A stretch of 64,000 nucleotides of DNA from Waddliaceae bacterium (GTDB lineage Bacteria; Chlamydiota; Chlamydiia; Chlamydiales; SLFE01). Below are positions 1-64,000 of this stretch, in pieces. The stretch spans positions 288,001 through 352,000 of the forward strand of contig CAVYRW010000004.1 of the NCBI GenBank assembly GCA_963771045.1, in the 5' to 3' direction. The translations under genes were made by a program, and so were the position numbers. Below the pieces are notes generated by a model, which saw only the letters and a list, made by a program, of their open reading frames with translations, searched no databases and had not been told where the DNA came from. Position 1 is the stretch's first letter. Every line of letters starts with the position of its first letter.

Positions 1-121
1 TGCTGTAACATGCGCTATGTCCATAAGTATCTACCTTGGCCGTTTTTGTGTGTGTATAAAGATAAGCATCGGTTTTTTTACAAGAGCATGTATTGGGTGT
101 TTCAAGAGAGCATATCAACAT
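1..121 (-). CDS. 5' part of a hypothetical protein running off the window (MLICSLETPNTCSCKK...)
   Basis: ATG at 121 on the minus strand preceded by AGGAGG; frame open to position 1. Confidence 0.45.
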   Translation of the reverse strand, partial: MLICSLETPNTCSCKKTDAYLYTHTKTAKVDTYGHSACYS

Positions 122-176
122 CCTAATCCTCCTTTTTAAGTGCCACAATTCCATAATAAACAATATAAAGCAAGTT

Positions 177-1181
177 TCAGAGAAATTTTTTAAGGTCTTC
201 CCCTGACCATGTGTCGGGATTGTTGTCCGACCCATAGGAGAACTTTTTAGGAACGGGCTTCCCTTTGTATCTTTGGCGGGCAACCCGTTCTTCCAAAGTG
301 CGGTCGTGGACAGGGGGCAGCAGTGTGAAGTGGCCGCTGTGTTCAAAGGTAAAATCGGCTTCTTCAGAGCTGATTAAAAGTTCATGGAGTTTTTCACCCT
401 CGCGAATTCCGATCACTTCGGTTTTGATTTCTGGAGAGAGGGCCTTTACAAGGTCGATGGTTTTTGCGCTGGCAATTTTCGGGACGAAAATTTCCTCCCC
501 CCGCATGATGTCTTGGCAGCGGGACACAAAACCCACCGCATCTTCCAGAGGAATCCAAAAACGGGTCATCTCCGGGTCGGTGATGGGCAGGGACTTGGCC
601 CCGTTTTGAATCATCTTCTTCCATAAGGGGATAATGCTTCCGCGGCTTCCCAAAACATTTCCGTAGCGAACAACGCTGAATTTTGGCATTTGCTGATCGC
701 CGACATAAGCGTTTGCCGCAATCATCAATTTATCCGAACAGAGCTTGGTGGCGCCGTAAAGATTGACAGGGTTGACCGATTTATCGGTCGACAAGGCAAT
801 AACCTTTTCAACTTTCCGGTCAATGGCCGCTTCAATGATGTGCATAGCCCCCATGATATTTGTCTGAATGAACTCCGAGGGATTGTATTCGGCCGCCGGC
901 ACCTGCTTAAGCGCTGCTGCGTGTATGACAATGTCAACGTCGCGGAAGGCAAGCTTCAGGCGTTTAAAGTCCCTTATACTGCCCAAAAAATAACGGATTT
1001 TTTTGTGGTTGAAAATGGAATCGGCCTGTTTCATTTCCCACTGTTTCCACTCGTCTCTGCTGAATATGATCACTTTGGAGCAGTCGTCTTCTTCTAGCAG
1101 TTTTTTGGCCATAGCCTTGCCGAAAGTTCCGGTTCCTCCGGTTATCAGCACAGATTTGCTTTTGAACGGCGAGTTTCCCAT
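177..1181 (-). CDS. pseB: UDP-N-acetylglucosamine 4,6-dehydratase (inverting), PseB/FlaA1 family
   Basis: TGGTGTFG Rossmann motif, FSRDEWKQ, HAAALKQVP, STDK, YGATK, RYGNVLGSRGS, GIREGEKLHE; start placed at MGNSPF. Confidence 0.9.
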   Translation of the reverse strand: MGNSPFKSKSVLITGGTGTFGKAMAKKLLEEDDCSKVIIFSRDEWKQWEMKQADSIFNHKKIRYFLGSIRDFKRLKLAFRDVDIVIHAAALKQVPAAEYNPSEFIQTNIMGAMHIIEAAIDRKVEKVIALSTDKSVNPVNLYGATKLCSDKLMIAANAYVGDQQMPKFSVVRYGNVLGSRGSIIPLWKKMIQNGAKSLPITDPEMTRFWIPLEDAVGFVSRCQDIMRGEEIFVPKIASAKTIDLVKALSPEIKTEVIGIREGEKLHELLISSEEADFTFEHSGHFTLLPPVHDRTLEERVARQRYKGKPVPKKFSYGSDNNPDTWSGEDLKKFL

Positions 1182-1209
1182 ATCCCATAAGATACATGAG
1201 TGAGTTATT

Positions 1210-1653
1210 TTAGTCTTGACTGATGGGGGCAATGGATTGTTTTAGCTCGTCCCAGCCTCGGCCAATAAGTTCTATCAACTCTTTGAGATCTTCCGAATCC
1301 CACTGATCCTCAAGGTTATAAAGGGGAGAGTGTTCGGTGTGGAGGGTTTCGGCCCTGTCGGCAAGTTGATTGATCAGAGATGACATATCCTCTTTTGAGT
1401 GGGATTGTTTGAAGGCTTTAAGAGATTGGGCGATCGAGTCCTGAGTGTCTGAAAAGATTTTTTTGATGTGCTCTTTGGACTGTTTGCCTTGCTCGGCAGA
1501 TTTAAGTTCAGCGCCGATGCGGTTTCTTGTATTGACGACCTCGCTCCAGAGGCGCGCGCGCATAATATCGACATCTGAGGACAAGCGGGTTAGCTTTTTC
1601 CCTTGATTTTTTAGGTTTTTATCACTAAAATCTTTGTTAGCATGGAGTTCCAT
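1210..1653 (-). CDS. hypothetical helical protein
   Basis: ORF with GGAG RBS before MELHAN; divergent from parE. Confidence 0.6.
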   Translation of the reverse strand: MELHANKDFSDKNLKNQGKKLTRLSSDVDIMRARLWSEVVNTRNRIGAELKSAEQGKQSKEHIKKIFSDTQDSIAQSLKAFKQSHSKEDMSSLINQLADRAETLHTEHSPLYNLEDQWDSEDLKELIELIGRGWDELKQSIAPISQD

Positions 1654-1693
1654 ATTCACTCCTTTATTACTATTATAATAAACCCTGTCAATT

Positions 1694-3511
1694 ATGGCCA
1701 AAAAGTACGACGAATCGGCAGTTCAAACCCTTGATGCTCTTGAACATATAAGGCTTCGCTCCGGCATGTATATCGGCCGTCTGGGCGACGGCTCCCATCA
1801 GGATGACGGAATTTATGTCATGCTGAAGGAAATCATCGACAACAGCGTCGACGAATACATCATGAATCACGGCAAGAAGGTCGAGGTTGCCATCGATTAT
1901 AAAGAGGGCAAGGTCTCGGTAAGGGACTATGGGAGGGGGATTCCCCTTGGAAAAGCGATCGAGTGCGTCAGTCAGATCAATACCGGCGCCAAATACAATG
2001 ACGACGTTTTCCAGTTTTCCGTCGGTTTAAACGGAGTGGGAACCAAAGCCGTAAATGCCCTCTCCGAGAAATTCATTCTGAAAAGTTTTCGCGACGGAAA
2101 AATGATCGAAGCGGAGTTCAGCAGGGGAAAGTTGAAAAAGCAGAAGAAGAGCGGGACGAAAGAAAAAAACGGAACTTATATTGAGTTTATCCCCGATTCG
2201 GAGATTTTTAAAAAAGTTTGTTTTGAAGAAGAATTTGTTCATAAGCGGCTCTGGAACTACGCTTACCTGAACAAAGGACTTGCCCTCAAGCACAATGGGA
2301 GCACCTTTATCTCCGAAAACGGACTCCTGGATCTTTTGAATTCCGAGGTGGGCGAGGACGACAAACTTTACGAGCCGCTTCACTACGCCGGGGCGCTTCT
2401 GGAATTCGCGTTTCTTCATACGCAAAGCTACGGAGAGACCTACTTCTCCTATGTCAACGGGCAGTATACATCCGACGGGGGCACGCACCTGTCGGCTTTT
2501 CGCGAGGGCATCCTGAAGGGAGTCAATGCCTATGCGAAAAAGAATTTCCAGGGTGTCGATGTTCGGGAAGGGATTGTAGGAACGGTTCTCGTGAAGCTCA
2601 AAGATCCGATTTTCGAGTCGCAAACAAAAAATAAATTGGGCAATACCGAAATCCGAAGCGATATCGTCCAGGAAGTGAAAGAAGCGGTTGCCAACCTGCT
2701 CTATAAGCATCCGGAATCGGCAAAAAAACTGATTGAACGGATCGCTTTTAACGAAAAGCTCCGCCGGGAGCTTTCCGCCGTCAAGAAGGAAGCTAAAGAA
2801 AAGCAAAAGAAAATTTCCTTCAAAATTCCCAAACTGCGAGACAGCAAATATCACTTTAATGACAAGTCGAAGTTCAGCGGGCAAACGATGATTTTCTTGA
2901 CAGAGGGGGATTCGGCGAGCGCCTCCATCGTCGCTGCAAGAGACCCCATGACCCAGGCGGTGTTTTCCCTAAGGGGAAAACCTCTCAATGTCTTCGGAAT
3001 GAAAATGGATCAGCTCTATAAAAATGAAGAGATGTTCAATCTTATGAGCGCGTTAAATATCGAAGACGACCTGGAAAATTTACGCTACAACAAAGTGGTG
3101 CTTGCCACGGACGCCGATGTTGACGGTATGCACATACGCAATCTTCTGATGACCTTTTTTCTCACTTATTTTGAAAGCCTTGTTTTAAATGGTCATCTCT
3201 ATATTTTTGAAACCCCGCTTTTTAAGGTGCGAAACAAAAAAGAAACACTCTATTGCTACACAGAAAAAGAGAAAGAAAAAGCAGTGCAAAAACTGGGAAG
3301 AGGGGTGGAAGTGACCAGGTTCAAAGGACTTGGCGAAATCTCGCCTGGAGAATTCAAACAGTTTCTTGGACCCGGCATGCGGATTAGTCCTGTCACTGTG
3401 AACCATTTTTCCGATATCAAACCTACACTGCAGTTTTATATGGGAAAAAATACTCCCGAACGAAAACAATTTATTATGAACAATCTGATCCATGAACAAG
3501 AAGAACTCTGA
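1694..3511 (+). CDS. parE: DNA topoisomerase IV subunit B (chlamydial gyrB2 type)
   Basis: EHIRLRSGMYIG, EIIDNSVDE, GLNGVGTKAVN GHKL ATPase; TEGDSA, LRGKPLN, TDADVDG TOPRIM; RFKGLGEI. Confidence 0.93.
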   Translation: MAKKYDESAVQTLDALEHIRLRSGMYIGRLGDGSHQDDGIYVMLKEIIDNSVDEYIMNHGKKVEVAIDYKEGKVSVRDYGRGIPLGKAIECVSQINTGAKYNDDVFQFSVGLNGVGTKAVNALSEKFILKSFRDGKMIEAEFSRGKLKKQKKSGTKEKNGTYIEFIPDSEIFKKVCFEEEFVHKRLWNYAYLNKGLALKHNGSTFISENGLLDLLNSEVGEDDKLYEPLHYAGALLEFAFLHTQSYGETYFSYVNGQYTSDGGTHLSAFREGILKGVNAYAKKNFQGVDVREGIVGTVLVKLKDPIFESQTKNKLGNTEIRSDIVQEVKEAVANLLYKHPESAKKLIERIAFNEKLRRELSAVKKEAKEKQKKISFKIPKLRDSKYHFNDKSKFSGQTMIFLTEGDSASASIVAARDPMTQAVFSLRGKPLNVFGMKMDQLYKNEEMFNLMSALNIEDDLENLRYNKVVLATDADVDGMHIRNLLMTFFLTYFESLVLNGHLYIFETPLFKVRNKKETLYCYTEKEKEKAVQKLGRGVEVTRFKGLGEISPGEFKQFLGPGMRISPVTVNHFSDIKPTLQFYMGKNTPERKQFIMNNLIHEQEEL

Positions 3512-5441
3512 TTTAAAATACCTGATGGAGGATCACTATGTGCGCTATGCGTCTTATGTGATTCTCGATCGCGCGATTCCCGATATCATCGACGGCTTAA
3601 AACCGGTGCAAAGGCGTATTCTTCATACATTATGGACGATGAATGACGGCAGGTTTCACAAAGTAGCCAATGCTGTGGGACAGACGATGGCCTTCCATCC
3701 TCATGGCGACGCCCCCATTACCGACGCTCTTGTCCATCTCGCGAATAAAGGGTATCTTCTCGATGAGCAGGGGAACTTCGGAAACATCTATACGGGAGAT
3801 CCCGCCGCCGCTTCCCGATATATCGAAACACGCCTGTCTGCTCTTGCCCTGGAGACCATGTTCAATCCGGAGCTGACGGAAATGATTCCCTCTTATGACG
3901 GTCGGAAAAAAGAGCCTGTGTCGCTGCCGGCGAAAATACCTCTTCTTTTAATGCAGGGGGCAGAGGGCATTGCAGTCGGGATGTCGACACGCATCCTCCC
4001 GCATAATTTTACCGAGCTTTTGGAAGCCGAGATCGCGATTTTAGAAGGAGAAGAGCATACCATTTTCCCCGATTTTCCGACCGGCGGCATTATGGACGCC
4101 TCGGACTATAATAAAGGAAAGGGGAAAATCAAACTCAGGGCGAAAATTGAAGTTCGCGATCCCAAAACGCTTGTCATCACCGAGATTTGCCATGGTACGA
4201 CTACCGAATCTCTGATTCGTTCGATTGATGAGGCGGCCAAGAGGGGAAAGATCAAAATCGATTCCATCAACGACTATACGGCAGAACATGTCGAGATTGA
4301 AATCAAACTTCCGAGAGGCCAGTACGCAAAAGAACTTATCGACGCGCTGTATGCCTTTACCGATTGCCAAGTGTCGCTGAGCTCTCAAATGACTGTCATC
4401 AAAGAGGGCTTTCCCATCGAGACCGATGTTCATGAAATTCTCGCTTGCAACGCGGGCCAGTTGAAAGTGGTTTTGAAGCGGGAGCTGGAGATTGAACGGG
4501 ACAAATTGAAGGAAAAAATATTTGAAAAAACTCTTGAGCGGATCTTCATTGAAAATCGTATGTATAAGCTGATCGAAGAGCTTAAATCCTATGAGAAGAT
4601 CCACGACGCTATTGAAAATGCTTTGAAGCCTTATCATAAAAAACTCAGCCGCATCCCCGAATACGAGGATAGAGAGCGTTTGCTGTCGATTCCCATTAGA
4701 CGAATTTCCCGATATGATTTTGAAAGGAATCAAGATGATATCAAAGCTTGCGAAGAGCAGCTCGAGAAAGTCGAAAAGGATTTGAAGCGGATCAAGCAGG
4801 TTGCTGTCCGCTATATCAAAGAGCTGATCAAAAAATTCGGCAAAGATTTTCCTCGAAAAACGCTTTTAGGGGAAATCGAGTCGCTCGATCGAAAAGCCAT
4901 CGAGACCGTCAATCTCACCGTGGGCTACGATCCCAAACAGGGATTTTTAGGAACCAAAGTGAAAACGGAAAATACTTTTGAATGTACCAATTTCGACAAA
5001 ATCCTGGTGATTTTTGACGACGGAACTTACAAAGTAATCAATGTTCCTGAAAAACAGTTCATGCATACCGGCAGCAAGAAAGCGGCCTATGTCGGCATTG
5101 CCGATAAGAAAACTGTATTCAATGCCGTCTACAGCGATCAGAAGAAGGTGTGCTTTGCCAAGCGCTTTGTCGTGAAAAAATTTATCCTGGATAAGGAGTA
5201 CTGTTTATTCGACACCGGCTCCCATCTCGAATACCTCTCGACGAATCCAAAAATTGCGCTGACTTTGAAGCTTGTTCCCAAGCCCAAACAAAAAATTTCC
5301 GCAATCGACTTTGATTTTAAGGATGTCATGATCAAAGGTGTTTCTGCAAAAGGGATCCGCATGACTCCAAGACCTGTAAAAAAGGTGGTCTCTCAGGACA
5401 AAAAATCGCTAAAAGAAGACTCGCAACTCCATCTTTTCTAA
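3492..5441 (+). CDS. parC: DNA topoisomerase IV subunit A (chlamydial gyrA2 type)
   Basis: RAIPDIIDGLKPVQRR, FHPHGD, AASRYIE catalytic Tyr; overlaps parE. Confidence 0.92.
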   Translation: MNKKNSDLKYLMEDHYVRYASYVILDRAIPDIIDGLKPVQRRILHTLWTMNDGRFHKVANAVGQTMAFHPHGDAPITDALVHLANKGYLLDEQGNFGNIYTGDPAAASRYIETRLSALALETMFNPELTEMIPSYDGRKKEPVSLPAKIPLLLMQGAEGIAVGMSTRILPHNFTELLEAEIAILEGEEHTIFPDFPTGGIMDASDYNKGKGKIKLRAKIEVRDPKTLVITEICHGTTTESLIRSIDEAAKRGKIKIDSINDYTAEHVEIEIKLPRGQYAKELIDALYAFTDCQVSLSSQMTVIKEGFPIETDVHEILACNAGQLKVVLKRELEIERDKLKEKIFEKTLERIFIENRMYKLIEELKSYEKIHDAIENALKPYHKKLSRIPEYEDRERLLSIPIRRISRYDFERNQDDIKACEEQLEKVEKDLKRIKQVAVRYIKELIKKFGKDFPRKTLLGEIESLDRKAIETVNLTVGYDPKQGFLGTKVKTENTFECTNFDKILVIFDDGTYKVINVPEKQFMHTGSKKAAYVGIADKKTVFNAVYSDQKKVCFAKRFVVKKFILDKEYCLFDTGSHLEYLSTNPKIALTLKLVPKPKQKISAIDFDFKDVMIKGVSAKGIRMTPRPVKKVVSQDKKSLKEDSQLHLF

Positions 5442-5443
5442 TT

Positions 5444-5902
5444 ATGAACGAAGATGCCCGGAAGGCGCTTTGCAGCGCATTGAAAATGCTTTCGATCAAA
5501 TCCAGGCACTCTTCCGAAATTGAAGGCAAGCTTGTGGAGCTTGGCTATGATGAATCCGTCATTCAGACTGTGATTCAAGAGCTTGCCAAGCTTGGATATA
5601 TCGATGATAAAGATTGGATTGAGTGTTTTGTCAGGAGCCAAACGGCCAAAAAATTCGGCCGCCACGCCATTTTGCAAAAGCTTTTCCTAAAAGGGATTCC
5701 CAAAGAGCAGATCCTTCCCGTTGTTGATAAGCATCAATCGGAAGAGCAACAAAAAGAGCTCATAGCATCGCTTTTAAGAACCCGCTACCATTTGAAGGAT
5801 TTGGACGATTTTAGGCAAAAGCAGCAGGTGGCCGCAGGCCTTGCCCGCAGGGGTTTTAGCTTTTCTTTGATCCAGCAAGTCCTTAGCAACGGGAAATGCT
5901 AA
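5444..5902 (+). CDS. recX: regulatory protein RecX
   Basis: LSIKSRHSSEIEGKL, GYIDD, G..AILQKLFLKGI, LARRGFS pattern. Confidence 0.85.
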   Translation: MNEDARKALCSALKMLSIKSRHSSEIEGKLVELGYDESVIQTVIQELAKLGYIDDKDWIECFVRSQTAKKFGRHAILQKLFLKGIPKEQILPVVDKHQSEEQQKELIASLLRTRYHLKDLDDFRQKQQVAAGLARRGFSFSLIQQVLSNGKC

Positions 5903-5926
5903 AATTTTGGGGGCTTAGAGCTTATC

Positions 5927-5955
5927 TTGTGAAACTATAAAGGATTTGGTATAAT
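5927..5955 (+). promoter_or_regulatory. sigma66/sigma70-type promoter
   Basis: TTGTGA-17 nt-TATAAT, 47 bp upstream of the ATG at 6003. Confidence 0.65.
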
Positions 5956-6002
5956 ATTAATATAAAGAGATAATTTAGTTTAATTTAATAGAGGTTCTAA
6001 TT

Positions 6003-6266
6003 ATGGCTCAAGCAGAACCCGCTCCAAATGTGGAGCAGACTCAGCAGGCGGCAGAAGCTGGCTCGGCAAGTCAAAGCAAAGGGCAGGCAGAAGGTAATTT
6101 TTCAGCGGCAACAACAGTGAGCTCGGTAGGAGAGCTGAGGTCCAAAGCTCCTGAGTTTTGGAAAGCTTTTCAAGAGGGCATTGCGCTGAATATTATCCGA
6201 GAACAGCAAAAACACAACGTACGAATGAAAGAACTTAACAGAAAAGGCCGGGAACAATCCAAATGA
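6003..6266 (+). CDS. small hypothetical protein, candidate type III secretion substrate
   Basis: 87 aa, Ala/Gln/Ser-rich N-terminus, helical C-terminus; GAGG RBS and promoter upstream. Confidence 0.7.
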   Translation: MAQAEPAPNVEQTQQAAEAGSASQSKGQAEGNFSAATTVSSVGELRSKAPEFWKAFQEGIALNIIREQQKHNVRMKELNRKGREQSK

Positions 6267-6565
6267 TGCCTCAAGTCGAGCTTTTTATCGGTTTTAAAAT
6301 CACTGAAGAGTTTGCTCTTAAACTGATTCAAATTCCCGCAGGCATGCGGGATTTGTATATCCAGAAAAATCCCAATTATTTAACGGAAATCCAGTTTGAG
6401 AATGTCCATTTTCTGGGAAAAAAATGCGGTGAATTGATGGATATCGACTCCTTGGAGCTTGCGGAAAAAAATATCTACAGCCTTCTTGGCAAGCTCATCC
6501 CAGGATACCCTTATGACCAAAACCCTTTAACTATTTTTTCCGTTTCATGTCAGTCATTATCGTAA
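6263..6565 (+). CDS. hypothetical protein
   Basis: 100-aa ORF overlapping both neighbours, operon-like. Confidence 0.65.
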   Translation: MMPQVELFIGFKITEEFALKLIQIPAGMRDLYIQKNPNYLTEIQFENVHFLGKKCGELMDIDSLELAEKNIYSLLGKLIPGYPYDQNPLTIFSVSCQSLS

Positions 6566-7455
6566 CTTTTCAGGAGGAGGGGGAGCGTCTGGACAAACTT
6601 TTAGCCAAAAGGTTTGAAGACAGGCACTCGCGAGCTTATTTTCAATATCTCATTGAAGAGCATCTGGTCTCGCTCAATGGCCTTCCGGTCAAAAAGCGGG
6701 TCAAACCCAGGGAAGGGGATGAAATTGAAATCCATTTTATGATGACCCCTCAGATCGACGTCAGACCTCAGCCGATCGACCTCGACATTCTCTATGAGGA
6801 CGATGATATCCTTCTTATCAATAAGCCTCCCGGGATGGTTGTCCATCCCGCTCCCGGAAATTGGGAGGGGACTTTTGTCAATGCCCTCCTCTTTCATTGC
6901 AGGGGGCTTGCCGTAAGCCCCGATGATGTGAGGCCGGGGATTGTCCATCGCCTCGATAAAGAGACCTCCGGCGTCCTGATAGCCGCTAAAAATCTTCAAA
7001 GTCAGCAAAATCTAATTGAACAGTTTTCCGGCCGCGATGTTAAAAAGCGTTATTTGGCGGTATGCGTCGGCAAACCGGGGCAGGGGACGATTTCAGCGCC
7101 TATTGGGCGCCACCCTGTCGATCGCAAGAAAATGGCCGTCAGAGGCACAGGAAAACCCGCTGAGAGCCAATACAAGACCCTCGCCTATAATGAACGGCTG
7201 AGCCTGGTAGAGATTATCCCTGTGACCGGCAGGACCCATCAGATTCGGGTTCATATGAAGCACCTGGGATGTCCTGTTTTAGGCGATTCTGTCTATGGCA
7301 GCCCCTCCCTTAACGAGAAACTAAAGGCTAAACGGCAGCTCCTCCACGCTAAAGAGCTGTCTCTTCGCCATCCTGCAGATGGCAAACACTTGACAATCAA
7401 TGCCCCGATACCGCAAGATATGGAGAGATTTATTTCCCAAATTGAAACGGCATGA
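6547..7455 (+). CDS. rluD: RluA/RluD family rRNA pseudouridine synthase
   Basis: S4 domain RLDKLL, NKPPGMVVHP, HRLDKETSG, TGRTHQIRVH. Confidence 0.92.
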   Translation: MSVIIVTFQEEGERLDKLLAKRFEDRHSRAYFQYLIEEHLVSLNGLPVKKRVKPREGDEIEIHFMMTPQIDVRPQPIDLDILYEDDDILLINKPPGMVVHPAPGNWEGTFVNALLFHCRGLAVSPDDVRPGIVHRLDKETSGVLIAAKNLQSQQNLIEQFSGRDVKKRYLAVCVGKPGQGTISAPIGRHPVDRKKMAVRGTGKPAESQYKTLAYNERLSLVEIIPVTGRTHQIRVHMKHLGCPVLGDSVYGSPSLNEKLKAKRQLLHAKELSLRHPADGKHLTINAPIPQDMERFISQIETA

Positions 7456-7889
7456 GACTATTGATACAGAGAGTCGCAGGAGCGAAAGTTGAGGTGGAAG
7501 GAGAAACAGTCGGTCAAATAGACGCCGGCCTGCTTGCTTTTTTGGGAGTTCACAAGGGGGATTCTGCAAAGCAGGTTCCCTGCCTGGCAGGCAAGCTGTG
7601 CAGCCTTCGGATTTTTCGCGATGAAAACGATAAAATGAATTTAAGCGTCAAAGATATTGGAGGACAAATTCTTGTCGTGAGTCAGTTCACTCTTTATGGA
7701 GATTGCAGCCGCGGGCGGCGCCCGTCTTTTGCCCGCGCTCTTGGAGGCGATGAGGCCGGAAAGATTTATGATCGCTTTGTGGACGAAGTCAATAGCGAGA
7801 TGGGGAGTGTCCAAACGGGAGTTTTTGGCGCCGATATGCAAGTCTCCCTCGTTAACGACGGCCCTGTGACCTTTCTCATTGAGATTTAA
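7452..7889 (+). CDS. dtd: D-aminoacyl-tRNA deacylase
   Basis: MRLLIQRV, SQFTL, NDGPVT motifs. Confidence 0.95.
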   Translation: MRLLIQRVAGAKVEVEGETVGQIDAGLLAFLGVHKGDSAKQVPCLAGKLCSLRIFRDENDKMNLSVKDIGGQILVVSQFTLYGDCSRGRRPSFARALGGDEAGKIYDRFVDEVNSEMGSVQTGVFGADMQVSLVNDGPVTFLIEI

Positions 7890-7996
7890 AATTTTTAATG
7901 GATATTTTATTCAAAAATGACTATACCAAGGAAAAGGAAAGAGGTTTTTTTCCTGACTAAACTGAAATCAAACTCAACCTGTATGAGGAACGAAAA

Positions 7997-8248
7997 ATGA
8001 AAGAATTTGTGGCTTATATCGTCAAGAATTTAGTCGACCATCCCGAAAAAGTCAAAATTAACGAAATCGGGGGAACGCAGACACTGATTATTGAGCTTTC
8101 CGTTGAAAAGTCCGACATTGGTAAGATCATCGGAAAAAAGGGAAAAACCATCAATGCCATCCGCACCCTCTTGATGTCGGTTGCCAGCCGCAACGGCATC
8201 AGAGTCAATCTTGAGATAATCGAAGAAGACGGCACACGAGTCGAGTAA
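7997..8248 (+). CDS. khpA: KH-domain RNA-binding protein KhpA
   Basis: DIGKIIGKKGKTINAIR GxxG loop. Confidence 0.9.
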   Translation: MKEFVAYIVKNLVDHPEKVKINEIGGTQTLIIELSVEKSDIGKIIGKKGKTINAIRTLLMSVASRNGIRVNLEIIEEDGTRVE

Positions 8249-8259
8249 ATCAAATCATT

Positions 8260-8292
8260 GGCGTAAAGTTAACTTTACGCCTTTTGTATTTT
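8260..8292 (+). terminator. intrinsic terminator after khpA
   Basis: perfect palindrome GGCGTAAAGTTAACTTTACGCC followed by TTTTGTATTTT. Confidence 0.7.
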
Positions 8293-8376
8293 CCAGAGAA
8301 ATCGGACGTGACTGATCTTACATCGAATGCTCGAATCAATTTATCGATAGAATGAAAAAATCTTTGAACTTGAATC

Positions 8377-8398
8377 GGTGTTGTTGCATAAATCACCA
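8377..8398 (+). repeat. orphan copy of the IS903-like terminal repeat
   Basis: GGTGTTGTTGCATAAATCACCA, 21/22 identical to 54253..54274. Confidence 0.7.
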
Positions 8399-8413
8399 TT
8401 GATTTGAGTCTAA

Positions 8414-8444
8414 ATAATGCAGGCGATGAGATCGCCTGCATTAT
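8414..8444 (-). terminator. hairpin terminator downstream of fadL
   Basis: ATAATGCAGGCGAT-gag-ATCGCCTGCATTAT inverted repeat. Confidence 0.7.
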
Positions 8445-8453
8445 AAATCAACA

Positions 8454-9812
8454 TTAGAAATCCCAGACAGCCTGGGCGCTCACGACATCAACGTATTGAT
8501 CCCATTTTCCTTTAAGCGCTCCTTTAAAGAGGAGTTCTTGATTGTCTGGAAGCAGAGGGTTTGTGTTGAAACCTGTAGTGTCAATTCTTGCGGTACGAGT
8601 AATTATATGCGCATAGCCAATATCAACCCTTAGGCAATTATTCAAGCAATATCCTCCTCCAACTGCTAACCAATACCGGTCTTGGTCAGGAAGTCTGGGA
8701 GTTCTTAACCGTGCATTTGGAGTTGGGCTTTGATCCCAGGCAAAACCGGCTCTTAAGCTTGTGCGCTCGTTATAGAAATAGGTGGCGCCTAAAGCTGCAC
8801 GCCAGCTGTTTTTCCATTTTAAAGTGGTGGTAATTTCCTCAGGTTCTCCTTGGGTTTTGAGTACGAGGGCGGGAAGAAGTTCCCAGTGTGTCCAGGAAAC
8901 GTCTGCCATCACAGCAAAACAGTTGTTTAAATAGTGGAATGCACTCAATGTAACCAAGTCGGGCAAATTAATGATTGCTTCGGCATCGGTGTTTTCAAAT
9001 TGACCTGCTTGACGCAAAAGCGCTGGGACATTAGCATACTCAATTTTGCCGCGTAAATGTTGCCTCACTTGAGAGCGGTAACTCAAGCCCACTCGGGTAC
9101 ACGATGTTATATCCCAAAGAAGACCGACGTTTCCACCCCATCCCCAGCTGTCTCCGGTAAGCTTGGCATTACCGTCTGCGCCTTGCGGAACGCCAATGTT
9201 CGGATTTTGTGTTAATGCAAAGAGAATCGAGCCAAAGTCAACGGCGTTTGTCAGCTTCGCATGAAAATACATGGCGCTAAAGCCGGCTCCAATGCTCAGG
9301 CAATCGTTAATGCGATAGGCAATTGTTGGGTTAATATTGATAGACAAGATCTCAGATTTAAGAGCATAATATCGTCCTACCCAATCACCGTCATATACTG
9401 TCGCAAGTCCAAAGGGCGTGTTCACGCCAATGCCGTAAAAAATGCGATTGTTGCAGTTTGACACGGCATATAGGTTCCCAACAGGGGCAAATTTTCCTGC
9501 ATCGCCGCCATCTCCCCCTCTCATAGGGGTGTTTGGAGACAAATACGGGTACGCCTCTTCGTTGTGGTATTTTGAGGAGGGTATAACGAAGTGGAACCCA
9601 GCAACTCCCTGATTTTCACAGATTTTAGTGATTCCTGCTGGGTTAAAATAAAGAATGGATGCGTCATAGGCAGACGTTCCTGCGCCGGCGTATGCGTTTC
9701 CCATAGCGCTTACGCTCTCTTCAATAAGCGCAAATCCCGATGCGGATGCATGGCTGTAAAGTAGCGCCGATAAAAGAAATCCGATTTTAAATGTCCATTT
9801 TTTAATCGTCAT
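8454..9812 (-). CDS. fadL: OmpP1/FadL family outer-membrane long-chain fatty acid transporter
   Basis: signal peptide ending ASA, then SGFAL; GNAYAG, YFNPAG hatch motif; R..RLPD.DR; C-terminal Phe; AGGAG RBS. Confidence 0.9.
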   Translation of the reverse strand: MTIKKWTFKIGFLLSALLYSHASASGFALIEESVSAMGNAYAGAGTSAYDASILYFNPAGITKICENQGVAGFHFVIPSSKYHNEEAYPYLSPNTPMRGGDGGDAGKFAPVGNLYAVSNCNNRIFYGIGVNTPFGLATVYDGDWVGRYYALKSEILSININPTIAYRINDCLSIGAGFSAMYFHAKLTNAVDFGSILFALTQNPNIGVPQGADGNAKLTGDSWGWGGNVGLLWDITSCTRVGLSYRSQVRQHLRGKIEYANVPALLRQAGQFENTDAEAIINLPDLVTLSAFHYLNNCFAVMADVSWTHWELLPALVLKTQGEPEEITTTLKWKNSWRAALGATYFYNERTSLRAGFAWDQSPTPNARLRTPRLPDQDRYWLAVGGGYCLNNCLRVDIGYAHIITRTARIDTTGFNTNPLLPDNQELLFKGALKGKWDQYVDVVSAQAVWDF

Positions 9813-9997
9813 TTTGGTTTCTCCTAGTTGTGTGAAGTAAAATAAACTTTTATACAAAAAAATATATTTTTTCAACAAAGAAAACGTCTTGAATTGAATT
9901 TTTTTGTTACAGTCTTAAGAGGCAAATAGCAGGCTATGTTCAGAAAAAAATAAAAAAACCGAACGTTCAGATATTACTATAAAAACGTCTGGAAATG

Positions 9998-10070
9998 CGG
10001 ACTGAGCAGGATTCGAACCTGCGACCGTCCGCTTAGAAGGCGGATGCTCTATCCTCTGAGCTATCAGTCC
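9998..10070 (-). tRNA. tRNA-Arg(TCT)
   Basis: acceptor stem GGACTGA/TCAGTCC, anticodon loop CTTCTAA, T-loop GGTTCGAATCC; CCA not fully encoded. Confidence 0.95.
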
Positions 10071-10171
10071 GTAAGATAGAAGAGCTTCATTTTACCCTCA
10101 AGGGAAGCTAAATTTCAAGCTGAAAATTCTTCTTTGAGATATGATAGATTTTTAAGAAACAGGATTCGTCG

Positions 10172-10999
10172 ATGGAGAATTTGAAAATTCAAGATTTTAC
10201 AATAGGGGAAGGATCGTCTCTCGCTGTGATCTCGGGGCCGTGCGTCATCGAGGGAGAAGAGGAGTGCTACAGCGCGGCCGCTTGTCTTAAGGGGATTTTT
10301 GACGGAAGCGGGGTGAATTTGATTTTTAAAGCCAGCTATGACAAGGCCAACCGCTCGTCGATCGGTTCTTATCGAGGTCCTGGTCTGGAAGAGGGGCTTA
10401 GGATTTTGGGAAGAATTAAAAATGAGCTCGGCCTTCCGATTGTTACGGATGTGCATACACCGGCCGAGGCAGAAGCGGCAGCCCAGGTTTGCGATATGCT
10501 GCAAATTCCAGCATTCCTTTGCCGGCAGACAGACCTAATTGTAGCGGCAGCAAAAACAAATAGGCCGTTGCAAATCAAAAAAGGGCAGTTTATGTCTCCC
10601 TGGGATATGAAAAACGCGGCCGATAAAGCGGCGAGCCAAAACAATCGGCAAATTATGCTGACCGACAGGGGCACAACATTCGGCTATAACAATCTGATCA
10701 GCGATATGCGGTCGATCCCAATTATGCAGCAGTTGGGTTTTCCCGTCTGTTTTGATGCGACCCACTCCGTTCAGCTGCCGGGAGGGCAAGGGGGTAGTTC
10801 GGGCGGTCAGAGAGAGTTTATTTTGACCTTGGCAAGAGCTGCGCTCGCTTCCGGGGCCAATGCCTTGTTTATGGAATCCCATCCCGATCCCGAAAAGGGA
10901 TTAAGCGACGCAGCTTCGATGCTGTCATTTGAACAATTGGAGCTGGCTCTCCCAAAGCTTCGCCGCCTCCATGAAAGAGTCCAAGAGGATTGGTTTTGA
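10172..10999 (+). CDS. kdsA: 3-deoxy-8-phosphooctulonate (KDO8P) synthase
   Basis: GPCVIE, KASYDKANRSS, QIPAFLCRQTDL, KKGQF, DATHSVQ. Confidence 0.95.
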   Translation: MENLKIQDFTIGEGSSLAVISGPCVIEGEEECYSAAACLKGIFDGSGVNLIFKASYDKANRSSIGSYRGPGLEEGLRILGRIKNELGLPIVTDVHTPAEAEAAAQVCDMLQIPAFLCRQTDLIVAAAKTNRPLQIKKGQFMSPWDMKNAADKAASQNNRQIMLTDRGTTFGYNNLISDMRSIPIMQQLGFPVCFDATHSVQLPGGQGGSSGGQREFILTLARAALASGANALFMESHPDPEKGLSDAASMLSFEQLELALPKLRRLHERVQEDWF

Positions 11000-11622
11000 T
11001 TCGGCCCTATGCTTTTGCTATTTTTGCTTCTCTTTTTGGCGCGCTCCTTCTTTTCATAGGCATTTCTGTTATTCCCACTGAATCTTCTCGAAACCGCTAT
11101 AGGTGGCTGATTCAACAAACAAAAGAAGAGACTGTAGAGGCTGCGACGCATAAGCAAAACCGCCAGGGCGTAAGAAAGGATCTTTTCGTCTCCCATCCGG
11201 ATCATAGACTGCAGGCAGTGCTGACTTGTCCGGTTTCCGAGCTGACTTTGACGTGCGACAAAGGCGAGGCCGAAGTTGTCGAAAACCTCAAAAAATTTCA
11301 GTGCCTGATGCAAGAAGAGTTGTACCGTGTCGATTCCGAGGGAGGGAAGATACCTTTAAGTATTACGGGAAAACCGATGCAGATTGTCCGGGATTTCAAC
11401 GCCCTTTCCGGCCAGTTTTACTATCAGAGGCAAAAATTGATGGCTGAAAGGGTTTTTGTCTCCCGCTATATCATTCCGGGGCACAGTTTTCCGGAATTGA
11501 TCAAGAATGCTCAGCCGACAATGAAAGGAGTAGCCGGAAGAACGGAGCTGAACTTTGGAAACGGATTTAAATTTAAGGCTGAAAATTTAAAAGCCACCTT
11601 TTTTTATCAAAACGAGATGTAA
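10990..11622 (+). CDS. membrane-anchored hypothetical protein, possible LptC-like
   Basis: N-terminal TM helix, beta-rich body; position in a kdsA-x-x-lptB cluster. Confidence 0.55.
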   Translation: MVLIRPYAFAIFASLFGALLLFIGISVIPTESSRNRYRWLIQQTKEETVEAATHKQNRQGVRKDLFVSHPDHRLQAVLTCPVSELTLTCDKGEAEVVENLKKFQCLMQEELYRVDSEGGKIPLSITGKPMQIVRDFNALSGQFYYQRQKLMAERVFVSRYIIPGHSFPELIKNAQPTMKGVAGRTELNFGNGFKFKAENLKATFFYQNEM

Positions 11623-12959
11623 TGAAATATTTTTTCTTGGTTTTTATTCTCTTTTCATCCCTTTCTGCGGATATGGCATCATTTACAGTGGATGCCAAAG
11701 AAATGGAGTACGACGATAAGACGCAAATGCTTAAGGCGCGCGATGTCGTCATTACTTTCAAAAATGGATCCAAGCTGTCAAGCCGGTCGGCTATGCTTGA
11801 CTTCGAATCCATGAAAGGGCTCATGTCGAGCGGCACTGGCGGCGAGCTTGTCGTCTATACCGGATTTTTCAAAAGCGATGGCAAGGCTAATCATCCTGTT
11901 GTTGTCAAAGGACGGAAAATGACAATCGAAATCTCCCAAAACAAAGAGGACCCTTCGCTCGAAATCATTCAGGTAACAGCGGAGCAGGACGTTGAGATCA
12001 ATTACGATTATGACTACACTGCCTATGGCGATTTGGCAACGTTTGTCAATGAGAAAACAGAAAATCGGGATTTTTTGGAGGCAACATCATCAGGGGTGCT
12101 TTCATTAGAAGGCGGCGTGTGCCGCATCGAACATCGAAACGGCGATATTATCGAAGCTGCCGGAATGTGGTTCCACCCGAAAGAAAATTTTATAGAAGGC
12201 CGGCAAGTGTCGGCTACCTTGACATCTCTCGGGCGATTTAGAGAGGTTGAGTTAAGGGCCGATGAGATGCACTGGGCTCCCAAAGAAGGTTATCTCTGTC
12301 TTCGCGGAGAATCGGATATTGTCGATCGGGAACTAGGCAGCATCAGCAATGTGGGGACGATGGAATGTTATCAGGATCAGTCATCCGGCAAGACATCTAT
12401 TCGAAAGGTTGTCGCCGTCGGAAAGACCCGTATCATTCATCTCGACCATCAGCATATCATCGGATGCCTTGGCGAATTGATCCTTGACAACGAAAATGAA
12501 ATTCTGACAATGAAAAGTCCCGGCAATAGACAGCAAGACCTGTCTCAGCAGGCGTTTTACGAAGACAGGATGGGGAAAATTTTCGCCGATGAATTTACAA
12601 TCAAGTATCATTTTCTCGAAGGGGCTATCCAGCCGCATGAAGTGATCATCGACGGCCGCGTCCGCATGCATAACCGTTATGTTTCCGATCCGGCGGTCCG
12701 CTCGTTTCTTGAGCAGTATGCCCTTGCAGACAAAGTTAAGTACAGCCCGAAAACAAAAGAGATGTATTGCACGGCTGCGAAAGGTAAACGTGTCCTATAT
12801 TACGATAAGACCCAAGGAATCCAGCTCAGCGCTCCCGGTCTGTTTGTTCATCGCAGACCCGATGAAGAGCTCGAAGTGCGGGGCAGAGGCAACGTTCGTT
12901 TAAAATTCACTCACAACGAAATCGACCTGATCGAACAATATTTTCCTTTTCTCTTTTAA
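11622..12959 (+). CDS. exported OstA/LptA-like beta-jellyroll protein (putative)
   Basis: signal peptide ending LSA; repeated 'AD.M.Y...G.V' strand motifs; position before lptB. Confidence 0.55.
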   Translation: MKYFFLVFILFSSLSADMASFTVDAKEMEYDDKTQMLKARDVVITFKNGSKLSSRSAMLDFESMKGLMSSGTGGELVVYTGFFKSDGKANHPVVVKGRKMTIEISQNKEDPSLEIIQVTAEQDVEINYDYDYTAYGDLATFVNEKTENRDFLEATSSGVLSLEGGVCRIEHRNGDIIEAAGMWFHPKENFIEGRQVSATLTSLGRFREVELRADEMHWAPKEGYLCLRGESDIVDRELGSISNVGTMECYQDQSSGKTSIRKVVAVGKTRIIHLDHQHIIGCLGELILDNENEILTMKSPGNRQQDLSQQAFYEDRMGKIFADEFTIKYHFLEGAIQPHEVIIDGRVRMHNRYVSDPAVRSFLEQYALADKVKYSPKTKEMYCTAAKGKRVLYYDKTQGIQLSAPGLFVHRRPDEELEVRGRGNVRLKFTHNEIDLIEQYFPFLF

Positions 12960-13016
12960 CCGTGATTGTGACCTAATCTGTAGCGCCCAGCCTCAGATTA
13001 GGTCACAATCACGGTT
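12958..13016. repeat. perfect 23-bp inverted repeat with 13-nt loop
   Basis: AACCGTGATTGTGACCTAATCTG / CAGATTAGGTCACAATCACGGTT. Confidence 0.9.
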
Positions 13017-13105
13017 TAAATCTTTCTTCCCAAAAAAAAGCAATTCGTGTAAAAACGTTTGTTAACTTGAGAAAAAAAAATGAATCAAACAGTTGGGAGG
13101 TATCT

Positions 13106-15247
13106 ATGGATGCGCCAAATAAGGTAAGAAATGACATACACAGTCAACTTAGTGATTGGTCCAGCTCTGAGGCTTCATCATCAAATAGACTTGTTGCCGT
13201 AAAAAAAGCACGTAGCAATTTGAAGTTAGGAGATCCTGTATATGAATATCCCGGCTCAAGACCAAGGCCAACACAAGCTGAAGAGTACAAGGAAAAACCC
13301 TCGCCAATTGAAAGTGAAGAAGAATCCTCGCCAAGGCAATGTAAAGAAAAGCAATCATCTAAGGACTCGTCACGCAAAAAATCAAGGAAAATACTTAAGT
13401 CGATTTCCAAGTCTGCCGGAGATGTTTTTGACTTTTTTAGCCGGGATACTTTATCTCCAAGAGGCTCCAAAGGGGGCCGCCTATCGCGATCAAGTTCCAA
13501 AAAATTCAAACGAAGCACCTCTGTTCCCAAGAACCTTTTAAAAGAAAATAGCGACTTTGATAAACAGTTAAAATTATTGCAGGCATCCCAAAGAGTCAGT
13601 TTGAAAAAGTTTTCTTTGGAATTTATTGAAGGGGAAATTTGGGACGCCGTGAAAAATGGATATAACGGAGAAAAGAGTTTCATTGCATGTATGAGTGAAT
13701 TATATGGCGCCAGAAGCAACAGTAGCAGAAATAAAGCTCCGAGTGTTGCCCAGGCAAGAGTTGAAGAAATGATAAGAGATGTGCAGTGTGATAAAGGATC
13801 GCTGAAATTTAAAGAATATACGTTAAATTATTTTAAATTAATTCAGGATGTGTTGGAAAATATTTCCTTCAAAGGAAAATACGAAATCTGGAAAGACGAC
13901 TTTTTGCAAGTCATATCGCAAATAGTAAAAGAATATAGCGGATCATCTCATGATGGAGATGAAAAAACAGGATTGCAGCAACTTCTTGAGCGAGTTCATG
14001 CCGAGGTCGAAGCTATGGGCCCTAAAGAACAGGAGATGATTCATTCTGTTTTTGGAGGCGCCGAAAATTTTGAAAACATGCTGGCGTACTTAGACGAACA
14101 AAAGTTGAATTTCTTGATCGGCACAATCCACCAAAAATCAAAAGATTTGGCTGAAGGGACAAAAAGTTTGGAGAAGTTAAATTCTTATGAATTGCAGCTG
14201 AAAAAAATCCTTCCCGCAAACGGGAAGGAGCTGTGGGAAATAGTTGACAAATCCATTAAAAGATCGTTATTTGTTGATAAACAACCTCTGATAGAAGAAT
14301 TTAAAATTAACAGTGAAGAAATTGAGATCCCTCAAGGCAATCTTCAGGATGAATCCAGTTTTTATCAATTTATCATTCAAGAACTTTTTCAGGCAGGATG
14401 GGAAAGTAGCCGCCAAGAAAAGTGTGCCGAAGAAGAAACAACAAATTTACTTGCCAAAAGTAAAGATATTAAGGCTTCTTCAGTGTTTCCGATATTGAGA
14501 AATTTTTCCATCAATACAAGATTGGAAGATTTTCAGCTATTTCAGAATAGGTGGCCTAGCATTAACCAATTTATGAAGGAAGAGTCCAGTCATAAAAAAG
14601 GCAGGTTTTTAAGTCGATCATCAAAAAAAGGATCCAAACGAAACTTGAATTTGTATCGAAGAACTTTGCAAGGGCCTGCGTATGGACAGACTGCTTGCAA
14701 ACAATCAAATGAGCAGGAATATTTGGATTGTAAAATGGACACTGAAGGCAGAGAGCCTATCAATATTCAGATACATTCCGATAGGCGGAGTTTTACTATC
14801 CAAAGGGCCTATAAAGTCAGCTTATGTCCGCTAATTGAAGGTATTAAAAGCCATCGAAAAGGCGACAGCTATGCTACTTTAACATGGGTAGTGACTTCGG
14901 AAGCAAAGGTATCCAAGGATGAAGTGGGAATCGTTAAAACCGAGGGGGTTTTTAAGGGGACAATTACGGAAGTTAAATTTGCCGATACCACTTCACTCGA
15001 AAAACGGTTGGAAATTATTGAAAAAATGACCCGTGATAATAAGGAGCATCCGGAAAATGAACAGCTGGCAAGTTTATATGAGAGGTCGGGAAATGTTGCT
15101 GTGCGGACGCGGAGTGATTCGACTATCGAACCTGTTGAGGAAGAGCAGTCTGACATAAAAGAGAAGAAAAAGGTTGCTCCCAAGGCAAGAAACTGGTTAA
15201 AGAAGAACAAAAGTAAAGAAAGGTGTGGATTGCAGACAGGAAATTGA
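13106..15247 (+). CDS. large Ser/Lys-rich hypothetical protein, candidate effector
   Basis: GGGAGG RBS before MDAPNK; low-complexity N-terminus; visibly more AT-rich than neighbours; stop overlaps lptB ATG. Confidence 0.75.
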   Translation: MDAPNKVRNDIHSQLSDWSSSEASSSNRLVAVKKARSNLKLGDPVYEYPGSRPRPTQAEEYKEKPSPIESEEESSPRQCKEKQSSKDSSRKKSRKILKSISKSAGDVFDFFSRDTLSPRGSKGGRLSRSSSKKFKRSTSVPKNLLKENSDFDKQLKLLQASQRVSLKKFSLEFIEGEIWDAVKNGYNGEKSFIACMSELYGARSNSSRNKAPSVAQARVEEMIRDVQCDKGSLKFKEYTLNYFKLIQDVLENISFKGKYEIWKDDFLQVISQIVKEYSGSSHDGDEKTGLQQLLERVHAEVEAMGPKEQEMIHSVFGGAENFENMLAYLDEQKLNFLIGTIHQKSKDLAEGTKSLEKLNSYELQLKKILPANGKELWEIVDKSIKRSLFVDKQPLIEEFKINSEEIEIPQGNLQDESSFYQFIIQELFQAGWESSRQEKCAEEETTNLLAKSKDIKASSVFPILRNFSINTRLEDFQLFQNRWPSINQFMKEESSHKKGRFLSRSSKKGSKRNLNLYRRTLQGPAYGQTACKQSNEQEYLDCKMDTEGREPINIQIHSDRRSFTIQRAYKVSLCPLIEGIKSHRKGDSYATLTWVVTSEAKVSKDEVGIVKTEGVFKGTITEVKFADTTSLEKRLEIIEKMTRDNKEHPENEQLASLYERSGNVAVRTRSDSTIEPVEEEQSDIKEKKKVAPKARNWLKKNKSKERCGLQTGN

Positions 15248-15993
15248 TGGCAGATCAAATCAAAAAGAAAGTTAAGTGCCTTGAAGTCCATGATTTAGAG
15301 AAGACTTACGGGGGGAGGAAGGTCGTCAATGGCCTTTCTTTTCATGTTGAACCCGGAGAGATTGTGGGGCTCTTGGGGCCGAACGGAGCGGGGAAAACCA
15401 CGGCTTTCTATATGACCGTAGGGCTAATTTCCCCCGATCGGGGCCAGGTCCTTTTCAATCAGAGGGATATCACTCGTTTTCCAATGCATATCAGAGCCCA
15501 AATGGGCATGGGGTATCTTGCTCAGGAGCCTTCTGTTTTCCGCAGCCTGACGGTAGAGGACAATATTCTTTGCATCCTTGAAAATTTGCATCTGACAAAG
15601 ATTCAGCGAAGGCAGAGGCTCGAGGAGCTTTTGTCTGAGCTTCATCTCGAGTCTCTTGCCAAGAAAAAGGCCGGAGCCTTGTCGGGAGGGGAAAGGCGGC
15701 GGCTTGAAATTACCAGGTCTCTGATTACAAATCCTTCCTTTCTCCTTCTTGATGAGCCATTTGCGAATATCGATCCCATTTCGGTTTACGAATTGAAGGG
15801 GATGATAGCCCATCTTTCTGAAAAAAAGATCAGCATTCTCATCACAGACCACAATGCCCGGGAGATCTTTTCCATCGTCCATCGCAGTTATCTTATACGG
15901 GACGGAAAGGTATTTCTCGCCGGGACAGTCGACGAGCTCATCAATGACGGAGAGGCGAGAAGAACCTATCTCGGCGAAAGCTTTCGGTTGTAA
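15247..15993 (+). CDS. lptB: LPS export ABC transporter ATPase LptB
   Basis: GPNGAGKTT, YLAQEPSVF, LSGGERRR, LLDEPF, ITDHN. Confidence 0.93.
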   Translation: MADQIKKKVKCLEVHDLEKTYGGRKVVNGLSFHVEPGEIVGLLGPNGAGKTTAFYMTVGLISPDRGQVLFNQRDITRFPMHIRAQMGMGYLAQEPSVFRSLTVEDNILCILENLHLTKIQRRQRLEELLSELHLESLAKKKAGALSGGERRRLEITRSLITNPSFLLLDEPFANIDPISVYELKGMIAHLSEKKISILITDHNAREIFSIVHRSYLIRDGKVFLAGTVDELINDGEARRTYLGESFRL

Positions 15994-16454
15994 ATCTCAT
16001 CAGGTTTGAAGAAAAAGTGAATCTCTTCTACAGCTGACATGGGGGAGTCCGAGCCATGAATGCTGTTCTCTCCGATGGATTTGCCAAATTTTGCGCGAAT
16101 CGTTCCTTCTTTAGCCTCTTTTGGATTTGTGGCTCCCATAATCTCCCGGTTTTTCATCACGGCATTATCCCCTTCAAGGACAACGGCGACAATGGGGCCG
16201 GAAGACATGAACTTGGTGAGCTCGGTAAAAAAAGGCTTCTCTTTATGGATGTGGTAAAAGCAGCCGGCATCTTCTGGGGAGACTTTTGTCATCTTTAAGG
16301 CGGCGATACTGAGTCCGTTTTTTTCGTAAATGTCAAGGATTTCACCGATATGATGCGCTTTAACGGCATTTGGTTTGATGATGGCAAGAGTTTGCTCTGC
16401 TGCAAGACCGAAGCTGCAACTGAGAAAAACGATAAGGCATGATAAGTATTTCAT
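15966..16454 (-). CDS. ndk: nucleoside diphosphate kinase with N-terminal signal peptide (second copy)
   Basis: [19 protein letters not shown] leader, then [28 protein letters not shown] catalytic His. Confidence 0.9.
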
Positions 16455-16882
16455 CTGGTTCTCTCCAGAATTTCTTTAGGGCCGAAGAAGTAGCTGATTT
16501 CAAATTTGGCTGTTTCGGGAGCGTCGGAACCGTGTACAGCGTTTTCATCGATCGTTTTGGCAAAATCCGCGCGGATTGTGCCGGGAGCGGCATCTTGGGG
16601 ATTGGTAGCTCCCATGACATCGCGGTTTTTTAAGATGGCGTTGTCCCCTTCAAGAGCCATGATCAATACGGGTCCGGAAATCATGAAGTCGACGAGATCT
16701 TTGAAAAAAACGCGCTCTTTATGAACGGCATAAAAGCCCTCGGCCTCTTCTCGGGACAGGTGTTTCATTTTTGCCGCAATCACCTTGAGCCCTGCTTTTT
16801 CCAGACGGTCGATGATAGCGCCGATGTGGTTTTTGCTGACCGCGTCGGGTTTAATAATAGAAAGAGTCTGTTCTTTTGCCAT
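16451..16882 (-). CDS. ndk: nucleoside diphosphate kinase (cytoplasmic)
   Basis: [38 protein letters not shown]. Confidence 0.95.
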
Positions 16883-17022
16883 AATTACCTCAGTTTTTGA
16901 TTGGAGATATACATGATATCCCGATAAAAACTTTATTGTCAATTGCCTGTTTTCTATTGAGTTCTCGAGGGAAATTTGCTAATCTGTACATGTTGAACCC
17001 TTGACAAAGATCCATTTGATAT

Positions 17023-19422
17023 ATGAAAATTCCTCTTTCCTGGTTAAAAAAATATATTGACATCCAGTACAGCCCGACTGAGATTGCCGACTTTCTCACA
17101 ATGATCGGGCTGGAAGTTGAGGCTATTGAGAGCTTTTCCCCGGCATTCGACAATGTTGTCATTGGGGAAGTGGTCCGGTGTGAAAAACATCCCGATGCCG
17201 ATAATTTACAAGTCGCTTCCGTGACCGACGGGGAGGAGGTTTACCAGGTCGTCTGCGGCGCCCCGAACTGCCGGAAAGGGCTCAAGACTGCCTTCTGCAG
17301 GGTCGGCGGCTCCATACAGGAAGAGGATGGAAAAGTTTTTAAAATCAAAAAGGCTAAAATCCGGGGCGTTGAGTCTTTCGGCATGCTTTGTTCAGAAAAG
17401 GAGCTTAGGTTCTCGGATGAACATGTGGGAATTTTGGAGCTGCCCGGCGAGGCGAAATTGGGCACCGACCTTAAGGAACTGTATGAAGAAGATGTTTTGG
17501 AAGTTTCTCTGACTCCCAACCTCGGCCACGCGGCCAGCCTTTTAGGGGTCGCAAGAGAACTGTCGGCCGTGCTTGGCATTCCTTATAGGCGTCCAAAACC
17601 GGCACTGGCTGAAGAAGATCAGAAAGTCACAGACGCTGTCACTGCCAAGGTTCATGACTACGTCAAGTGCCCCCGCTACGCCTGCAGGGTCGTCAAAAAT
17701 GTCAAAGTAGGGCCTTCGCCCCTATGGCTTCAGCAGGCTTTAAGCAAAGTCGGCATCGGTTCGGTTAACAATATTGTCGATGTTACCAACTATGTTTTGA
17801 TGGAAACGGGCCACCCTCTCCATGCGTTCGATTATGACAAAATCGAGGGTGGCAGCATTCATGTCAGAGCTGCCAAAGACGGCGAAGTGATCAAAACTCT
17901 GGATGAAAAGAGCCGGACACTGCAGGAGGGATTTTTGATCATTTGCGACGCGTCTCATCCGGTGGCCCTTGCCGGAGTGATGGGAGGCCTCGATACGGAA
18001 GTGTCCGATAAAACAGAGAATGTGCTGATCGAGTCCGCCGCTTTCGAGCCGGGTATTATCAGAAAAGCGAGCAAACATTATGGGTTGATTTCAGAAGCTT
18101 CCAAAAGATTCGAGCGGGGATGCGATCCGAACAATGTTATTTTCGCTTTGGATAGAGCCGCTGCCCTCATGCAGCAACTGTCAGAAGGGAAAGTGCTGAA
18201 AGGTGTTGTCGACGTTAAAAAAACAGAGTTCCATCCTAAAAAAATTCTCTGCCGCGTTACGAAGACCAATGAAATATTGGGAACAAAGTTAAGTTCGGGC
18301 GAGGTGGAAGACGTGTTTAAAAGGCTCGGGTTTCCTGCCGGGTGGAAAGATTCCGACACATTGGAAGTCGAAGTTCCTACATACCGCGTTGATGTTTTCG
18401 GAGAAATTGATTTAATTGAAGAAGCGGCCAGGATCTATGGGTATGACAACATTCCGAAAAGGCTTGCCGCCTACACGGGATCGAAAACTCCCCATTCTCC
18501 GATTTTCCTCTTTGAAAGGAAAGCGAGGGAAAGGCTCATTGCCGAGGGGCTGCAGGAAATCCTCACTTGCGATTTGATTAGTCCCGAGCAGGTGAAGCTG
18601 ATTCAGGACGGAGCCATTTCTGAAGATTTAGTGATCCATGTCAAAAATCCATCTTCATTGGACCAATCTGTTTTGCGGCCTTCTCTGATGCCCGGAATGC
18701 TTCAAGTGATCAAGTACAATCAGGACCGGCAGATCTCTCATCTATCCGCTTGTGAAATCGGGCGGGTGCATTTTCAGGAAGAAGGGCAATATAAAGAGCA
18801 GTCTGCCCTTGGCATCATTTTGACCGGCAGCGTGCGCCCCCTCCATTATGAAGAAAAGGCAAGAGATGTTGATTTTTACGATTTGAAAGGGATTTTGGAG
18901 AATGTCATCAGGTCCTTGTCGGTAAACGGTATTGAATTCAAAAGAAGCAGCTTGAAAATATTTCATCCCGGAAGGCAGGCTTCGGTGAACGTCCAGGACA
19001 TGACCATTGCGACGCTGGGCGAGCTTCATCCGCGGGTGGTGAGGGAAGTTGGCATCTCGCAAAAAGTTTATTACGCGGAATTCAACCTTCACGATCTTCT
19101 TCAAGTGAAGGAAGAGAGCCGCAAAATGGTCGAGCTGCCCCTCTATCCTTCTTCAGCGAGGGATTGGACCATTACCATGGTCGAAGACGAGCCTGTGGAC
19201 AGCGTTTTCAAAGCCATTTGGAATCTTCAGTCGGATTTGCTCGAAGAGATATCTCTTCTCGACATGTTCCGAAGCGATCGGATTGGCGATGAACATAAGA
19301 ACGCGACTTTCCGGTTTGTTTATCGCGCCAAGGATAAAACAGTATCCCAGCAGGATGTCGACCAGGAACATTCGCGTCTGACAGAGGAAACATTAAAATT
19401 ATTAGGCAAATCAGTCATTTAA
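17023..19422 (+). CDS. pheT: phenylalanine--tRNA ligase beta subunit
   Basis: MKIPLSWL, HPDADNL, VCGAPN, IRGVESFGM, RFERG, DLIEEAARIYGY. Confidence 0.95.
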   Translation: MKIPLSWLKKYIDIQYSPTEIADFLTMIGLEVEAIESFSPAFDNVVIGEVVRCEKHPDADNLQVASVTDGEEVYQVVCGAPNCRKGLKTAFCRVGGSIQEEDGKVFKIKKAKIRGVESFGMLCSEKELRFSDEHVGILELPGEAKLGTDLKELYEEDVLEVSLTPNLGHAASLLGVARELSAVLGIPYRRPKPALAEEDQKVTDAVTAKVHDYVKCPRYACRVVKNVKVGPSPLWLQQALSKVGIGSVNNIVDVTNYVLMETGHPLHAFDYDKIEGGSIHVRAAKDGEVIKTLDEKSRTLQEGFLIICDASHPVALAGVMGGLDTEVSDKTENVLIESAAFEPGIIRKASKHYGLISEASKRFERGCDPNNVIFALDRAAALMQQLSEGKVLKGVVDVKKTEFHPKKILCRVTKTNEILGTKLSSGEVEDVFKRLGFPAGWKDSDTLEVEVPTYRVDVFGEIDLIEEAARIYGYDNIPKRLAAYTGSKTPHSPIFLFERKARERLIAEGLQEILTCDLISPEQVKLIQDGAISEDLVIHVKNPSSLDQSVLRPSLMPGMLQVIKYNQDRQISHLSACEIGRVHFQEEGQYKEQSALGIILTGSVRPLHYEEKARDVDFYDLKGILENVIRSLSVNGIEFKRSSLKIFHPGRQASVNVQDMTIATLGELHPRVVREVGISQKVYYAEFNLHDLLQVKEESRKMVELPLYPSSARDWTITMVEDEPVDSVFKAIWNLQSDLLEEISLLDMFRSDRIGDEHKNATFRFVYRAKDKTVSQQDVDQEHSRLTEETLKLLGKSVI

Positions 19423-19435
19423 TTTGGGGGAAAGA

Positions 19436-20392
19436 ATGAGAAAACTCAAAATATTTACAGCAGCGTTAGTTGCCGTTTCGCTCACCTCGTGCGCAAATTC
19501 GGGGCAAGGCAGAATTGTCAAGCAAAAGTATGTCCACAAATATGGAATTGAAGTGCCGTCCGAAGACTGGTCTTCGCGAGGGGAAGACGGGCAGGTGATC
19601 ACGACGCTTGCCGACGGCGTGACTGTCACAAATCAATACGCCCGGGGCAGTCTTCATGGGAAGACAACATATACTTTTCCTTACAGCGACACTATTGAAC
19701 GAGTGGAAGTTTATGATAACAGCCGGCTTGTCAAAGAAATCGTCAATAACGAAAACGGATGGCCCCAAAAAGAGATCGGATATCTTTCCGGTAATCGCAA
19801 AGAAGTGACAAAATGGTTTGAAAGCTCCTCGCCGCAAAGTGTCGAGACTTATGAAGGAAAGCGTCTGACGACAGGGGAGTATTACACCCCGTCCAATCAA
19901 CTCGAATCCAGAGTCGACAATGGCGAAGGGCTTCGCATTGTTCGCGATTTTTACGGAACGCATCTTTATAATGAGCAGATTGCCGGCGGTTTTGCCGCTC
20001 TTAGCCTAACGTATCATCCCAATGGCGTTCTGAAAAGTGAAACGCCTTACGTTCGCGGAGCGATCGAGGGAACCAGGCAAACTTATATGCCATCCGGAGA
20101 GCCTCAAACGGCTGAAAGCTGGATTGGGGGAAAGCAGCACGGACTGACCGTGATTTATAAGAACGGCATGGTTTGGCGGGAGATCCCTTATGTCGACGGG
20201 CAAAAGGAAGGGATTGAAAAAGTGTATCGAAACGGCAAAAGCATTGTTGAAGAGATCACCTGGTTTGAGGGAAAAAAACATGGCCCCCACCGCAAGTATA
20301 TTGAAAACGTGGTCAAAACCGATTGGTTTTACAAGGACGGCGCCATGCCCCGCCCCAAGAAAGATCAATATATCTCCCAGGATAATTATTAA
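19436..20392 (+). CDS. lipoprotein with MORN-variant (YwqK-like) repeats
   Basis: lipobox LTSC; repeats such as YHPNGVLKSETPY and G.KHG. Confidence 0.75.
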   Translation: MRKLKIFTAALVAVSLTSCANSGQGRIVKQKYVHKYGIEVPSEDWSSRGEDGQVITTLADGVTVTNQYARGSLHGKTTYTFPYSDTIERVEVYDNSRLVKEIVNNENGWPQKEIGYLSGNRKEVTKWFESSSPQSVETYEGKRLTTGEYYTPSNQLESRVDNGEGLRIVRDFYGTHLYNEQIAGGFAALSLTYHPNGVLKSETPYVRGAIEGTRQTYMPSGEPQTAESWIGGKQHGLTVIYKNGMVWREIPYVDGQKEGIEKVYRNGKSIVEEITWFEGKKHGPHRKYIENVVKTDWFYKDGAMPRPKKDQYISQDNY

Positions 20393-20396
20393 TTTT

Positions 20397-20423
20397 TTGA
20401 GGGAATTGATGAAGTTCCCTCAA
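20397..20423. terminator. hairpin between convergent units
   Basis: TTGAGGGAA-9 nt-TTCCCTCAA. Confidence 0.5.
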
Positions 20424-20697
20424 TTACATAAACAGGATTTGATTATTTCTAGCCGGCTTGCGCAATCAAAATCTGTTCCTAGGGCCGCTAAAACTGCACT
20501 TATTACCGGGTTATGGTTTGTCTTGACTGCATAGTAGAGTTTTACAGAAGGGAGGTGTGTGTTCCAGAGCTCGAGTCTATCGACAAGAGAGGAGATATTG
20601 ACAATGTGAAAGCTATCCGGACAATCCTCTTCCCTTGCAAGTCGGCGGATAGTTTCAAGAGTATCAGCATGAGAGAAAGCAAAAAGAAAACGCGCAT
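20420..20697 (-). pseudogene. truncated ornithine decarboxylase-like (fold-III PLP enzyme) remnant
   Basis: manual minus-strand translation: DSFHIVNISSLVDRLELWNTHLPSVKLYYAVKTNHNPVISAVLAALGTDFDCASRLEI, with YAVK and FDCASxxE; nearest ATG is out of frame; stop at 20420. Confidence 0.8.
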
Positions 20698-20703
20698 AAA
20701 ATC

Positions 20704-21225
20704 TTACCTGAAATCCCAGGTTTCCTTTAATAGTTCTGTAAATTCATTATCTTCATTGACTTCATAAATTTTTTTCCATACAAAGCGTCTGCCGCGATCG
20801 TAGAGGATGAGGCCGTTATAGTCATCGCCAAGGATTAGATAACTCATTTGATGTACTGAGGCCAGCCAGCCATGAGGACTGTAGATTTCGCATCTGATGC
20901 ACAGTTTTTCTTGAAAATAATGATGTTCGAAAAAAATCGTCCTGTCGTTTTGATCCCTTATCAGCATCACGACCTTTTCCGGCGAGGCGCTCACCTTTTC
21001 TTTTTCCCATCCTACTTGCTGCTGTTCATTGAGCTTGCGGAAATCCAAAATTGAAGAGTCGTACAAAATATCTTCGAAATTTCCTTTTTTATAGCTTTCA
21101 ATTGTGATGTGTTTTTTGTAGGGATCGGCTACTATTTTATAGCAGCGAGGTTCTGATGAAGGATCTTCGACTTTTTGAATGCCTGCGGGCAATCCTTTGT
21201 TCCATACGTAATTTTTGTAATACAT
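20704..21225 (-). CDS. hypothetical protein
   Basis: ORF; start placed at MYYKNY to avoid overlapping ogt. Confidence 0.7.
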   Translation of the reverse strand: MYYKNYVWNKGLPAGIQKVEDPSSEPRCYKIVADPYKKHITIESYKKGNFEDILYDSSILDFRKLNEQQQVGWEKEKVSASPEKVVMLIRDQNDRTIFFEHHYFQEKLCIRCEIYSPHGWLASVHQMSYLILGDDYNGLILYDRGRRFVWKKIYEVNEDNEFTELLKETWDFR

Positions 21226-21247
21226 AAAATGAATATATAAGGAGAGT

Positions 21248-21694
21248 GTGAATATGTCGAAGGAATTTTCGTTTAAGTGCGGACCGGAAATAACGGTATT
21301 CATTGAAAATTCAGTCAAGTTTGCCCCCTCAGGTTCTTTTAAGCTTATCATTTCTGAAACTCAGCCCTTTGCCGAGAAAATCATCTTATGGTGCGAAGCC
21401 TATTCGCAAAAAAGAGAAGCTTCAATCAACTTTTCTTTAGCACTGACTTCTTTTGAAAAAAAAGTGCTCTCAGAATTAAAAAAAGTCCCTTTTGGACAAA
21501 CAATTACTTACAAAGGACTAGCTGAAGACTTAGGCTCGCCAAAAGCGTTTCGCGCAGTTGGCAGGGCCTTAGGAAAGAATCCCTGGCCATTATTTATTCC
21601 CTGCCACCGAGTTGTTGCCTCGGATGGTTTGCTAGGGGGATTTTCGGGGGGGCTGGAAATCAAGAAGCGGCTATTAGATTTTGAGCAGTTTTAG
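21248..21694 (+). CDS. ogt: methylated-DNA--protein-cysteine methyltransferase
   Basis: VPFGQTITY, RAVG, NP, IPCHRVV active site. Confidence 0.9.
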   Translation: MNMSKEFSFKCGPEITVFIENSVKFAPSGSFKLIISETQPFAEKIILWCEAYSQKREASINFSLALTSFEKKVLSELKKVPFGQTITYKGLAEDLGSPKAFRAVGRALGKNPWPLFIPCHRVVASDGLLGGFSGGLEIKKRLLDFEQF

Positions 21695-23334
21695 ACATTA
21701 AGTTTTTTATCGACAAGGATATTTCTCAATTCAGCAAGCATAAAGAGATTATTGACTCGTTTGCCGGCATCTTCAGCCATCTGATCCGATCGCGATTGGA
21801 GGTTTCCAAAGTGAGTATTCCAATTGCGCTGCCATGTGCTTACTGCGTCAGCGGCATTGAAAATAGTTTTGACAATACGATCGACACTCTCATTTTCCAG
21901 TATGTCCTTAACAAGAACATCGTCGTCTATTTCTAAAACTTCTTTTTTATTCTTATTATAATTGTTGATCGCTTCTTCTTTATGGGTTTGGACATAATGT
22001 CTGATAAGATTTTCTGTATTTTTTTTTGCATATTTTGTTGCCAAAACCTGAAAACGTTTTTTTTGATTTTGAAATTGGGAATGATACCATTGCATAATCT
22101 TTTCCTGTTTATCGAAATAGTCATTGATTGTTTTGCTATTGATAAGATTTAAATGATTAGCTAACTGTCCACCAGTATCATCTATGGGTTCACCATCTTT
22201 GATCCTTTCTAGCAAGTTTTCAATTTCTTTCATTTGCGGCATAAGAATTTTTTCTGCATTTCTGAGATATTTTTTATCTCTTTTTCCGAGTCTTGGTTTG
22301 GCTCCTTTGAAAAAATCGGTTAAGAATTTTAAATCATCATGATATCTTTCTATATTTTTCTTAAATTCATTTAAGTTTCCTTCAACCTTACTCAATCTTT
22401 GGGAATCAGGAGAAGGGGCCAAAACTTCTTTTAAGGGCTCTTCACCGACTTTGTCCAAGTTTTGTTTGAAATCTTGCATGAGTTGTAGATGGAGGTTATC
22501 CAGTTGTCCTGAAAGCTCATGATTGGGTTTTGTTGATGCTTTGCGTGCCTTTAAAGTTTCATATTGGCTTGCCATATCTCTTAGAGTTCCCACAAAGGAA
22601 AGAAGTTGTTTTCTATTCTGATTGTTTATATCTGGACCTAAAAGAGGTTTAAGTCCTTCTTCGCGGTCAAATTTTTTGATCTCCGAGTTGAATTTAAGCG
22701 CCAGATCGTCATCATAGACTTTAGAATGAGTTAAAAGGTCGTGGAGGGTGCCAATGGCATCTTTTATTTCGGTATTGGCTGCTTTAGTGGATAAATCGGC
22801 AAGTTTTCGCTTCTGCGTTTTGTTTAAGTTGACTTTCTCCTGCAGTTGCCGTTGCCTGGGATCTATCGGGACGAATGCCTCTTCTTTTTCTTTACCCTTG
22901 TCTTTGACAAGTCCCTGCTCTGCCCTATTTCTAGGAGTCCATTCATCGATATCCCGGTAGACATTTTCTAGGTTTTCCGGGCGGATCATGATAGGGGGCT
23001 CATTCTTAGGACCTTCTAAATCTGTCAAAACAGCATCGATATTTTCGGGCTGGATGTCGGTCTTTCTGGCTATTTTTGAGATCGCTATCGCAAGCCGTTG
23101 CTGCTTGCCTTTTAGAAATTGGAGCTCCCATTGATTAATTTTGAGCTGAACTTTAAATTCCGGCTGGGTTTGCTGCCTGGCAATTTTCTGACTCAAAACC
23201 TGTATTTTTTGATCAATTTTAGAATTCTCTTTCAGGAGAACGGTCAAATTTTGGCCATTAGGGAGCTTTCCCTGTTTTTCGACAGATAGGAAGCGGCCCT
23301 GCGATCCTTCAGGAGCGTTATGAACACTATCCAT
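21691..23334 (-). CDS. helical/coiled-coil hypothetical protein, candidate effector
   Basis: 547-aa Lys/Gln/Leu-rich ORF, GAGG RBS, very AT-rich upstream region. Confidence 0.75.
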   Translation of the reverse strand: MDSVHNAPEGSQGRFLSVEKQGKLPNGQNLTVLLKENSKIDQKIQVLSQKIARQQTQPEFKVQLKINQWELQFLKGKQQRLAIAISKIARKTDIQPENIDAVLTDLEGPKNEPPIMIRPENLENVYRDIDEWTPRNRAEQGLVKDKGKEKEEAFVPIDPRQRQLQEKVNLNKTQKRKLADLSTKAANTEIKDAIGTLHDLLTHSKVYDDDLALKFNSEIKKFDREEGLKPLLGPDINNQNRKQLLSFVGTLRDMASQYETLKARKASTKPNHELSGQLDNLHLQLMQDFKQNLDKVGEEPLKEVLAPSPDSQRLSKVEGNLNEFKKNIERYHDDLKFLTDFFKGAKPRLGKRDKKYLRNAEKILMPQMKEIENLLERIKDGEPIDDTGGQLANHLNLINSKTINDYFDKQEKIMQWYHSQFQNQKKRFQVLATKYAKKNTENLIRHYVQTHKEEAINNYNKNKKEVLEIDDDVLVKDILENESVDRIVKTIFNAADAVSTWQRNWNTHFGNLQSRSDQMAEDAGKRVNNLFMLAELRNILVDKKLNV

Positions 23335-23450
23335 AATACCTCAAATTATTATAATCATATTATAACATAGATATTATAAAATATAAATTTATGAGTATTA
23401 TATGTTTTAATGATAGTTATTTAGGGTAATTAAATTATTTCCCCAATAGT

Positions 23451-24059
23451 TTACACTGCCATTTTCTTCCGAATTTCGATATAATCTTGAAAGTGCGAGT
23501 CCTTTAAGTCTACAGCATTGATTTTAAGCATCTTGTCAATTGTTCCTTGGGGAAGGGTGCCAAGTGCTTGGGTGTAGAGTTGCCTCAATATTTGTTTATC
23601 TTTGATAAAAGGAAGAACAACAGGGGCTAAGGAGTCGAAGGTTTGAGAATCTTCCTTTCCTTTCAATGCGGCCTGTTTCATTTTATCAATGGCTTCTTTA
23701 AGGGGAGGTCTTATTCTGAGTTGAAGTTTAATTTTTTGGAGATCCAGAGATCCGCTATAAAATGTTGTATCTTCATTTTTTTGATATTTTTTGATGAAAT
23801 TGGTGACTTCACTTTTTTTTGATTTTTTTTTAGCTAATGGAAACCATGATTTTTTCTTGGTAACTTTTTTAATTTGTAGCTTTTTGCCTAGCTTGTGCCA
23901 ATTCCAGCCGTTTTGACTTAAAATCAGTCTTTCAAAATATTTACATGTCGTTGCTAAATTGTAACCATCTTTTATCGATAAATTTTGGAAAATTAGTTCC
24001 TTAATTTCCGGAGGTACATAAATAAATAAACCTGAGTTACATTCCATAATTAAATCCAT
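23451..24059 (-). CDS. F-box domain protein
   Basis: N-terminal VPPEIKELIFQNLSIKDGYNLATTCKYFERL matches the F-box consensus. Confidence 0.75.
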   Translation of the reverse strand: MDLIMECNSGLFIYVPPEIKELIFQNLSIKDGYNLATTCKYFERLILSQNGWNWHKLGKKLQIKKVTKKKSWFPLAKKKSKKSEVTNFIKKYQKNEDTTFYSGSLDLQKIKLQLRIRPPLKEAIDKMKQAALKGKEDSQTFDSLAPVVLPFIKDKQILRQLYTQALGTLPQGTIDKMLKINAVDLKDSHFQDYIEIRKKMAV

Positions 24060-24167
24060 TAAAATTTAAATAATAATTTTATTATATAAGAGAATAAAAT
24101 TCAATATAAAAAATATTTTAAAATAGTCTAGCAGAGGTGTTTAATTTAGCAACTCTTTGGTTTTCAG

Positions 24168-25298
24168 CTATTTAAATGTAGATTCAAAACTTCTGTATTC
24201 TTCGATCAATTGTTTTGCCTCTTTAGTAGGATAATTGAGAAGGCATTCGTTGATAAAATACTCTTTTGACCAGTGGATGCCATTGAAGGAGGGAACAATG
24301 CGCAGGTTATCAAAAAGCTTGTCGAACTGAAAAAGGATATCCGCTTGCAAACCCAGAAAAATCACCGGCAGATCGAATTCCTGCGACTCATCAAATCGGA
24401 AATCGGGCTTTTCCGCAGGAATCCATTGCCCCTCCTCATTGATAACTTCCAAGTCTTCGGATTTGCACATTTCTAAAAAGACGAATTCGGGCATCTGCGT
24501 TCCCAGCTCTTCACACCACTTTGTGTAAAACGCAAGAAAACAGGCGATGCTTGCGCCGGAAGAGTTGTCTAAAATATAGAGTTTTTTCGAAGTGATTTGT
24601 GCATTATCGGGGCTAAGCATCAGCTTTTCAAGCATGGCTCTGAACATTTTTTCTCCGCTGGGAGTCACAAGGTCCAAAAAGGCCCAGGGCCACAGACTTT
24701 TATATTTAAGTTTGCATAAATAATTGGGGCGCCCGGAAAATGGCACGTTAACAATTGTTGTTTGCCCTCCCGCTTTTTCATTGAGAATCTTTACCATTTC
24801 TCCGACATAGGCGGGGGTTTGTCCGAGAACTATGAGGATATCTTCCTGAACATATTCATAGATGATTTTTGCGATTCTTAAGGTTTCCTTTTTCACTTCC
24901 TCTTTTTTGAAATAATCAATTGAAGAAGATCGACCGTTTTCTCTATAGGGAGGGCATTTGTCAAAAAAAAAGCGGTCGATTTTTTCATCAGTTAAGTTGT
25001 AGCCGGCAACATTTTGAAAAATGGGTTTTAAAATGTCATGAGCGTCTTTTCTATCGAAAAAATAGATGGGGTGGCTTGTATCCTCTGGATAATCGATCGG
25101 TTGCATCTCTTCCTGAACTTTGACAAAGTCTAAAAGAGTCTGAATCCATCCTTGATGAACTTCCCAGAGCTTTGTTTGACGCCCGTCGAGTTCAGTCTCC
25201 ATGTCAATGGTTTGCAAACAGTCCAGAAGGGAGGGAGCTGCAGATAATATGTTGCAAGCAAGCAGGGCTAAGAAAAAAAGCGTCTTCAATCGTTTCAT
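24168..25298 (-). CDS. exported hypothetical protein
   Basis: signal peptide MKRLKTLFFLALLACNILSA; AGGAG RBS. Confidence 0.75.
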   Translation of the reverse strand: MKRLKTLFFLALLACNILSAAPSLLDCLQTIDMETELDGRQTKLWEVHQGWIQTLLDFVKVQEEMQPIDYPEDTSHPIYFFDRKDAHDILKPIFQNVAGYNLTDEKIDRFFFDKCPPYRENGRSSSIDYFKKEEVKKETLRIAKIIYEYVQEDILIVLGQTPAYVGEMVKILNEKAGGQTTIVNVPFSGRPNYLCKLKYKSLWPWAFLDLVTPSGEKMFRAMLEKLMLSPDNAQITSKKLYILDNSSGASIACFLAFYTKWCEELGTQMPEFVFLEMCKSEDLEVINEEGQWIPAEKPDFRFDESQEFDLPVIFLGLQADILFQFDKLFDNLRIVPSFNGIHWSKEYFINECLLNYPTKEAKQLIEEYRSFESTFK

Positions 25299-25437
25299 AA
25301 AAACTCCTGAAATAAAGTATCAATCCCGACAAATAAACACAACAGGTGTTTTATCAAAATTTATTCGGGCATTTAAAAATTCTTAACATTTCTTCCCTAC
25401 GATAGGAATCCCTTGATCATTGAAAAGGAAGGAATTT

Positions 25438-25605
25438 ATGAAAAAGCAGGAACTGCTCAGAAAATTGGCACAGCTCGAGACAAAAGAAGACTATTTGCAA
25501 GCAGAGCTCGATTATCTCAATGAATTGTTAAAAAAAGTAGGATTCGAGAGAGGTATTCTCACCTTAAAAGCTGCCGCCGAAGCGATTGTGGCAAGCTCTA
25601 GTTAA
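25438..25605 (+). CDS. small coiled-coil hypothetical protein
   Basis: AAGGAAGG RBS; heptad pattern LAQLETKEDYLQAELDYLNELL. Confidence 0.6.
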   Translation: MKKQELLRKLAQLETKEDYLQAELDYLNELLKKVGFERGILTLKAAAEAIVASSS

Positions 25606-25606
25606 T

Positions 25607-26983
25607 TCAATTTTTGCCCGGAAGAAGCGCATGAATGGCCTCTTCCACAAGCTCTACGGGATGAATAGCAATTTTGTTTTGAAGCTGCCGTGAAATGGCT
25701 TTAAAGTTGTATTTGGGAATGATCAATCGCTCAAAACCCATCTGTATGGCTTCTTTGATTCGGTTTTCAATCCGGGGAACGCTTCTGACTTCTCCGCTAA
25801 GGCCCACTTCGCCCATGACGGCGGTTTCGGCGTGGATGATGCAGTTTTGCAGCGAAGAGGCTACAGCGGTGATGATGCCGAGGTCGACGGCAGGCTCGAC
25901 GACTTTCATCCCGCCGGCGACAGAAACGAACACATCGCATTGATGAAGGGGATACCGCAGCCTTTTTTCTAAGACTGCAAGCAAAAGCGCCATGCGGTTC
26001 TGATCGATCCCTGCCGATTTTCTAGAAGGGGTCGGGTAGGATGTGGGAGTGACCAGCGCTTGTACTTCGATCAGGATAGGGCGGGAGCCTTCGATTGTCG
26101 GTACGATCGTCGATCCAAGGACTTCCTTTTTCCTCTCTTCCAGAAAGATTTGGGATGGATTGGGCACTTCTGCCAGGCCGCTTTCGGTCATTTGAAAAAC
26201 GGCGATCTCATCGGTCGGGCCGAATCGGTTTTTGACGACGCGGATCATCCGATAGTGATTGTTTTTATCTCCTTCAAAATAGAGGACTGTGTCGACAAGG
26301 TGTTCGAGGACTTTAGGTCCTGCGATTTCTCCGCTTTTTGTGACGTGGCCGACTAGAAATGTGGCGATGTTCATCCTTTTGGCGATGTGCATAAACTCGG
26401 TTGTCGTTTCCCTCACTTGCGAAACGGAGCCCGGCGCGGATTGAATCTCTCCTTTGTAGACTATCTGAATGGAATCGACAATCAGGATATCGGGCTGTAT
26501 CTCGTCAATCTGCGCTTTGATGTGTGTGAAATGGGTTTCGCTTAAAAGCAGGAGGTTGTCGGAGTCGATGCCGAGCCGTTTGGCTCTCAAGGAGGTTTGC
26601 AGGACAGATTCTTCTCCTGAGATGTAAAGAATGGTGAGCCCCTGCTTTGCCAGCGCATAGGAAAGCTGAAGGAGAAGCGTCGACTTGCCAATGCCCGGAT
26701 GACCCCCGACGAGCGTCAGTGAACCGGCGACGATGCCGCCGCCGATGAGCCTGTCGAATTCTTGGATCTTAGTGAGCATTCTGGGCGTTTTGTCTTGCTT
26801 GACATCGCGAATACGGACAGGCTTGCTGGTTTTAAGAGTCTGGCATTCGAATTTTTTGGTCTTTTCAGACAGTTCGACTTCTTCATGGAGAGTGTTCCAT
26901 TCGCTGCATTCGGGACATTGGCCCGCCCACTTATACTGCTTATGGCCGCAATCGCCGCAGAACCACAGGCTTTTAACTGCCAT
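25607..26983 (-). CDS. radA: DNA repair protein RadA/Sms
   Basis: C4 zinc finger, GHPGIGKSTL, KNRFG, Lon-like C-terminus GEVGLSGE. Confidence 0.95.
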   Translation of the reverse strand: MAVKSLWFCGDCGHKQYKWAGQCPECSEWNTLHEEVELSEKTKKFECQTLKTSKPVRIRDVKQDKTPRMLTKIQEFDRLIGGGIVAGSLTLVGGHPGIGKSTLLLQLSYALAKQGLTILYISGEESVLQTSLRAKRLGIDSDNLLLLSETHFTHIKAQIDEIQPDILIVDSIQIVYKGEIQSAPGSVSQVRETTTEFMHIAKRMNIATFLVGHVTKSGEIAGPKVLEHLVDTVLYFEGDKNNHYRMIRVVKNRFGPTDEIAVFQMTESGLAEVPNPSQIFLEERKKEVLGSTIVPTIEGSRPILIEVQALVTPTSYPTPSRKSAGIDQNRMALLLAVLEKRLRYPLHQCDVFVSVAGGMKVVEPAVDLGIITAVASSLQNCIIHAETAVMGEVGLSGEVRSVPRIENRIKEAIQMGFERLIIPKYNFKAISRQLQNKIAIHPVELVEEAIHALLPGKN

Positions 26984-27698
26984 TGCCGCCTCCGATTCCT
27001 AAATACTGCAGAGCATTTTGAGCTGCTTGCTGCTGCGCTTCTTTTTTTGAAGGTCCGGTCCCTCTGCCGATTTCTTCCCGGTTGATCTGAACGGAGATAA
27101 CAAAGGTTTTGCTGTGGTCGGGTCCCGATTCTTCGGCGACTTCATAAATGGGGGTTTGCTGATAGGTTTTTTGCGAGTAGTCTTGAAGAAGGGCTTTCCA
27201 GTTGTGAAGCGGCTTTTTCATGATATTGTTAATCTGAGAGGAGAAGTTTTGAAACAAAAACCTTCGTGCCGCTTCGATGCCTCCGTCGAGGTAGATCGCT
27301 CCGATGACAGCTTCGAACAGATCGGAAAGGATCGACTCGCGCCCTCTGCCGTCGTTCATTCTTTCTCCTTTGCCAAGAAGAATGTAGTCTTCGATTTTCA
27401 GATCCTGAACATACAAAACACAGGAGCCCGCTTCGACCAGCCTCGAGCGAAGGTAGGAGAGTTCACCTTCCGGTGTGGAGGGGAGGTATTTGTAGAGGTA
27501 TTCCGATACGAGAACTCCCAGGACGGCATCTCCGAGAAATTCGAGCCTTTCGTTGTGCTCGTCGACAAGATCTCGGTTTTCATTGACGAATGAACGGTGG
27601 ATTAAAGAAAGGGTTAATAGAGATTTGTCATCAAACTTGTAGCCGATTTTAGTTTCAATTTCACTAGTTTTGGATTTAACGGCATCATATTCGTTCAT
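26973..27698 (-). CDS. rnc: ribonuclease III
   Basis: HNERLEFLGDAVL, FEAVIGAIYLD, dsRBD with GPDH and SKKEAQQ. Confidence 0.95.
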   Translation of the reverse strand: MNEYDAVKSKTSEIETKIGYKFDDKSLLTLSLIHRSFVNENRDLVDEHNERLEFLGDAVLGVLVSEYLYKYLPSTPEGELSYLRSRLVEAGSCVLYVQDLKIEDYILLGKGERMNDGRGRESILSDLFEAVIGAIYLDGGIEAARRFLFQNFSSQINNIMKKPLHNWKALLQDYSQKTYQQTPIYEVAEESGPDHSKTFVISVQINREEIGRGTGPSKKEAQQQAAQNALQYLGIGGGNGS

Positions 27699-28765
27699 GC
27701 CCCAAATTTTAGCTCGTTTTCTAATTCGTGCCAAGTGCTCTTTAATGCGCGGATAATTGCCTGGAAAATTATTTGGATTTTTTGGAAGAATGAACTGGCT
27801 AATCGACGCTGAATCGAATTCCAGCTGACCTCGGTCATTGGCTTATTGCTCTTACAATCTTTGATCAATGTTTCAATTTTTCGTGGAATTGTCTTTGATT
27901 CCAAAGATCTTTCGAGCAATTGTCCAAATTGCTGCCTTGAGCTTAGAGAATCACCCGAGTATTCAGACCTTTCCGCATGGTCGACGACAACAGCTTTGCC
28001 AATAGGGGTGACCATAATATTTCTCTCATAGATGCCGTTATGGGGATAGCCGGATTTATCTAAAATCTTGAGTCCTTTGACAAGGCCTGCCATCAGGCTC
28101 GCGACATAAGAAAGCTTCTTGCCGGACAGATCAAGCTTTTCCAGAGTCTTGCCTTCAATTTTTTCAAAAATCAGTCCCCAGGCATTCAAATCGGCAACAT
28201 GAACCATCCCCTTAAATGAGGGAATGTGGGAAGACTTGGGCAAGCCGACAAGCATCTCGGCGTGTCGGCATGTTGAGTGCAGAGACATTTGCATCGATAG
28301 TGTTGATAGAGGCGCTTCTATATATTTATTGTATCTATCAGATGGTGGCGAGCTGTCGGTTTTAATAAAGAAAAGTTGTCTCGTTGCGACTCCAATAGGA
28401 TTTTTATCGATTTTTAAGACAACAGGCTCCCCGGAGGGAGCTATCGCTTCATAAAGCTGTCCATTAGCCCCGTGGGCATAGAGCTTGGGAAGACTTTTCA
28501 GCGCGAAGAGTGCCACATGATTGATTTTGTCAAGGGCAGGATCCGAGTCAATTTCTATTTCGTCTTTTTCATTCAAACAAGGCAGCTTGAGCTTTTTTAT
28601 CTCATATCTGTGGCGGGTAATGACGAACTCATAAGCGCTATTTAATTCCCATGTGAATGAAGATTTGGGAAACAATTCGGAGAGGCCAGTCGCACCAATT
28701 TTAAGTGAAGCAGTCTGCTCTGCATTTAAAGTAATTGGTTTTTCAAGTGGAATACTTATATTCAT
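27695..28765 (-). CDS. Ser/Thr protein kinase-fold protein, probable pseudokinase
   Basis: HGANGQLY Gly loop, VVLK, FEKIEG hinge; catalytic loop HNGIYERNI lacks Asp; DHA replaces DFG. Confidence 0.7.
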   Translation of the reverse strand: MNISIPLEKPITLNAEQTASLKIGATGLSELFPKSSFTWELNSAYEFVITRHRYEIKKLKLPCLNEKDEIEIDSDPALDKINHVALFALKSLPKLYAHGANGQLYEAIAPSGEPVVLKIDKNPIGVATRQLFFIKTDSSPPSDRYNKYIEAPLSTLSMQMSLHSTCRHAEMLVGLPKSSHIPSFKGMVHVADLNAWGLIFEKIEGKTLEKLDLSGKKLSYVASLMAGLVKGLKILDKSGYPHNGIYERNIMVTPIGKAVVVDHAERSEYSGDSLSSRQQFGQLLERSLESKTIPRKIETLIKDCKSNKPMTEVSWNSIQRRLASSFFQKIQIIFQAIIRALKSTWHELENELKFGA

Positions 28766-28828
28766 AGTCGTAAATAATACTTAAAAAGTTCTATTTAATT
28801 CAAGACAAAAAAACTACATTCGTCTATC

Positions 28829-29518
28829 ATGTTTTTTATGAAATTTGTTGTATCAGCAGAACAACGCCGTTTTTTTAGAGAACATGGCTATATTGAATTT
28901 GACGAGCTTTTGTCTCAGGAGAGCCTGAAAGAAGCAAGCGAAGCTGCAGGCAAGGTCCTATCCCTTCGGACAGGAGCGAAGGGCGGCGCTTTAAAACAGC
29001 TAGCTCACGCCGATGTATACCCTTATGCTAGAAATCTTTGGATGGACAGCGATAACATAAAAAAATTTGACTGCCAGGGCCGTTTGTCTGAGATTGCCCT
29101 CAGCCTAGCGGAAAAAAAAGAACTGATTTTGGGTTATGATCAACTCCTTTTGCCGGAGCTTTCATCCTATAATTCTTATTATTCAACCATTTTTCCCGAA
29201 GCTTTGCCTCTCTCGGATCTCAGTTCTGTACAGGGTATCTCATGCGCCATGATTGTCTGTTTGGAAGGGAGCGGGGAAATGGGACTTTTTCCCGCAGTAG
29301 CGGGGAATGTTACTTTTGTCAGCCCTAAAACGACAGTGGATTTTAGCGTTTTGAAAGAGAATTTCGACAAGAAGTATTTTCTGATTGTATTCGCCGATAT
29401 GAATTCGGTATATTTCCTCAAGGAGAACGACCCCAATACCCATTTCAACAAACAGAGAGGTTATGTCTTCGGAGACCGGCTTGCGAAGAAAGGCCATCCG
29501 ACAATACGAGTGAGATGA
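28829..29518 (+). CDS. chlamydial DcrA/CT296-like protein (PhyH/2OG-Fe(II) oxygenase-like fold)
   Basis: FFREHGYIEFDELLS PhyH-like N-terminus; recalled synteny next to rnc-radA in chlamydiae. Confidence 0.65.
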   Translation: MFFMKFVVSAEQRRFFREHGYIEFDELLSQESLKEASEAAGKVLSLRTGAKGGALKQLAHADVYPYARNLWMDSDNIKKFDCQGRLSEIALSLAEKKELILGYDQLLLPELSSYNSYYSTIFPEALPLSDLSSVQGISCAMIVCLEGSGEMGLFPAVAGNVTFVSPKTTVDFSVLKENFDKKYFLIVFADMNSVYFLKENDPNTHFNKQRGYVFGDRLAKKGHPTIRVR

Positions 29519-30267
29519 TGAAGGTTTGGAATACCGGAAGAGCCCCTGCCGGGGAAAATATGGCGCAGGATGGCTTCCTTTTAAAAAGCCTTGAAACCGA
29601 TCCCCAGCCGGTACTGCACCTGTATGACTGGCAGGACGATTCCGCAACCTATGGGCATTTTATTCAGCCAAAGAGCTGCTTTCATCTCGATACGACCGAG
29701 GAAAAGGGGCTTGTTATTCAAAAGAGGCCCACGGGAGGAGGGGTTATCTTCCATCTGACGGATGTAACGTTTTCTCTTGCGATCCCTTCTGGCCACCCCT
29801 TGCATTTTGGGACGCCTCTGCAATGCTATGCCGCTGTTAACTGGATTGTCCTGGATGCCATTCATGAATTTTTAGGAAATGAACCGCGGGGCGATCTTCT
29901 TCCGAATCAGCCGGATTCAGGAAATTATCCCCATGAAAAATTTTGCATGGCGCATCCCACGAGGTATGATGTGATCCTGGAGCGTAAAATCGGCGGGGCT
30001 GCACAGAGAAGGGGGCGCTTTGGATACCTTCATCAGGGCTCCATATCGGTTGCCGACCCCCCCTATGATTATTTGGAGGAAGTTCTGATCGACGGGAAAA
30101 AGGTGACCTCGGAAATGAGAAAAAATAGCCAATCCCTCCTTGGTCCCTGCCGCGGCAGGCGTCAGCTCGAGGAGGCAAAACAAGCCCTTCGGGAAATTTT
30201 ATCTAAGCGGCTTTTGCTTTCACGATGTGATGGATACCCAGGCCCAGCGAATGCTTCATTTCAATAA
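29515..30267 (+). CDS. lipoate--protein ligase / octanoyltransferase (LplA/LipM family)
   Basis: NMAQD, RPTGGGVIFH, RKIGGAAQRR, HQGSI; near gcvH. Confidence 0.85.
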   Translation: MMKVWNTGRAPAGENMAQDGFLLKSLETDPQPVLHLYDWQDDSATYGHFIQPKSCFHLDTTEEKGLVIQKRPTGGGVIFHLTDVTFSLAIPSGHPLHFGTPLQCYAAVNWIVLDAIHEFLGNEPRGDLLPNQPDSGNYPHEKFCMAHPTRYDVILERKIGGAAQRRGRFGYLHQGSISVADPPYDYLEEVLIDGKKVTSEMRKNSQSLLGPCRGRRQLEEAKQALREILSKRLLLSRCDGYPGPANASFQ

Positions 30268-30562
30268 AGTCGTTTTTACACTGATTGAGCCGCTCTAAAG
30301 CCTTTTCCCATTCCCTGTATTCCTCGCTATTTTTCTGATCCTTTTTAGCATCAGTTACATAAGTGTGAAATTTTTGCCAAAAGGCATCCGCTGCGGCTAT
30401 TTTTTCCTCAGAAGCCAGATGAAATTCGCAATAATTACGGATCGCCTTTTCCGCGATCTCATCTGTGATTTCCTTATCGCATTCAATACTTAGCCCTACA
30501 GGGCAGGAAATGCCAAACCGCGATTTTATATCTTCTTCTTTAAAATCTTTTGACTTAGCCAT
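30203..30562 (-). CDS. hypothetical protein
   Basis: 119-aa ORF with GAGG RBS and AT-rich upstream region. Confidence 0.55.
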   Translation of the reverse strand: MAKSKDFKEEDIKSRFGISCPVGLSIECDKEITDEIAEKAIRNYCEFHLASEEKIAAADAFWQKFHTYVTDAKKDQKNSEEYREWEKALERLNQCKNDFIEMKHSLGLGIHHIVKAKAA

Positions 30563-30646
30563 AATAATTTCCTCTCTATTAAATTATTCTGTTAGGTCTA
30601 TATTAATATTATAATTAAAATTGTAATAAATATTCATTTATTGAAT

Positions 30647-30659
30647 TAAGTTGTTGATA
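30647..30659 (-). promoter_or_regulatory. possible IHF binding site in a divergent promoter region
   Basis: TATCAACAACTTA matches WATCAANNNNTTR; similar one-mismatch site at 50811..50823. Confidence 0.35.
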
Positions 30660-30757
30660 TTCAAGAAAATCGGTATCTTAAAAACAAATTATTGTCCTAA
30701 AGCTGGCCCAGGTGCTACAATGGTCTCTCAACTTATACTTAAAGGAGACTGACGTCG

Positions 30758-33127
30758 ATGCTAGGGTTTTTCAGGAAGTATCAAAAGTATTTCTTTATTT
30801 TTGTTACCACGATTATTGTCATTTCTTTCTCGTTTTTCGGAGTGATCAACTCAATGGGATCTCCTCAGATTCCCGATCCCGTTGTCCACACGACAACCCA
30901 CGGGGTAAAGATCAGAAAGTCCAAGCTTGAGCAAATGGCCTACTTTCTCTCCACCGATGCTCAGGACAGGCTGTTTTTCGGGGGACGAAAGGGGCCCAAC
31001 TTCTTGAATGACGGCGTTTTGCAAAAAGATTTTCTCGCATCCGGCCTTGCAGAGGTCCTTGCGGCGCATTATCAAGGCCTTTTGAAAGTGGATCTTGAAT
31101 CTAAGGCCAAAAGGGAAAAGAATTTTCAGCTTTACCGCCATCCCCAGGCAGAATTTATCAGCGTAGAAAATGCCTGGAACTTCATCGCTCCCGATATGAA
31201 GCAGTATTTTCACGAGCTGCAAAACGGAGACGATCCCCTCTCCGGCGGAAAATTCCATGCCCGCATTCAGCTTTATCTGGGGCAGAGAAGATTCCCTCCC
31301 AATACCTTGAAGCAGATTTTGTCTTATCAAAACAGGCAATATTCCTGGGTGCCCCCGGATCCCAATCTCGTTCATGCCGACCTCTCGGTTTTCGGATACA
31401 AAACAATCGACGACTGGTTCGGCCCCCGTTTTGTCCGGCTGGCATCGGCTGTCATTCTCGATACGGCTGAAATGGCTAGAAAGCAAGGCCTCTCCGTTAG
31501 TGATGACGAGGCTCTAGCGAGCCTGATCAGGCAAACTCATTTCAGTTACGAACAGGTGAAGAATTCTCCCTATTTTGACAGCGTCAATGTCGATGACTAC
31601 CTGCAGCAGCAATTGCGTTTTATGCATATGGACATGAAACAGGCGGTCAATTTGTGGAAACAGGTTCTGTTATTCCGCCTTTACTTCGATAGTGTCGGGG
31701 ACTCCGTTTTTGTCGACAGGATGCCTTATAAAAATTTTGCCGATTACGCTAATTTGACGGTGTCGGGAAACCTCTACCGCCTTTCCGAGGATATGAGGCT
31801 GGCAAATTTTCAGGATTTTCAGAGATTCGAGTTTTATCTGAGCGCGGTGGCGAAAAGGGATAAAGGAAATCCGCTCTCTTTACCCGCCGAATTTTTTTCT
31901 GCCGAAAAATTAGTTAAAGTGCACCCGGAATTTGTTCAAAAGCGGTATAAAATTTCAGTCGCTTCCGTAGACGCGCAGAAATTTCAGGATGAGGTAGGCA
32001 CTAAAGAGATGTGGAATTGGCAAATGGAGGATGGCAATTGGGCCCTGCTTCAAAAGACTTTTTCCGATCTGGGAATTCAGGAGAGCAGAACTCGAGAAGA
32101 GCGGTTTGCCGCTTTGAATGACTTGAGCCGAAATGCACGGCAGAAAGTCGATAATTTTTCCAAAGAAATGCTTGTGAAAGAGAACCTTCAATGGGTGGAC
32201 GAGTTTCTGGACGCGGCAAAACCTGAAATTGAGGTGATTGCCATTCGCATGGGCGGCAGTTTCTCGCCGCTTTCTGGAATTGAGAGCGGAGAAATATTAG
32301 CCGCCCTTCTGGATAATGCCGCAAGCGGCGTTGATGTGCCCGAACTTCGGAAATACTCTGAAGACAGCCGCCATTACTACAAAATTCAACTGATCGAAGC
32401 GGCTCCCCAAATGGATGTTTTGACCTTTTCAGAAATGAAAAATGACGGAACGCTCGATGAGAGTTTAAGAAAAACTCTCGAGAATCATTACGAAAAAATC
32501 CGAGAAAATGATCCGGATAAATTCAAAAATCCAAGCGGAGAGTGGAAATCGTTTGCCGATGTCAGGGATTTGGCGGCTAAAGATTACTTTTCGGATGTTT
32601 TGCTGGCGGTCAATAGCAATGTGGAGAGTTCGGATCCCTTGACAGTCGATGATGCTGCTCGCTATCGTTTCAAGGTGATCATGGAAAACTTGAAAGAAGC
32701 TGTGGAAAAAGATCCGGTAAGCTCCGAGTGGATAGCAGGTGCCGGCAAAGGCCGCAGCGACGCTCTTCTCGCATTACGACCTCCGCTGATTGATCAATGG
32801 AAAGTCGTGAAAACGGATTATAAACTTCGCCGCAGCGGCGACAATGAGGAAAAAATCGATCGCGAAAGCGTTTTTGCTCTTCAGCCGGGCCAGTGGTCGG
32901 AGATTTATATGCCGCCTCAAGGCGACATTTCCTTTTTCCAGCTTGTAACTAAGGAAGTAGATACTGACCAGAAACTGATCATGGATGGTATAACCGAAGG
33001 ACAGCATCTGCTTTCCAATAGCGCAAAAAAATTGCTGCTTGAAAAAACTTTGAGCTTAATTGAAGAAAAACAACCGATTAAACTTGATTATTTAAATTCG
33101 ACTTATCAGCATGCAAAACTCGATTGA
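30758..33127 (+). CDS. membrane-anchored periplasmic protein, PpiD/SurA N-terminal-like
   Basis: MLGFFRKY plus TM anchor; ARKQGLSVSDDEA SurA-N-like motif. Confidence 0.65.
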   Translation: MLGFFRKYQKYFFIFVTTIIVISFSFFGVINSMGSPQIPDPVVHTTTHGVKIRKSKLEQMAYFLSTDAQDRLFFGGRKGPNFLNDGVLQKDFLASGLAEVLAAHYQGLLKVDLESKAKREKNFQLYRHPQAEFISVENAWNFIAPDMKQYFHELQNGDDPLSGGKFHARIQLYLGQRRFPPNTLKQILSYQNRQYSWVPPDPNLVHADLSVFGYKTIDDWFGPRFVRLASAVILDTAEMARKQGLSVSDDEALASLIRQTHFSYEQVKNSPYFDSVNVDDYLQQQLRFMHMDMKQAVNLWKQVLLFRLYFDSVGDSVFVDRMPYKNFADYANLTVSGNLYRLSEDMRLANFQDFQRFEFYLSAVAKRDKGNPLSLPAEFFSAEKLVKVHPEFVQKRYKISVASVDAQKFQDEVGTKEMWNWQMEDGNWALLQKTFSDLGIQESRTREERFAALNDLSRNARQKVDNFSKEMLVKENLQWVDEFLDAAKPEIEVIAIRMGGSFSPLSGIESGEILAALLDNAASGVDVPELRKYSEDSRHYYKIQLIEAAPQMDVLTFSEMKNDGTLDESLRKTLENHYEKIRENDPDKFKNPSGEWKSFADVRDLAAKDYFSDVLLAVNSNVESSDPLTVDDAARYRFKVIMENLKEAVEKDPVSSEWIAGAGKGRSDALLALRPPLIDQWKVVKTDYKLRRSGDNEEKIDRESVFALQPGQWSEIYMPPQGDISFFQLVTKEVDTDQKLIMDGITEGQHLLSNSAKKLLLEKTLSLIEEKQPIKLDYLNSTYQHAKLD

Positions 33128-33755
33128 GTCTCCGTTAAATTCTATCGACTTGCTGCCGGTGAATTATTTTCCTCTGGAATTCAATTGTCATTATTCCGGC
33201 AGCTCCAAACTGACGCAAAGCCATAAAGTTCCCCGAACCTCCGGCCTTTTATGCGAAGAGGAATTTGCGGAAGTATCACTCGGCTGGAATGAGGAGGGGG
33301 TTGCTGTTTTTGCGGCCGTGGGGCAGCCTCTGGAACAATCGGTTTATCCTGATCCTGAGTTCGGAGACAGCATTGAGATCTTTATCGACACTCGCGACAT
33401 CAAATCCGCCGGCTTCAATCATCGGTTTTGCCACCATTTTGTTTTCCTGACAGAGCCTGTAGAAGGAAGTCAAGCCATGGAAGCGACCCGCTTTAGAACA
33501 GAAGATGTTCACGAGCTTTGCGATCCTAAGGATTTGGAAGTGAAAACATCTTGCAAACGCTCTTCCTATAATATGTCAATTTGGATACCTGCGTCCTGCC
33601 TCCACGGTTTCGATACGAGGCAGTCCAAATGTCTTGGATTCACTTACCGGGTCAACCGCTCGGGAGGCGATGCCCAGCATTTTTCCCTTCACACAGCTGA
33701 ATATCAAATTGATCAAAATCCGGCGCTCTGGAGTACAATGAGGCTAGTGAAATGA
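33111..33755 (+). CDS. hypothetical protein with CBM9/DOMON-like sugar-binding fold (putative)
   Basis: GWNEEG, GDSIEIFIDT, Y..SIWIP, LGF.Y.VN pattern. Confidence 0.55.
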   Translation: MQNSIESPLNSIDLLPVNYFPLEFNCHYSGSSKLTQSHKVPRTSGLLCEEEFAEVSLGWNEEGVAVFAAVGQPLEQSVYPDPEFGDSIEIFIDTRDIKSAGFNHRFCHHFVFLTEPVEGSQAMEATRFRTEDVHELCDPKDLEVKTSCKRSSYNMSIWIPASCLHGFDTRQSKCLGFTYRVNRSGGDAQHFSLHTAEYQIDQNPALWSTMRLVK

Positions 33756-34819
33756 AAGAGACTGTACTTTATCCCAAACATAAAAAGCTCGGGGCTAAGA
33801 TGGCCGAATTTGCCGGCTTTGAGATGCCTATTCATTACAAGGGAATCATTTTGGAACATCTTGCCGTCAGAGAAAATGTCGGAATTTTTGATGTTTCCCA
33901 CATGGGACGGATCATTATCAAAGGACCCGGCGCAGAAGAGCTTCTCGACACTCTTTCGACAAACAAAATTGCGGGCAAAAAACCGGGGTCTGCCACTTAT
34001 ACTGTCTGGTGCCATCCTTATGGAGGATGCGTTGACGATCTGATAGTCTACCGTCTGGGCGCGGAGGAATTTTTTATCGTTGTCAACGCATCGAACAGAG
34101 AGAAAGACCTGGAGCATCTTAAACGGCATGCAGAATCTTATGAAGTGGAGATTGTTCCTTGTTACGAAACTGAAGGTATTGTCGCCATTCAAGGGCCCAA
34201 AGCTAGAGAGCTTGTTTCGGAAATATTTCCCGAAGCTTCGGAAATGAAGCCCATGAAAGTGCAAAGGGCCCCGTTTTCCGGGGAAACCGTCCTGCTTGCT
34301 TCCACAGGATACACCGGTTCGGCAGGATTTGAAGTATACGCTTCCAACCAGGCCATTGACGGTCTATGGGATCTTTGTCTGGAAAAAGGAAAACGTCATG
34401 GCATTGAACCGGCGGGACTTGGAGCTCGCGATACGCTTCGGCTGGAGATGGGATTTGCCCTTTACGGCCATGAGCTTGCCGATGACATATATCCTACAGA
34501 AACAGTATCGAGCTGGACGGTGAAATTGAACGGCCGAGACTTTGTGGGGAAAGAGGCTTTGCAAAAACTTCAAACGAAACGCCATCAATTTGGGGTGGTT
34601 GTCGAGAAAGGGGGAATTGCCCGCGAGGGATACGAAGTATTTTTCAAAGGAGAGCTCATCGGTAAAGTTACATCGGGAACATTTTCTCCTTCTCTTAGGC
34701 AGGCGATAGCCATTGTTTTGGCCGACCAAAAATTAGAGTTAGATGATAGAATTGAAATTCAGGTAAGGCAGCGCAAGCTTTATGCCCGCGTTATCAAAAT
34801 GCCTTTCTATAAACCATGA
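33752..34819 (+). CDS. gcvT: glycine cleavage system aminomethyltransferase T
   Basis: FAGFEMPIHY, FDVSHMG, QGPKA, TGYTG, GLGARDTLRLE. Confidence 0.95.
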   Translation: MKETVLYPKHKKLGAKMAEFAGFEMPIHYKGIILEHLAVRENVGIFDVSHMGRIIIKGPGAEELLDTLSTNKIAGKKPGSATYTVWCHPYGGCVDDLIVYRLGAEEFFIVVNASNREKDLEHLKRHAESYEVEIVPCYETEGIVAIQGPKARELVSEIFPEASEMKPMKVQRAPFSGETVLLASTGYTGSAGFEVYASNQAIDGLWDLCLEKGKRHGIEPAGLGARDTLRLEMGFALYGHELADDIYPTETVSSWTVKLNGRDFVGKEALQKLQTKRHQFGVVVEKGGIAREGYEVFFKGELIGKVTSGTFSPSLRQAIAIVLADQKLELDDRIEIQVRQRKLYARVIKMPFYKP

Positions 34820-34828
34820 GGGGAATTT

Positions 34829-35194
34829 ATGAAATATACTCAATCGCATGAGTGGATTGATGTTCAGGGCGGCATCGGCACTGTCGGCGTGAGCGATTAT
34901 GCTCAGGAAGAACTCGGGGATGTCGTCTATGTTGAGCTTCCGACTGTCGGCAATACGGTCTCGGCCGGGAGAGGAAGTGGCCGTTCTCGAGTCGACAAAG
35001 GCCGCCGCAGACGTCTATTCGCCGGTGTCGGGAAAAATTGTAGAGGTCAATGACAAGCTGCAGGACGCCTCAGACCTTGTGAATTCCTCCCCCAGGATCA
35101 GGGATGGATTTTTAAACTAGAGCTTTCGAACGCAGAAGAACTTGAAAAATTGATGGATCAAGGGCAGTATAAGGCTCAGTTTCAGAAAGGATAA
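34829..35194 (+). pseudogene. gcvH: glycine cleavage H protein with two single-base frameshifts (possibly sequencing errors)
   Basis: [32 protein letters not shown] lipoyl-Lys, VNSSP..GWIFK spread over frames; indels at ~34967 and ~35090. Confidence 0.85.
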
Positions 35195-35200
35195 TCGTCA

Positions 35201-36544
35201 ATGGATTTTATCTCCAACAGCGAAACCCAGGTGCGGGAGATGCTTGCTGCCCTAGGTATTGAAAGTCATTGAAGATCTCTTTCAGGATGTTCCCAAATCC
35301 CTCTTGCTTAAAAAGCCGAAAGAAAGATGACGGCCTTTCCGAATATGAAGGCATTCAACGACTTGAAGAGATTGCAGGCGGCAATCGGTTTCCCAAGCTG
35401 GAAAACTACTTGGGAGCAGGGGCCTATGAACATCATGTGCCCGCCCTTGTTTCGGCAGTGACATCCAAATCGGAATTTTTAACCTCTTATACTCCTTATC
35501 AAGCAGAGGTGTCTCAAGGGATGCTGCAGGCCATATTCGAATTTCAGTCGGCCATCTCTGCTTTGACCGGAATGGATGTGTCCAATGCCTCGGTTTATGA
35601 CGGCGCCTCCGCTTGCGCCGAGGCGGCTCTGATGTGTCTTCGCCATAAAAAGGGAAGCTCGAAAATTTTACTTGCCGAAACGCTCCATCCCCACTACCGA
35701 GCTGTTATAAAACTTTATACCGAAGGGACGGGTGCCGAAATTGCTGCCATTGCCCATCTTGAAATGGCCGGCTTGATATCAAGGCCCTTCAAGAGCAGCT
35801 AGACGACACTGTTGCATGCGTGATTGTCCAATCGCCCAACTTTGTCGGTTCTGTTGAAGATGCCGCCTCCATTTCCATCAAAAATTCAAGCTAGCGGCTC
35901 TCTTTTTGTCCTGGCCGCCAATCCGCTTTCATACGGTTTATATGAAAATGCCGCGGCGCTAGGCGCCGATATTGCCGTTGGCGAGGTTCAGCCTTTTGGC
36001 CTTCCCCTTCAATTCGGCGGCCCTTATGCCGGTTATATTGCCTGCAAACAAGAACTCGTGAGACAGCTTCCGGGAAGGATTGCGGGAGAAACAGTCGATA
36101 CCGAAGGAAACCGAGGTTTTGTCTTGACCCTTCAGGCAAGAGAGCAGCATATCAGGCGGGATAAAGCGACTTCGAATATCTGCACCAACCAGGCGCTCGC
36201 TGCGCTTGCATGCCTTGTGGGTATGCTCTGGTATGGGAAGCAGGGAGTGAAAGAGGCGGCGCTGACAAACTTCCAGCGGGCTTCCTATTTAAGATCGAAA
36301 CTTAGGCAAATCCCAGGAGTCAAAGTACTTGAGGCTCCTATCTTTAATGAGTTTGCGGTTCACTTCGGGACTTCTTTTGACCATGTTTGGGATCATTTTG
36401 AAAAAGCGGGTATCGCTTGCGGGCGTCGATCTGGGAAGGTATTATCCCCGATTCAAAGATTACTGCCTTGTCGCCGTAACGGAAACGAAAAGCAAAGCCC
36501 AGCTTGACCGCTACATCGAAATTGGAAGAGAGGTTATCCGGTGA
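35201..36544 (+). pseudogene. gcvPA: glycine dehydrogenase subunit 1 with about five frameshifts
   Basis: YLGAGAY, EFLTSYTPYQAEVSQG, FGGP, REQHIRRDKATSNICT in successive frames. Confidence 0.85.
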
Positions 36545-37977
36545 CAAAAACCATTTTCGAAAAATCCCAGCAAGGACAAAAAGCGTTCAGCCTTCCCGCC
36601 AGTGATCCGGCTTTTGAAGAATTTCAACCGGATCCCGGCCTCAAAAGAAAATCGGAAGTTCCGCTCCCCGAAATTTCCGAGATCGATCTGACGCGGCATT
36701 TTTCCGACCTAGCTTCCCGCAATGTAGGAATCGACAACATTTTTTATCCTCTCGGCAGCTGCACAATGAAGCTCAATCCCCGCGTCAATGAACAGGCGGC
36801 AGCTCTTACCGGATTTACCAGGACGCATCCTTTGGCTCCTGCACATACCGTTCAGGGAAACTTATATGTGATTGATGAACTCGTCAAGCTCCTTTGCGAA
36901 ATTTGCGGAATGACTGCCGGAACCGTCGCTTCCAATGCGGGAGCTCAGGGAGAATTTGTCGGCATTAAAATGATTGCCGCCTATCATAAAGAGCGAGGCG
37001 ATGCCAACCGGACGGAAATCCTGATTCCCGACGATGCCCACGGAACCAACCCCGCAACTGCCAGAATGGCCGGTTTTAAAGCTGTTCCCATCGATACCGA
37101 TCCCAATGGCGATTTGTCGCTGACCCATCTAAAGGAAGCTGGTTTCGGAAAAAACCGCCGGACTCATGCTCACTAATCCGAATACTTTGGGAATTTTCAG
37201 TCCGAAAATTTTGGAAATTTCCAAAATCATCCATGAAAGCGGCGGGCTTTTGTTTTACGACGGGGCCAACCTCAATGCCATACTCAACGTTTGCCGTCCC
37301 GGCGATATGGGCTTTGATGTCATGCACATCAATTTGCACAAGACATTTTCGACACCGCATGGAGGAGGAGGGCCCGGATCAGGTCCTGTCCTTTGCAATG
37401 ATAAACTTAAAAAATACCTTCCCGTTCCCCGCGTAAAAGAAAATAATCAGTACAGCATTGTTTGGAACGATCGTGAAAGCATCGGACATATTTCCTCATT
37501 TCATGGAAATTTTGCCATTTACCTCCGCGCTTATCTCTATATTTTGCTTCACGGACACTATGGCCTAAGAAGAATTGCCGAAAACGCCGTACTCAATGCC
37601 AATTATTTGAAAAAGAAACTCGAAGGACTCTTCACGATTCCTTATCCCCGATTTTGCATGCATGAGTTTGTGCTGCAGGCCGACAACTATCTCAGCCAAG
37701 GTGTGAGAGCGCTCGACATCGCCAAGCGCATGCTTGACTACCATGTGCATGCGCCCACCATTTATTTTCCCCTTATCATCAAAGAATGCATGCTGATAGA
37801 ACCGACTGAAAGCGAATCGAGGGCAACACTGGATAATTTATCCGGATCATGGAAAAAATTGTGGACGAAATCAAACACGATCCCGATCTTGTGAAAGGGG
37901 CCCCCTACTCACGTCCGGTGACACGCCTGGACGAGGTGCGCGCCGCCAAAGAGCCCATTCTGAAGGCAGAATTATGA
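36541..37977 (+). pseudogene. gcvPB: glycine dehydrogenase subunit 2 with two frameshifts
   Basis: PLGSCTMK, AHGTNPA, HINLHKTFSTPHGGGGPG, IEPTESES, RLDEV; indels at ~37140 and ~37838. Confidence 0.85.
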
Positions 37978-38936
37978 AATTCACGAGTATCGTTCTTATT
38001 TTTTTTGCCATGTGCGTTCACCTTTGGTCCGAACCAACCCTTCTTTCAGTAAAAAAGATTTGGGATCAAGCTCCGCATAACGCCTTCACCGACCTGATTG
38101 ATTACAAAGGGAAGTGGTATTGCGTTTTTCGAGAAGGGGAGGCTCATGCGGGAAAAAGCTTTGGAAAGATCCGCCTTCTGGCCAGTTCCGATGGAGAGAC
38201 CTGGGAATCTGTGCACCTATTTCAACAAGAGGGCGTCGATTTGCGCGATCCCAAGTTGTCGATTACCCCAAAAGACCAATTGATGCTTCTTTTAGGCGGC
38301 ACCATGTTTGACCAGAATAAGATCACTCGAAACTCTCAGGCTGCCTTTTCATCCGACGGCAAAAACTGGACCCCTTTTACCACAGTCCTTCCCGAAAATG
38401 AGTGGCTGTGGCGCGTTACCTGGCATGAGGGAAAAGCTTATGGGGTCTCTTACCGCGTGGAAAAGGAGTCGTGGCCTGCCTCGCTTTTCGTTAGCAGCAA
38501 CGGAGTTGACTACGAAAAGATCAAAGAATTCAATATTCAGGGAAAACCGAGCGAAACTACTTTGAGGTTCACAAAAGCCGGTGAGATGATAGCCCTCATG
38601 CGCCGAGGATCCGCGGCTTTGATTGGCCGGAGCTTTCCTCCCTATACCGAATGGTCTTGGAACGATACAAAAATCATGTTTGGCGGCCCCGATTTTTTAA
38701 TCTTGCCGAGCGGCGCTATGTGGGCTGCTGGCAGGATTATCGAGCATGACAAACAAGAAAAAACGGCTCTTGCGAAAATGGATTTGCACTCGCTGACTGC
38801 GGTTTTGGAATTGCCGAGCGGCGGCGATGATACGGGCTATCCGGGGATGGTCTATAAGGACGGAATTTTGTGGATCAGCTATTATTCCTCTCATGAAAGC
38901 AAGTCAGGCATATACTTAGTAAAAATTCGTCTGTGA
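37974..38936 (+). CDS. exported BNR/Asp-box beta-propeller protein (exo-alpha-sialidase-like)
   Basis: signal peptide; Asp-boxes SSDGETW, SSDGKNW, SSNGVDY; HNAFTDL, DLRDPKL, DTGYPG. Confidence 0.75.
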   Translation: MKFTSIVLIFFAMCVHLWSEPTLLSVKKIWDQAPHNAFTDLIDYKGKWYCVFREGEAHAGKSFGKIRLLASSDGETWESVHLFQQEGVDLRDPKLSITPKDQLMLLLGGTMFDQNKITRNSQAAFSSDGKNWTPFTTVLPENEWLWRVTWHEGKAYGVSYRVEKESWPASLFVSSNGVDYEKIKEFNIQGKPSETTLRFTKAGEMIALMRRGSAALIGRSFPPYTEWSWNDTKIMFGGPDFLILPSGAMWAAGRIIEHDKQEKTALAKMDLHSLTAVLELPSGGDDTGYPGMVYKDGILWISYYSSHESKSGIYLVKIRL

Positions 38937-39058
38937 GCCGATCTGAAGTTTAATTTTTTATGCAAAAGGTTTGATAAAAACCGTGCCCGTGCCCGATTAC
39001 AAACTAACTACTGGGAAAGTTTGATCAGCATAGACGCAATCACGGGTCAAAGGATTGG

Positions 39059-39352
39059 TTGCCAATCTTAAGTCTACTCAAGAAATACGGTGCTGATTTA
39101 AATGCAAAGAATAAGGAAGGTCGTGCACCGCTGCATTTTGCTGCAGCTGGAAAACCACAAACAACAAAGCTCCTGATAGAATATGGCGCCGAGGTTAATG
39201 CTCAAGATGAAAATGGGTTGTGTTCTTTGGATTTTACAGGAGAGAAACTCATCGCTGGAGATTCATATTACCAAGCACGAAAGGCGCTTATCTTGGCAGG
39301 TGGAAAATATGGCTCCATGATAGCCAAGGATGGAGGAATTGAGGAAGGATGA
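39059..39352 (+). pseudogene. ankyrin-repeat protein fragment (N-terminus apparently missing)
   Basis: LLKKYGADLNAKNKEGRAPLHFAA...LLIEYGAEVNAQDENG; begins mid-repeat at a TTG. Confidence 0.65.
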
Positions 39353-39361
39353 TATTAAACT

Positions 39362-40069
39362 CTATTTCTTTTCCTCGTCCTGCTGGATGACTTTTTTTGT
39401 GGGCTCGACTTTTCCAGTGGGGTTGGCAAGTTTGATGCCGGTAAAGCCCAGGAAGGCAAGAGACATCAGGCCTGACATGACAAATGTGATTCCCATCCCT
39501 TTTAAGTTTGGAATGACTTTAGAGACGCGCAGTCTTTCACGGATCGAGGCGATGAGAGCGATTGCCAGCCACCAACCGAGCCCCGAGGCGAAAACATAGA
39601 CGACATTGGGAATGAAGGGGTACTCTCTTGTGACGGCAAAGAGGCACGCGCCCAAAATAGCGCAATTGACAGTAATCAAGGGAAGGTAGATTCCCAAGGA
39701 CATATAGAGCGCAGGAGCGAACTTCTCGATGACAATCTCAAGGACCTGGACAAAACCGGCAATGACGGAAATAAAAATCAGAAACTGAAGAAAGTTTAAG
39801 TTGATGCCGGAGGCGTTTATGCCAAGGTAGCCGAGCCAGGAAAGAGCATTGGGGCCGGTGATGAAAGCGTTGACCAGCCAGTTGAGCGTTCCGGCAACAG
39901 TTAGGACAAAAACAACGGCTATTCCGAGGCCGTTTGCGGTTTTTAATTTCGCCGAACAGGCGAGATAAGTGCACATGCCAAGAAAGTTGGCGAGGATAAA
40001 GTTCTCAATAAAGACTGCCTGAATCAACAGGCCAAGTAAGTTGAGCGGCTCGTAGGGACCCATTAACAT
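39362..40069 (-). CDS. nqrE: Na+-translocating NADH:quinone reductase subunit E
   Basis: FLGMCTYLA, GIYLPLITVNCAILG. Confidence 0.93.
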   Translation of the reverse strand: MLMGPYEPLNLLGLLIQAVFIENFILANFLGMCTYLACSAKLKTANGLGIAVVFVLTVAGTLNWLVNAFITGPNALSWLGYLGINASGINLNFLQFLIFISVIAGFVQVLEIVIEKFAPALYMSLGIYLPLITVNCAILGACLFAVTREYPFIPNVVYVFASGLGWWLAIALIASIRERLRVSKVIPNLKGMGITFVMSGLMSLAFLGFTGIKLANPTGKVEPTKKVIQQDEEKK

Positions 40070-40073
40070 GAGA

Positions 40074-40709
40074 TCATTCCTCCTTTTCAACAGTTGCGTT
40101 AGAGATCCATATCAGTCCGCCGATAATGAAAAATGCCGCCGGAGGACTCACCATAAGTCCAAAATTTTCGTAGGCGTTCGGCTGGGCAGCGGAGGCATAC
40201 CAGCTCTCAGGAATAACCTGAATGTTAAACAGTTGTCCGAAGCCCAAAAATTCACGGATGGCACCGACGATCATCAGAACCATAGCATACCCGAGGCCAG
40301 CGCCCATGCCGTCTAGAAAGGCGGGCCAGGGGGTGACGTTTTTTGCCATCCCTTCCGCTCTTCCCATAACGAGGCAGTTCGTGATGATCAGGCCGACAAA
40401 AACGGTCATGACTTTCCAAATTGCAAAGTAATAGGCCTGCAAAAACTGGTCGATGATAATGACGAAGACTGAAATGATCGCAAGCTGAGTGATCATCCTG
40501 ACGCTCGGAGGGGTGTAATGTCTAAGAAGGGAGACGAAGAAGCAGGAACAGGAAGTGACAAATGTGACCGAAAGCCCCATAGTCAGAGCGACAGACAGCC
40601 TGTTTGTGATGGCAAGGGCCGAGCAGATGCCTAAAACAGCCACAAGGATTTGGTTGCTGCTCCAAATTTGATCCGTCAGGTAGTGAAAATTTCCTTTCTG
40701 CGCCATCAT
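40074..40709 (-). CDS. nqrD: Na+-NQR subunit D
   Basis: [24 protein letters not shown]. Confidence 0.93.
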
Positions 40710-41605
40710 TTCCCCTCATTTTGTTGATGAAGTTTAATAAAAAACGGGCGATAGGGAGCAAGTGAATCGTGATAGGCTTTTGTGACTCCCGTTCCTGTCA
40801 GCGTGGCTCCCGGTATGCCGTCGACTGCAGTTTTGGCTTTGGGTTTATCTCCAATGACGTTTTTAACTTCTCCTTTGACAACCGTGAGGCCCAAAGGAGC
40901 GGTTTTAAAATCGGTTTTTCCATCGGGATTGGGTAAAAATATGTCCTTGCCGTGGAACTGGGCCTGCCATTTAGGCTCGGATATGACAGCTCCCAGCCCG
41001 GGGGTTTCTTTTTGATCATACCAGGCGGTGCCGATCACAGTATCGCCGTTTGCGTCAATGGCCAAAAAGGCGTAGATAGCGTCCCAAAGTCCGTAACCGT
41101 TTACCGGAATGACATAGTTGATCGGTTTTTCGTCTTTCTCTTTTTCTTCGGATGGGTTGGGAAGGACTTCGTAGACCAGCATCAGAGGAAGGGTATAATA
41201 GCCCCGTTTTCTGTTGTTGTTGATATATTCCCTTTCGTTTATGTCGGCTTTTTTGAATGTCAAAAGATTGCCTTGATGATCGACGAGCATGGGGCGAATA
41301 CGCTTTTGATAAACTTCAAAAAGCTCGTCTCTGTCGGGATATTGTCCATTTTCCGCAGGGACAAGTCGAGCGCCTTTTTCAAGTTTGGCAGGGACATATT
41401 GATTCCCTTTTTTGACTTGGAAATATCCTGAAGGATTCACAATTCTTGCGGCGATCATCATCTGCTTGCTTCTGTCTAGTTCCTGGGCAATTTCCTGGGG
41501 TTTTCTCAATGCGCTGGCAAGTATTGCAAGGATAAGCGCGCAGACAAAGCTTAGGATGACGATAAAGATGATCACGCGGGAGTTGCTTGGGGGGGTAATG
41601 CTCAT
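40706..41605 (-). CDS. nqrC: Na+-NQR subunit C
   Basis: [25 protein letters not shown]-binding Thr. Confidence 0.93.
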
Positions 41606-41755
41606 CTCTCACACCTTCCCGTGAAAATTACACAATCTGTTTGCCGATTTTGCATAAAACTCTCGTCGGTCTAGTTTCGCAACTATATCACTCCTCGATT
41701 TTTTGCAAATTCGACAAGCACCTTGCTTGAGCTTCATAAGTAGGTGTGAGAAATG
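41603..41755. repeat. long imperfect palindromic element between nqrB and nqrC
   Basis: CATCTCTCACACCT / AGGTGTGAGAAATG termini; inner arms TTTGCCGATTTTGCATAAAA vs TTTTTTGCAAATTCGACAAG. Confidence 0.7.
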
Positions 41756-41759
41756 TGCG

Positions 41760-43289
41760 TTAAGCGGCTGCTTTGACATGGCGGCGTTTCCTCCTATAGT
41801 TAAGGACAACGTAATAATCAATCAGCGAGGCAAAGACATTGCCGGTAAGGATTGCGAGCATGACCCCTTCGGGAAATGCTGGATTAATATAGCGTATGAC
41901 GATCGTGATGATGCCGATAAGGATTCCATAAATCCACCTGGAAACAGGTCTGTCGGGAGAGGAGACCGGATCTGTCGCCATGTAGACAAGGCCGAAGGCA
42001 AGACCTCCTAAAATAAGCATTTTATAGGCGGGAAAACCGAACTGCGCGGCTGTCCAGGCGCCGCCGCCTGGGGCTAAAAGCTGAGATCCCCACTCGAACA
42101 GACTGGCCGTGCCGAAGGCGCCGATGGCATAAGCTGCCATCGTTTTCCAGGATCCGACCCCGAAGAAAATGATCAGAAGGGCGCCGATAATGCAGGCAAG
42201 AGTGCTGGTTTCTCCCATAGATCCCAGTTTATTTCCTAAAAAGAAAAGCCAGTTTCCATTCGTTTCTCCGAGGCCGTATTGAAGGGCGGAGAAATGATAG
42301 GCGTCGTAATAATCTCCGACTGAAAGTCCCAGACCTCCCTCACTGGTCGGAGAGGTGACAAACGACTGCATCTGGCCCGATGTCAATTGTCCCAATTTTG
42401 CCTCGCCTGCACCGTTCCATTTGGCGAAGTATTCCTTGATCAAATCGAAATGGCGGACATTGTCTCCAAGATTGTTTGTCGCAATAGCGTCGACGTGGAT
42501 CTGCTTGATTTCGGCAGAGACATTGAAATTGTTCAATTTACTAGCCTGGGTATAGCCATCAATAGCCGGGCGCCCCGATTCGGCATTCATTTTGACGAGG
42601 CTTTCTCTAACGACAACGGGATTTCTTCCTACCCAAACTTCTCCGGACATCCTTGTCGGATAGGCGAAGAAAAGAAACGCGCGGCAGCAGAGGGCGGGAT
42701 TCATGATATTCATTCCTGTTCCTCCAAACAATTCCTTGCTGAGGACAACGCCGACAACAACGCCGACAGCAACCATCCAGAGAGGAATCGTAGGGGGAAG
42801 GACAAGAGGAAACAGCATCCCGGTAACCAGAAATCCTTCCGCTACATCGTGGCCGCGGACAACGGCAAAGATCATTTCGGCAATGCCTCCAAAAAGATAC
42901 GAGACCAAAACGACTGGAAGGAAGGCAAGGCACCCTTCTTTTAAAATGGTCATCCACCTGTTGTCTTGAGCGGCGAATGCAAAATAATCGCTCAGCGAAC
43001 CTAGCGAGGCCAGGTATTCATCCATGAGGCGGTAGTTTCCGCTTGAATAGACAAAGCTTTGCAGTCCTGTATTCCAGACAGCCATAATGATTGCAGGCAC
43101 CATAGCGAAGACAACAAGCATCATCCACCGTTTTAAATCAGTAGCGTCGCGGATGTGGGGGGCGGTTTTTGTATTTTCCGGCGCTTCGTAGAGGAAAGTA
43201 TCGATTGCGGCAAATGCGGGGCGGAGTTTTTTGAAAATTTTATTCTTTTCCGTTAGAGACATCTGGTAGTCAAGTATCTTTCTGAGCAT
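41760..43289 (-). CDS. nqrB: Na+-NQR subunit B
   Basis: PHIRDATDLKRWM, KELFGGTGMNIMNPAL, GSMGETS, MATDPVS. Confidence 0.93.
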   Translation of the reverse strand: MLRKILDYQMSLTEKNKIFKKLRPAFAAIDTFLYEAPENTKTAPHIRDATDLKRWMMLVVFAMVPAIIMAVWNTGLQSFVYSSGNYRLMDEYLASLGSLSDYFAFAAQDNRWMTILKEGCLAFLPVVLVSYLFGGIAEMIFAVVRGHDVAEGFLVTGMLFPLVLPPTIPLWMVAVGVVVGVVLSKELFGGTGMNIMNPALCCRAFLFFAYPTRMSGEVWVGRNPVVVRESLVKMNAESGRPAIDGYTQASKLNNFNVSAEIKQIHVDAIATNNLGDNVRHFDLIKEYFAKWNGAGEAKLGQLTSGQMQSFVTSPTSEGGLGLSVGDYYDAYHFSALQYGLGETNGNWLFFLGNKLGSMGETSTLACIIGALLIIFFGVGSWKTMAAYAIGAFGTASLFEWGSQLLAPGGGAWTAAQFGFPAYKMLILGGLAFGLVYMATDPVSSPDRPVSRWIYGILIGIITIVIRYINPAFPEGVMLAILTGNVFASLIDYYVVLNYRRKRRHVKAAA

Positions 43290-43306
43290 AGCTTACTTCC
43301 TATTCT

Positions 43307-43466
43307 GTAAGTGTTCGGCAAACTACGTTCCCAGATAACTTGCGGGGGCTTTGGTCTGCTTCGCTACCCTGTTTCGACAACCCCATAAGGGGTTGTCTTC
43401 ATCGGACGCCTTGCATATCTTTGCCCGCGCTTCGTTCTCCGGGAACGTAGTTTGCCGAATACTTAC
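43307..43466. mobile_element. MITE-like palindromic element, copy 1
   Basis: 26-bp TIR with 1 mismatch (GTAAGTGTTCGGCAAACTACGTTCCC); inner hairpin GACAACCCC/GGGGTTGTC; flanks CCTATTCT / CTTATTCT. Confidence 0.8.
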
Positions 43467-43545
43467 CTTATTCTTTTTTAGCGTATCAAAAAAGAGATCA
43501 AAAATAAAATGAAAAAATCTCGGCATTTTTGGTATAAATAGGCCT

Positions 43546-46500
43546 ATGAAAAGACGCAATCTCTTTTTTTTCATTATTTTACCTCTTGTGCTGTTAGGTT
43601 TAGCAGGGGTTTTCTGGAAAAGCCTGCAGCTGACTTTCGTTCAGTGGACTCTTTGCGAGTATTGCGAAAAAAATTTCGGTTACCGAATGAGTTTTAAAAA
43701 GATGGCCTTTCTTGAGAACGGCATCATTTTGATCGAGGAAATGACTTTAAGGCCGGCCGATTCCGAGTCCCTCTCTTACGGAACTTTGACATGTCCTGCC
43801 GCTTATGTGAGAGCCGATCTTGATTTAAGCTCTAAAGCCTTTCATAGTCAGATACATATGCAAAATTTTGAATTGAATCTGGACGATGAACCGATTTGCC
43901 CCGCACAGAATTTGCGCCTTTCATCGGAAAACAGGGGATTCATTATCAGCCCTTCCATTTCATTATCGGGTGAAGGGGCGGTTCGGTGGGACGGACGGCT
44001 GAACGGCTGCATGATCGACTTAGTGTTTGAGGATGATATCTCCGGAATGGTTCAGCTTGAGGAGTTGTCCATCGATATCTGCGGGGCAAGGGGATCGAAA
44101 GAGTTAGTGTTTCGGGGAAAAGATCTCAATGCCGTTAATATCGCGGGTTTGGGAAAAATAATTGTTCCCGATTTGTTTCCCGGGGAAGTCAGGCGGGGAA
44201 GCCTTTCGGGGGCTGTGGTCCTGAGAAACGGGGTTGTGTACGGCGCATTGGAAGCGGAAAACGTGCAGCTTTGCAACGATTCCTTCTATCTGACGCTTCC
44301 GAGTGCCTATATGGACATAGACAGGGGAAAGGGGTATGTCGCCTTTAATTCTGCTCTTATAGAAAATTCCAGCCATAGAATTACCGATATAGAAGGGGCC
44401 TTTGAATTCGAAGGGCCGCAGTGGAATTTGAAAAGCGAAGGAAATTTCCGGGGTATGAAAGCGCGGGCCGATCTCAAATCTTCGGGGTTGGATTTTTATG
44501 AAGGTTCGTTTGTTAAGTTGGAAGCGCAGTGTGCACAAGGAACTTTGTATCTTTCAGGACAAAAGGGGAGGGTGGAATATTCTGGAAGGAGCAGTATTTT
44601 CGGGCTGCCGATGGAGCCCGGTGAATTGTTTATCCGGGCGGAATTGACGAATGTCTCCGGAAATCTTGCCCGAAAAGAGATTGTGATTGAAGGAAAAACC
44701 GAGGATTTTGCCTTGGGTGGAAATGACTGGAAATTTGCGCTTTCCTCCCCCTCTTCGTTTATTATCAGAATGGGCGGCGATAGGGAATGGGTGGATTTTT
44801 CCGGCAGCTTTAGCAAGGGAAAGTTTATTTACGAGCCTGCAAATTTCATTTTAGATGAAATCGTCTCGTCTTTTCAGGGAAACGACAGGCAGATCTCGTT
44901 TGAAAATGTCATAGCTTCTTGCGGTGCCGCCCGTTTTGGCGGCGATGTTTCGATGACCTTAAAACCGTTCTTTGACATTGAAATCTATCAGCATACGCTG
45001 CAGGGAAAAATTTCAGATGTTCGGGAGATATTCGGTAAATTCGGAGTCGATTCCTCTCTATTTTTACTCCCGATTTCCGGAGATCTTACTTACCAGGACG
45101 AGGGAGCTTTTTTTAAATGGAGCGAGTCGGGCGCAGCATTTTCCGGAACAATCGGAGCGACTCTGCAAAACGGGACTCTTGAATTTTCCGATTATGACTT
45201 GTTGTTTCATGACCTTACGTTGAACTTTGTGTATGACATGGCTTCGGATTTCTTGGATATCCGTCAAGGGACCGGCAGTTTTCGTTTGGGTGAAAACAAT
45301 GATCTCGGTTTTGTTGTTGATCACATTATTTGTTCTGATCTTTCCGGCGGGACCTGCGATTTTGATTTTTGGTGCGGGGATAAAAAAAGGGACAAAATTC
45401 GAGTTTGCGGCAAAAGTATCAGAAAAGGGAGAGGGCTTTTGGTCCAATTCGATGAGGAGGCAACTCATTTCGGAACCCTCTATCCCGAAAAGATGACGAT
45501 TGCCATTGACGAGTCGGGATCATTACAGGGTTGCGATTTGGATTTGAGTTTTTCCTGGAATGAGTCGAAAAATGAATTGCAGCAACTGCTTGGCACTTCG
45601 ATCTTTCCGTTTTGCCACAACCTCCAATTGCTGCTTTCCCGCGCAGACATTATGGAAGGGGATTTCGGGGTAAACGCCTGTTATGATAAAAGCCTGGCAA
45701 CGTTGGATTTTCGAATTTTAGGAAAAGAGCTCTTATTTGGGGATTGGACTGTCAGCCAATTCAAGTTTCAGGGCTGCTGCTGCCGCGATCAGTGGAGAAT
45801 ACAGAAATGCGAATTTGACGATTTGTCCCTTGCTGCCGATTTGACTTTGGATAAAGATTGCTATCGCGTGAGTTTTTTGGGATGCCGTTTGGGAAAGATC
45901 TCACTGCTCGGAATGGATGGGAAATTTTTTCCGAAAAACAATCGTGTGGAAGCGAATGTCAACCTTGTGGATATTAATTTTGCCGAATTACATAATATTA
46001 AACCCTTAAGAGGGTTTGTTAAAAAGTTTCGACCCCAGGGGGAGGCCCGGGCAAATTCCGGAAAACTCATTATAGAGATGGCTGAAAATGACTGGTCGAT
46101 TGATTTATCTTTTATTGCCTCTCTTAGAAATTTTTCCTTGCAGGGGATTCCATTTTGCGATGCAGAAAACATAGAAGTTGCATTTCAAACGGATAAAAAG
46201 CTCATCATTAAAAACCTTAAGGCCTCTTCAAACAATGAAAAAGATTCCATTTCTCTCGAGTTAGAGAGAGCTGTCTTTGACTTGGGCTATAACGAGATCG
46301 ATATCAAGGGATTGCATTTTTGCTCTCCCGCCTCGAAATCGGGATGGGCTGCAGGGTTTTTAAGGGACTCGTTTCCAGGGGCTGTCGACGCTTCGCTTGC
46401 GGGCTTTTTAGATGAAATTAAGCCGGGAAACTCTTTTGACGGAGTTTTGGACTTTCAGTTAAACCCTGTTTCAAGTTTTTTATCGGTCCACCTGAAAGAC

Positions 46501-47463
46501 GGGACTTATGAGTTTTTAGGCAAAACTTATACCCTAAAGGATTTTTCTTTTTGTAAAAGAGATCAGGAAATTGAAGTGATGGCAAAATGCTTCGCTTTTA
46601 ATCAATGGTTTGAGCTTCAAACACGATTTTTAGGAAAAACTTTTCCCCACGGGGTGGTTGAAGTGCAAAGCGCCGGAGATGTACTGAACATTTTTTGGAA
46701 GAAAGAGGAAAATTTGCAAATAGAAAGGGTCAATGGAACTTTTGCCGGCTGCCGCATCGATTTGGAACCTGCCCAAAACGGTTTGAAAGGGAGTGTGAAA
46801 AAGGATGGTTTTTCAGGGGAGCTTGAAGCTGCAGCAGGCCGTATTCTTTGCCGCAACATCCGGGGAGAGGCGATGAGCGGCGCTTTTTTCTGTCCTTACG
46901 CTGAAATTTACGAAAACAATCGGATGTGGAAAGTATCCATTCCTAAAATTTTCGCTGGGGAGCTGCATTTGGGCCGTCTGGCCGGATGGGAGGAATTTTT
47001 TGATCATTCATTGATTGTCGATTCGTTGGAAATTACCGATCTTCATGGACCGCCGGAAGATTTGAGCCGATTTGAATGCCGTGGCAAGGCTTCCTTTTCC
47101 AGTGCCGAAAAGCAAAAGAAAATGTTTCCTTTTGTGAAAGAGAAAATAAAAAATATTTCAGTGTTGAGGCCCTCTTCAGGAGACGTTGAATTTTATTTGG
47201 ATTCAGGAAATATAATCCTATCTAAGGTGAATAATATGATTGACGGAAGGCAGTTATTTCGTTACACGCTCCCTTCGTATTATTCAAATCACATAAGCGC
47301 CGATGGGAGTGTCTTTTTTGTTTTTAACTTAATTCCCCACAGCTCAAAGGTGAGGGTGGAAGATTTTATTTCCGTTGTCATTGAAGGAACGGTTGCTCAT
47401 CCGATTTTTTCACTCAAAAAGACAACCGACATGCAGCAAGTCACTCAATATTTGTCTGAATAA
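43546..47463 (+). CDS. large AsmA-like (YhdP/TamB-type) envelope protein, putative
   Basis: 1305 aa, single N-terminal TM, beta-strand-rich, C-terminal VIEGTVAHPIFSL. Confidence 0.6.
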   Translation: MKRRNLFFFIILPLVLLGLAGVFWKSLQLTFVQWTLCEYCEKNFGYRMSFKKMAFLENGIILIEEMTLRPADSESLSYGTLTCPAAYVRADLDLSSKAFHSQIHMQNFELNLDDEPICPAQNLRLSSENRGFIISPSISLSGEGAVRWDGRLNGCMIDLVFEDDISGMVQLEELSIDICGARGSKELVFRGKDLNAVNIAGLGKIIVPDLFPGEVRRGSLSGAVVLRNGVVYGALEAENVQLCNDSFYLTLPSAYMDIDRGKGYVAFNSALIENSSHRITDIEGAFEFEGPQWNLKSEGNFRGMKARADLKSSGLDFYEGSFVKLEAQCAQGTLYLSGQKGRVEYSGRSSIFGLPMEPGELFIRAELTNVSGNLARKEIVIEGKTEDFALGGNDWKFALSSPSSFIIRMGGDREWVDFSGSFSKGKFIYEPANFILDEIVSSFQGNDRQISFENVIASCGAARFGGDVSMTLKPFFDIEIYQHTLQGKISDVREIFGKFGVDSSLFLLPISGDLTYQDEGAFFKWSESGAAFSGTIGATLQNGTLEFSDYDLLFHDLTLNFVYDMASDFLDIRQGTGSFRLGENNDLGFVVDHIICSDLSGGTCDFDFWCGDKKRDKIRVCGKSIRKGRGLLVQFDEEATHFGTLYPEKMTIAIDESGSLQGCDLDLSFSWNESKNELQQLLGTSIFPFCHNLQLLLSRADIMEGDFGVNACYDKSLATLDFRILGKELLFGDWTVSQFKFQGCCCRDQWRIQKCEFDDLSLAADLTLDKDCYRVSFLGCRLGKISLLGMDGKFFPKNNRVEANVNLVDINFAELHNIKPLRGFVKKFRPQGEARANSGKLIIEMAENDWSIDLSFIASLRNFSLQGIPFCDAENIEVAFQTDKKLIIKNLKASSNNEKDSISLELERAVFDLGYNEIDIKGLHFCSPASKSGWAAGFLRDSFPGAVDASLAGFLDEIKPGNSFDGVLDFQLNPVSSFLSVHLKDGTYEFLGKTYTLKDFSFCKRDQEIEVMAKCFAFNQWFELQTRFLGKTFPHGVVEVQSAGDVLNIFWKKEENLQIERVNGTFAGCRIDLEPAQNGLKGSVKKDGFSGELEAAAGRILCRNIRGEAMSGAFFCPYAEIYENNRMWKVSIPKIFAGELHLGRLAGWEEFFDHSLIVDSLEITDLHGPPEDLSRFECRGKASFSSAEKQKKMFPFVKEKIKNISVLRPSSGDVEFYLDSGNIILSKVNNMIDGRQLFRYTLPSYYSNHISADGSVFFVFNLIPHSSKVRVEDFISVVIEGTVAHPIFSLKKTTDMQQVTQYLSE

Positions 47464-48119
47464 TGATCAATCCGATAATCTCTTTTCTTTATCCCCCCAA
47501 TTGCCTGGCATGCGGAGGAGCGTGCCGGATTCCCGAACACAGGCTTTGCGAATCTTGCGTCTCTTTACTCGAACTTGCCGATCCTATAGAGCATTGCCGT
47601 CTTGCTTATCCTTTTTCGGGACTGGCCTCCGCCTTTGAGTTTTCACCTCCGCAGGCTATGCTTGTGAATCATTTGAAATATCGGAGGCAGCACTATTTGG
47701 CCAAGTCGCTAGCAGCCTTCATGATTTTGCAATTCATCAGACATGACTGGCCCCTGCCCGATGCGGTCATGTCTGTTCCCATGCCTTTTGTTTATCGTTT
47801 ATTTTCCGGAGAGGGCCCGGGAGCCTTAATCGGCAGGGAGGCGGCTCATTTTCTTGGACGTCCCTATATCGGCGGCGTCAAATGCACCGTTGATAGACAT
47901 GCCTCTTATCGTTTTTCTTTGAAATCTTTTTTAGATATTCGGGATAAGACTCTATTGTTAATTGATGATGTTATCAAGCCGGGAGAAGCCATTTTTTCTT
48001 GCGGGGAAGCGCTTTTGGAAGGTTTTCCTAAACGCCTTTACGGCCTTGGGGTTTGTTTAGATCCATCGTTTTATTCTGAAGAACAGGAGCATCGAGCCGC
48101 TGACGGCAAACATAAATAA
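47463..48119 (+). CDS. comF: ComF family protein (zinc ribbon plus PRTase-like)
   Basis: YPPNCLACG, LCESC, LKY, VPM, LLIDDVI. Confidence 0.75.
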   Translation: MINPIISFLYPPNCLACGGACRIPEHRLCESCVSLLELADPIEHCRLAYPFSGLASAFEFSPPQAMLVNHLKYRRQHYLAKSLAAFMILQFIRHDWPLPDAVMSVPMPFVYRLFSGEGPGALIGREAAHFLGRPYIGGVKCTVDRHASYRFSLKSFLDIRDKTLLLIDDVIKPGEAIFSCGEALLEGFPKRLYGLGVCLDPSFYSEEQEHRAADGKHK

Positions 48120-49112
48120 TGTCATGACAAAAAACCCCCAAGTATTGTGGATGCCCGGCATAAAGTCAAAATTCATACCGTAAATCCCGGTTAAAAATGT
48201 GATGGGGGCAAAGATTGTAGCCACGACCGTCAAGACTTTCATGATTTCATTGAGCCTTTGACTGATAGTCGACATATAGATCTCGAGCATTCCTCCGACA
48301 ATGTCGCGAAATCCTTCGATAGTATCGATTGCCTGGATGGTGTGATCGTAGACATCGTGGATATAAAAGTGCGTTTCTTTTTGAATAAGGGTAGAGTCCA
48401 GCCGCATAAATTGGCTGATCAATTCCCTCATCGGCCAAACCGTGCGTCTCAAAACCGTCATTTCTCTTTTGATTTTCTGGATTTTATATAGAGTTTTCGT
48501 TGAAGGGTCGTGAACCAATTCATCTTCTAGCTTTCCCAGCTTCTCATCAACTTGCGCCAGGATAACAAAATATTTATCGACGATGATATCAATTAAGGTA
48601 TAGGTTAAATAATCGGCTCCAAGCCTTCTGATTCTGTTATTTCCTCTTCTGATTCTCTCTTTGATGGGGCTGATGACTCCGGCTTCGACATTGAAAAAAG
48701 AGATCACATAATTCTTTCCTAAAATTATGCTCACTTGATAATCGACGACTTTTTTGGTTGGCTTGTCAAAATCCAGAAGGCGCAAGATAATGAAGACGTT
48801 GTCTTCGTAAGTTTCTATCTTGGATCTTTCTCCTGAACTGGCTATATCTTCTAAAAGAAGAGGGTGAAGTTGAAAGATTTTTCCTATTTTTTCCATGGCG
48901 GATGGATTGTGAGTGCCGGTAACATTGATCCACGTCACACCTTCTTTATTCAGATATTCCAGGCACTCTTCTATGTGAATGTTCTGACGTTCTTCGATTA
49001 TCTCCTGATTATAATAGGTTAAAGAGATAAGAAGATTTTCAATTTCATCACCGGGATGAAGCTCCAGACTTCCTGGCGGAGATCCGACTGAGTTGTCTAA
49101 ATCCTGGCTCAT
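48057..49112 (-). CDS. corA: magnesium/cobalt transporter CorA
   Basis: HPLLLEDI, NEIMKVLT, GIYGMNF. Confidence 0.95.
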   Translation of the reverse strand: MSQDLDNSVGSPPGSLELHPGDEIENLLISLTYYNQEIIEERQNIHIEECLEYLNKEGVTWINVTGTHNPSAMEKIGKIFQLHPLLLEDIASSGERSKIETYEDNVFIILRLLDFDKPTKKVVDYQVSIILGKNYVISFFNVEAGVISPIKERIRRGNNRIRRLGADYLTYTLIDIIVDKYFVILAQVDEKLGKLEDELVHDPSTKTLYKIQKIKREMTVLRRTVWPMRELISQFMRLDSTLIQKETHFYIHDVYDHTIQAIDTIEGFRDIVGGMLEIYMSTISQRLNEIMKVLTVVATIFAPITFLTGIYGMNFDFMPGIHNTWGFFVMTLFMFAVSGSMLLFFRIKRWI

Positions 49113-49164
49113 AACTATCCTGCCGTGAGAGGCTCCTTGCAGCTCACTGTAGCATAAGCTTGAT

Positions 49165-50514
49165 TTAGACTTCCAAATTGCGTTTTACAAGATCAATTTG
49201 ACGCTTAAGTCTCTCATCTTCTTTGATTTTTTGCTCTATAGCTCTGCAGGCGTGCAGAATAGTAGAGTGGGTTTTGTTGAAATAAACCCCTAAAGACATC
49301 AAAGAGTCGTTGACGAGCATTTTAGAGAGATACATGGCAACCTGGCGGGCTATGGCGACCGTTTTGGTGCGGGCGGAGCCTTTCAGATCGCTCACGCGGA
49401 CCTGGAATATTGTGGCGACGCTTTTGAGGATTTGTTCCACAGTGATTGTTTGTTTTGGAGACTGCTGGAACATTTCTCCCAAAGTGTTGATCACCAGGTC
49501 GCGGGTGATTGATGTATTCAGAAGGCGGCTATGAGCGTTCAGGCGGTTGATGGCCCCCTCCAGCTGCCTCACGTTGTTATACAGATGTTCGGCGATAAAG
49601 AAGGCGATGTCATTGGGTAGGTCAAGCTCTTTTTGTTCCGATTTATGCTTCAGAATGGCAACACGCGTTTCGAGATCGGGTATTCCCATGTGGGCCACAA
49701 GGCCCCACTCCATGCGCGCCTTCATCCTTTCAGAGAGCTTCAATTGAGATGGCGGTTTGTCGCAGGTCAAGACAACTTGCTTTCCATTGTTGGCGTAATG
49801 ATCGAGCAGGATGCAGAACTCTTCTTCGAAGTTAAGCCTGTTTTGCAGGAATTGAATATCGTCGATGAGCAAGACGTCGACATCGGAGCGATAGAACCGT
49901 TTCATCTTATCGACGGTTTTTCTCCTCAGGTTCTCTACCAGATCATTGATAAATCCTTCCGTAGTGATCAGCTGGATCCGTTTTTTCTTGTCGTTGCCTA
50001 CGATATGATGTCCTATGCTGTGGAGGATGTGTGTTTTTCCAAGTCCCACTCCGCCGTGAATAAAGAGGGGATTGTAAGATTTGCCGGGACGGTTGGCCAC
50101 CCCCATGGCAGCGGATTTGATAAACTGGTTGGAGGACCCTTCGATGAATGTTGAAAATTTGTAGCGGTGGTTCAGCTTGACTTCATAAAAGTTCGACTGG
50201 GGCGCAGGCAGCGGAACAGGTTTCGTTTTCACTGCCTGCGGCAAGGCAGGTTCAGCTGCGGGCGCTTCAATGATAAAGTTAATGGCGGGATCGCCATTTT
50301 CCCGAACTGGCAAGAACATTCCGAGTTCTTTTTTATAATTGGACAGGAGGTATTCCTGAACAAAGATATTGGGAACGACCAGAGTGATATCCTCTTCTGT
50401 TGCTTCTTTCACAACAATAGGGGCAAGCCAGTTCCCGTATGCTGCAGCCGAGCAGCGCTCTTTGACATAGGTTAAAAATTGTGTCCAAGCTTCCTGAGTA
50501 TCACAAGCGAGCAT
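49165..50514 (-). CDS. dnaA: chromosomal replication initiator DnaA (chlamydial copy near nqr)
   Basis: YNPLFIHGGVGLGKTH, LLIDDIQF, NVRQLEGA, ARQVAMY, HSTILHA. Confidence 0.95.
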   Translation of the reverse strand: MLACDTQEAWTQFLTYVKERCSAAAYGNWLAPIVVKEATEEDITLVVPNIFVQEYLLSNYKKELGMFLPVRENGDPAINFIIEAPAAEPALPQAVKTKPVPLPAPQSNFYEVKLNHRYKFSTFIEGSSNQFIKSAAMGVANRPGKSYNPLFIHGGVGLGKTHILHSIGHHIVGNDKKKRIQLITTEGFINDLVENLRRKTVDKMKRFYRSDVDVLLIDDIQFLQNRLNFEEEFCILLDHYANNGKQVVLTCDKPPSQLKLSERMKARMEWGLVAHMGIPDLETRVAILKHKSEQKELDLPNDIAFFIAEHLYNNVRQLEGAINRLNAHSRLLNTSITRDLVINTLGEMFQQSPKQTITVEQILKSVATIFQVRVSDLKGSARTKTVAIARQVAMYLSKMLVNDSLMSLGVYFNKTHSTILHACRAIEQKIKEDERLKRQIDLVKRNLEV

Positions 50515-50863
50515 AGTTTCGGTTCCTTCAAGTCTTATAAAAGTCGGTAAATTCAATTAGCTATTGGACAATTCTGGTGATGTTTAACCTTACTTATGTC
50601 TTCAGCAGCTAACTTTGAAAATTCTGCCGGTTCTTTTATTATTTGTTACAAGTTTTTGTCATCTTTTTTCCTCAAAAGGGTTGAAGGAAAAATCAAAATG
50701 GGTTATGAACATTGTTTCCACAACCTATTCTCAGGCTGTTTCAATCAAGAATCTATCATTTGGATTGATACGTTGCAACAAAAAATCCTTCCATTTTTTG
50801 CCTGAAAAACTAAGTTGCTGATAATCAAAATGAGGCAATTTGAAAAAAAATGAGATCGCATTT

Positions 50864-52447
50864 TTAAATAACGCAGCCCTTGGAAAGGTGTTGAAGTTGT
50901 GAATAGGTGCCCTGCATTTGCACAGTGAAAATCTCTTTAGGCAGATACAGTTTTTTTGTTGCGTTGCAGCGGATTTGCATTAACTGAAGGTCAAGGTAGA
51001 GCCCAAGATCTCCGGCAAAGGAGACAGTCGTTTTTTCATTATGGCAGACATGTCTGATTTGGTTGACAAGTTCCAACCTTAAGTCTCCTTTGTGTCCGGA
51101 AAAATCCAGGCATATGAGGATCTCCGGAGACAGAGTTTTGAGTAAAGACAGAAGGCCGTGATAGCCGAGGCAGTCGGGCAGGTATTTGTTTTGCTTAAAA
51201 TCGTCTTCGGTCGTATAGCCGACTCCAGCCAGCAGTACCTGGCATCCTTCGAGGTGCGGAGCCAGAAGCGGTGAAAATGGGCATCCGGAAACATAGCCCA
51301 GTTTAAGCGGGGCTTGTTTTTTGTCGAGTTCCAAAGTGATGCCCAATGTATTCCTTTTTTTATCATCCCTTGCCCCTGGGCAGGCGGAAAAATATTTCAG
51401 AACGATTCCATCATCTAGTGGAAGGGTTTCAATATCGGAAGAATCGACAAAGATTTCCAGAGGGTGAACCATATGCCTCTCTTCCTTGTACTGTGGCTGG
51501 AGTAAAGAAGAAACCTCTTGAAAGACCTGGCTGTTGATATAATACCGGATTTTGTGTCTCGAAGGACAAAGCTCATTGAGCCTCTCATTGAGAAGATAAA
51601 TTGAAAGCAGATCCTGATAACTTTCCGGATTGCACCTTGTGACGATGACATAATCAACGTCTTGTACTAGATAGCCCGCCTCATGAAAATGATCCAAAAA
51701 ACGGCGTCCCGGGTTGATGACGATTCCTTTATTTTTCCATCTTATGAAAAGCCCTGTGGGGGCATGCTTCAACCTGTCGGAGTGGAGGATATTTTTTAAT
51801 GCGGAGCCCGGATGCAGAGGAGCTTCCCAGCCGTTTAACAATGTGAGAAAATGCTCTTTGGGAGTCTCTCTGCCATCGAGAAGTTGTTGATAATGTTCGG
51901 TAACCTTTGCCTTAGTTTCTTCAAATTGTTTGAGCTTGTTTTCGATTTGGGTTTTTCTGGATGAAGAGGGAGGGGCCGGACTCTCTGCCGGAATACTTGG
52001 CAATGGCTCTTCTTCTAAAAACAGAGAAGGAGGTGAATGATCTTTAAAAATGTCTTTAAGCTCATTTGTTTCCGGAGATAATTTGCCTAGGATATAAGCT
52101 GTGGCTTTGTCATTTGGAATCATCGCCAGAGCTTTTTTGGCATAGGCAACGCCTTTTTCCCGCTCGCCTAGTTTTTCGGACAAATATGCAGAAGCGCGGT
52201 AACAGAAAAATTGAAAATGAGGAACGCTTTTAGCTTTCAGATAGTATTGAATGGCTTTTTCATAATCATCTTGCCAAAACGCTTTTTCTCCGCAAAATAA
52301 ATGTTTGATGTCTTCATTTTGGCCGCATTGGCCGGAAAAGGAGTCAATGATTTGGAAAATGCGGGGATTCTTGTCAGCTGGCTGATAGATTTCTTGTACA
52401 GAGTTGATATACTGGCTTAGCAAGTCATTCAATCCCATAAATCTCAT
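50864..52447 (-). CDS. TPR protein with degenerate metallo-beta-lactamase-like C-terminal domain
   Basis: TPR-like helices (YEKAIQYYLKA, AKKALAMIPND); VINPG...DYVIVTRCNPES where HxHxDH would be. Confidence 0.6.
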   Translation of the reverse strand: MRFMGLNDLLSQYINSVQEIYQPADKNPRIFQIIDSFSGQCGQNEDIKHLFCGEKAFWQDDYEKAIQYYLKAKSVPHFQFFCYRASAYLSEKLGEREKGVAYAKKALAMIPNDKATAYILGKLSPETNELKDIFKDHSPPSLFLEEEPLPSIPAESPAPPSSSRKTQIENKLKQFEETKAKVTEHYQQLLDGRETPKEHFLTLLNGWEAPLHPGSALKNILHSDRLKHAPTGLFIRWKNKGIVINPGRRFLDHFHEAGYLVQDVDYVIVTRCNPESYQDLLSIYLLNERLNELCPSRHKIRYYINSQVFQEVSSLLQPQYKEERHMVHPLEIFVDSSDIETLPLDDGIVLKYFSACPGARDDKKRNTLGITLELDKKQAPLKLGYVSGCPFSPLLAPHLEGCQVLLAGVGYTTEDDFKQNKYLPDCLGYHGLLSLLKTLSPEILICLDFSGHKGDLRLELVNQIRHVCHNEKTTVSFAGDLGLYLDLQLMQIRCNATKKLYLPKEIFTVQMQGTYSQLQHLSKGCVI

Positions 52448-52482
52448 TATATTTTTTGTTTCATTAAGCTGCAATCTTGAAC

Positions 52483-52571
52483 GTAGGCATTCGGCAATCT
52501 ACGCCCTTGGATAACTTGCGGCGGCTTTGGTCTGCTTCGTTTTTCAAAGGCGTATCTCACCGAACGCTTAC
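52483..52571. mobile_element. MITE-like element, copy 2 (internally deleted)
   Basis: shares GATAACTTGCGG.GGCTTTGGTCTGCTTCG and the TIR pattern with 43307..43466; perfect 8-bp direct repeat TCTTGAAC at 52475 and 52572. Confidence 0.8.
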
Positions 52572-52610
52572 TCTTGAACATTAATATAAGAAAAGGGATG
52601 ATAGCTGCTT

Positions 52611-53771
52611 ATGGCTAAGAAATTTTTACCCTACGCAAGACAATCCATTAACGCCGATGATATCAAGGCTGTCGGCAAGGCTCTAAAATCGGATATCATC
52701 ACTCGGGGGCCGCTTGTCGATGAGTTCGAAAGGGCCATAGCGGATTATTGCGGCGCCTCTCATGCTGTCGCCTTTAACAGCGGGACATCGGCGCTCGATG
52801 CCGCGTCCTTTGCCGCAAACATCGAGCCTCATGACCGCGTTATTACGACTCCGAATACTTTTGTCGGAACAATCACCGGTTCGATCAAGCGGGGGGCGGC
52901 GCCTATTTTTGTCGACATTGACTCTCAGACAGGAAATATCGACTTAGACCAGCTCGAGCTGAATATCAACCGCCCTTCCAGCAGGGGGAAAGAAGTGATA
53001 CTCCCGGTCCATTTTGCGGGGATAGCCGTTGATATGGAGCGGATATCGCAGACGATCAGTAAACCCGATACCATCGTCATCGAAGATGCCGCCCATGCTT
53101 TAGGGTCTGCATATCCGGACGGCAGAAGGGTCGGGTGTTCAGAGTGGAGCGATATGACAGTCTTCAGCTTTCATCCGGCCAAGCATATCACAACCGGAGA
53201 AGGGGGCATGGTTCTCACCAACAGCGAAAATTTCTGCAAGCGGCTTCTTCTCTACCGCGACAATGGAATCACGAGAAGCGAAGATGATCCGGATCCCTGG
53301 ATGTATCGTGTTGCCGAGATAACGGGCAACTATAATTTCACCGATATTCAAGCAGCCTTAGGGCTCAGCCAGTTTAGTCGGCTGGAGGAAAATAGCGAAA
53401 AGAGGCGGCAAATCGTGAAAGCTTATCGGGAGGAGCTGAAAGGCATCGATCATATCGATCTTTTCCCTGAAGAGTACGACAGCCTGACTTCCTATCACTT
53501 ATTTGTCCTTCGCATCAATTTTGAAGAGTATGGGGTTTCCAGAAGCGAGGTGATGAACCGGTTGAAGGAAAAGGGGATCGGAACCCAGGTCCACTATATT
53601 CCCCTCTACCACCACCCTTTTATGAAAGGGAAAGATCTGTCTCCCTATTTTCCTAATACGGAAGAGTATTACGCAAAAGCCTTAACATTGCCTCTTTTCA
53701 GCCGGATGGAGGAAAAAGATGTCTCCAATGTCGCGGGCGCTCTCAAGAAAATCCTCAAAGCCAATCATTAA
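52611..53771 (+). CDS. pseC: PseC-type DegT/DnrJ sugar aminotransferase
   Basis: LPYARQSI, NSGTSAL, EDAAHALG, FSFHPAKHITTGEGG, GTQVHYIP. Confidence 0.82.
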   Translation: MAKKFLPYARQSINADDIKAVGKALKSDIITRGPLVDEFERAIADYCGASHAVAFNSGTSALDAASFAANIEPHDRVITTPNTFVGTITGSIKRGAAPIFVDIDSQTGNIDLDQLELNINRPSSRGKEVILPVHFAGIAVDMERISQTISKPDTIVIEDAAHALGSAYPDGRRVGCSEWSDMTVFSFHPAKHITTGEGGMVLTNSENFCKRLLLYRDNGITRSEDDPDPWMYRVAEITGNYNFTDIQAALGLSQFSRLEENSEKRRQIVKAYREELKGIDHIDLFPEEYDSLTSYHLFVLRINFEEYGVSRSEVMNRLKEKGIGTQVHYIPLYHHPFMKGKDLSPYFPNTEEYYAKALTLPLFSRMEEKDVSNVAGALKKILKANH

Positions 53772-54314
53772 AATATAAATTTGATTGCTTGCAAACAGGG
53801 TTTGAATAATGACAAAAATTCAGTATGCAATTTTTTTATTAACGGTGTTCCTTTTTACTAGTCATCTAAGTGCGATTCCACAACAGCCTTCAATTACTGT
53901 TAACCAATGTTATACAACTAAAGAAGCTGTTTTTTTGCTAGTCGGTACACGCTGGCTTAGTGCAGAAGCTGTAAATTTTACAACAGATGGGATTTGTTCT
54001 TTACTTTGAAAGTAAGCCAGTTTGCTTAATTAGCTTTTGGCAAGAGGATGATTCCACTGCAAAATTTAAAGAAGGCTGGGATGTCTATAAGAAGTATGAG
54101 AAATTTTTTCCCCATGAGAACTATATTTTTGATGAGTGTAAAAGGAATGTATCTTCTAAGTTGGCCGTACATATTAATCTTATAAATAAAAAAGGATTAG
54201 TTGAGTGTATAGAAAAGTATTCAAATATTTTTAAGGATGTGTTGCATCGAGAGGCGTTGTTGCATAAATCACCACTGAGACCACCGAGCTCACTGAGAGA
54301 TTATGAGAGAGGAA

Positions 54315-54722
54315 TTAAATGATTAGACGCCTAATCCCATTTTTTAGAAGTTTTACATTGAAATTGATGAGCAAACCTCTGCCACCACCATTATGCTTAA
54401 GATAGGATAGAAGTTGGGCCTCATGAACAGGCAAGAGATTGGCCACAGATTTTATCTCCAAAATAACCTTATCTTCCACTATCATATCGATCCGGTAGCC
54501 TGAGTCTAGCTTTTTATCACGATAAATAATAGGTACTGGTATCTGCCGGTTAACTTTCAAACCCGCAAGGTTCAACTCGTAGCAAAGACAAGTTTCGTAT
54601 GTCGATTCAAGCAAGCCTGGACCTAATCTTCGATGAACTTCAATCGCAGCACCTATGATTTCCCCTGTTAAAAGGTCATTTCTTTTTTGGTTGGCTTCTT
54701 CAGTTGTGTGGGTACTAGTCAT
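54315..54722 (-). CDS. GxxExxY protein (PD-(D/E)XK nuclease-like)
   Basis: EVHRRLGPGLLESTYE, RIDMIVE, LEIKSV, AQLLSYL, GLLINF. Confidence 0.92.
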   Translation of the reverse strand: MTSTHTTEEANQKRNDLLTGEIIGAAIEVHRRLGPGLLESTYETCLCYELNLAGLKVNRQIPVPIIYRDKKLDSGYRIDMIVEDKVILEIKSVANLLPVHEAQLLSYLKHNGGGRGLLINFNVKLLKNGIRRLII

Positions 54723-54806
54723 CTTTTCTCCAAAAAGGGCGAATGCGAGCTTGCCGACAAATACCTAATACTCTAATTTTTAGTTGCAACAAATTGGAGG
54801 ATCAAG

Positions 54807-55751
54807 ATGAAGGCAAAATATCGCATTCGCAACTGGAACGACTATAACAAATCTCTTATTCAAAGGGGAAGCATAACTGTTTGGTTTTCTGAAGATGCTA
54901 TCAATAAGTGGATGGCTCCAAAAGAAATAGGAAAAAAGGGGCGTCCAAAACTCTATTCTGATGACGCTATTCTCACCGCGCTCATTATTCGATCGGTTTT
55001 TCATCTTCCATTGAGAGCACTCGAAGGATTTTTGACATCTCTTGTTATGATTTTATCTGTTGGTTTATCGATTCCTTCTTATACTCAAATTTGTCGGAGA
55101 GCTAAGTTGTTGGGGCAAGAGTTGAAGAAACTTTCGAAAAAAAAAGTCACCAATATTGTAATCGATTCAACCGGTTTGAAAGTGTACGGAGAGGGTGAAT
55201 GGAAAGTTAGGCAGCATGGAATCAGTAAAAGGCGAACATGGAGAAAGCTCCATCTGGCAGTCTGCCCTGACTCTCACGAAATTATTTTCGAAATTCTTAC
55301 TGAAAATAACGTTGCAGATTGTGAAGTGTATCCAAAACTTCTCGAGGTAATGCCGAAATCAGTTAAGCGCACATATGGAGATGGGGCTTATGATACTAAG
55401 CGATGCTATGCTGCAAATGTAGTTCACGGCTCAATTCCTATTATTCCACCCAATAGGAATGCTGTTTTTCGAGAAAACATATCTCCTTCTTGGAAGATGC
55501 GGAATATCAGTTTGCTGGAAATTTCAGGTTTAGGAGGTGATGATGATGCAAGAAAATTATGGAAAAAGTTGAAAGGTTATCATCGTCGATCACTTGCAGA
55601 AACAGCCATGTTTAGATTTAAACGATTCTTTGGAAATGATTTAAGAAGTAGAACTCTGGAAACCCAAAGGGCTGAATCAAGGGCAAAATGTGAAGCACTA
55701 AATATAATGACAAAGCTGGGAATGCCTGAAAGTGAATTAATAGCAGCTTAA
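54807..55751 (+). CDS. IS5 family (IS903 group) DDE transposase, apparently intact
   Basis: NWNDYNKSLIQRGS, IDSTGLKVYGEGEW, GDGAYD, YHRRSLAETAM; GGAGG RBS. Confidence 0.93.
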   Translation: MKAKYRIRNWNDYNKSLIQRGSITVWFSEDAINKWMAPKEIGKKGRPKLYSDDAILTALIIRSVFHLPLRALEGFLTSLVMILSVGLSIPSYTQICRRAKLLGQELKKLSKKKVTNIVIDSTGLKVYGEGEWKVRQHGISKRRTWRKLHLAVCPDSHEIIFEILTENNVADCEVYPKLLEVMPKSVKRTYGDGAYDTKRCYAANVVHGSIPIIPPNRNAVFRENISPSWKMRNISLLEISGLGGDDDARKLWKKLKGYHRRSLAETAMFRFKRFFGNDLRSRTLETQRAESRAKCEALNIMTKLGMPESELIAA

Positions 55752-55863
55752 ATCAAATCTCTCATATTCTCTCTGTGCGCTCTTGTGAGCTCTGTGGTTA
55801 ATTACGCAACAAAGCCGCATCGAGATGTCGATGGGAACAAATTTTTAAAAGAGATCGAAAATG

Positions 55864-57261
55864 GAGGATGTCCCGTTTTTAGTTGAAATTCGGTGACTCC
55901 ATATACCAGTTTACGCAACCTTTGTTTTTATTTCACTCTGAATTCGGATTATCCTTTCCCTTACCTCTTCGATTGAAAAATATCCTTTAACTTTTCGAAA
56001 TCTTTTTTCTGCATCCAAGAGGGTTGTCCCCAACTATCTTTGCGCCATTTTACCCTTTGTTTGAATACGAGTTATACGGCCCATACGCCGGCTTGTATTT
56101 GAGAACACTGATTCAATCGGATTTGTGGAATGCAGTGTCTTCCTCAAACGAGGAGGCACTTTTAAACAATGCACCGTGAGGAGTTCTTCAAAACACTCAC
56201 GGAGAGATTCCGCTGCAGATGGGTTGATTGTTTCAAGCCAACTCTCCAATTTCTTGAGTTCATTCTTAGCATCTTCATACTCAAGGCAATTTATTGCATT
56301 TCGGAAGCGATGATGCGCTTCTTTTCGATATTTTTTGGGAAGATGCTTTTGGATATTTCTGTCTTTATGAAATCGTACATCTTTGATGTATAAGTAATTT
56401 CCCAAACCTATCCTTCAGAGCCTTAATGATCCCTTTTCCTCCATCGGTTATAAAAAGTATTTTCTCATCAAGCTTTAGTCCTCTGCGGTCGAGATTGTTC
56501 AACAGCTCTTGACAAATCACATTATTCTCAGTTGCACCTTCCCAAAAACCAAGAGAATGCTTATTTCCTTCAAGATCAATTGCCATTGCCACAATAAAAA
56601 CTTTTCCTGCCAGATGATAACCATCAATGAGGATAGCGAAGGGAGAAAAACTGCTTAAATCTCTATCTTTTAATTCTTTAAGCTGTTTACTTGTCGCCGC
56701 TTTCAAATGCCGTGAAACAGAGGATTTAGAAATACCGAAGTGGTCAAGCAAACCGTCCAGCGCACCCTCATACTCCCTGCAAGAGATCCCCTTTAAAGCT
56801 TTTTCTAAGAGATCATCAGAAAATCTATCCTTATTATTTAGTTCCTGATATACAGAGAGTTGGACTTCCTTTTTATCCTTCCGCAAACGTGGCTTTTTTA
56901 CTTTTAATTTTTCTCCTCCCACATAAACAGAACCCGCCTGGGATCCCCATTTCTCCCATCCGGGCAGTGGATCGTATTTAGGCCCGGCAAGCATTTCTCT
57001 TTCTGAAGAAAAAAGAAACTCGATCAAGCATTTCTTTAAGGAAATAAAAAACTGATCGAAATCGTCCTTAGCAGCTCCAATGAGATAAGCAATTTTCTCT
57101 TCGGGGCATGCAAATGAGAGAAGATCTGTTGATTTATTCTGTGATGTGCGACTATTCATCTTGTGGCTCCTTTGTTTTTTTGTTTTTTGTCAAAATTACA
57201 TATTGACTATAGGAGCCACCTCTTTTCAAGATAAAATTTCAACTAATTTTGGGACATTCTC
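55864..57261 (-). mobile_element. IS256-family insertion sequence
   Basis: TIRs GAGGATGTCCCGTTTTTAGTTGAAATT / GAGAATGTCCCAAAATTAGTTGAAATT; 9-bp TSD TCGAAAATG at 55855 and 57262. Confidence 0.9.
55911..57159 (-). pseudogene. IS256 transposase with a frameshift (~56370) and an in-frame TAG (56034)
   Basis: GISKSSVSR, ILIDG, ITDGGKG, QRCTI/HKDRN, STNPIES; reading continues past TAG as LGTTLLDAEKRFRKVKGY. Confidence 0.88.
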
Positions 57262-57675
57262 TCGAAAATGGCAGGCATCTCATTGATTTAATCGAGGACA
57301 ATGATATTCTTCTTGGGATTCTTTTAGGTTATGGTGAAGAGTCATCGAAGCTCTATTATAGAAAGCAGATCGAATCCAAGGAAGATGTGGCACTTGATAT
57401 CCCTTATATAACGATAACATCGGAAAATGTTAATGGGATAGAAATATGCCCTGTTGCGTTTAAAGGAAATGCTCATTCGAAAGAGGTTAAAAAGATTTAT
57501 TCGAAGTTCCACAATGAGTGGAAGTTGTTTTGGGAATTTTATCTTGAGAAAAATCAGGATTCAATGAACTTTTTCCTTGAACCCTTTTGCAAATAGCGGT
57601 TCTGCAGAGCAACATTAGTAGCTGCCGCCAGTTATGATGGCGGTCAAAAAAAATGGTGGAAATTTCCGGGTTAAT

Positions 57676-58293
57676 TCATTCATAAAACTTGTTATCGAAT
57701 GGCACTTGCCCGAAATTGTTAATCCTTTTGAACGGAATCTCAAAACCGATAGTGATATGAAAATCATGTCTATCGATAAGAGGCGAAAGGCCATAGTCGA
57801 CTCTCAACTTCTCTAGTTCTTCGGATTCAACAGCCAGCACCCATCGGTAGCCGGTAACAACATCTATGTAGTTATTAGGGCTTGATTTCAACTGCCCCCA
57901 GCTAGTTATCACTCTCAACTCTGTTACCTGAAAAGTATAGGAATTGCCAATATCGTTTTCTATCCCCTCGGCTATTTCTGTATCTTTGACAACTGTAATG
58001 TGGGCTCCTTCTTCCTTTCCAAATGAATTGGTAGGCCTGAGATGTCCGTCTAGGATCAAGTTGGGAAACAACTTTGTCAAATAGTCGTTTGAAACATCCA
58101 AGTAAACATAGCCGTTGCCTTTCATCTTTAAGACCCCTGTCATGGGAAGGGTTTTGGCAATCTCAAGCACATGAGCTTGGGTTTGGTCAATGTTAAAGTC
58201 TTTGACGGGCTCTTCGTGTATACCTGAAGAGAGTGAAAAAACAGCCGTACAAGTGAATATTAATGAGAAGAAAATATTTTTATTAATTGTCAT
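57676..58293 (-). CDS. exported 2H phosphoesterase-family protein
   Basis: signal-peptide-like N-terminus; two HxT motifs, GAHITVV and DFHITIG. Confidence 0.72.
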   Translation of the reverse strand: MTINKNIFFSLIFTCTAVFSLSSGIHEEPVKDFNIDQTQAHVLEIAKTLPMTGVLKMKGNGYVYLDVSNDYLTKLFPNLILDGHLRPTNSFGKEEGAHITVVKDTEIAEGIENDIGNSYTFQVTELRVITSWGQLKSSPNNYIDVVTGYRWVLAVESEELEKLRVDYGLSPLIDRHDFHITIGFEIPFKRINNFGQVPFDNKFYE

Positions 58294-58414
58294 AAAAAAT
58301 CCTTTTTAGTTAACTATACTTAATATTATTTTATTTGTAAATAAAAAGGTTTTTATTTATGAGCAGTTGTAAAGGTTGTAATAAATTTTTAATTATCGAA
58401 AGTTGGCCGAATAC

Positions 58415-58837
58415 TTACGCTTTTTTCTTCTTTTTTTTGGGTGGGGAGAAGGCCAGGATTAGGGCCGCGGCGTTGCTGGCAACGGCGGGGTTTTTGTCTT
58501 TCTGGAGGATTTCCGCAAGCTTTACACCTTCCTCGGATCTTCCGGCCATGAAGAGCGCTTTGCACAAATTGATGAGTGCGGGAGTGTGGTCGCCTTCTAG
58601 TTTCAGGGCGTTTTCCAAAGCCTTGACGGCCTCGTTGGGCTGGTCGATTTCGACATAGATGGCGCCGAGCATTTGGGCATCGTAGATATTTTCGGGATCG
58701 AGAATGACCAGAGCCTTAAAAAGGTCGAGGGCAATGTCGTACTTGCCCTGTCTGATATAAGCATAGCCTGTAAAACGGAGTTCTTCAAGATGGTCGTCAT
58801 TCCACCCTAGTTTTTCCATCCAGTTGATTTTATCCAT
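58415..58837 (-). CDS. TPR protein, SycD/LcrH-like type III secretion chaperone (chlamydial CT274-like)
   Basis: tandem TPRs; GYAYIRQGKYDIA; recalled synteny near rsmH. Confidence 0.7.
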   Translation of the reverse strand: MDKINWMEKLGWNDDHLEELRFTGYAYIRQGKYDIALDLFKALVILDPENIYDAQMLGAIYVEIDQPNEAVKALENALKLEGDHTPALINLCKALFMAGRSEEGVKLAEILQKDKNPAVASNAAALILAFSPPKKKKKKA

Positions 58838-58849
58838 AGCTTCGAAGCG

Positions 58850-59293
58850 TTATCCTTGTAAGAGCTGCCCGGCCCTTCCTATAATATAACCTAACCACTC
58901 ATTTATTGTGCGCAGTTGCTTGATGCATTGTTTAAGGGTCTCTTTTTCTTCCTTGGTTTCAGGGGTTTGACAGTTGACCGAGTTAAGGATTTCTTCATCC
59001 TCATCTTCGTCAGAGCCTATGGACGGGGAAATCTTTGCCCGTGTGAAGGGAGATCTGCGGGTGAATCTGAAGTTTTTCGGAGGATAAAAATACGCCCATG
59101 GCGCATAAGATCTTACCACGCCGAGCAATAAATCGAGTTCCGACAACTTCGGGGCCACATCGGTGACCGACGTTTGCGGGGGTATGGAAGAGGCCTCATC
59201 GAGATGATATTGCTGCTTTACGCTCTCGACGTACTGAGTGCGTCTGGCGTATTGAATATAAACGCCTAAATCTAATTTATCAATAGTAGCCAT
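58850..59293 (-). CDS. chlamydial hypothetical protein (CT273-like)
   Basis: IQYARR, WAYFYPP, C-terminal LLQG; upstream of the TPR chaperone gene on the same strand. Confidence 0.7.
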   Translation of the reverse strand: MATIDKLDLGVYIQYARRTQYVESVKQQYHLDEASSIPPQTSVTDVAPKLSELDLLLGVVRSYAPWAYFYPPKNFRFTRRSPFTRAKISPSIGSDEDEDEEILNSVNCQTPETKEEKETLKQCIKQLRTINEWLGYIIGRAGQLLQG

Positions 59294-59362
59294 AAAACCC
59301 CTCTTTCAATTCAATTATATCAGATTTTGACTTTTTTATCGAAGTTGGCTCATTATAGGAGC

Positions 59363-60472
59363 ATGAAGAATTCTCTTCCTATTATTTCACCCTATTACGT
59401 GAAAAATGTAAAGTTTGCCAAAAGGCAGAATAACGATTTTCTCTCCGTCGTTAAGAAGCGAGTCTTTGAAGAATTTAAAATGAGGGGCATCTCTCAGTAT
59501 GCCAACACCGAAATGATTCTAAAGACTCTTTTGATCACTGCCGCCTATGCCGGCTGCCTGGCTGCCATTTTTTCCAATTACTTTGGCTCTTTGGGGGTGG
59601 TTTTGTGGTATGCGGCATTGGGGTTTGCCTGCTCTATGAACGGCCTCAATATCGCCCACGATGCCATGCACGGCGCTTATTTCAGGTCGCAAAGAATCAA
59701 CAATTGGCTGGCTTATTTTTTTGACTTCAACAGTACAAGCTCTTTTATCTGGAGAATTTCGCACAATACCTATCACCATATATATACGAATATCCCCGGG
59801 CTCGACAATGACATTGATAAGGGAAGCGCCCTCCGCCTTCAGCCCACCGATCCGTTGCTGAAGTTTCATTATTGGCAAAATTGGTATGCGATTCCTTTAT
59901 ATAGTTTGCTGACGTTTAATTGGGCGTGGATTTCCGACATTCTCTGGTGCTGCAAGGAGTTTCGAAAGGGGGCTGTTTCAGTAAAGGACGCGGCCATTTT
60001 TTTTGCCTTCAAAGCGGCCAATCTTTTGGTTTTTGTGGTTTTGCCGATATGTGTTTTGTCTGTTCCCTGGTGGGTGCCGCTCCTTGGCTATTTCCTTTTG
60101 CACATGGTAGCCGGGGTCGTATCGGGAGTCATTTTCCAACTGGGGCATGTTGTGGAAGGTGTTGAATTCATTTCACCCGATCAAGAGGGGAGCCTGCCTT
60201 ATGACTGGGCCCTTCATGAAATGCTTACAACGTCCAACTGCTGCACAAAAAGCCGCTGGGTCGCGTTTTGGGTCGGAGGGCTGAACTACCAAATCGAACA
60301 CCATCTGTTTCCAAATATCTGCCATGTCCATTATCTTTGGATTTGTGATATCGTTAAACAAACCGCTGAAGAATATAATATTCCCTATAAGGTGATTCCC
60401 ACCTTCTGGGGTGCGGTCGCCTCGCATTTAAGGGCGCTGAAAAAACTGGGACGAAAGAAACAATGGCCATGA
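59363..60472 (+). CDS. membrane fatty acid (acyl-CoA/acyl-lipid) desaturase
   Basis: His boxes HDAMH, HNTYHH, QIEHHLFP; TM segments; AGGAG RBS. Confidence 0.9.
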   Translation: MKNSLPIISPYYVKNVKFAKRQNNDFLSVVKKRVFEEFKMRGISQYANTEMILKTLLITAAYAGCLAAIFSNYFGSLGVVLWYAALGFACSMNGLNIAHDAMHGAYFRSQRINNWLAYFFDFNSTSSFIWRISHNTYHHIYTNIPGLDNDIDKGSALRLQPTDPLLKFHYWQNWYAIPLYSLLTFNWAWISDILWCCKEFRKGAVSVKDAAIFFAFKAANLLVFVVLPICVLSVPWWVPLLGYFLLHMVAGVVSGVIFQLGHVVEGVEFISPDQEGSLPYDWALHEMLTTSNCCTKSRWVAFWVGGLNYQIEHHLFPNICHVHYLWICDIVKQTAEEYNIPYKVIPTFWGAVASHLRALKKLGRKKQWP

Positions 60473-61401
60473 AAAAACCACATACACCGATACTTGTACA
60501 GGAATGGTTGGAGTTTTTGGACGGCTCTGCAATCAAAATCTATGTTGACGGAACCCTTGGCGCCGGCGGCCATGCCAAAGCTGTCCTTGAGGCGCATGAG
60601 GAAATTAAATCTTTTATCGGAATTGATCAGGATCCCAATGCCCTTAAAATTGCTTCCGAGGAGCTGAAGGCATGGAAAGAAAAGGCAACTCTTATCCACG
60701 ATAATTTTGAGAATATAGATGCCATCCTATCGTCGAAGGGTATTGATAAGATCGACGGCATGTTATTGGATTTGGGCGTCTCCTCTATGCAATTGGATGA
60801 AGGCGGCAGGGGATTTAGTTTCAGGCATACGGGCCGGCTGGATATGAGAATGAATCCCAATAAAGAGCTGAGCGCCGAGATCATTGTGAATACATGGTCT
60901 CAGGACGACCTCGGTCGTATTTTCAGGGAATACGGAGAGGAAAGGCAGTGGAAGAGGGCGGCCAAAGCGATCGCCTTGAAGAGGGAGGAAAGGCCGATAG
61001 AAACGACCAAGGATCTAGTCGAGGTTCTCAGCGCCGTGTTGATAAAGAATAAGAAAAAAAACACTCACCCCGCTACAAAAATTTTTCAGGCTCTTAGGAT
61101 TGCTGTCAACAGCGAGCTCGAGGTATTGCGCGCCTCTTTACCTAGAATCATCGCCCGCCTGCGCCATGGCGGAATCTTCGGAGTCATTACTTTTCACAGC
61201 CTTGAAGACCGCATCGTGAAGAATTTATTCCGCGATGAAGCCAGCGACAAGCAAAATACTTCAGGGTTGGCGGGGCTTTTTCTTGAAAAAGAAAAAACCG
61301 TTTCCCTTCTCTCCAGAAAGCCTGTCCGGCCGTCGAAAGAAGAGGTCGACGCGAATCCGAGGTGCCGCAGCGCCAAACTGAGGGTGGCAAGGAGGCGATG
61401 A
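60463..61401 (+). CDS. rsmH: 16S rRNA m4C1402 methyltransferase
   Basis: HTPIL, DGTLGAGGH, DLGVSSMQLD, FHSLEDR, RSAKLR. Confidence 0.95.
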   Translation: MAMKKPHTPILVQEWLEFLDGSAIKIYVDGTLGAGGHAKAVLEAHEEIKSFIGIDQDPNALKIASEELKAWKEKATLIHDNFENIDAILSSKGIDKIDGMLLDLGVSSMQLDEGGRGFSFRHTGRLDMRMNPNKELSAEIIVNTWSQDDLGRIFREYGEERQWKRAAKAIALKREERPIETTKDLVEVLSAVLIKNKKKNTHPATKIFQALRIAVNSELEVLRASLPRIIARLRHGGIFGVITFHSLEDRIVKNLFRDEASDKQNTSGLAGLFLEKEKTVSLLSRKPVRPSKEEVDANPRCRSAKLRVARRR

Positions 61402-61679
61402 GAAGTGTGCTTTTAAGAGTCCTCTTCTGCGTTTTTATGGCCGGCGCAACTTTGTACGCATTTATTGAGAGGCAAAACCGCATGACAAAAATGCGGCTCG
61501 AAATCCCTATTCTCGAAAAAGAAGTGCGCATGTTTAAGGAAGAGAGCAGAAGGTTGAAATACGAGATCGAGATGTTTGAAAATCCCGTTCATCTGATTGA
61601 ACTTTTACAAAAGCCTGAATTCGGCCACCTCAAACATCCCCATATCGATGAGGTTACGATTATTGATGAAAGCAGATAG
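61398..61679 (+). CDS. ftsL: cell division protein FtsL-like
   Basis: TM plus coiled coil, between rsmH and ftsI. Confidence 0.7.
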   Translation: MRSVLLRVLFCVFMAGATLYAFIERQNRMTKMRLEIPILEKEVRMFKEESRRLKYEIEMFENPVHLIELLQKPEFGHLKHPHIDEVTIIDESR

Positions 61680-63637
61680 CGGGGACAAGACAAGAGTGAT
61701 ATGGCTGGCAATTTTCGTGATCTGTCTTTTTTCCGTTTTGGTTGCGCAGTTTTTCACTATTCAAGTGATCAATGGAGATTATTGGAGTGAAAAAGCCAGA
61801 AGACAGCATTACTTTTTTGTCGAAGAGCCCTTTATCAGGGGAACGTTTTACTCCAATCCTTCCATCAAAAAAGGACATCCTGAAAAGCCCTACCGTTTTG
61901 TGGCTGACGTACAGAAATTCCACCTGCACGCCGACCCCGATTCTATTCCGGAAAGCGTCAGGGGCCAGCTTGCCGAAAGTTTGGCTTCGCTACTGGAATT
62001 GCCAATCGACGGGATAAGAGAGCATCTGGGTAAAAAAAGCCGCGACAGGCTGCTGGCTATGTGGCTAGGCCCTGACAAAAAGGACGCTGTCTTGTCATGG
62101 TGGAAAGAGTTTGCCAAAGAGCGGGGTATTGTGCGGAACGCCCTTTTTTTTGTCAGCGATTATCAGCGGTCTTATCCTTTTGGAAAAATGCTTGGGCAAA
62201 TCCTCCACACTGTTCAGAATCGACGGGATGATAAAACTAAGCAGGCCATCCCTACCGGGGGGCTGGAGCTGTCTTTGAATTCCTATCTTCAGGGAAAACT
62301 GGGAAAAAGGCTTCTGATGCGCTCTCCAAGGCATTCGATGGAATGGGGGGAGATCGCCATGCCCCCGGAAAATGGAGCAGACGTTTACCTGACAATCAAC
62401 CATTATCTACAAGCGGTTGCCGAAGAGGAATTGGAAAAAGGAGTTAAAAAGTCCGGGGCAAAGGGGGGATGGGCCGTCATGATGGACCCTCATACGGGAG
62501 AGATTTTAGCTTTGGCTCAGTATCCCTTTTTCTATCCGCCCCAGTATCGCGACTATTTCAATGATCCCGATCTTACCCCTGATACCCGCGCCCGTGCTTT
62601 GACCGATGCTCTTGAGCCGGGGTCTATTTTAAAACCTTTTGCCATATTGACCGCTTTTATGGCCAACAATGAGCTAGGTAAAGAAATATTCGACCCGGAA
62701 GAGAAGATTGCCTGTTCCGACGGCACGCTGCCGGGAAGGCAAAAGCCTATGACAGATGTCAGAGTGCACAAGTATCTCAATCTTCCTATGGCTATGCAGA
62801 AATCCTCGAACATATACATGGCTAAAGTTATCGACCGGGTGATCAGCTCTCTAGGGGAGAGGTGGTATCGGAACGTATTGGCGGATGTTTTCGGCTTCGG
62901 GACAAAAACCGATTTGGAGCTTTTTGGTGAAAGTTCCGGTGTTCTTCCGACGCCGGGAAAACTTCACCCGAACGGCAAACTCGAATGGTCGAAACCAACG
63001 CCCTACTCTCTTGCGATAGGACATAATCTGCAGCTCACGAGCATCCAAATCTTAAGGGCGTGGTCTCTTCTGGCAAATGGGGGGAAGATGGTCAGGCCGA
63101 CTCTTGTGAGAAAGATCGTCAAAGACGGCCGGACACTTCTCGACAACACAACCGATAAGAGATTGCAATCTTTTCCCCAAGTGATTGATCCTTCGACTGC
63201 AGCCAAGGTTGTCGACGCCCTTCGTTTTGATACAATGCCCGGGGGAACGGGCATAAAAGCCAATATTGCCGGCTTCACAGAAATTGGGAAAAGCGGCACC
63301 TCCAGAAAAATTGAGAACGGCTCTTATACATCAAAAAAACATGTAGCCTCTTTTGTCGGCTTTGTTCCCGGCGATCAGTCCCGAATTCATTTTGCTGGTC
63401 ACAATTGACGAACCGAAAGTTTGCTACATTCCGGGCGTAGGGCACAACAATCACGGAGGCGTCTCTGCCGCGCCTGTTTTCAGAGAAATTGCGAAAAAGG
63501 CTTTGGAATATTTGGGAACGGCTCCGGACGACCCCTATGGGTATCCTCCTCAGGATCCGAGATACGATCCAATAAAAGCCAAAAGGGTATCGGAAACTCG
63601 TCTGTTGCGGGAAAAGTACGATTCGTGGAATAAATAA
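61666..63637 (+). CDS. ftsI: penicillin-binding protein 3 (FtsI) with one frameshift at ~63367
   Basis: EPGSILK (SxxK), KSSN, GKSGT; C-terminus VTIDEP...GGVSAAPVF in another frame. Confidence 0.88.
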
Positions 63638-63640
63638 AGC

Positions 63641-64000
63641 ATGAAGCTGTTTAAATTGATCAAAGATCTTTCCGTTGACGAAGTTTATGGATCGAAAACC
63701 ATTGAGGTTACAGGGATTAGCAATCATTCGGGGCGTGTCGGGCCTGGCAATCTTTTTATTGCAAAGAAGGGCTCTGTAACAGACGGCAACCTCTACACGC
63801 CTGAAGCGATAGCCGCCGGAGCGGCGGCGATAGTGACTGATATCTATGATCCCTCCTTGAAAAACGTCACGCAAATTGTCTGTCGAAATATTCAGAAAAT
63901 CGAAGGCCTTTTGGCTGCGAGGTATTACGGCAACCCATCTCTTGAATTGCATATGATCGGTGTCACCGGAACAAAAGGGAAAACAACTACGACCTATTTA
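63641..64000 (+). CDS. murE: UDP-MurNAc-tripeptide ligase MurE, 5' part
   Basis: GNLFIAKKG..TDG, IGVTGTKGKTTT; follows ftsI. Confidence 0.9.
   Translation, partial: MKLFKLIKDLSVDEVYGSKTIEVTGISNHSGRVGPGNLFIAKKGSVTDGNLYTPEAIAAGAAAIVTDIYDPSLKNVTQIVCRNIQKIEGLLAARYYGNPSLELHMIGVTGTKGKTTTTYL

Follow-up and report, generated by a model that had tools for sequence, protein, structure and literature searches.

The locus raises the question of why a complete GxxExxY gene lies inside the ends of an insertion sequence (IS), and whether that gene is a passenger or a working part of the element. Within the window, by which we mean the whole 64,000-nucleotide stretch of DNA analysed, the element occupies 1,564 bp (54253-55816) and is framed by identical 9-mers, the left and right copies of its target-site duplication (TSD; 54244-54252 and 55817-55825, both + strand). 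The left 18-bp IS903-type TIR (54253-54270, + strand), with a boundary common to all 16 copies described below, is abutted by a GxxExxY-type arm (54271-54310, + strand) of three CAC-x-GAG words with a 9-nt period (54271-54297) and a purine-rich tail; such arrays also follow free GxxExxY genes. Next come the GxxExxY gene (54315-54722, - strand), assigned from profiles, a structure model, fold matches and dN/dS as encoding a predicted PD-(D/E)XK nuclease of 135 aa, an 84-bp divergent intergenic region (54723-54806) in which no inner arm remains, and the gene for an IS903-group DDE transposase of 314 aa (54807-55751, + strand). The right arm (55758-55798, - strand), consisting of three words (55771-55798) and a tail, is inverted relative to the left arm, with which it pairs, and is followed by the right 18-bp TIR (55799-55816, - strand), which agrees with the left TIR at 14 of 18 positions. 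Each array of words thus spans about 27 bp directly inside its TIR.

The left TIR had been placed about 550 bp from the transposase, beyond a complete and divergent GxxExxY gene, by an earlier sequence-only reading; measured from the transposase ATG at 54807 the distance is 554 bp. Both promoters are likely located in the intergenic region, which holds an A/T-rich motif common to relatives and partly to plain IS903-group elements; a promoter and terminator consensus scan, performing at chance level, found no site in 54723-54806, so we infer the promoter positions.

The transposase matches NF033579 (IS5 family) with 289 bits against a cut-off of 140, is 44% identical to that of IS903B over 312 residues, and has an acidic triad (D120/D192/E265) kept in every alignment row (77-78 of 77-78). 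The TIRs, of about 18 bp, start with GGC(T/G)TTGTTG and agree with the IS903B TIR (L335) at 16 of 18 positions on the left and 14 of 18 on the right; the IS903-type ends claimed by the sequence-only reading were confirmed at the right end, which has the exact 10-mer start, and in part at the left, which differs at base 4. Members of the IS903 group measure 1,050-1,054 bp, with inverted repeats of 15-27 and direct repeats of 9, according to an excerpt of PMC3281130. The element resembles IS903 and IS903B in its single DDE transposase, TIRs of about 18 bp and 9-bp TSD, and differs from them in its length (1,564 bp, not about 1,050), its second, divergent gene, and the foreign arms, which lengthen the inverted repeat from the 18-bp TIR to about 58 bp (79.7% over 59 columns). 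With this length and two open reading frames, compared with about 1.05 kb and one, it is an IS903-group variant and not a plain member. Records carrying the identical element (L041-L044) are labelled as Waddliaceae MAGs, all genome matches to the transposase at 55% identity or more are labelled as MAGs, and the best matches on named plasmids are 46-47% identical.

We identified 16 full-length copies in this genome, with identity of at least 99.8%, all sharing the bounds of the 1,564-bp unit first read from this one locus with its exact 9-bp duplication. An exact 9-bp TSD flanks twelve of them, and no two of these TSDs share a sequence. Among the four others, one adjoins an IS256-family insertion and one adjoins another repeat; absent duplications commonly result from recombination or adjacent deletion (PMC11708052, in the part seen). 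Both genes are present in all 16 copies, with a full-length GxxExxY match in each and a 1-bp deletion in the transposase of one. We additionally identified an empty site in the same-genus genome G001 (L367), where the target gene is an intact 256-aa frame and the 9-mer is single. The 16 copies, their distinct TSDs and the empty site indicate that the whole unit transposes, and has done so recently. The element is a recently amplified IS903-group (IS5 family) IS, likely moved by its own DDE transposase. The proposal that transposase and GxxExxY move as one module, for which the sequence-only reading had looked to further copies with the same ends and different TSDs, is borne out by these 16 copies with 12 distinct exact TSDs, and by at least 14 distinct two-gene elements. 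An assembly artefact and a one-off capture are ruled out by the multiple copies, the related elements and the G001 empty site. Among the 12 sites we found no fixed target sequence, only A/T-rich flanks, and a targeting role of GxxExxY is thus without support. Other IS903-group elements in the genome are 44-46% identical, about 1.1 kb long and passenger-free.

The transposases of the 14 or more two-gene elements are 57-100% identical, and their two genes are always divergent. Of the 80 top-ranking transposase loci in named genomes, five have an adjoining GxxExxY gene and one is a deletion derivative with both arms; GxxExxY is absent from the remaining 74, with identity of 60% or less. Gene or arm accompanies all six loci at 67% identity or more among 30 transposase loci from 300 genomes of the order, and of the other 24 only L359 has an arm (right end). 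Plain elements of about 1.1 kb were found only at 62% transposase identity or less in both transposase-first searches. Relatives with a plain left TIR and no GxxExxY, the case that the sequence-only reading had set against its own proposal, do not occur among the loci at least 67% identical, all of which have the gene or arms. The combined pattern of TIR and arm was found in 24 of 401 genomes, which belong to 11 families, against none for a reversed control, and in at least 133 metagenome stretches, with no matches in viral contigs. Gene-less miniatures are common, and 11 of 16 paired ends lie within one mismatch of a TSD; their spread indicates that GxxExxY is not needed in cis for movement. 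One miniature (L214:430-596), which has ends of the IS903 type and is flanked by a 9-bp duplication, is inserted in the GxxExxY gene of a relative.

In the transposase tree, 14 rows resolve into one clade (SH-aLRT 99), and L185, L188 and L359 group with plain elements, giving at least two changes on the starred branches. In the gene tree, 13 IS-borne genes with a common GGG(R/K)G motif form one weakly supported clade, in which the free genes L004, L300 and L305 are nested, and L185 and L188 stand apart, weakly. These placements suggest that the cassette was probably captured twice, separately, by IS903-group elements; one origin was not rejected (AU p 0.08, 28 rows) in a test from which 13 long, distant or near-duplicate rows were dropped, and all trees are quick trees. 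The L172 gene is 87% like that of this element and its transposase groups with L201, indicating that gene and transposase swap partners.

The GxxExxY protein matches TIGR04256 with 148 bits (cut-off 35, E 1e-43) and PF13366 (PDDEXK_3) with 142.7 bits (cut-off 22, E 8e-42). The latter, catalogued with unknown function in the part of PMC3424549 seen, is the sole match in the Pfam scan, which gave no TnsA or HUH/Y1 family. The family numbers 30,399 representatives at 50% clustering, and 121 of 300 genomes from the Chlamydiales contain it. The name-giving motif is G36-E39-Y42, and the catalytic-type residues are E39, D79, E89-x-K91 and Q103-xxx-Y107, of which E39 and D79 are invariant and E89, K91, Q103 and Y107 occur in at least 90% of 141 rows. 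The single conserved cysteine is C45; Fe-S cysteines are a feature of Cas4.

On the basis of a structure model (pLDDT 92.9), we predict the protein to be a PD-(D/E)XK nuclease with a restriction- or Cas4-like fold. Its best fold match is R.SwaI (Z 7.8, rmsd 3.2, 114 aligned), and Cas4 SSO0001 (Z 7.0, rmsd 4.2, 100 aligned) is level with restriction enzymes; nearly all top matches belong to the PD-(D/E)XK superfamily, with Z all below 8 and no single family favoured, and tRNA splicing endonucleases stand low in the list (Z 5.0-5.7). The 50 fold matches listed do not include TnsA, which excludes nothing; profile scans gave no TnsA, TnsB or TnsC family match in the element's proteins. A Foldseek search with this model gave no match at E<=0.001, and a sequence search of solved structures gave no real match; an earlier model from a narrow alignment had a pLDDT of 58, its fold matches were meaningless, and the model of pLDDT 92.9 was used in its place. 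The only PADLOC defence matches were weak ones to Cas4 (E 0.017-0.032). A complex prediction of transposase with GxxExxY scored 0.00 and was counted neither way, and RNA runs gave one contig covering 217 bp of the gene at depth 3.8, which is not evidence of expression. Proteins P0121-P0135, of 240-295 aa, carry two GxxExxY domains in tandem, a hint that the enzyme acts as a dimer.

We compared synonymous and non-synonymous change in both genes. The GxxExxY core has dN/dS of 0.03-0.06 (five IS-borne pairs with measurable dS), the transposase 0.06-0.12 (pairs with dS about 1-2) and free GxxExxY genes 0.06-0.24 (five pairs), several pairs being saturated and near-identical pairs uninformative. 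In the L045-L187 pair, dS is about 1.05 in both genes and the GxxExxY dN/dS is 0.06, the matched dS indicating that selection acted during linkage. Judged from these codon comparisons, GxxExxY inside the IS is under strong purifying selection. Of the two roles that the sequence-only reading had offered for the nuclease, cargo or functional partner, inert cargo is unlikely at dN/dS of 0.03-0.06.

The arms link the gene to a wider set of sequences. Of 33 free GxxExxY genes from the order's genomes, 21 have an arm-type array after them and 16 have one before them, compared with 4% of random windows, the detector being crude and a few of its matches noise. The GxxExxY-type arms inside both TIRs, which the sequence-only reading had overlooked, mark the passenger as a captured cassette that brought its own ends. 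The repeat word is specific to some gene clades (L013/L020, L040/L298), a qualitative result in which most rows have one common word. Within one element, the left arm resembles the right arm more closely than arms of different elements resemble each other (score 30.1 vs 23.8; nine elements), with none of 20,000 permutations reaching the observed value, and in L172 the arms are identical and the TIRs behind them different. The two arms thus evolve in concert. Recombination between TIRs is known (PMC3004938, in excerpt), and such passive recombination may be the source of the homogenisation. Of 139 distinct ends, 67 have a distance of 18 between TIR start and arm. A second peak, at 26-28, comprises 21 ends that come mostly from two lineages and include two unit-shift artefacts, and 7 ends lie in the trough at 23-25; a helical phasing of TIR against arm, with peaks about one turn apart, is suggestive only.

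We additionally identified gene-less, back-to-back arm doublets (hairpins) in 26 of 301 genomes, with up to 87 per genome and two matches in all for the reversed-pattern control. A GxxExxY match is present in 22 of the 26 doublet genomes vs 99 of 274 other scored genomes (Fisher p 2e-6, inflated by kinship, and with one doublet hit, in G101, being a TIR remnant), and some doublets adjoin a GxxExxY gene itself. There are none in this genome, indicating that the nuclease leaves no visible product here. The genomes G298, G022, G086 and G162 hold 23-87 gene-less doublets each, and tandem arm arrays occur with a 128-bp period in G216 and an 88-bp period in G032. In G002, a GxxExxY gene of the IS-borne clade stands without transposase or TIR and is followed by a doublet (L004:1470-2020), a possible escape from an IS.

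The same cassette was identified in other transposable elements. G172 contains a 1.76-kb IS630 element (L309:1937-3699) with a complete arm-GxxExxY-arm cassette and at least 14 identical gene matches, of which five copies were compared. G016 contains a high-copy unit of about 0.7 kb (L313-L317, L006, L032) that combines arm-gene-arm with what we read from its sequence as an IS5-type transposase remnant; it has 77 candidates in the genome and dN/dS of 0.05-0.07 between subfamilies. The captures by IS630 and IS5-type elements, together with partner swapping, speak for a self-contained module from which any carrier could profit, and against a partner specialised for a single transposase.

The reading that we favour, with a probability of about 45%, is that the predicted GxxExxY nuclease recognises the arms and so aids the persistence or spread of its carrier. 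An arm-gene-arm cassette would have been taken up at a point between the left TIR and the promoter of the transposase and would then have lost its inner arm, an arm copy would have reached the right end via recombination or template switching between ends, and exchange between ends would still keep the two arms alike. The protein would bind the repeated word and nick or resect DNA at or near the ends, making the founder copy likelier to be kept or multiplied, for example by donor-site repair from a sister chromosome; the basic cut-and-join chemistry would belong to the transposase, without need of GxxExxY. Counting against this explanation, plain IS903-group relatives reach several copies gene-less, miniatures move too, and the doublet association spans related genomes. 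An RNA-level role is improbable. Under it, base-pairing between the two arms of a read-through transcript would produce a long stem around the element or cassette, a host RNase or GxxExxY would process that stem, and harm to host operons or transposase expression would be limited. The complementarity of the arms within each element and around free genes, the start of arms just past stop codons and the tRNA splicing endonucleases in the fold list agree with it; single arms, however, give no folding signal (z 0.9 and 0.2), and the best fold matches are DNA nucleases.

A dedicated helper of the transposase is unlikely. Such an arm-held nuclease would cut or trim the non-transferred strand at each end, as TnsA, itself a PD-(D/E)XK nuclease encoded beside the DDE transposase of Tn7 (PMC3424549, in the part seen), would suggest. 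Arms directly inside the TIR at both ends after probably two separate captures, the two spacing peaks about one helical turn apart and a constraint on GxxExxY at least equal to that on the transposase all favour this, but plain relatives also make 9-bp duplications when they transpose, unrelated transposases keep the same cassette, L172 has exchanged partners, and the longer spacing class is largely two lineages with artefacts. Unlike the Tn7 system, moreover, the element has no Pfam TnsA match and no TnsC, TnsD or TnsE, and its close relatives are mobile without GxxExxY. Cargo that benefits the host, a nuclease for anti-phage defence or DNA repair with the IS as vehicle and the arms regulatory or left over, is distinctly unlikely; it would fit a nuclease fold, a family spread over two-fifths of the order's genomes and purifying selection in every setting, free genes included, but the PADLOC defence matches are limited to the weak Cas4 ones, copies disrupt host genes, and both the arms at the two ends and the gene-less doublets would be left unexplained. 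We regard as very improbable a neutral hitch-hiker, useless to the IS, whose intact copies are re-supplied from free cassettes via arm recombination. Module swapping, the nesting of three free genes in the IS-borne clade and the many dead or gene-less derivatives would be expected of one; the matched dS and low dN/dS of L045-L187, the gathering of the 13 IS-borne genes, which share GGG(R/K)G, in one clade, albeit weakly supported, and the intact gene in 16 of 16 copies argue against it.

A tIS carries a passenger without a role in the element's life cycle; selection on GxxExxY, as estimated from codon change, points to such a role. The tIS, with a passenger gene inside the ends of an IS, are a known class (PMC7986276, in excerpt). 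This element resembles them in the extra gene that lies between its ends and moves with it in 16 of 16 copies, and differs in that the terminal repeats of the passenger itself have been rebuilt into both IS ends, and in that the passenger is conserved across the whole family under selection as strong as that on the transposase. Like RAYT and REPIN (background in PMC5581495, in the part seen), the cassette has a small nuclease-type gene bracketed by short repeats in inverted orientation, and doublets lacking the gene are dispersed through the same genomes; this likeness applies to free cassettes elsewhere in the order, this genome being without doublets. Unlike the HUH tyrosine transposase RAYT, GxxExxY has a predicted PD-(D/E)XK fold; its arms are direct arrays of 8-9-nt words whereas REPINs are single palindromes, and mobilisation of doublets by the GxxExxY protein is putative. 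TnpB and IscB are nucleases that are proposed to promote the retention of IS200/IS605 elements and are dispensable for the transposition step (PMC10055086, in excerpt). By analogy GxxExxY may be an accessory nuclease inside an IS that aids retention; in contrast to them it has no RuvC or HNH domain and, at 135 aa, no room for a guide RNA, the transposition chemistry differs, and its proposed guidance is by protein-DNA recognition.

Our literature search, covering the main texts of open papers, ISfinder aside, found no description of the pairing or of the arms, and none of the papers naming GxxExxY, among the matches listed and in the parts seen, concerns insertion sequences. We tentatively raise, as a doubtful but wider possibility, that GxxExxY with word-array arms is an undescribed mobile or self-maintaining class, a PD-(D/E)XK equivalent of RAYT-REPIN with the doublets as its non-autonomous copies, and that the IS is a stable two-enzyme transposon, the arm-binding nuclease being a working part of both ends, akin to TnpB or TnsA but guided by protein, and having been recruited by insertion sequences several times. 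Should the nuclease aid retention or end processing, it would provide a second accessory-nuclease route for IS, after TnpB and TnsA, and would account for the abundant hairpin repeats as a family. The element is a new IS903-group variant, real and recently active, and its main value lies in the access that it gives to the GxxExxY cassette: 1.56 kb bring together the gene, the sites that the nuclease likely binds and a recently active transposase, so that one ordinary transposition assay can probe the function of the family.

The surroundings of the copies in this genome (G000) record further rearrangements. The host gene at window positions 53987-57596, which has a signal-like N-terminus and encodes 256 aa in G001 (L367), is disrupted by two insertions: this element and, about 35 bp beyond it, a member of the IS256 family (about 55860-57260) that has five other copies and a split transposase frame; two window pieces of the gene gave no match in a Pfam scan. 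A dnaA-like gene, so named from its sequence, lies about 4 kb left of the insertion (49165-50556). The copy at G000:C4:50128-51691 is inside a TnpB-like frame and adjoins a plain IS903-group element and a TnpA-like fragment, these names likewise being read from sequence. A dead sister element (G000:C4:1701314-1704285) is chimeric, its left part being of the main type and its right part 78% identical; it retains its own 9-bp duplication and is split by a second IS256-family element. We additionally identified a copy without either end (G000:C4:997659-998663) and a miniature of about 300 bp in which both arms are present (G000 C2:86189-86491).

Follow-up and report, generated by a model that had tools for sequence, protein, structure and literature searches.

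IS903 itself has 18-bp terminal inverted repeats (TIRs) and a 9-bp target duplication, and its transposase moves the insertion sequence (IS) via the ~18-bp tips. Tn7 has multi-site ends and pairs TnsA with TnsB in one element, with TnsA cutting the second strand. IS derivatives with a passenger gene are termed transporter IS (tIS) in PMC9330008, and PMC10132070 gives examples from the IS1202 group. TnsA is classed as PD-(D/E)XK in PMC3424549, where the function of PDDEXK_3 is entered as "Unknown." GxxExxY/PDDEXK_3 is a very common family of nuclease fold, and the name GxxExxY receives a passing mention in 10.1101/2021.01.26.428298. No paper linking the GxxExxY family to repeats was found in the literature searched, nor was its pairing with the heptamer arms described here found in print. 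As far as found in that literature, the arms and the element that carries them are undescribed; work on small cyanobacterial repeats could be prior art for the heptamer arrays. The nuclease cassette with heptamer arms is thus apparently undescribed, and the IS part alone is ordinary.

Organization and spread of the element

The window (the whole stretch of 64,000 nucleotides that was analysed) contains an IS5/IS903-group IS with a GxxExxY passenger (54253..55816, plus strand, 1564 bp). A 9-bp target-site duplication, GCATCGAGA, abuts both ends exactly (left copy 54244..54252, right copy 55817..55825, both plus strand) and fixes the element limits at 54253-55816. The left IS903-type TIR (54253..54270, plus strand, ~18 bp) starts GG..TGTTGC..AA, as do passenger-free IS903-group ends, and is the likely transposase site. 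It is followed by the left arm (54271..54297, plus strand), three CAC(T/C)GAG heptamers with a 9-nt period (CACTGAG at 54273-79, CACCGAG at 54282-88, and CACTGAG at 54291-97), and then by a purine-rich tail (54298..54310, plus strand) that also occurs in the right end and stops 4 nt short of the GxxExxY stop codon. The GxxExxY gene (54315..54722, minus strand) codes for a 135-aa protein of PD-(D/E)XK fold and is separated by a divergent intergenic spacer without an intact array (54723..54806) from the gene for a 314-aa, IS5-family DDE transposase (54807..55751, plus strand). The right-arm purine-rich tail (55758..55770, minus strand) starts 6 nt past the transposase stop, and the right arm, CACAGAG / CACAAGAG / CACAGAG (55771..55798, minus strand), is inverted relative to the left one, with its minus-strand units CACAGAG at 55790-96, CACAAGAG at 55780-87, and CACAGAG at 55771-77; the right IS903-type TIR (55799..55816, minus strand, ~18 bp) completes the element. 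An IS256-family element in two ORF pieces (55864-57261) lies 47 bp beyond the right end, and the unannotated ORFs 53987-54322 and 57249-57596 may be one gene split by both elements.

The transposase matches NF033579 with 289 bits (cut-off 140) as well as PF13737 and PF01609, of which we take NF033579 and PF13737 to mark the IS903 group; the profile search gives no extra domain. The transposase type, the short ~18-bp TIR with the motif of 52 compact relatives, and the 9-bp duplication all place the element in the IS903 group, from whose compact single-gene build it departs as a variant, with a second gene and arms extending it to 1564 bp. Its closest sister transposases (L021, L023, and L047) are 54 to 60% identical and belong to elements with intact compact ends, no arms, and no passenger. 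The spacer has a weak likeness to the promoter side of the array-free sister L021 (local score 69, shuffle maximum 67), and its local scores with L023 and L047 are within the shuffle range.

The passenger scores 148 bits against TIGR04256 (cut-off 35) and matches PF13366 with an E value of 8e-42, and its GxxExxY and D..ExK motifs make it a member of the GxxExxY/PDDEXK_3 family. Among 46 sequences E39, D79, and E89 are invariant and K91 is nearly so, and all four residues are present in this passenger. The nuclease is under purifying selection (pN 0.17 to 0.28 between elements). Its predicted structure has a pLDDT of 93, and Foldseek returns no match at E≤0.001; the best, weak rows are the archaeal Holliday-junction resolvase Hjc (E 0.004, TM 0.42), lambda exonuclease, and SSO0001, the last presumably a Cas4. 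Searches by sequence reveal no relative in the PDB, no PADLOC family at E≤0.01, so that it does not match known anti-phage defence nucleases, and no TnsA family match in Pfam or NCBIfam, nor is TnsA among the Foldseek rows listed. A match to the family above the cut-off is present in 105 of the 300 Chlamydiota genomes scored.

This genome (G000) has 16 full copies of the element, which are 0 to 3 substitutions or a 1-bp deletion apart, and 12 of them have a 9-bp target duplication, every one different; the near-identity of the copies together with their distinct duplications shows that the element spread recently. The GxxExxY gene is present in all 16 copies, the interior is inverted in none of them, and GxxExxY matches in the genome are confined to these copies and one chimeric copy. 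Near-identical copies also occur in one genome of the same genus, one soil-metagenome contig covers the entire element with one difference, and no plasmid record covers 80% of it. Joints of circles, deletions, or inversions were not seen in contigs, which hide rare forms, from 4 of the 20 runs listed, and a single RNA run covers the passenger in part, by a 95 to 99% relative. The chimeric copy (C4:1701314-1704285) has a left portion of ~350 bp that is 99.7% identical to the active element and a remainder that is 78% identical; its array units are 8 nt, its passenger is interrupted by a second IS, and a 9-bp duplication surrounds the whole. An internally deleted derivative is at C2:86186-86491, where a deletion starting at the inner edge of the left-arm tail (element position 58) has fused this end to the 3' part of the transposase gene.

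Tips, arms, and GxxExxY loci

The preliminary description had noted ends of unusual length, ~59 bp, each built with three heptamer units. The similarity and the units, at the sequences then given, hold up: 54253..54310 and the reverse complement of 55758..55816 agree in 47 of 59 columns, with 11 mismatches and 1 gap. The outer 18 bp of the two ends match at 14 of 18 positions, and the inner part alone (positions 19-58) gives an alignment score of 23, which is attained by none of 10,000 random genomic 41-mers (maximum 20, mean −13) and none of 10,000 shuffles (maximum 8). What does not survive is the idea of a single TIR, as each end is composed of an ~18-bp TIR and an ~40-bp arm with its purine-rich tail, and these evolve differently.

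This difference is evident from the first 30 nt of the arms in 17 elements with both ends, where likeness is 0.82 within an element and 0.64 between same-side arms of different elements; no permutation out of 20,000 attains the observed value, a count that overstates certainty as the elements are related. In the eight elements of group 1 (defined below), arm likeness is 0.80 within elements versus 0.68 between same sides, and the first 16 bp behave in reverse, with 0.77 within versus 0.84 between. The tips are therefore side-specific between elements, as expected of transposase sites. The heptamer pattern is kept at both ends even though synonymous sites are near saturation between elements (pS 0.69 to 0.93), and the arms keep to a word, the two within one element changing together. 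One long transposase TIR is ruled out by these opposite behaviors of tips and arms and by the sister IS without arms. The spacing from tip to arm ranges from ~0 to 22 nt.

The arms are common at GxxExxY genes. For the locus set, the 80 top-ranking entries among 560 metagenome relatives of the passenger were combined with 30 loci found by searching Chlamydiota; removal of 4 of these 110 as IS-borne or duplicates left 106, counted only where at least 120 nt of flank was available. An array is defined as two inward-facing heptamers, with a pattern written after inspection of the flanks. By this definition 69 of 102 genes have an array upstream, 75 of 103 have one downstream, and 62 of 99 are bracketed by arrays, proportions that describe the closest relatives and not the whole family and include some near-duplicates and two loci, L184 and L204, that later proved to be IS-borne. 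An array in any orientation is found somewhere at 83 of the 99 loci, and 16 of the 99 have none on either side by the strict pattern. In controls, arrays are present in 5 of 156 windows 600 to 800 nt distant and in 5 of 4,100 shuffled windows; counts from a looser survey of arrays across the genome, which were mostly noise, are left out of the results.

Among distinct compact IS903-group elements with both ends found, many of them Vibrio and Nostoc kin, only 1 of 52 has arrays. This element, L022, has no transposase start but retains a GxxExxY 3' end nearly identical to that of L097, and is a deletion relic of a passenger-bearing element. Passenger-free IS903-type elements in G000, inspected by eye, have no arrays. 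Most arms have no transposase nearby, and G000 C4:1320136, between genes that we take to be purF and guaA, is a gene-free inverted pair of arms with no IS tip that is missing at the same site in both relatives compared; it is the only IS-free case among four gene-free hairpins in G000, the other three of which adjoin the end of another IS. The abundance of arms at GxxExxY loci, their near absence from compact IS, and the tip-free pair together assign the arrays to the GxxExxY system. The enrichment check that the preliminary description proposed therefore comes out in its favor, the motif being common at GxxExxY genes and nearly absent from passenger-free IS903-group ends, and its suggestion of a GxxExxY repeat cassette fused with IS ends is borne out by the 62 of 99 loci bracketed by arms versus 1 of 52 compact elements. 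Its further suggestion, that the repeats may be sites for the passenger protein, is compatible with the data.

The element has the layout of a normal cassette, with two inward-facing heptamer arrays around the GxxExxY gene oriented as in the 62 of 99 loci, except that the transposase gene is located between the GxxExxY start and the upstream arm and the IS tips are outermost. The left arm is the downstream arm of the GxxExxY gene, with the array and orientation seen after 75 of 103 such genes, and the right arm, ~1 kb from the GxxExxY start, is oriented as the upstream arm of free cassettes, in which one arm is also upstream of the gene or within its start. Each arm lies 3' of a stop codon and is oriented identically relative to its own gene, and the end-to-end similarity halts just short of both stop codons.

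Several loci show variations of arms and words. Remoter GxxExxY genes at L375 and L378 (G395; 51% and 40% identical) are bracketed by CGCGAAG and CAGGATA-type words, two cases hinting that word and enzyme may co-vary. In the free cassettes L273, L277, L278, and L285 the inverted similarity extends past the arrays into the flanks by up to ~110 nt, which suggests possible copying from arm to arm, and in L180, L205, and L234 an arm and adjoining gene sequence are re-duplicated in tandem. The Nostoc record behind L031 (G402) has 80 exact two-heptamer matches versus 1 in the reversed control, and the ends of its IS903-group element are plain.

Arms also occur inside the TIRs (CAGCARTTCCCGCTG) of an unrelated IS, at G000 C4:30151, 856592, 951224, 978133, 1453304, and 1515652, and CAGCARTTCCCGCTG-TIR ends with arms are present in G199 (11 ends; L406, L408, L412, L413, and L415) and G395 (L365 and L367). 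The transposase of this IS is a 435-aa DDE protein with a weak PF01609 and IS4-like match, and in G000 none of its 3 autonomous copies or its nine 195-bp MITEs carries arms. Both ends of the G199 MITEs do carry arms, and a 9-bp duplication was read in L406 and in L408. No parent carrying a GxxExxY gene was found for the arm-bearing MITEs; a hairpin landing in a MITE would explain them. Arms also lie within both ends of a third type, CCCTTACAATT..ACACATC, which has 12 matches in 1 of 401 genomes (G395; L368, L369, and L386-L394) and which such a landing would explain as well.

Origins and explanations

Of 401 Chlamydiota genomes, 32 have a pattern of IS tip plus heptamer word, for which the reversed control gives 3 hits, and two or more heptamers are present in 21 of the 30 loci retrieved. 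Most of the loci are short derivatives with internal deletions; many of them have 9-bp duplications, and in some a part of one gene or of both is left. Outside Chlamydiota the pattern does not rise above control level, occurring in 6 of 131 genomes of the phylum of the Nostoc genome G402 versus 4 control hits, and in 5 of 131 of the phylum of G403 versus 3, with either gene in 0 of these 11 loci; viral contigs have 35 hits, with neither gene in any.

The transposase tree was built from 26 rows chosen from 83 after a quick first tree, with array labels set by hand for two loose-pattern false positives (L086 and L092) and one false negative (ownB). Six array-bearing rows, all with arms, form one clade (99/99), referred to as group 1, and the seventh, L243, joins the array-free L023 and L047 (100/95); a single clade for all seven is rejected (AU P=0.0105). 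The nuclease tree (42 of 127 rows, selected after a first tree; 133 columns) has the same split, rejecting one clade for the 7 IS-borne genes (AU P=9e-5) and also for the 5 IS-borne genes of group 1 (P=0.003). Nested inside the group 1 nucleases are five free cassettes that have two arms but no remnant of a tip or transposase. The order tip-arm-nuclease-arm-tip without an intact transposase is found in L234 and partly in L268, and L234 is a possible intermediate in escape or exchange of the gene. The simplest reading of both trees would be at least two fusions in Chlamydiota followed by escape or exchange of the arm-bounded gene. The second fusion (group 2) rests on one partial transposase, L243, and derivatives, and a complete two-gene group 2 copy was not seen among them. 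A single gain followed by losses in L021, L023, and L047 is compatible with the transposase tree alone.

The element likely carries a second enzyme-plus-repeat system inside the IS. As the best explanation we regard it as probable, with some reserve, that the transposase tips enclose inner arms recognised and cut by the nuclease, the cassette hitchhiking on the IS. The transposase would use the outer ~18-bp IS903-type tips to move the whole element. The GxxExxY cassette would have entered the IS just inside the left tip and lost its inner arm, and a copy of its outer arm would have been gained inside the right tip, such that the transposase gene now lies between the arms; entry of this kind may have occurred at least twice in Chlamydiota. 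The nuclease is proposed to recognise the heptamer arrays and to cut the paired arms. Repair from the opposite arm would keep the arms alike, and through the cuts the gene between the arms could be exchanged or escape from the IS; the cassette would thereby ride the IS while still active.

A different emphasis, to which we give a modest chance, would make the nuclease and arms a module recruited repeatedly by DDE IS, giving an element of two enzymes and two kinds of site, with the nuclease processing ends or resolving intermediates at the arms and also able to carry its own gene in and out. IS903-group lineages would then have recruited the module on two occasions, and one or more unrelated IS families probably did so too.

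Unlikely, in our judgement, is a passive relic, in which the cassette was captured once per lineage, host template switching copied the arms and homogenises them, and the nuclease has ceased to act on them inside the IS, its retention being due to some other benefit. Template switching between inverted ends could indeed account for the homogeneous arms, but homogenisation alone would not retain a three-heptamer pattern while synonymous sites saturate. Similarly, the similarity ends before both stop codons as would an inverted-repeat expansion bounded by coding sequence, yet the compact, array-free IS903 relatives have no such expansion. The free cassettes bear on this reading from both sides, with L273, L277, and L285 having inverted duplications past the arrays, whereas free cassettes nest among IS-borne nucleases. 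The 16 copies and the contigs of 4 runs, in which rearranged forms were not seen, agree with a relic.

Quite improbable is that the nuclease is an accessory of transposition, cutting the second strand or resolving cointegrates at the arms in what would be an IS of two proteins and two sites, or alternatively that the arms are extra transposase sites. The sisters L021, L023, and L047, at 54 to 60% identity, are intact with neither arms nor passenger, which argues against such a role, even though arms are present in all six members of the group 1 transposase clade and the divergent two-gene layout with arms directly inside both tips appears to have arisen at least twice. TnsA and Hjc belong to the same fold family (PMC3424549), which would suit an accessory nuclease, but the transposase has no extra domain, the distance from tip to arm is variable, and most arms are remote from any transposase.

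An RNA-level element, with arms acting in 3' untranslated regions as terminators, stabilisers, or transcript binding sites, is very unlikely, since single ends fold no better than shuffles (z of −0.05 and −0.45), no terminator-like site lies within the arms, and free cassettes have an arm also upstream of or inside the gene start, although each arm comes after a stop codon and faces the same way relative to its gene, and gene-free inverted pairs can form hairpins. A terminator or hairpin at the single ends is not supported by the same fold scores and site search.

Comparison with described systems

The function of the nuclease family is directly testable here, as 1.56 kb unites an intact enzyme, its cognate arms, and a vehicle that was active recently. 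If fusion with IS ends has indeed recurred, it would amount to one mobile system nested inside another or to a new accessory route in transposition.

The element resembles IS903 in having one DDE transposase, ~18-bp TIRs beginning GG..TGTTG, and a 9-bp target duplication. However, IS903-group relatives are ~1.05 to 1.1 kb, and this element, at 1564 bp, has a divergent nuclease passenger and 40-bp heptamer arms inside both tips. Like Tn7 with TnsA and TnsB, it has a PD-(D/E)XK nuclease (PMC3424549 for TnsA) paired with a DDE transposase in one element whose ends have several sites, but there is no match to the TnsA family and no TnsC-E, and sister transposases occur without a nuclease.

REPIN/RAYT systems, as presented in PMC3116915, resemble the arms in that short inverted repeats form gene-free intergenic hairpins and are tied to one nuclease-type family. 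The REPIN/RAYT enzyme is a REP-associated Y1 tyrosine transposase and the repeats are palindromic REPs, whereas here the passenger matches PF13366 and TIGR04256 only, the enzyme is of PD-(D/E)XK type, the heptamers are arranged in tandem, and the unit has been fused into a DDE IS. Within the GxxExxY family, this member differs in being carried in an actively spreading IS.

The element also belongs with the tIS, as the passenger lies inside the TIRs and moves with the IS in all 16 full copies. It differs from them in that its passenger comes with end repeats of its own that now surround the transposase gene, is met again in other lineages, and seems to be exchanged with free cassettes.
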